Of a stretch of 20,321 nucleotides of DNA, positions 1-20,321 are shown piece by piece. The notes under the pieces are model-generated. The model ran no database searches. It worked only from the letters and a program-made list of their open reading frames with translations, and was not told the origin of the DNA. Source of the DNA: Candidatus Methylomirabilis sp. (GTDB taxonomy: Bacteria > Methylomirabilota > Methylomirabilia > Methylomirabilales > Methylomirabilaceae); assembly GCA_041498975.1 (NCBI GenBank), contig JBGQJI010000036.1:1-20321 (forward strand). Reading direction: 5' to 3'. Each line of letters begins with the position of its first letter. Position 1 is the first letter of the stretch. Made by a program: the position numbers and the translations under genes.

Positions 1-6
1 AAGGCT

Positions 7-72
7 TGGCGGATTTATATCGGAATGCGTGGCCGGTTTGCGATCGGAATCGGTGGCGGATTTGATCGAAAT
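7..72. repeat. Three imperfect direct repeats, 23-24 bp period
   Basis: TGGCGGATTT-AT-ATCGGAAT (7-26), TGGCCGGTTT-GCG-ATCGGAAT (30-50), TGGCGGATTT-G-ATCGAAAT (54-72). Confidence 0.65.
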
Positions 73-248
73 ACGCCCCCTCGAATTGCTTATGGCACAT
101 CTAACTCGCAGGTGTTGAAGCGGTGTATTTTGAGCGGACCGTCCATTCGGTTGATTCCACAGATCAATCCGGATAGCCAATTTTTCCGCGGTCCTTTCTG
201 GCATTCGCCGTCCGCACTTGGCCTCCTCTGTTACAGGGGGAAAGCTTC

Positions 249-1217
249 TCAAGAAGCGACTTCGGCCCCTCGATTGTTACCCTTGGCCAGAAAAATTGCG
301 GCTTCGATTTTTCCCGATGTGGCTTTTTGTAGCTGGCGCTCCAGGGCATGAGCCTGTTGTTGATCCGCAGTCATGCCGTAGATTGCCGGTCCCCAGGAAC
401 TTTGCCCGATCCCTAATGCCCCGGCGCGTGCCAGCACTCTGGCTACCGCTGCCCCCTGCGGCGTGGCGAAGGTGCCACCCTGCACGGGTCGAAACCAGTT
501 CCCCACAATGCGCTGGATACTTGTGAGGGATCGCCCGAAGAGCGCGGGATCCCGCTCAAGCAAAGCTGGCAACATCTGGATCAGGATAATTCGGCTGATC
601 CTAGCGGCGCCACCCGCCCGGCGGCCCGCGATCCGACGGAACGCACGGTCCTCAGCGCGACCAGCGAGTCCGCGACCCAAATGGGGGATGGCCACGACGA
701 ACGTCCATTCCTTTGGAAAGGGGTGACGAACGATCGTTGGGGGGAGGGAACCGGGGCTGGAGTTCGCGCCCTGGGAACCTATCTTTCGTCCGGCGTCCAC
801 GATGAAGCCGCCCCGCTCGAAGGCACTCACCCCGACCCCAGACCGAGCCCCTCGTCCCATGACCGACGCTAGCTCCCGGACGCCGGCGTCGATTGAGAAG
901 AGCCGGGCCAGGGCCGTAGCGACGCTGAGGGCGAGCTGCGTCCCGGAGCCCAACCCGACATGGGAAGGGATGGTCTCTTTGATGGTGAGATGAACCCCTT
1001 GGGGAAGCTTGTAATGGCGAAGGAAGCGCAGGGCCAACGCCAGGGCGCGGCCGGCCTCGTCACCCGAGACCGAGACTCGGTTCGCCGGCGCCGCCTCGAG
1101 GAGAATCCTGGGTTCGTCGATCGCCAGTCCGATACTGCCGAACATCCGCCCCATCGACCCATCCAGATCGATGAAGCCGAAGTGCAGCCTTGCAGGGGCC
1201 TTGACCGTTACCCTCAT
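249..1217 (-). CDS. mptG: Beta-ribofuranosylaminobenzene 5'-phosphate (RFA-P) synthase, GHMP-kinase fold
   Basis: 322 aa with family motifs ARLHFG, IPSHVGLGSGTQ, GRGARSGVG, GGFIVDAG and GQSSWGP. It starts 2 nt after the DUF447 stop and sits among pterin genes. Confidence 0.9.
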   Translation of the reverse strand: MRVTVKAPARLHFGFIDLDGSMGRMFGSIGLAIDEPRILLEAAPANRVSVSGDEAGRALALALRFLRHYKLPQGVHLTIKETIPSHVGLGSGTQLALSVATALARLFSIDAGVRELASVMGRGARSGVGVSAFERGGFIVDAGRKIGSQGANSSPGSLPPTIVRHPFPKEWTFVVAIPHLGRGLAGRAEDRAFRRIAGRRAGGAARISRIILIQMLPALLERDPALFGRSLTSIQRIVGNWFRPVQGGTFATPQGAAVARVLARAGALGIGQSSWGPAIYGMTADQQQAHALERQLQKATSGKIEAAIFLAKGNNRGAEVAS

Positions 1218-1219
1218 CG

Positions 1220-1765
1220 CTACTGCCGCTCGACGTAGTTCTGGAGATAATGCATTGCCTTGGCTTCTTCCTCCCCCCCTGTCTTCTTCACAATTTCAGA
1301 AAAGCGGAGATACTCCTGGAGGATCCGTTCCACCCCGAGGAACCGGACTCTGGTGGCCAGGATGGCGGCCTCGATGATGGCGTTCTTCGCCCGGTTAAAC
1401 CCGACGAATTCCCGTAGGAACCCCTTTTTGACCACCCGACAGCGGAAGTCGGCGCGTTCATCATCGGTGTTGGCCTGCACGACCGAACACTCGAAATATG
1501 AGCAGGCGTCCTTCAGCACGAGGCCGCGGACCATCTCTGCCGGGAAGGCTGGAAATTCCGGGCTGGAGAGCGCTCCCTCGGCGAACAGGCGGACATTGTC
1601 GGTCAGATTGACGACGGCTTGCCCGGTCGCCAGAAGATTCCGATAGGTGGCCGATTCTCTGTAGGGACGGATGAGTATCTCCCCATCCCCGATCGTGACC
1701 CCCATCGGGGCGAAGTTCGCCTGGCCTTGTTCGTTCAGCGTTGTGACGATGGTCTCGATGATCAT
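1220..1765 (-). CDS. DUF447 family protein (split-barrel, FMN-binding-like), commonly linked to H4MPT biosynthesis genes
   Basis: 181 aa. Recalled family pattern ETIVTT..NFAPMG..RPY..S.TY.NL..AVVN.TD, plus C-terminal GFNRAKNAIIEAAILATR. Adjacent to mptG. Confidence 0.85.
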   Translation of the reverse strand: MIIETIVTTLNEQGQANFAPMGVTIGDGEILIRPYRESATYRNLLATGQAVVNLTDNVRLFAEGALSSPEFPAFPAEMVRGLVLKDACSYFECSVVQANTDDERADFRCRVVKKGFLREFVGFNRAKNAIIEAAILATRVRFLGVERILQEYLRFSEIVKKTGGEEEAKAMHYLQNYVERQ

Positions 1766-1770
1766 GGCGC

Positions 1771-1877
1771 TGGCGCCGTTCCAACGTATCCCGGCTCATC
1801 TCCGACAGTTGTCTTCCTAAGAACGATCGCCTTCTCTGGCCTCACTATTTCTTGTCCTAATAGTTGGAACGGCACTA
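1771..1877. repeat. Inverted-repeat-bounded ~107 bp segment, possible MITE remnant
   Basis: Perfect 11-bp inverted repeat GCCGTTCCAAC (1775-1785) / GTTGGAACGGC (1863-1873), extendable to 15 bp with two transitions. The interior is more AT-rich than the flanking genes. Confidence 0.5.
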
Positions 1878-2077
1878 ATATAAACGACAATTTTAAAGTT
1901 ACGTCGGGCGGGTGGCCGAGGCGGGGCGCCCGATCCGCCCGCAGCGGAAGGGCCCCACTGGGGGATGGGTGGAGTGAGGACGGATGGGGCTGGGTTCCCG
2001 GAGCCCGAAGGGATCGGGAGGGGAGGACAGGACCCGACCCTTTCCAACAAGTTTAGAGACGTTTGCATTAGTCCGCT

Positions 2078-3100
2078 TCAACTCCTGGGCGGTTTCACGA
2101 ATCCTCCATCAGGGAGGCCGGCCGCCCCCACCACAAGGCGACAGGGACCATCATCGACCTGTTCGATGACGCCGGACGCCACGATGCGATCCCCCCGATC
2201 CGCTGCCTGGCAGTAGAGTCCCTCGTACGACACCAGCTCCGTGATCGGCCAGTGTCCTCCCTCTCGGATTCTGACGTCGGCCAGGGTGTAGCAGGCCGGA
2301 AGGAAGATGCTGTCGGCGCCATCCGCCACGGTGGCCTCGATCGTGGCAACCCCGACGGACCTGTAACGATGCTGGCCATAGGTCTCCTGGATCTCATCGT
2401 CCCGCCGTGTGGGGTGAATGGAGACATACCGGTCCCGAAACTGGAAGTAATTCCAACGTCTGGCCTCCAGGTGTGCGACATCCTCCGGGGCGAGACCGAA
2501 GCGCCCGGCCGTCTCGGCCCTCCACCGGGTCAAGCGATTAGAGGCGACCGACTGGATCGCCCTTCCTTTCAGCACGGAAAGGGCGACCCGCACCCTTGCT
2601 GTGGCGTCTCGGCCATAGACCACCAGATCGATGTCGGAGAACGATGGGTCGTGGATCTTCAAGAGGATCGATCCGGTGATCCCGAACGCTTCCGGGCCTG
2701 GCCCGCCGGCGCCCACGAGGAGCGAGACGAGAGCTTCGACGTCCTTTTCCAGCGGGTCGGCAGGTGCAGCCAGGATCGCCTGCAATCGCTCCTCCGGCCG
2801 GTAGTAGGTCGTGACGGTCTCTCGGGGAACGAAGGAAAAGCTCAGATTCCGGACCGGGTCGAAGCTGATGTAACGGGGGTGGTGAGTCCTGAGGAATTCG
2901 AGCGTCTTGGCGACGTTCCGGACGTGGTAGTACTCCAGTTCCCTGCGAAAGTGGACCGTTCCCCTGGCCCACCGCCCGGCCTCGGCGGGTGTGTACTTGA
3001 GATAGGCGGTGTAGCGGTCCGGTGGATGGAGGTATCCGGCCAGGCAGAACAAGAACCCCTCGTTGGTCTCGACGAAATCGCGATCCTTCGGCTGCCTCAT
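2078..3100 (-). CDS. Predicted nucleotidyltransferase (Pol-beta-like), resembling archaeal COG1665
   Basis: 340 aa. GITGS-x10-SDIDLVVYG (GS..DxD) motif and N-terminal DRDFVETxEGxxF..YxHP..AYLKY pattern. Likely C-terminal OB-like beta domain. ATGA overlap with the upstream gene at 3097-3100. Confidence 0.8.
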   Translation of the reverse strand: MRQPKDRDFVETNEGFLFCLAGYLHPPDRYTAYLKYTPAEAGRWARGTVHFRRELEYYHVRNVAKTLEFLRTHHPRYISFDPVRNLSFSFVPRETVTTYYRPEERLQAILAAPADPLEKDVEALVSLLVGAGGPGPEAFGITGSILLKIHDPSFSDIDLVVYGRDATARVRVALSVLKGRAIQSVASNRLTRWRAETAGRFGLAPEDVAHLEARRWNYFQFRDRYVSIHPTRRDDEIQETYGQHRYRSVGVATIEATVADGADSIFLPACYTLADVRIREGGHWPITELVSYEGLYCQAADRGDRIVASGVIEQVDDGPCRLVVGAAGLPDGGFVKPPRS

Positions 3101-4050
3101 CGGTAGATCCAGTCAAGGGCCCGCTCAGCCACGTCCCGTAGGCCGAGGTGAGTGACAAGCGGAGCACATCGCCCCCCGGCGATCCCATCGGCCAGGATGG
3201 CGGCGCCGATCGCCGCCTCATACCCTTCGTCTTCCCTGGCCGCGATCTCGATCTGAAAGCGATGCTTGAGTCGGTCCCTGACCTCCACCTTCCGTCGTCC
3301 GGCCACGTGAATTGGCTTGAGCTCGTGGAAGGAAAGGAACATCAAGAGATCCTTCTCCAGCCCCTCCCAGAATGCGGCGTGGCCGTAGCCGCCGTACCGC
3401 ACATCGATGTCCCGCGCCCCTCCATGGTAGATCAGCTCTTTGGCGTTCCAGTCATACAGATAGGCCAGCTCGCCGTCGATGCTTCCCCGGCACTGCGGGC
3501 CGATCCCGCCGGCAGTTCCACCCAGGCCATCGACGATCTTGCCGCCTCGCACGGCCAGGATGGCCCTGAAAGCTTCTCCAACCTCAAGCACGACGAAATG
3601 AAGGTCCTCGAAAGGCGCCCCTTGCGCGTGGAGCCGGCTGATGAAGAATACGGCGGCGCACAGCTTATCCGAGGTCCCCATATCGGCGCGGTTCACCTTT
3701 CGGTGGATCGGCACGCTGGGCAGGAGCTTGACCGCGGGAATGCAGTAGGCGTTGAGGTGAGAGGAACGAAGCGTCAGGAGGAAGCGAGAAAGGCCGCGTT
3801 CGCTGGGCGCCTCCCGTCGAAGCGCGATCTCGAAGAGGTCGCGCTCATCGAGTTCCTGGACCCGTTTGAGCGGGATGCCGAATCCGGACGGTAGGACGAT
3901 CGGCAGGCCGGGATAGCGGCCCTCGATCTCCGTGATGAATGCGCGCACGTCTTCTGACGAGGTGAAGCCCCGCAATCCCGGCGCGCATCCCTCCTGGAGC
4001 AGCGCGGCTTTCCAGGAGCCGGTGCCGTAATCAACTCCCAGGGAGGCCAT
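3097..4050 (-). CDS. DUF1464 family protein (ASKHA/butyrate-kinase-like fold)
   Basis: 317 aa with GVDYGTGS phosphate-1 motif, PSGFGIP, IPAVKLLPSVPxHRKVNRxDMGTSDK and GGKIVDGLGGT. Overlaps both neighbouring genes. Confidence 0.8.
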   Translation of the reverse strand: MASLGVDYGTGSWKAALLQEGCAPGLRGFTSSEDVRAFITEIEGRYPGLPIVLPSGFGIPLKRVQELDERDLFEIALRREAPSERGLSRFLLTLRSSHLNAYCIPAVKLLPSVPIHRKVNRADMGTSDKLCAAVFFISRLHAQGAPFEDLHFVVLEVGEAFRAILAVRGGKIVDGLGGTAGGIGPQCRGSIDGELAYLYDWNAKELIYHGGARDIDVRYGGYGHAAFWEGLEKDLLMFLSFHELKPIHVAGRRKVEVRDRLKHRFQIEIAAREDEGYEAAIGAAILADGIAGGRCAPLVTHLGLRDVAERALDWIYR

Positions 4051-5374
4051 GGTCGAGATACCCCCATCGGAGCTCCTCTTCCTGGATGTACTTCTTCCCG
4101 AGCAGCATCGCCAGCCTGGCCTTCATCAACTCACGGCCGAGGTAAAAGGCATGGCCGATCGGCTCCGGGCCGAGGTGGGCCTTGATCTGGTCGAAGATCC
4201 GATGGATGTCGGTCTCCTTGATGAAGAGATCGTTATTGAAGACGTAGATGGCGGTCTGGTCGGCGAAGATCCGGAAGTTGCGGTCCGGGACCATCCGTTG
4301 CATCTCTCGAAGCTCCGCTTCAGGTGGACAATCGACCTTCCGGTCTTTGATCGTGAGCAGGCCGTCATCGATATCTTTCGGCAGCACGCCTCTCTGCCTG
4401 GCGTAGTACATCAATCGGCGGGCCAGATCCAGCTCACGGACCGACCCTCTGGCCCACGATGCCACCTCGGTCGTGAGGACATACCGGATCCCCAGCTCCG
4501 ACATGACCCCTGCCAGGAGGGCATTGATCCCGGTGCTGTCGGCGTCGGTCAGCTCGGTCACATTCCCCACGCCCATGAGGATCTCGGTGTCTGGGTAACG
4601 GCGCCTGGCCTCAGCGTAGCGTGAGAGCGATTCGGCAAGGCCGAAGGTGATCGGCGACAGGATGGGATCGATCAGGTATCGCCGGACACCCAGCCGCTCC
4701 ACTGCCTCGATGTTGGCGGCAAGGGAGTCCAGCCCCTTCCCGAAATCGGGAATGATCACCGGGGTGCACGAGAGGTCCGGAGCCAGATGGAGGTTCTGAG
4801 AATTGAGGCTTAGCAGGAACTCGGCGCCCGCCTTGTCGCCGGCGACGATCTCCCGCGCATCGAACGTATCGAGGCTGACGCGGAAGCCTTCGGACCTGAG
4901 CGTCGAGACGATCTCGCCCACGTTCGGGGCCGGTCGCTCCGGGGTGCAGCCGACGTCGATCACATCCGCGCCGCAGGCAACGTAGTATCGGGCCTTCCTC
5001 AGGATCACATCGACCGGCATGCTGGGGGCGTCATTGATCTCGGCCAGGATGGTCAGGTCGTGCCCTCCATACCCCTCCCGTTTCTTCTCGACGCCGAAGT
5101 AGTACGGCAGGTCGCGCAGGTCCTTCGGGCCCTTCTCGACCTTGACCCCCAGAGACTGTTCCAGCGCATTTGGTTCGACACGACAGAGCCCCGGGATCAT
5201 GAGCAGATCACAATCGGGGGCGGGGAGAGAACGAAGGATGAAGGGAGTGGTCATCAGGGCGGCCACGGTGATCTTGAGGGCAGCCACCTCGTAGTCGAAC
5301 TCGGCCTCCATCGCTCCGAGGGTCTCTTTCAGGGCCCGTTCGGCCAACTTGCCGGTGATGAAGAGGATCTTCAT
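4031..5374 (-). CDS. Dihydropteroate synthase-like pterin-binding protein (Orf20-type; DUF6513 N-terminus, DUF4346-like C-terminus)
   Basis: 447 aa with ILFITGKLAE, KGPKDLRDLP, AEINDAP, GADVIDVG, DPILSPI, MGVGNVTELTDADS and HAFYLGRELxKA..LGKxYxQEExLxWG. GGGAGG Shine-Dalgarno upstream. Confidence 0.87.
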   Translation of the reverse strand: MKILFITGKLAERALKETLGAMEAEFDYEVAALKITVAALMTTPFILRSLPAPDCDLLMIPGLCRVEPNALEQSLGVKVEKGPKDLRDLPYYFGVEKKREGYGGHDLTILAEINDAPSMPVDVILRKARYYVACGADVIDVGCTPERPAPNVGEIVSTLRSEGFRVSLDTFDAREIVAGDKAGAEFLLSLNSQNLHLAPDLSCTPVIIPDFGKGLDSLAANIEAVERLGVRRYLIDPILSPITFGLAESLSRYAEARRRYPDTEILMGVGNVTELTDADSTGINALLAGVMSELGIRYVLTTEVASWARGSVRELDLARRLMYYARQRGVLPKDIDDGLLTIKDRKVDCPPEAELREMQRMVPDRNFRIFADQTAIYVFNNDLFIKETDIHRIFDQIKAHLGPEPIGHAFYLGRELMKARLAMLLGKKYIQEEELRWGYLDHGLPGS

Positions 5375-5394
5375 GCGCCTCCCGCATCAGATGC

Positions 5395-6144
5395 TCAGAC
5401 CCAGAGGCCGCCGTGGACGTGGAGGACCGCTCCAGTCACGTAGCGTGCACGGTCCGAACCCAGGAAGCCGACCGCTTCGGCGATATCGTCCGGACTGCCA
5501 AGGCGGCCGAGCGGGATCATCCTCCCCCAGGCCTCTTTGTGCTCGTCGCGATACTGGCGATATGTCTCGGTTTCGATGAACCCGGGGTTCACGGCGTTGA
5601 CCCTGATGTTGAATGGCGCCTCGGACCTTGCCAGCGACTTGGTGAGCATAATCACGCCGGCCTTGGCGATGTAATACGCGGGTGCATCAAAAACCCCGAT
5701 GGGCGAGTATTCGACATTGAGGGCGCCGATATTGATGATGGCTCCGGTCCGACGGTTTCGCATGACCCGCAGCGCTGCCCTGCTGCAGTAAAAGACGCTG
5801 CTCAGGTTGCTGTCAAGCATCCGACGCCAGTCGTCATCCGTGGTCTCGAGCAGCGGCCTCGCGAGGAAAGGCCCGGCGTTGTTGACCAGGATGTCAAGCC
5901 GGTTGAAACGATGGACCGTTTCCTCGATGAGATGGGACGCGTCATTTGACGCGGAGACATCGGCTTTGATGGCCACTGCCTTTCCGGGCAGGGCGTCGAA
6001 CTCCCGGAGGGCGGATCGCGCCGTATCCTCGTCAGACCGGTAGTTCAGGACGATGTCACACCCATCTTGTGCGAGACGCCGGGCGATCGCCTTGCCGATC
6101 CCCTTGGTGCTCCCGGTGATCACGGCCACTCTCTGCCCTTCCAC
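5395..6144 (-). CDS. SDR family NAD(P)-dependent oxidoreductase (FabG-like fold)
   Basis: TGSTKGIG, NNAG, YxxxK (YYIAK) and NAVNPG motifs. Start placed at GTG 6144 behind GGGAGGGAG (6154-6162). The ORF is open to 6195/6201. Confidence 0.88.
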   Translation of the reverse strand: MEGQRVAVITGSTKGIGKAIARRLAQDGCDIVLNYRSDEDTARSALREFDALPGKAVAIKADVSASNDASHLIEETVHRFNRLDILVNNAGPFLARPLLETTDDDWRRMLDSNLSSVFYCSRAALRVMRNRRTGAIINIGALNVEYSPIGVFDAPAYYIAKAGVIMLTKSLARSEAPFNIRVNAVNPGFIETETYRQYRDEHKEAWGRMIPLGRLGSPDDIAEAVGFLGSDRARYVTGAVLHVHGGLWV

Positions 6145-6210
6145 TTGGCGGATCTCCCTCCCGGCGCTCTCGCTGACTTGGGACTGTGCCGGCATCTCCA
6201 CACGTGCTTC

Positions 6211-6272
6211 TTCTCCCTTTTGCCCCTTCCCTTTTCCCCTCTCCCCGTTGGGGAGTGGGGCTGAGGGGAAAA
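6211..6272. repeat. Pyrimidine heptamer run merging into a CTCCCC-N3-GGGGAG palindrome
   Basis: Heptamers TTCTCCC/TTTTGCC/CCTTCCC/TTTTCCC/CTCTCCC (6211-6245). Inner stem CTCCCC-GTT-GGGGAG (6241-6255). Outer arms TTTTCCCCT / AGGGGAAAA. Confidence 0.6.
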
Positions 6273-6440
6273 GCGAGAGCCCCGCTGGGACTGGAGTGCC
6301 GACGGAATGTCAGGAAACTCGGGGTTTTGACAAAAGGACAAACACCAATCGCAGCCGTATCTTATGCGCTGACCACCAAAACTTCAAGGCGAATCCGCCG
6401 TCCTCCCTATCAGATATCGTCGCGGTGTTACAGCGTCAGC

Positions 6441-6495
6441 CGTAGGGGCGCCGCTTGCTGCGCCCCTGAAGAGCCGGGCAAGCCCTGCCCCTACG
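6441..6495. repeat. GTAG-type REP pair (REPIN-like)
   Basis: CGTAGGGGC (6441-6449) is the inverse of GCCCCTACG (6487-6495). The first unit has its own hairpin AGGGGCGC..GCGCCCCT. The second unit GGGCA-AGCCC-TGCCC-CTAC is degenerate. Confidence 0.75.
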
Positions 6496-6554
6496 CCACC
6501 CAGCCAATTAGAGATTGTTGGTGATGACAGTGGTGTTGTGGCGACGAGAATTGC

Positions 6555-6589
6555 TTGACTTCTTCCTGCCTGGATGTAGAATGAGCGCC
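6555..6589 (+). promoter_or_regulatory. Sigma70-type promoter of the tRNA gene
   Basis: TTGACT (6555-6560), 16-bp spacer, TAGAAT (6577-6582), then GC-rich discriminator GAGCGCC. This layout is typical of stable-RNA promoters. Confidence 0.75.
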
Positions 6590-6598
6590 ACAAAGGTT

Positions 6599-6674
6599 GG
6601 GCGGTTAGCTCAGTCGGTAGAGCGCCGTCTTCACACGGCGGAGGTCACTGGTTCGATCCCAGTACCGCCCACCA
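6599..6674 (+). tRNA. tRNA-Val, anticodon CAC
   Basis: 76-nt cloverleaf: acceptor GGGCGGT/ACCGCCC, D arm GCTC/GAGC, anticodon stem CCGTC/GGCGG with loop TTCACAC (CAC at 6632-6634), T arm ACTGG-TTCGATC-CCAGT, encoded CCA. Confidence 0.97.
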
Positions 6675-6816
6675 CGCATTATCTTAACCAGACCACTACA
6701 TCCAACCAGGCGTGCGGGCCGCGATCTGGTTACGGAGGACGAGCTCATACAGGGCGAGCGCCCGCAGAAATCTCGGCGATACGACGCACGACAGGGTAGA
6801 AACGAAGGAGATGCCG

Positions 6817-7215
6817 ATGAACATAGTAAAGACCTTATCCATTCTACTGCTGCTTGTTCTCGTAGGACCTTCTCTTGCTCTTTCCACAAGTCTTCCAGAC
6901 TACCAACAAGCACAAAAGAAAGAGTTCAAATGGGCATGTGACGCGAATGCAACGAGGATTGAAACTAATCTCTACCGCGCAAAGGATTATTATGTCTCGA
7001 TATCAGGTACAGAAGCGGGCGCTACCTTTCTGAGCGTGTACTATGTTGCCGAAGGCAGGGCGCAGTTTCTGGCGAAACTGATAGGCTCTCCTGACTTTGT
7101 GGAACTTCCAAGGGAAGCATGGCAAGAAAAGATAAAATCGGATATGAGCCCGAACTACTTCAAGCGGATCCGAAATCTGGAAAATGATTGCATATGTCTG
7201 ATCGGATGTGACTGA
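6817..7215 (+). CDS. Hypothetical secreted protein, 132 aa
   Basis: AAGGAG (6805-6810) lies 6 nt before ATG 6817. Sec-type signal peptide MNIVKTLSILLLLVLVGPSLA and C-terminal CxCxxxC. Hand count of 46% GC over 6841-7200. Confidence 0.7.
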   Translation: MNIVKTLSILLLLVLVGPSLALSTSLPDYQQAQKKEFKWACDANATRIETNLYRAKDYYVSISGTEAGATFLSVYYVAEGRAQFLAKLIGSPDFVELPREAWQEKIKSDMSPNYFKRIRNLENDCICLIGCD

Positions 7216-7259
7216 TGCCCTCCATGATGTGAACGGGGGCTGCAATGCGCAGAGAGCGT

Positions 7260-7265
7260 TATAAT
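7260..7265 (+). promoter_or_regulatory. Candidate -10 element for the bio operon
   Basis: Perfect TATAAT 33 nt upstream of the bioB start. No convincing -35 element. Confidence 0.4.
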
Positions 7266-7298
7266 CTGAGCTGAGGTCAGTCGCGGTAAGGGGGATTC

Positions 7299-8417
7299 AT
7301 GGTTGCCACGGGATCAGGGGTGCTGACAAATTGGGTGCAGAAGATAGGAGAGCGGGTGCTGGCTGGGGGCGCGATCGCATACGAGGAGGCGGTCGAGCTG
7401 TTCGAGCGGTCCGACTACGATGTCCACGAGCTGTTCCACGTCGCCAATCGTCTGCGCCTCAACCGGTTTGGCAACCGGATCCACCTCTGCAGCATCGTGA
7501 ACGCCAAGAGCGGCAATTGCCCAGAGGACTGCGGCTTCTGCAGCCAGTCGGCCCGCCACGCCACACAGATCCCGACGTACGGCCTGATTTCAACCGAGGA
7601 GATGGTGACCGCGGCCAGGAAAGCCGGCGAGCAGGGCGCCTCTGCCCTTGGGGTGGTGGCAGCAGTCCGGGGCTACTCCGCAGCCTCCAAGGATTTTCAA
7701 AAGCTCGTCGAGGGGATCAAGGCGATCGTTAAGGACGGGCGGGTGGAGGGGCACGCCTCTCTCGGGATCATGGGCGACGAGGAGTTCCGCCAGCTCAAGG
7801 CTGCGGGCCTGACCGAGTTCAATCACAACCTGGAGACCGGGCGCTCCTACTTCCCGAAGATTTGCACCACCCACACCTACGGAGAGCGAGTCAACACCAT
7901 CAAGGCCGCTAAGGCCGCAGGGATCCGCGTTTGCAGCGGCGGGATCATCGGGATGGGGGAGGAGCCGTTTCACCGTGCCGAGCTGGCCTTCGCCCTCAGA
8001 GAGCTCGACGTGGACGAGGTCCCTCTGAACTTTTTGGTCTCCGTTGATGGGACTAGGCTGGCGAAGGCCACTCCGTTGCCGCCGCTGGAGATGCTGAAGG
8101 CGATCGCGCTGTTTCGATGGATCCTCCCGACCAAGAACATCTTCATCTGCGCCGGCCGGCAGCATCTGGGTGAGCTGCAATCGATGATCTTCTTTGCCGG
8201 CGCCAGCGGGGTGATGGTTGGCGACTTCCTTACAACGAAGAACCGGAGCGTAAGCGACGACCTGAACATGTTCCGGGATTTAGGCCTCGCCTTCGATGGC
8301 CCCCTTTCCGCTGCTTCGACGGGGCTCAGCACAGGCCCTTCGACCGAGCTCAAGGCAGACCCAGAGCGACACGCCGCGACCGCTTCGACTGGGCTCAGGA
8401 CAAGCGCTCCCTACTGA
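7299..8417 (+). CDS. bioB: Biotin synthase (radical SAM) with a repeat-derived C-terminal tail
   Basis: NAKSGNCPEDCGFCSQS (CxxxCxxC), NHNLET, CSGGIIGMGE, VPLNFL and GDFLTT motifs. First gene of bioB-bioA-bioD. Confidence 0.96.
   Translation: MVATGSGVLTNWVQKIGERVLAGGAIAYEEAVELFERSDYDVHELFHVANRLRLNRFGNRIHLCSIVNAKSGNCPEDCGFCSQSARHATQIPTYGLISTEEMVTAARKAGEQGASALGVVAAVRGYSAASKDFQKLVEGIKAIVKDGRVEGHASLGIMGDEEFRQLKAAGLTEFNHNLETGRSYFPKICTTHTYGERVNTIKAAKAAGIRVCSGGIIGMGEEPFHRAELAFALRELDVDEVPLNFLVSVDGTRLAKATPLPPLEMLKAIALFRWILPTKNIFICAGRQHLGELQSMIFFAGASGVMVGDFLTTKNRSVSDDLNMFRDLGLAFDGPLSAASTGLSTGPSTELKADPERHAATASTGLRTSAPY
8314..8405 (+). repeat. Three copies of a 23-24 nt CTTCGAC-N3-GCTCAG element inside the bioB 3' end
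   Basis: CTTCGACGGGGCTCAGCACAGGC (8314-8336), CTTCGACCGAGCTCAAGGCAGAC (8338-8360), CTTCGACTGGGCTCAGGACAAGC (8383-8405). Confidence 0.85.
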
Positions 8418-8425
8418 CCTTCGCA

Positions 8426-9772
8426 ATGGCCTCCCGCAGCCATCGGCTCCGGCAGGATGACAAACGATACGTCTGGCACCCGTTCACCCAGATGCGGGAC
8501 TGGCTTCAGGAGTGCCACCCGATCATCGAGCGGGGTGAGGGGAGCTACCTGATCGACGTCGATGGCCGCCGGTACCTGGACGGCGTCTCGTCGCTCTGGG
8601 TCACTGTTCACGGCCATCGCAAAGCAGCCATTGATCAGGCGATCAGAACCCAGCTCTCCAAGATCGCTCACACCACCTTCCTCGGCCTTTCCCACCCCAC
8701 GGCGATCGAACTGTCCAAGGCGCTGATCCGGATCGCCCCCGATGGTCTCTCCAAGGTCTTCTACTCCGATAACGGCGCGACGGCCGTCGAGATCGCCCTG
8801 AAGATGGCGTTTCAGTACTGGCAGCAGCGTGCTGGGGCGTTTCGCCGGAAGACCCGGTTCATCGCCCTGGAAGAGGCGTACCACGGCGATACGGTGGGCG
8901 CGGTGAGCGTCGGTGGTATCGAACTGTTCCACCAGCTCTACCGGCCGCTCCTCTTCCCGACCTGGAAGATCCCATCGCCGTACCGGGCGCCATGGGACCG
9001 CGCGCGACGCCCCGACCCGGTCGCGCGGCTCGAGGCCCTCCTCAGGCGACACCACGATCGCGTGGCTGCCTTGGTCATGGAGCCATTGATGCAGGCGGCA
9101 GCGGGGATGCTCCCCTCGCCGCCAGGCTTCTTGAAGGCTGTTCGGTCGCTCTGCTCTGAATACAACGTCCTGCTGATCCTCGACGAGGTTGCGACCGGAT
9201 TCGGTCGGACGGGGACGATGTTTGCCTGCGAGCAGGAAGGGGTGACGCCTGATCTGCTCTGTCTGGCAAAAGGGATCACCGGTGGCTACCTTCCGCTTGC
9301 CGCAACGCTGACGACGCAGGAGATCTTCGACGGCTTCTGCGCCCCCTTTGGCGAGAAGAAGGCCTTCTTTCACGGTCATACGTATACCGCCAACCCGCTG
9401 GCCTGCGCCGCCGCTTTGGCCAACCTCCGCTGTTTTCAGCGCGAGCGGACACTGAAGCTGCTCCAACCTAAGATCGCGTTGCTCCGCAAGGAGCTGGAAA
9501 CGCTTCGTTCGCTGTCGCATGTGGGCGACATCCGGCGGGTGGGGTTCATGGTCGGGATCGAACTGATGCAGGACCGGGAGCGAGGAGAGCCGTACCCATA
9601 CGAATCGAAGATGGGGATTCGGACGATCCTGGAATCCAGGCGGCGTGGGCTGATCATCAGGCCGCTGGGGAATGTGATTGTCCTGATGCCGCCGCTTTCG
9701 ATCGCTAGCGCCGATCTCACCCGGATGGTTCGGACTGTGGGGGACTCGATCGCGGCGGCAACCGGAAGATGA
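8426..9772 (+). CDS. bioA: 7,8-diaminopelargonate aminotransferase (class III PLP)
   Basis: WHPFTQM, SSLWVTVHGH, YHGDT, DEVATGFGRTG, AKGITGGY (PLP lysine) and HGHTYTANP motifs. Lies between bioB and bioD. Confidence 0.95.
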   Translation: MASRSHRLRQDDKRYVWHPFTQMRDWLQECHPIIERGEGSYLIDVDGRRYLDGVSSLWVTVHGHRKAAIDQAIRTQLSKIAHTTFLGLSHPTAIELSKALIRIAPDGLSKVFYSDNGATAVEIALKMAFQYWQQRAGAFRRKTRFIALEEAYHGDTVGAVSVGGIELFHQLYRPLLFPTWKIPSPYRAPWDRARRPDPVARLEALLRRHHDRVAALVMEPLMQAAAGMLPSPPGFLKAVRSLCSEYNVLLILDEVATGFGRTGTMFACEQEGVTPDLLCLAKGITGGYLPLAATLTTQEIFDGFCAPFGEKKAFFHGHTYTANPLACAAALANLRCFQRERTLKLLQPKIALLRKELETLRSLSHVGDIRRVGFMVGIELMQDRERGEPYPYESKMGIRTILESRRRGLIIRPLGNVIVLMPPLSIASADLTRMVRTVGDSIAAATGR

Positions 9773-9825
9773 GGGTCGGCGTCATGCCTGATAGATAGCA
9801 TGCAGTGGGGGCTGCCCGCGACGAG

Positions 9826-9921
9826 CCCATCATCCGGGCCTTCTCCCCTGAGGGGAGCCTTCGACAAGCGCTCGGCTGAGCCTTGTCGAAGCCTCAGGCG
9901 AGCGAAGGAGAGGTTGAGGGG
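9826..9921. repeat. Triple-nested repeat: palindrome containing a 23-nt element containing an inverted 24-nt element
   Basis: Removing 9869-9892 gives CCTTCGACAAGCTCAGGCGAGCG. Removing 9858-9904 restores the perfect stem CCTTCTCCCC-TGA-GGGGAGAAGG. Confidence 0.85.
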
Positions 9922-9975
9922 TCAGGTGGTGGTCGATTTATTGAAGGGTCACAACACTCACCGAGCAACAGGCCC

Positions 9976-10023
9976 GCTTCGCCGGGGCTCAGGCTGCGCA
10001 CTGAGCCTGCCGAAGTGACAGGC
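9976..10023. repeat. Double-nested 24+24 nt element at the bioD start
   Basis: GCTTCGCCGGGGCTCAG|GACAGGC is split by 9993-10016, whose reverse complement is ACTTCGGCAGGCTCAGTGCGCAGC. Confidence 0.8.
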
Positions 10024-10743
10024 CTGCTGGTCACCGGGACTGACACCGGGGTCGGCAAAACGCTGGTCACCGCCGCGCTCGCCGCGGCGCTGCGCGTGCG
10101 CGGGATCGACGTCGGTGTTATGAAGCCGATCGAGACCGGCTGCCCCACCCGGCGAGGTCGCCTGCTGCCGCGGGATGCCTTGACGCTTCGAGAGGCATCA
10201 GGATCGCGCGACGGGCTTGACCTGATCAACCCGTATCGCTTCCGGGAGGCGCTGGCGCCGATGGTTGCGGCGCAGCGAGCCGGCCGCCGCATCGATATCG
10301 GAGTGTTGAAAGAACGGTTCGGTCGTCTGTCCAGTCGGCATGCTGCGGTCCTGGTCGAGGGGGCTGGGGGTTTGCTGGTTCCGATCACGGAAGACGCGTC
10401 GTTCCTCGATCTATCGGCCATCCTGCGGCTGCCCCTGCTCGTGGTGATAGGATCAAGACTCGGCGCGCTGAACCACGCCAGGCTGACTGTGGAGGCGGCT
10501 CTGCATGCCCGCCAGCCGGTGGCCGGGGTGATCCTGAACCAGCCAAGCCCAGACCGGTCGCTCGCCCGAAAGACGAATCTGTCGGCCCTCCGGCAGCTCT
10601 TGCCGGTCCCTGTCCTCGGCGAGATCCCGTACGTCGCGGGCCCTGGAGATCAGCCTTCCTGGCGCCATCCCCGCATCCAGCGAATCCTCGCCCTGTCCCT
10701 TAGGCGGCTTCTCCCGGAGGTTCTCGGAGAGGATGAGGCATAG
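10015..10743 (+). CDS. bioD: Dethiobiotin synthase
   Basis: VTGTDTGVGKT P-loop, MKPIETG, VEGAGGLLVP and LGALNH motifs. The start is uncertain: GTG 10015 was chosen, and the frame is open from TTG 9883 through repeat-derived sequence. Confidence 0.93.
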   Translation: MTGLLVTGTDTGVGKTLVTAALAAALRVRGIDVGVMKPIETGCPTRRGRLLPRDALTLREASGSRDGLDLINPYRFREALAPMVAAQRAGRRIDIGVLKERFGRLSSRHAAVLVEGAGGLLVPITEDASFLDLSAILRLPLLVVIGSRLGALNHARLTVEAALHARQPVAGVILNQPSPDRSLARKTNLSALRQLLPVPVLGEIPYVAGPGDQPSWRHPRIQRILALSLRRLLPEVLGEDEA

Positions 10744-11390
10744 TGAAGGAGCGTCGGCCCGCGATCTTCGGACTGTTCCTCCTCCTGCTCACTTCGTGCG
10801 CTGTGCCGGGGCTGCGGTCGAGGTCCTGGGAGGGGGTGTCCGGCGAAGTCGGCCTGGCATCCTGGTACGGTGTGCCGTATCACGGTCGCCGGACCAGCAG
10901 TGGTGAGGTCTACGATATGTACCAACTGACGGCAGCCCACCGCGAAATCCCGCTCGGGAGCTGGGTCGAAGTGACGAATCTCACCAATACCCGTTCCCTC
11001 ACTGTCAGGGTCAATGATCGCGGGCCCTTCGTGGAGGGGAGGATCATTGACTTGTCGTATGCCGCAGCCTCTCTGCTCGGGGTCACAGGGCCGGGGGTGG
11101 TGCCCGTCCGGGTTCGGCTCGCTCAAGCGCCTCAGGGCGCATTCGGCCCGTCGCGCTTTCTCGTTCAGGTGGCCTCGTTCACCGCAGAATCGAGCGCTCA
11201 GACGCTGAAAGGGGAGCTGGAACGAACGTTTCGCGGAGTTCATCTCATGAAGGCCATGGTCGGTGGAGAGGTGTACTATCGGGTCCGGATCGGGAGCTTT
11301 TCATCCCGCGCCGACGCCCAGGCAACAGCGGAGCAGCTCGCCGGGCTCGGGTATCGGGTGCTGATCATGGGGGCTGAAGAGCGGCTATGA
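10743..11390 (+). CDS. rlpA: Septal ring lytic transglycosylase RlpA family lipoprotein (DPBB + SPOR)
   Basis: Lipobox LTSC, GLASWYG, TAAH, VRVNDRGPF and RIIDLSYAAA motifs. C-terminal SPOR-like VQVASF..YRVRIG. Confidence 0.92.
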   Translation: MKERRPAIFGLFLLLLTSCAVPGLRSRSWEGVSGEVGLASWYGVPYHGRRTSSGEVYDMYQLTAAHREIPLGSWVEVTNLTNTRSLTVRVNDRGPFVEGRIIDLSYAAASLLGVTGPGVVPVRVRLAQAPQGAFGPSRFLVQVASFTAESSAQTLKGELERTFRGVHLMKAMVGGEVYYRVRIGSFSSRADAQATAEQLAGLGYRVLIMGAEERL

Positions 11391-11416
11391 GATGCCCGAC
11401 AACAAGCGGAAAAGGC

Positions 11417-11446
11417 TTGACACTTCCCCCCCGATCCTGATACATT
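11417..11446 (+). promoter_or_regulatory. Sigma70-type promoter upstream of the M23 gene
   Basis: TTGACA (11417-11422), 18-bp spacer, extended -10 TGaTACATT (11438-11446). Confidence 0.7.
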
Positions 11447-11543
11447 CCCCCGACACTATCTTCACTGGCGTTGTGACCCGGACCGACTCCTGGGTCGGTT
11501 TTCGTCCAGCGCACCTGTCCTCCGCAGGAAAGGATATGACGAG

Positions 11544-12485
11544 ATGGCGAAGAAATTCTACACGGTCCTTGTCCTTCCAGACGCCAGCTCCCAGATCCGA
11601 AGGTTTCACATCGCCAAGTCCCTCCTCGGCGGTCTTGCCGCCGCCGCGAGCATGATTTTCGTCGCCTTCCTGTTCTTCATCTATCAGGCGGTCAGCCTTA
11701 ATGGCCACATGTTGGAGTTGCGACAACTCAGGGTGGCGGCAAATCAGCAAGCCAGCCTCACGCAGAAGGTTGACCGTCTCGAGAATGAGTTGATCCGGCT
11801 CCGGGAATTCGACCTTCGTTTGCGGACGGCAGCCGGTCTGGAGACGAGGGAGGGGGAAGGTTCGTTCTTCGGCGTTGGCGGGTCGGATACGTTGAGTTCC
11901 GGGGCCCTGATGGTCGCGGCCATCGCTCACCAGACGCCATCTCCTGGCCCTCTGACCAAGGAGCTCGATCGTCTCAGCCAGGAGATGAGCGACCGCAGCA
12001 AAAGCTTCCAGGAGCTGGTCGATCAACTTCAGGCGAAACGCAGCGTGTTGGCCTCCACCCCCACCATCTGGCCTGTCAAAGGATGGCTGACGGCCGGGTT
12101 CGGGTATCGGCGCTCCCCCTTCACGGGGCTCCGACAGATGCATGAAGGGGTCGATATCTCGAATACCGTCGGGACACCGGTCATCGCCCCTGCCGACGGT
12201 GTCATCTCATACACGGGCCCGCTTGGCGGCTTCGGCAACGTGATCTCCATCGACCACGGCCACAGGATCGGCACCTTCTATGGGCACTTACTCCAGCAAA
12301 AGGTGTCCCAGGGACAGCGGGTGAGAAGGGGAGACATCATCGCCCTCGTGGGAACAACAGGCCGCGCGACCGGGCCTCACCTCCATTATGAGATCCAGGT
12401 GAACGGGGCGCCGGTTGATCCAAGCAGGTATGTGATCGATCCGGAAGCGGTGAAATTCCTTGGGGACGGCGAAACGGCCGAGTAG
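11544..12485 (+). CDS. M23 family metallopeptidase (N-terminal TM helix, coiled coil)
   Basis: HEGVD (HxxxD) and GPHLHYE (HxH) zinc motifs, TPTIWPVKGW and YGHL. AAGGA Shine-Dalgarno. Confidence 0.92.
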   Translation: MAKKFYTVLVLPDASSQIRRFHIAKSLLGGLAAAASMIFVAFLFFIYQAVSLNGHMLELRQLRVAANQQASLTQKVDRLENELIRLREFDLRLRTAAGLETREGEGSFFGVGGSDTLSSGALMVAAIAHQTPSPGPLTKELDRLSQEMSDRSKSFQELVDQLQAKRSVLASTPTIWPVKGWLTAGFGYRRSPFTGLRQMHEGVDISNTVGTPVIAPADGVISYTGPLGGFGNVISIDHGHRIGTFYGHLLQQKVSQGQRVRRGDIIALVGTTGRATGPHLHYEIQVNGAPVDPSRYVIDPEAVKFLGDGETAE

Positions 12486-12530
12486 CAGAGCAGCGCTCGT
12501 CTCCGTGTGTCGGGGATAGTCGGGCCAACG

Positions 12531-12566
12531 CCCCCGGAGGATCGGCTCCTCCGGGGGTTTTTCTTT
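12531..12566 (+). terminator. Rho-independent terminator after the M23 gene
   Basis: 11-bp perfect stem CCCCCGGAGGA/TCCTCCGGGGG with a 5-nt loop, followed by TTTTTCTTT. Confidence 0.9.
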
Positions 12567-12608
12567 CTGCCCTGCCGAATCCAGCCATCCACGGGTCGGC
12601 CTTTGCGG

Positions 12609-12637
12609 TTGAAGCGCGTAGGGTTCTGTGCTAGTAT
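12609..12637 (+). promoter_or_regulatory. Sigma70-type promoter for secA
   Basis: TTGAAG (12609-12614), 17-bp spacer, extended -10 TGcTAGTAT. Lies between the terminator and the secA Shine-Dalgarno. Confidence 0.6.
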
Positions 12638-12678
12638 CCCTTTGAAATCGCTGCACATTGGGAGGAGAGAACCCGGAA

Positions 12679-15504
12679 ATGTTTATGAAACTGGTATCCA
12701 AGGTTGTCGGAACCAAGAACGAGCGGGAGCTGAAGCGGATCCAACCGATGGTCGCTGCGACCAACGAGCTGGAACCCGCGATGAGGGCGCTCTCCGACGA
12801 CGACCTTCGCAAGAAGACGGCCGAGTTCAAGGAGCGGATCGCCCAGGGGGCAGCCCTCGACGGTCTCCTTGTCGAGGCCTTCGCCGTCGCTCGGGAGGCA
12901 GGTCGGCGCGTCCTCGACATGCGCCACTTCGATGTCCAACTCCTTGGCGGCATCGTCCTGCACGAAGGGAAGATCGCCGAGATGGCCACCGGCGAGGGCA
13001 AAACGCTGGTGGCGACCCTGCCCGTCTACCTGAATGCGCTGGAAGGGAACGGCGTCCACGTCGTCACGGTCAACGACTACCTGGCCAAGCGAGATAGCCA
13101 GTGGATGGGTGGGATCTACCGGTTCCTGGGGCTCTCCGTCGGCCTGATCCAGCACGACATGGACGACGCGGGCCGCAAGGTCGCGTATGGCGCCGACGTC
13201 ACCTACGGGACGAATAACGAATACGGTTTTGACTATCTGCGGGATAATATGAAGTTCGCCGCTGCGGACTTCGTGCAGCGGGACCTGCATTATGCCATCG
13301 TCGATGAGGTGGACTCGATCCTGATCGATGAAGCCCGAACGCCACTCATCATCTCCGGACCGGCGGAGGAATCGACCGAGAAGTACTACCAGATCGACCG
13401 GATCATCCCCCGGCTGAAGCGGGGCGCCACGATCGCGGGCGGGAAGTTGTACGAAGCAGAGGCGCAGGGCTCCGGCGATTACGTCGTGGACGAGAAGGCG
13501 AAGTCGGTTGCCCTCAGTGAAAGCGGCGTGGCCAAGGTAGAGGGCCTCCTGGGGGTGAAGAATCTTTACGACCCGGCCAACATGGACCTTGTCCACCACG
13601 TCCAGCAAGGGCTGAAGGCCCATGTCCTGTTCAGGCGGGACGTGGACTATGTGGTCAAGGATGGCGAGGTGGTCATCGTCGATGAGTTCACCGGGCGGAT
13701 GATGCCCGGGAGGCGCTGGAGCGACGGGCTCCATCAGGCGGTGGAGGCCAAAGAGCGGGTCAAAATCGAGCGGGAGAACCAGACACTGGCCACCATCACC
13801 TTCCAGAACTACTTCCGGATGTATAAGAAGCTGGCTGGAATGACCGGGACCGCCGATACCGAGGCGGCCGAGTTCGCCCAGATCTACAATCTGGATGTGA
13901 TGGTGATCCCGACCAACCGACACCTGATCCGGACCAACTACCCCGACGTGGTCTATAAGACAGAAAGGGAGAAGTACGACGCTGTTGTGGAGGAGATCGC
14001 CGAGCTGCACGGGATCGGGCGGCCGGTGCTGGTCGGGACCACCTCGATCGAGAAGAATGAAAAGCTCTCGGCCTTGCTGAAGCGAAAGGGCATCCCTCAC
14101 CAGGTCCTGAACGCCAAGCACCACGAGCGGGAGGCGGAGATCGTGGCCCAAGCCGGGCGCTTCAAGGCGCTCACCATCTCCACCAATATGGCGGGCCGCG
14201 GGACCGATATCCTCCTGGGCGGCAACCCGAAGTTCCTGGCGGCCGAGATGGTTCGGCGGGGCGACGTGCCGGAGGATGGGGACGATCCTCAGGGATTCGC
14301 CAGGACGCTGGAGGGAGTCCGGCAGATGCAGCGATACGGCCTGCTCGACCTCTCGGTGGACGTGGAGGAGTACGGCGCGGCGCTCGCCGTGGTTCAAAAG
14401 CAAACCGAGGCCGAGCACCAGCAGGTGGTGGAGCTGGGCGGCCTGCACATCATCGCGACTGAGCGTCACGAGGCTCGGCGTATCGACAACCAGCTCCGAG
14501 GACGTGCCGGCCGACAGGGCGACCCCGGCTCGTCCCGGTTCTATCTCTCGCTCGAGGACGATCTCCTCCGCCTGTTCGGCTCCGACCGGATCAGCAAGAT
14601 CATGGAGAGGCTGGGCATGGAGGAAGGGGAGCCGATCGAGCACAACATGGTCACCCGGGCGATCGAGACGGCCCAGAAGCGCGTAGAGGCGCACAACTTC
14701 GAGATCCGCAAGCACCTCCTGGAATACGATGATGTGATGAACAGGCAGCGCCAGATCATCTACGGCGAACGGTGCAAGATCCTGGAAGGGGAGAATCTGG
14801 AGGACACCCTTGCCGAGATGCGCAGTGAGGTGATCGACGGATTGCTGGCCTTGTACACCAATGAGGAGACCTATCCGGAGGAATGGGACCTCGTGGCCCT
14901 TGCCGAGGCGGTCAAGCGCCAGTTCGACCTGGAGATCTCCTGGCCGGCTGAGGAGGTGCCATCGCTGACCCAGGCCCTGTTACGGGATAGCATCGAGGAG
15001 CGGGCGCTCAAGGCCTATGAAGAGCGGGAAGCCAAGCTGGGTCCGGAGATGCTCCGGTATCTGGAACGGATGATCATGTTGCAGGTAGTGGACTCGCAGT
15101 GGAAGGACCACCTCCTGGCCATGGATCATCTGAATGAGGGGATCGGGCTTCGCGGGTACGGTCAGAAAGATCCCCTCATCGAGTACAAACGTGAAGGATT
15201 CGAGATGTTCGAGGCGATGGTCGAGCGGGTCAAGCAGCAGACCGTCGAGTACCTCTACAGAGTTCAAGTTGCCCCCGCCGAATCCTTTCCCTTTGACGAG
15301 GCGGGGGTCGCATCCCCGGCTGGTGCCGGGGATGGCGACCTTCTCAGCCGGCCCCGACCGAGGTCACAGCCCAAACCCTCAGAGCGCTCGCTGCGCCCGA
15401 TGGCTGCGGCGGCTCCCATCAAGGTGGCTGGGAAGAAGATCGGCCGCAACGAGCCCTGTCCCTGCGGCAGTGGCAGGAAATACAAGAAGTGCTGCGGCGC
15501 TTGA
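12679..15504 (+). CDS. secA: Preprotein translocase ATPase SecA
   Basis: MATGEGKT Walker [42 protein letters not shown] and C-terminal [24 protein letters not shown] (12661-12667) favours ATG 12679. Confidence 0.98.
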
Positions 15505-15771
15505 GCCTCGAGGCAGGGGTCACATGGAAGGGTCCGGGTGACCTCAGCTCGAACTGGCATTGATTCTCTTCCCGAGGTCCGATCGATTTCAGCCAGTGCT
15601 GGTGTTTGACCCCCAACGCCCCGACTCTCTTCCCCGGGTGGCAGAGGATTGAGCTGAATGGGGTCCTTGCGGCAGGGTCGCCTTGCCGCCCGATGGGGGC
15701 GGAGGCTCCCGCATGTCCAATCCGAGAACGGGTCTTTGAGGGGAGATTCTTCGTAGGAAAGTGGAGGAATC

Positions 15772-16935
15772 ATGATGATGCGCGGGGTGTCCGTCATAGG
15801 GATCGGGTGCACGAGGTTCGGGAAGCGGAATGGCATCGGCATCATCGACCTGGCGGTCCAGGCGTGTCGGGAGGCGCTGGATGACGCGGGGGTCCCGAAT
15901 GAGCGAGTGCAGGCGTTTTACCTCGGCAACTTCGTCTCCGAGGCGCTGGTCCACCAGGGGTCGCTGGCGTCGATGGTTGCGCACCGGCTTGGCCTCAGGG
16001 TAATCCCCTGCACGAAGGTGGAAGGGGCATGTGCCTCGTCCGGCATCGCGTTCCGTCATGGTTTCCTCATGATCGCATCAGGCCTCTGTGATATCGTCCT
16101 GACCGCAGGCGCGGAAAAGATGACCTCGTCCGAGACGGCGACCGTGACACAGGCGTTGGCCTCGGCCGGCGACGCCGAGACGGAAATGCGGCTTGGTCTC
16201 ACCTTTCCGGGGACCTTCGGGGTCATCATGCGGCGTCACATGTACCAGTACGGGACGACGCGCGAGCAGGTGGCAATGGTCTCGGTGAAGAACCGGAGGA
16301 ACGGCAGTCTCAATCCCAAGGCCCACTTTCAGAAGCCGATCAGCCTGGACGAAGTCCTGGAATCGCGGCTGATCTGCGATCCTCTCCGGCTTTATGACTG
16401 CCCGCCGATCAGCGACGGAGCGGCAGCCGCCGTCCTGTGCGCAGCCGACATCGCCGGTGAGTTCAGCAGCCGGCCGGTCGAGATCATCGGCTCGGGGCAT
16501 GCCATGGGTCCCGGGACCCTGTTCGAGATGAGCGACCTGACCACCTTCGAAGCCACGGTGAGCGCCGCTCGGGAGGCCTATCGAATGGCTGGCGTCTCCC
16601 CACGCGACATCGATGTGGCGGAGGTTCACGATTGCTTCAGCATCGCCGAGATCGCGGCCACCGAAGACCTGCGATTCGTTGAGAAGGGGAAGGGCGGCCG
16701 CGCTGTCGAGGAAGGGCTGACCGCGATGAACGGGCCGATCCCGGTCAACCCGAGCGGAGGGTTGCTCTCCAAAGGGCATCCGGTGGGCGCGACCGGCCTC
16801 GCCCAGATCTATGATATCGTCCAACAGCTTCGGGGCGAGGCGATGAACCAGGTCGGAGGCGCGGAAATCGGCCTGGCCCACAACCTGGGCGGGACCGGTG
16901 CGATCAGCACCGTTCATATCCTGAGGCGGCGCTGA
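15772..16935 (+). CDS. SCP-x/archaeal-type thiolase (acetyl-CoA acetyltransferase-like)
   Basis: EGACASSG (active Cys), EVHDCF, KGHPVGATG and HNLGG motifs. GGAGG at 15763-15767. The start may be 15772, 15775 or 15778. Confidence 0.92.
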   Translation: MMMRGVSVIGIGCTRFGKRNGIGIIDLAVQACREALDDAGVPNERVQAFYLGNFVSEALVHQGSLASMVAHRLGLRVIPCTKVEGACASSGIAFRHGFLMIASGLCDIVLTAGAEKMTSSETATVTQALASAGDAETEMRLGLTFPGTFGVIMRRHMYQYGTTREQVAMVSVKNRRNGSLNPKAHFQKPISLDEVLESRLICDPLRLYDCPPISDGAAAAVLCAADIAGEFSSRPVEIIGSGHAMGPGTLFEMSDLTTFEATVSAAREAYRMAGVSPRDIDVAEVHDCFSIAEIAATEDLRFVEKGKGGRAVEEGLTAMNGPIPVNPSGGLLSKGHPVGATGLAQIYDIVQQLRGEAMNQVGGAEIGLAHNLGGTGAISTVHILRRR

Positions 16936-16937
16936 GC

Positions 16938-17261
16938 ATGGCCTCGTTCGGCGCGTTCCAATGCGACACCTGCAAGAGCCTGTCCGCGCCTCCTCACAAC
17001 TGGTGTGGTCGCTGCGGGGCCAGCGCGCTGCGGTCGGTGACGCTCTCTGGTCGAGGCGCGCTTCTTTCCTTCACCACTATTCGGATCCCGCCCGCCAAGT
17101 TCAAGGGGCAGGAGCCGTACGATATCGGGGTCATCGATCTCGAGGAGGGGTTGCGGGTGACGGCGCGGCTCAAAGTACCGGTGAGGAGACAGGCCGTGAT
17201 CGGCGACCCCGTCGTATTTGAAGGATTGGTGGAGCAGGGGCCGGTCTTTCGATTGGTCTGA
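16938..17261 (+). CDS. DUF35 family Zn-ribbon/OB-fold protein
   Basis: CDTC..CGRC zinc ribbon, GALLSFTTI and PY..GVIDLEEGLRV. Starts 2 nt after the thiolase, which is the canonical partner of this family. Confidence 0.9.
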   Translation: MASFGAFQCDTCKSLSAPPHNWCGRCGASALRSVTLSGRGALLSFTTIRIPPAKFKGQEPYDIGVIDLEEGLRVTARLKVPVRRQAVIGDPVVFEGLVEQGPVFRLV

Positions 17262-17282
17262 GGGCGGGATAGGGACAGGGCG

Positions 17283-18098
17283 GTGCTGGCGATCGCAGGG
17301 ATCCAGATGGGCTGCGGGCCGGATCGACGGGCCAACCTGGAGAAGGCGATAGGACTGGGGAGGATCGCCGCCGAACGAGGGGCGAAGGTGATCTGCCTTC
17401 CGGAGTGCTTTGCCTGGCCCTGGTTCCCCCGGCAGGCCGACCAGTCCCAGGTCGCGACGGCCGAGCCGGTCCCCGGGCCGATGAGCGAAGCCGTCAGCGC
17501 CTTCGCGCGCGAACGTGAGGTTGCCGTCATCGCGCCGATCTTCGAGCGCGTGAGCAGTCAGGTCTGTTACGATACGGCGCTGGTGTTCGACGCGGACGGA
17601 AGCCTGCTAGGCCGGTACCGGAAAAACCACATCCCCCAGCTTCCGAATTATCAGGAAAAGTTTTACTTCCAACCGGGTAACCAGGGATTTCCCGTTTTCC
17701 GCACCAGGTATGGCGCGATCGGCGTCCAGATCTCCTGGGATAATTTCTTCCCCGAAGGATCGCGTCTTCTTGCCCTCGCTGGTGCCGATGTGGTCTTTGC
17801 GCCGATGGCCGCCTCGGTTGCGGCGTCCCACACCAAATGGGAGCGGGCGATTGTGGCCAACGCGATCTCCAACGGCTTCTTCGTCTTTCGGGTCAATCGT
17901 GTGGAAGGCGAAGACGGGCTTCCCTTCTACGGAAAGAGCTTCTGCGCTGATCCCAACGGCGACTTCGTGGTAGAACCGGCCGGCGCCAGCGAAGGCGTGA
18001 TCTTGGCCGAGATCGACATGAAATGGGTCAAGGTAGTCAGAGAGGCTTGGCCATTCATGCAGGACCGCCGCCCGGACATTTACGCCGGACTTGCCTAA
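17283..18098 (+). CDS. Carbon-nitrogen hydrolase (nitrilase superfamily; N-carbamoylputrescine amidase/beta-ureidopropionase-like) with Ser at the nucleophile position
   Basis: LPE(41), YRK(114)NHIP, EKFYFxPG, GVQIS(151)WD..FPE, NRV, FYGKSF and DRRPDIY motifs. Confidence 0.88.
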   Translation: MLAIAGIQMGCGPDRRANLEKAIGLGRIAAERGAKVICLPECFAWPWFPRQADQSQVATAEPVPGPMSEAVSAFAREREVAVIAPIFERVSSQVCYDTALVFDADGSLLGRYRKNHIPQLPNYQEKFYFQPGNQGFPVFRTRYGAIGVQISWDNFFPEGSRLLALAGADVVFAPMAASVAASHTKWERAIVANAISNGFFVFRVNRVEGEDGLPFYGKSFCADPNGDFVVEPAGASEGVILAEIDMKWVKVVREAWPFMQDRRPDIYAGLA

Positions 18099-18102
18099 AA
18101 TA

Positions 18103-18208
18103 AGGTTCCACGTTCGAGGTTCCACGTTCCAGGTTCCGAGTACCACGTTGGGGTAATGGGGGGCGTTGAGTCTTCTTGAAAACCCGGAACCTGGGGCCAG
18201 GAACCTCC
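18103..18208. repeat. Two inverted arrays of heptamer repeats between convergent genes
   Basis: AGGTTCC/ACGTTCG/AGGTTCC/ACGTTCC/AGGTTCC/GAGTACC/ACGTTGG (18103-18151), and the complementary-sense AACCCGG/AACCTGG/GGCCAGG/AACCTCC (18181-18208). Confidence 0.8.
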
Positions 18209-18214
18209 CACGGG

Positions 18215-18469
18215 TCAGCCGCCCGAAATGATTGGCAAGAGCTCGAGGGTGTCGCCGTCCTTGGGCCGGTAAGTGGGCAGCTCCCGCTGGCCGTTGACCA
18301 CAACGATCCCGAACTCGAATTCAGGCAGCCCGGCTTTCTTAATTAGGTCCGCGACTGTCTCGCCAGCCGACATCTCCACGGTGATGAACTCGCCCTTGAC
18401 CGGATAGTAATGGCAAAAGCTCCTGGGGATCCGCAGGGTGACCCGGGCCGCCCGAGATCCGTCATTCAA
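18215..18469 (-). CDS. MoaD/ThiS family ubiquitin-like sulfur-carrier protein
   Basis: 84 aa with VVVNG..KDGDTLELLPIISGG C-terminal di-glycine. TTG start with GGAGG upstream. Overlaps the AOR stop by 8 bp. Confidence 0.9.
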   Translation of the reverse strand: MNDGSRAARVTLRIPRSFCHYYPVKGEFITVEMSAGETVADLIKKAGLPEFEFGIVVVNGQRELPTYRPKDGDTLELLPIISGG

Positions 18470-20321
18470 CGAACATTGCCTCCTGTTCCATTAATCCCAA
18501 TGACTTTAGTCTCGTTCCCGTTGGCCGTCCCTGCGCATCCCAGCAGCGGAGGTGGTAGTATTCGTCTCGCATCTTCTCAAAGGCTTCTCTGGGAACGGCC
18601 CGATGCCGGTCGTTGCGGTCCACCGTTGCGATCCGTTCGGGGATGGTGTCATCGGCCTTGGTCACCCCTGCCTTCACGTTGAAGAGGCGCTTCAACGTGA
18701 AAATCCGGTCGCCGATCGTCATCAGCTCCTCCTGGGAGAGCCCCCATCCGGTCGACATGGTGATTGCTTGGGCGAGCCAGACCGGGCCCCCGACCACACG
18801 GAGGTAAAATTTGCACATGCCCGTGGCGTTGTACAGGGCCATCAGATCATGCATCCGCTTGACCAACATGGCCTTTCCTTCACTGGAAAAGGGGCTCAAC
18901 TTGCTGTTGTATCCGAACTCCGGGATCGGCACGCCGCTCTCCACAGCGAAAGCGATGGCGTCCAGATGACAGGCGCCCCGGCTCCCGCAAGCATAGTTCA
19001 GGGCGCTCGACCAGAAGGCTCTGGGGTCATGCATCGGCAACTCCAGCCCTTTGACCTCGACCGTCAAGGCGTCAGCCCCCCTGCCTAGCTTCCGGGCCGC
19101 AGCCCGTGATCCGTCGGCCAGCAAGGTGCCGATGCCTTCGCGCCGCCCTATCTTTTCGACCAGCGTGAGGAGGGTCTGCGGGTCGCCCCATCGTAAAGAG
19201 AGCCCCTCGGTCTGAGCGCGGTCGATCAATCCTCGCTCGAACGCTTCTATGGCGAAGGCGATGGTGTTCCCGAGGGAGATGGTATCTAGGCCGAGGCGGT
19301 TGGCCAGCTCGTTGGCCCTCACAACCGAGTCAAGATCGTCATTGAGCAGCATGGCGCCGAAAGAGCCGAGTGTCTCGTACTCCGGGCCTCGACCGAATGT
19401 GGTGCGAGGTGCGAGGTGCGGAGTGCGGGGTGCGAGGACGACCCAGCAGTGGACCGGGCAACCGCTGCAAGAAGTCTGCTTGTGAGCATAATCCTGATGG
19501 ATGACTTTGCCACTGATGCGCGGCGCCTGCGCCTTAAAATCGCCGGAGGAGAAGTTCTTGATCCCCAAGGCCCCGCGTTCCTCGTGTACCTCGAGAGAGG
19601 CGGAGGTCCCGTATGTGGTAAAGATCCCGAACTTGGCCGCGAAGTCCTTGTGCACGGGCGCGCCCCAATCGAGCAGCTGCTTTGGCTCGGCAATCCGCAG
19701 GCCACGGGACCCTTTGACCGCCACGGCCTTCAGGCATTTGCTCCCCATCACCGCCCCTAGGCCGGTGCGCCCGGCCGCCCGGGCGAGCTCTCCTTCAAAC
19801 ATGATCGCTGCGATGCATGAGAGGATCTCGCCGGCTGGTCCGATGCACCCGACCTTTGCCTCCGGATCGGTCTCGGCCAGGACGGCAGCGTTCGTCTCGA
19901 AGGTGTCTTTTCCCCAGAGGTGCCGCGCCGATCGGATCTCTGCTGCGTCGTCGTGGATCCAAAGGTAAACCGGTTCCAGCGCGACGCCGGTCACCACGAG
20001 CGCATCGAATCCTGTGAAACGGTACTCGGCGCCCCACGTCCCGCCGACGGAGGCTTCGCCGAAGATGCCGGTGAGGGGCGATTTTGCGACGACCGAAGTC
20101 CTGGTGGCGCCGGGGACAAGGGTTCCCGTGAGCAGTCCCGGGACGAAGATGAGGGGGTTCTTTTGATCGAGGGGATGGATGGTGGGATCGGTGAGGTCGG
20201 TGAGGAGCTTTGTCCCGAGGCCGCTGCCGCCCAGGTAGCGTAGGTGGACGTCTTCGCGGATTTGACGATTGCCGATCGCCTTTGTGGTGAGGTCCACGAA
20301 TAGGACCTTCCCAGTGTAGCC
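18462..20321 (-). CDS. aor: Aldehyde:ferredoxin oxidoreductase family protein (tungstopterin-type), 5' end outside the window
   Basis: The frame is open to the window edge (GYTGKVLFVDL). Motifs KSPLTG, IGPAGE, AGRTGLGAVMGSK, CSGCPVHC, GPEYET, GLDTIS, HDPR, RGACH and GMCKF. Confidence 0.93.
   Translation of the reverse strand, partial: GYTGKVLFVDLTTKAIGNRQIREDVHLRYLGGSGLGTKLLTDLTDPTIHPLDQKNPLIFVPGLLTGTLVPGATRTSVVAKSPLTGIFGEASVGGTWGAEYRFTGFDALVVTGVALEPVYLWIHDDAAEIRSARHLWGKDTFETNAAVLAETDPEAKVGCIGPAGEILSCIAAIMFEGELARAAGRTGLGAVMGSKCLKAVAVKGSRGLRIAEPKQLLDWGAPVHKDFAAKFGIFTTYGTSASLEVHEERGALGIKNFSSGDFKAQAPRISGKVIHQDYAHKQTSCSGCPVHCWVVLAPRTPHLAPRTTFGRGPEYETLGSFGAMLLNDDLDSVVRANELANRLGLDTISLGNTIAFAIEAFERGLIDRAQTEGLSLRWGDPQTLLTLVEKIGRREGIGTLLADGSRAAARKLGRGADALTVEVKGLELPMHDPRAFWSSALNYACGSRGACHLDAIAFAVESGVPIPEFGYNSKLSPFSSEGKAMLVKRMHDLMALYNATGMCKFYLRVVGGPVWLAQAITMSTGWGLSQEELMTIGDRIFTLKRLFNVKAGVTKADDTIPERIATVDRNDRHRAVPREAFEKMRDEYYHLRCWDAQGRPTGTRLKSLGLMEQEAMFVE
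19401..19435. repeat. Five tandem heptamers inside the AOR coding region
   Basis: GGTGCGA GGTGCGA GGTGCGG AGTGCGG GGTGCGA, read as (L)APRTPHLAPRT on the minus strand. Confidence 0.85.

Follow-up and report, generated by a model that had tools for sequence, protein, structure and literature searches.

Tetrahydromethanopterin (H4MPT) is a one-carbon carrier of methanogenesis, of anaerobic methane oxidation, and of bacterial methylotrophy; MptG makes RFA-P. The distal side chain of archaeal H4MPT is phosphodiester-linked (hydroxyglutarate in methanogens), whereas proteobacterial dephospho-H4MPT is without it, and the enzymes of the later methanopterin side-chain steps are, to our knowledge, still unassigned. 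In two other systems, CitG/CitX and MdcB/MdcG, a triphosphoribosyl-dephospho-CoA synthase is paired with a nucleotidyltransferase-type transferase that uses its product. For methylotrophs, excerpts of the published accounts give the island order orf19-orf20-afpA-orf21-orf22 in Methylosinus (PMC3615186), name dephospho-H4MPT as the M. extorquens cofactor (PMC6193120, PMC8141765), and identify M. extorquens orf5 as MyfB, a methylofuran glutamate ligase, and Orf21 and Orf22 as MfnE and MfnB homologues (PMC8141765).

A cofactor cluster in an NC10 genome

The window, a 20,321-nt stretch of DNA, comes from a bin (G000) of the methane-oxidizing Candidatus Methylomirabilis (NC10) that is 85% complete, such that absences in this bin alone mean little. 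Its open reading frames include six co-oriented minus-strand genes at 249-6201, transcribed in the order SDR, orf20 (DHPS-like), DUF1464, nucleotidyltransferase (NTase), orf19 (DUF447), and mptG, with successive junctions of a 20-nt gap, a 20-bp overlap, a 4-bp overlap, a 312-nt gap, and a 2-nt gap. This agrees with the arrangement given in the original prediction, except that the cluster end placed there at 6144 is an in-frame alternative start of the SDR (codon 20), and the reading frame itself reaches 6201. We read the six genes as one minus-strand unit. Family calls matched the bacterial neighbors that had been named (bioB, bioA, bioD, rlpA, and secA), along with an M23 peptidase, and GC content is even over the cluster and its flanks (0.60-0.64). 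A survey of neighborhoods found the SDR-orf20 ... DUF447-mptG order in all related Methylomirabilis and Methylomirabilota loci covering that stretch, which makes the gene order more than chance, and contigs of other sediment metagenomes span window positions 2058-4973 and 2263-4504. We consider it highly probable that the cluster forms the cofactor-biosynthesis arm of an H4MPT/methylofuran C1 island in which DUF1464 and the NTase have accessory status; this confidence covers what the cluster is and the status of these two genes, with the mechanism of the NTase standing outside it. The methanopterin-type character that had been claimed for the cluster is upheld, but the surprise at its bacterial host is not: the use of H4MPT by this lineage is established, NC10 bacteria are named among the carriers of H4MPT/methanofuran genes in an excerpt of PMC5020050, and an H4MPT operon in this phylum is expected.

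Three of the genes are the ordinary bacterial set. The MptG protein (249-1217, minus strand, 322 aa), a member of the beta-ribofuranosylaminobenzene 5'-phosphate synthase family with a GHMP-kinase fold, scored 198.2 bits against TIGR00144 (cut-off 113.5), and an RFA-P synthase is therefore present, although the archaeal equivalog model NF040726 gave 226 bits, below its cut-off of 328. The DUF447 protein of orf19 (1220-1765, minus strand, 181 aa), a flavin-reductase-like split barrel, matched DUF447_N (93 bits) and DUF447_C (53 bits) over the Pfam cut-offs and, weakly, Flavin_Reduct and PNPOx; among relatives, its gene is always directly upstream of mptG. The DHPS-like Orf20 (4031-5374, minus strand, 447 aa) matched DUF6513 (74 bits) and PterinBD-DUF4346 (34 bits) over the Pfam cut-offs, gave a weak pterin-binding barrel match, and reached 217 bits against TIGR00284, below the cut-off of 257. 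It is 80-94% identical to its counterparts in Methylomirabilis and Methylomirabilota relatives and 56-58% to those of Anaerolineae, with dN/dS of 0.06-0.12. Orf20 would couple RFA-P with the pterin pyrophosphate; the DUF447 protein, with its flavin-type barrel, may act on a later intermediate. Both genes stand beside mptG here. They are standard members of bacterial islands (PMC3615186, in the excerpt available) and so give no evidence for the modified pterin originally proposed, whereas DUF1464 and the NTase do exceed the proteobacterial set, each being found in 0 of 15 Fae-carrying Proteobacteria.

The window holds no H4MPT-using enzyme, as first noted, but the same genome does: a separate contig (C62) carries fae-mtdB-fhcB-fhcA-fhcD, with Fae at 240 bits and matches to Mpt_N, FTR, and FhcA/B-like proteins. 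Thus, the search proposed for mch, mtd, fae, and fhc succeeded for all but Mch, for which none was found in the 85%-complete bin; the same holds for the CitG-like Orf7. In congeners, mch lies between fhcC and orf5, and Orf7 is present in 18 of 19, near mptG. One complete congener has fhcA-fhcD-fhcC-mch-orf5-orf7, then, after 6.7 kb and in convergent orientation, mptG-DUF447-orf20-SDR, and in another, orf7 ends 0.9 kb from mptG. Given that fhc-mch-orf5-orf7 adjoin mptG in congeners, it is the contig break that leaves the H4MPT-using enzymes outside the window, and its orf7 probably fell into the assembly gap before base 1.

The SDR beside orf20

The first gene of the cluster encodes a 268-aa SDR (5395-6201, minus strand, GTG start; alternative starts at 6195, ATG, and 6144, GTG) that matched adh_short_C2 with 211 bits and has both the TGxxxGIG and YxxxK motifs of a classical SDR. 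In both NCBIfam and the PDB, what it matches best is FabG-like. Against the SDR-type pteridine and dihydropteridine reductases (PTR1, FolM, TmpR), it fell below all curated cut-offs, with FabG models scoring higher (201.9 bits for NF012208 TmpR, cut-off 325; 182.6 bits for the PRK09135 pteridine reductase, cut-off 288). The SDR is directly upstream of orf20 in every related Methylomirabilis locus covering it, and a Rokubacteria locus has the order SDR, pterin-4a-carbinolamine dehydratase, orf20; in other phyla, the same slot holds an Afp/DmrB-like flavoprotein. Moreover, the DHFR_1 profile found no DHFR in 20 genus genomes, and no DmrB-like gene was found in the genus, where an Anaerolineae flavoprotein query returned only weak matches (E of 5e-7 or worse) in ORFs of ~410 aa. 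From this position and the lack of the known reductases, we regard the SDR as a candidate dihydromethanopterin/dihydropteridine reductase that would reduce the dihydro-cofactor to H4MPT. The slot it occupies is that of the flavoprotein in Chloroflexota, Bathyarchaeia, and Methylosinus, and yet its fold family is unrelated to those of the DHFR-like DmrA and of AfpA/DmrB/DmrX. If this assignment is true, the final pathway step would have a third solution, an SDR-type enzyme.

DUF1464 and an NTase as a probable accessory pair

The NTase (2078-3100, minus strand, 340 aa) belongs to no Pfam or NCBIfam family, the only sign being a sub-threshold NTP_transf_2 match (14.3 versus 21 bits); PF01909 matched 15 of 15 members of its family, most of them below the cut-off (best E 5.4e-6). 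Three domains are predicted, namely an N-terminal beta-barrel (~1-102), a Pol-beta-type core (~112-240), and a C-terminal OB fold (~245-340), in structures with pLDDT of 90 and 93. The core carries GITGS...SDIDLVVYG, in which the hG[GS] ... D.D motif of the Pol-beta superfamily appears as GITGS...SDIDL, invariant in family sets A1 and A2, and the protein in the window retains every family-invariant residue.

Of 55 loci of this family that are at least 12 kb long, 47 place an H4MPT/methanofuran island gene no more than 9 kb from the NTase, and in all 20 sampled methanogens, the NTase tracks MptG (18/18 MptG-positive, 0/2 MptG-negative), a pattern that gives it an archaeal flavor. Among Fae-carrying bacteria, it is missing from 10/10 Actinomycetota and 11/12 Planctomycetota as well as from the Proteobacteria. 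Its most frequent neighbor is orf5, encoding a MyfB-type ATP-grasp (within 1.5 kb in 22 of 80 loci); an orf7 homologue lies as close in 15 of the 80, and fhcC and fhcD are also frequent. The DUF1464 protein (3097-4050, minus strand, 317 aa) matched positions 1-325 of the 327 of PF07318 (220 bits, over the cut-off). We take it, from its Pfam clan, to have the ASKHA (actin/sugar-kinase-like) ATPase fold, and its N-terminal GVDYGTGSWK is similar to a phosphate-1 motif. Within H4MPT islands, it occurs in several bacterial phyla, and it was found in 16 of 46 Fae-carrying genomes and, as a weak match, in 1 of 20 methanogens.

The distribution of the NTase makes the side-chain alteration of the cofactor that was originally put forward plausible. 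More specifically, and tentatively, we propose that the NTase acts downstream of the CitG-like Orf7, where it would either, like CitX and MdcG, move a triphosphoribosyl intermediate onto an alcohol and release pyrophosphate or nucleotidylate a 5''-phosphate. Both options would lead to a phosphodiester-linked distal side chain, in which case this strain would make full-length H4MPT and its NTase-less congeners the dephospho form. The gaps in Actinomycetota and Planctomycetota count against this proposal, as does the lack of a CitX or MdcG match in sequence. The boldest version is more speculative: the family might be the long-missing enzyme that attaches this side chain to the Orf7 product, with its presence or absence deciding between full and dephospho-H4MPT, Methylomirabilis in the midst of losing it, and the SDR representing a third kind of dihydromethanopterin reductase, unrelated to the other two. 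At a minimum, the family is a concrete candidate for a side-chain step, as it tracks MptG, sits in cofactor islands of both domains, and is missing from the dephospho-making Proteobacteria.

The strongest competing explanation, although we think it unlikely, is that this is an ordinary dephospho-H4MPT cluster with DUF1464 and the NTase as decaying passengers, giving the same product as congeners without them. Neither gene is present in 14 of 19 congeners, and several others have broken copies. Of 20 genus genomes, one has an intact NTase, as do none of the eight of high quality, and four have deletion remnants: a chimeric DUF1464(1-80)::NTase(250-340) in three and an N-terminal NTase stub in one. 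Three of the 20 have a full-length DUF1464, one of these split by a frameshift, and one sediment run contained, alongside the intact form, a variant in which a deletion joins 2314 to 3813. Further, two dispersed intergenic repeat elements (~1769-1878 and ~1874-2072) are inserted beside the NTase in the 312-nt spacer (1766-2077, no strand) and account for the sole long gap in the cluster; blastn of the spacer against the genome gave 37 further matches on other contigs, and metagenome contig depth rose to 136-677 at 1761-1980, versus ~8-18 beside it, with contigs breaking there. Loss from most congeners shows that the pathway can run without the NTase and that whatever the pair adds is dispensable. 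Against decay, both reading frames in the window are intact and joined to the operon by the 4-bp and 20-bp overlaps. DUF1464 had a dN/dS of 0.18 against one intact congener copy, in line with its neighbors (0.10-0.22), and the NTase has all of its invariant residues, so that both are counted as still functional; full-length NTases of 82-87% identity occur in other metagenomes. Since the remnants in several congeners place the pair in the genus ancestor, DUF1464 and the NTase are probably accessory genes of ancestral origin, kept in this lineage and deleted by most congeners. The presence/absence polymorphism of the NTase in Methylomirabilis offers a natural comparison and, if our side-chain proposal is true, a natural knockout series of sister populations.

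A less probable alternative assigns the NTase, and perhaps DUF1464, to methanofuran or methylofuran rather than the pterin, for example in the elaboration or attachment of a side chain. The closeness of orf5, fhcC, and fhcD described above fits such a role, and DUF1464 adjoins a MyfA-type ATP-grasp in Rokubacteria; according to an excerpt of PMC8141765, the polyglutamate chain of methylofuran is the product of MyfA and MyfB. The methanogen pattern does not separate the two cofactors, because the absence of the NTase from methanogens that lack MptG fits methanofuran equally. Gene placement, on the other hand, speaks for the pterin: the NTase lies between orf20 and DUF447-mptG in the window and in seven Chloroflexia loci (orf20-NTase-DUF447-mptG), the methanogen NTase adjoins an MptA-type GTP cyclohydrolase or PTPS-like pterin genes, and the usual neighbor of the NTase paralogue is the CitG-like orf7, not homologues of MfnB/E/F.

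It is very unlikely that the NTase acts on RNA or other nucleic acids (in tailing or modification) and is only a fellow traveler of C1 genes. Nucleic-acid binding is typical of domains such as its Sm-like barrel and OB fold, and its domains best match TUTases, Pol X, the CCA-adding enzyme, and SSB/RPA (core Z of 7.7 to TUT7 and Pol X, with an rmsd of 2.9 over 86 residues; OB-fold Z of 7.9 to RPA/SSB), but all Z scores are below 8, a level that is common by the tool's own scale, and neither the tight, repeated embedding in cofactor islands of two domains nor the pattern with MptG is easily explained for a housekeeping RNA enzyme. Least credible is a recent horizontal import of an archaeal cassette, for although the atlas clusters nearest the NTase are mostly archaeal and DUF1464 was matched only in Sulfolobus among 14 control genomes, the even GC and the congener remnants speak against it, and a tree that groups the window NTase with Rokubacteria, then with Chloroflexota and Desulfobacteraceae, points to vertical descent within the phylum.

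Relation to known systems

Compared with the methylotroph H4MPT/methylofuran islands, the locus shares the adjacency of mptG, orf19, and orf20, with fae, mtdB, and fhc in the same genome and, in congeners, in the same island, but its SDR fills the afpA/dmrB slot, the genus having no homologue of DmrA or DmrB, and DUF1464 and the NTase, neither of which is Orf21 or Orf22, are inserted between orf20 and orf19. The NTase has the G[GS]...D.D motif and fold in common with the Pol-beta superfamily (NTP_transf_2, PF01909), and yet it falls below the Pfam cut-off, and its three-domain architecture found no whole-length structural match. The resemblance to CitG/CitX and MdcB/MdcG lies in gene pairing, as a CitG-family gene (orf7) and a Pol-beta-type NTase are likewise found side by side, repeatedly. 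The analogy would be functional only: the five Pfam families listed for 15 NTase members (E up to 5) included neither CitX nor MdcG, and the window protein has extra N-terminal barrel and OB domains. Finally, the acceptor of CitX and MdcG is an acyl carrier protein, whereas that of the NTase would be a small molecule.

Composition and genomic setting of the cluster

The six minus-strand genes of the cluster, and the junctions originally predicted between them, were borne out by the ORF listing: in order from the SDR gene to mptG, the junctions are a gap of 20 nt, overlaps of 20 and then 4 bp, and gaps of 312 and 2 nt. HMM searches, proposed with that prediction as a check, returned Pfam/NCBIfam families for five of the six proteins. 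Specifically, the SDR (5395-6201) is a classical SDR in both collections; the orf20-type dihydropteroate-synthase-like (DHPS-like) protein (4031-5374) matched DUF6513, weakly Pterin_bind, and PterinBD-DUF4346, with TIGR00284 at 217 bits, below its cut-off of 257; the DUF1464 protein (3097-4050) scored 220 bits in Pfam; the orf19-type DUF447 protein (1220-1765) carries DUF447_N and DUF447_C; and MptG (249-1217) belongs to the MptG family, with TIGR00144 at 198 bits (cut-off, 113.5). The 340-aa nucleotidyltransferase (NTase; 2078-3100) had no Pfam or NCBIfam family. The prediction had ended the cluster at position 6144, where codon 20 of the SDR gene is an in-frame GTG.

The cluster is flanked by bioB, bioA, bioD, rlpA, secA, and genes for an M23 peptidase, a thiolase pair, a nitrilase-family protein, and an aldehyde:ferredoxin oxidoreductase, with an even GC content (0.60-0.64) over cluster and flanks. 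Its spacer at 1766-2077, the sole long gap in the operon, consists of a pair of dispersed repeats, at about 1769-1878 and 1874-2072, that resemble intergenic elements of the MITE or REP type. They have 37 further blastn matches on other contigs of the genome, and metagenome contigs break there, at a depth of 136-677 over 1761-1980 versus about 8-18 alongside. The promoter and terminator scan returned no minus-strand site within the cluster, and a terminator-like hairpin occupies 6292-6278 on the minus strand, immediately upstream of where the SDR gene starts. Rfam models of riboswitches and other RNAs matched nothing inside the cluster, the sole match being tRNA-Val (CAC) at 6599-6674 (plus strand), between the operon and bioB, with two sigma-70-like promoter matches just upstream (6524-6582). 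Upstream of bioB, a 167-aa ORF without a Pfam family (6712-7215, plus strand) recurs at the same place, with 74% identity, in a congener (L100). Downstream of secA (15772-20297) are genes unrelated to the cluster, encoding a thiolase with a ChsH2-type OB-fold protein, a carbon-nitrogen hydrolase, and an aldehyde:ferredoxin oxidoreductase of the tungsten/molybdenum type.

The DHPS-like protein is 80-94% identical to relatives on contigs whose titles name Candidatus Methylomirabilis or Methylomirabilota and 56-58% identical to those of Anaerolineae. The prediction had stated that the window holds no H4MPT-using enzyme, which is true of the window but is due to a contig break: in the source bin (2.68 Mb, 241 contigs), another contig, C62, carries fae, mtdB, a second SDR gene, fhcB, fhcA, and then an fhcD cut by the contig end. 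Models of Mch, DHFR, and CitG had no match in this 84.9%-complete bin. Contig C1 (11309-12547) carries another FhcB/FwdB-like gene, with 46% identity to the fhcB of C62. A complete congener carries fhcA-fhcD-fhcC-mch-orf5-orf7, 6.7 kb, then mptG-DUF447-orf20-SDR in convergent orientation, and then bioB; in another, the end of orf7 lies 0.9 kb from mptG, and CitG-like orf7 occurs in 18 of 19 genomes of the genus. Because congeners carry fhc-mch-orf5-orf7 near mptG, C62 and the window's contig are probably neighbors in the genome, and about 4 kb holding the rest of fhcD, fhcC, mch, orf5, and orf7 is probably missing from the assembly.

Neighborhoods and distribution of the NTase and DUF1464

The genome collection gave 602 pattern matches, 504 of which encode an NTase relative; we analyzed the best 80 of these 504 loci. 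By title, 43 are archaeal (Bathyarchaeia, Nitrososphaeria, Thermoproteota, Asgard groups, and others) and 37 bacterial (Rokubacteria/Methylomirabilota, Chloroflexota, and Desulfobacteraceae). Neighbors were sought by tblastn (E of 1e-6 or better) with the island proteins of the source bin and of an Anaerolineales locus; an H4MPT/methanofuran island gene lay within 9 kb in 47 of the 55 loci of at least 12 kb, and none did in the other 8. Among the best 80 loci, 45 have two NTase paralogues, and an NTase copy has orf7 no more than 1.5 kb away in 15 and orf5 in 22. Gene orders include fhcB-A-D-C, mch, orf5, (orf7), NTase-a, NTase-b in Anaerolineae; flavoprotein, orf20, NTase-b, DUF447, mptG in seven Chloroflexia loci; and NTase, NTase, orf7, DUF447, flavoprotein, DUF1464, PTPS, mptG, orf20 in a Bathyarchaeota locus. 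The orf5 and fhc neighbors would fit one of the two main alternatives to the H4MPT side-chain role considered below, namely, that the NTase acts in methanofuran instead.

A midpoint-rooted FastTree phylogeny of 123 copies and the window's revealed two old paralogue clades, each mixing archaea and bacteria, and placed the window's NTase in clade b, beside a Rokubacteria copy; methanogen copies were not assignable to clade a or b, with similar HMM scores for both. One contig of 1.6 kb (L046, 1-1600), filed under the title of a Nitrososphaera bin, encodes DUF1464, NTase, and DUF447 that are 57-64% identical to those of the window. Its NTase groups with Methylomirabilota copies in the tree, and the contig is therefore probably bacterial and misbinned. 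A Rokubacteria locus (L020, 9000-19008, minus strand) carries genes for an amino-acid-kinase-family protein, a 319-aa protein without a family, an SDR, pterin-4a-carbinolamine dehydratase, and Orf20, then mtdB, DUF1464, a MyfA-type ATP-grasp, and a 383-aa protein without a family, with the NTase on the opposite strand; the 319- and 383-aa proteins may be further island members.

We surveyed 46 Fae-carrying bacterial genomes, whose record titles place 15 in the Proteobacteria, 12 in the Planctomycetota, 10 in the Actinomycetota, 3 in the Acidobacteriota, and 2 each in the Gemmatimonadales and Rokubacteria, leaving 2 others. Three of the 46 matched the NTase profile: one Rokubacteria (strongly), one Planctomycetota (E of 1.9e-27), and one unclassified (E of 4.8e-12). 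None of the 15 Proteobacteria matched. DUF1464 occurred in 16 of the 46, comprising all 10 Actinomycetota, 2 of 3 Acidobacteriota, and both Gemmatimonadales and Rokubacteria, with none in the Proteobacteria (0/15), Planctomycetota (0/12), or others (0/2). Among 20 methanogen genomes reached via an mcrA primer pattern, 18 encode an NTase homologue covering at least 268 of 343 profile positions (near full length in most), for which NTP_transf_2 was the sole Pfam/NCBIfam family. The same 18 have MptG above cut-off, and the other two, titled Methanomassiliicoccus and Methanofastidiosum, have neither. DUF1464 was found in one of the 20, weakly. The two distributions differ, and therefore NTase and DUF1464 probably have separate roles. 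In 5 of 10 fetched methanogen regions, the NTase gene lies within 1.5 kb of a PTPS-like or MptA-type GTP cyclohydrolase gene. In L315-L318 and L324, from genomes whose mcrA loci are titled Methanothermobacter, Methanobacterium, Methanobrevibacter, or Methanolobus, the gene near the NTase homologue is PTPS-like, at about 1.3 kb, for the first three titles and of MptA type, at about 0.5 kb, for the two genomes titled Methanolobus.

Two further ideas about DUF1464 were rejected. It is not a stand-in for the hydantoinase-like "H4MPT-linked C1 transfer pathway protein" (TIGR03123), which is present in 55 of 56 genomes whatever their DUF1464 status, and the apparent fusions in Actinomycetota (595-676 aa) are merely long open frames, whose first part overlaps mtdB in a different frame, the domain itself beginning at residue 249.

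Loss of the pair within the genus

Both genes are in the course of being lost in the genus. In a survey of 20 genomes, the source bin included, the NTase is full length in the source bin alone and in none of the eight high-quality genomes; three retain its last ~90 residues and one its first 30. For DUF1464, the source bin and one further genome have a full-length copy, a third genome has one interrupted by a frameshift, and the same three that retain the NTase tail keep only its first ~80 residues. We distinguish five arrangements, counted as such and not as loci, some of which are possibly the same records reached twice: both genes intact, as in the window; DUF1464 without NTase, a frameshifted DUF1464 with an NTase stub, and a DUF1464(1-79)::NTase(250-340) chimera, the product of a single ~1.5-kb deletion, all three in fetched regions; and neither gene, with orf20 running directly into DUF447. 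The second main alternative is an NTase without a remaining role in this lineage. Other metagenomes encode full-length NTase proteins with 82-87% identity, and positions 2058-4973 and 2263-4504 are covered by contigs of other sediment metagenomes, among which one run additionally holds a variant that joins 2314 to 3813. The intact DUF1464 is constrained, with a dN/dS of 0.18 against the congener copy (neighboring genes, 0.10-0.22).

Candidate functions and comparison with known systems

We read the SDR as a candidate cofactor reductase, perhaps a dihydromethanopterin reductase, because its gene immediately precedes orf20 wherever a related locus covers that side, a flavoprotein takes this slot elsewhere, and DHFR is absent from the genus (0/20 genomes). 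In Chloroflexota and Bathyarchaeia, the slot holds an Afp/DmrB-type flavoprotein, as it does beside orf20 in Methylosinus, where the gene is afpA (in passages of PMC3615186). A flavoprotein query against the genus genomes gave only weak matches, inside ~410-aa ORFs, and the Rokubacteria order is SDR, pterin-4a-carbinolamine dehydratase, orf20. Counting against this reading, the SDR scores best as FabG-like and falls under the cut-offs of pteridine-reductase models. The second SDR (C62, 4459-5190, minus strand), between mtdB and fhcB and with an atypical glycine motif, could equally be a cofactor-related reductase.

The NTase family shares an invariant GITGS...SDIDLVVYG motif, and all 15 aligned members matched NTP_transf_2, mostly under cut-off (best E, 5.4e-6), with neither CitX nor MdcG among the Pfam families listed. 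AlphaFold models (pLDDT of 90.4 for the whole protein and 93.3 for residues 1-240) predict an N-terminal beta-barrel (weak Sm-like match, Z of 4.8), a Pol-beta-type core at 112-240 (TUT7, Z of 7.7, rmsd of 2.9 over 86 aligned residues; Pol X, Z of 7.7), and an OB fold at 245-340 (RPA, Z of 7.9; SSB, Z of 7.8), all with Z values in the range that the structure-comparison tool rates common. Foldseek against the PDB gave no match to the NTase model at E of 0.001 or better, and PDB sequence searches gave nothing meaningful for NTase or DUF1464. The latter has a DxGxGxxK-like N-terminal motif and probably uses ATP on a cofactor intermediate.

MptG makes RFA-P, which Orf20 would couple to the pterin, with DUF447 as a putative flavin-dependent step, the SDR as the candidate reductase, and the NTase as the possible builder of the distal side chain. 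CitG and MdcB make a 5''-triphosphoribosyl compound, which the nucleotidyltransferase-type CitX and MdcG move onto a hydroxyl group with loss of pyrophosphate, and the archaeal H4MPT terminus is a ribose 5-phosphate diester-linked to hydroxyglutarate. By analogy, the NTase would resemble CitX and MdcG, with Orf7, a CitG homologue, in the role of CitG and MdcB. The 15 Proteobacteria surveyed lack the NTase, and M. extorquens makes the dephospho form (per passages of PMC6193120 and PMC8141765). The fit is suggestive, and we advance the side-chain role as a tentative possibility. In the Creative Commons part of PMC and bioRxiv, we found nothing tying a nucleotidyltransferase, DUF1464, or DUF447 to methanopterin biosynthesis and no paper on the NTase family.

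We take DUF447 to correspond to orf19 and the DHPS-like gene to orf20. On that basis, mptG, DUF447, and the DHPS-like gene are ordinary island members, since known bacterial islands list mptG, orf19, and orf20; those of Methylosinus include orf19-orf20-afpA-orf21-orf22 and pcbD-mptG (portions of PMC3615186). Orf22, Orf21, and Orf9 are described as homologues of MfnB, MfnE, and MfnF, and OrfY and Orf5 as the methylofuran glutamate ligases MyfA and MyfB (sections of PMC8141765). The original prediction of an archaeal-style cofactor cluster in a bacterium stands as to H4MPT-island identity and the two extra genes, but not as to an unexpected host, as NC10 is named as a carrier of H4MPT-island genes (in an excerpt of PMC5020050). 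The cluster itself is expected for the organism, and its interest lies in the retained NTase/DUF1464 pair and the SDR. Relative to the known bacterial H4MPT islands, it is a member with a new composition, in which DUF1464 and the 340-aa protein are neither Orf21 nor Orf22.
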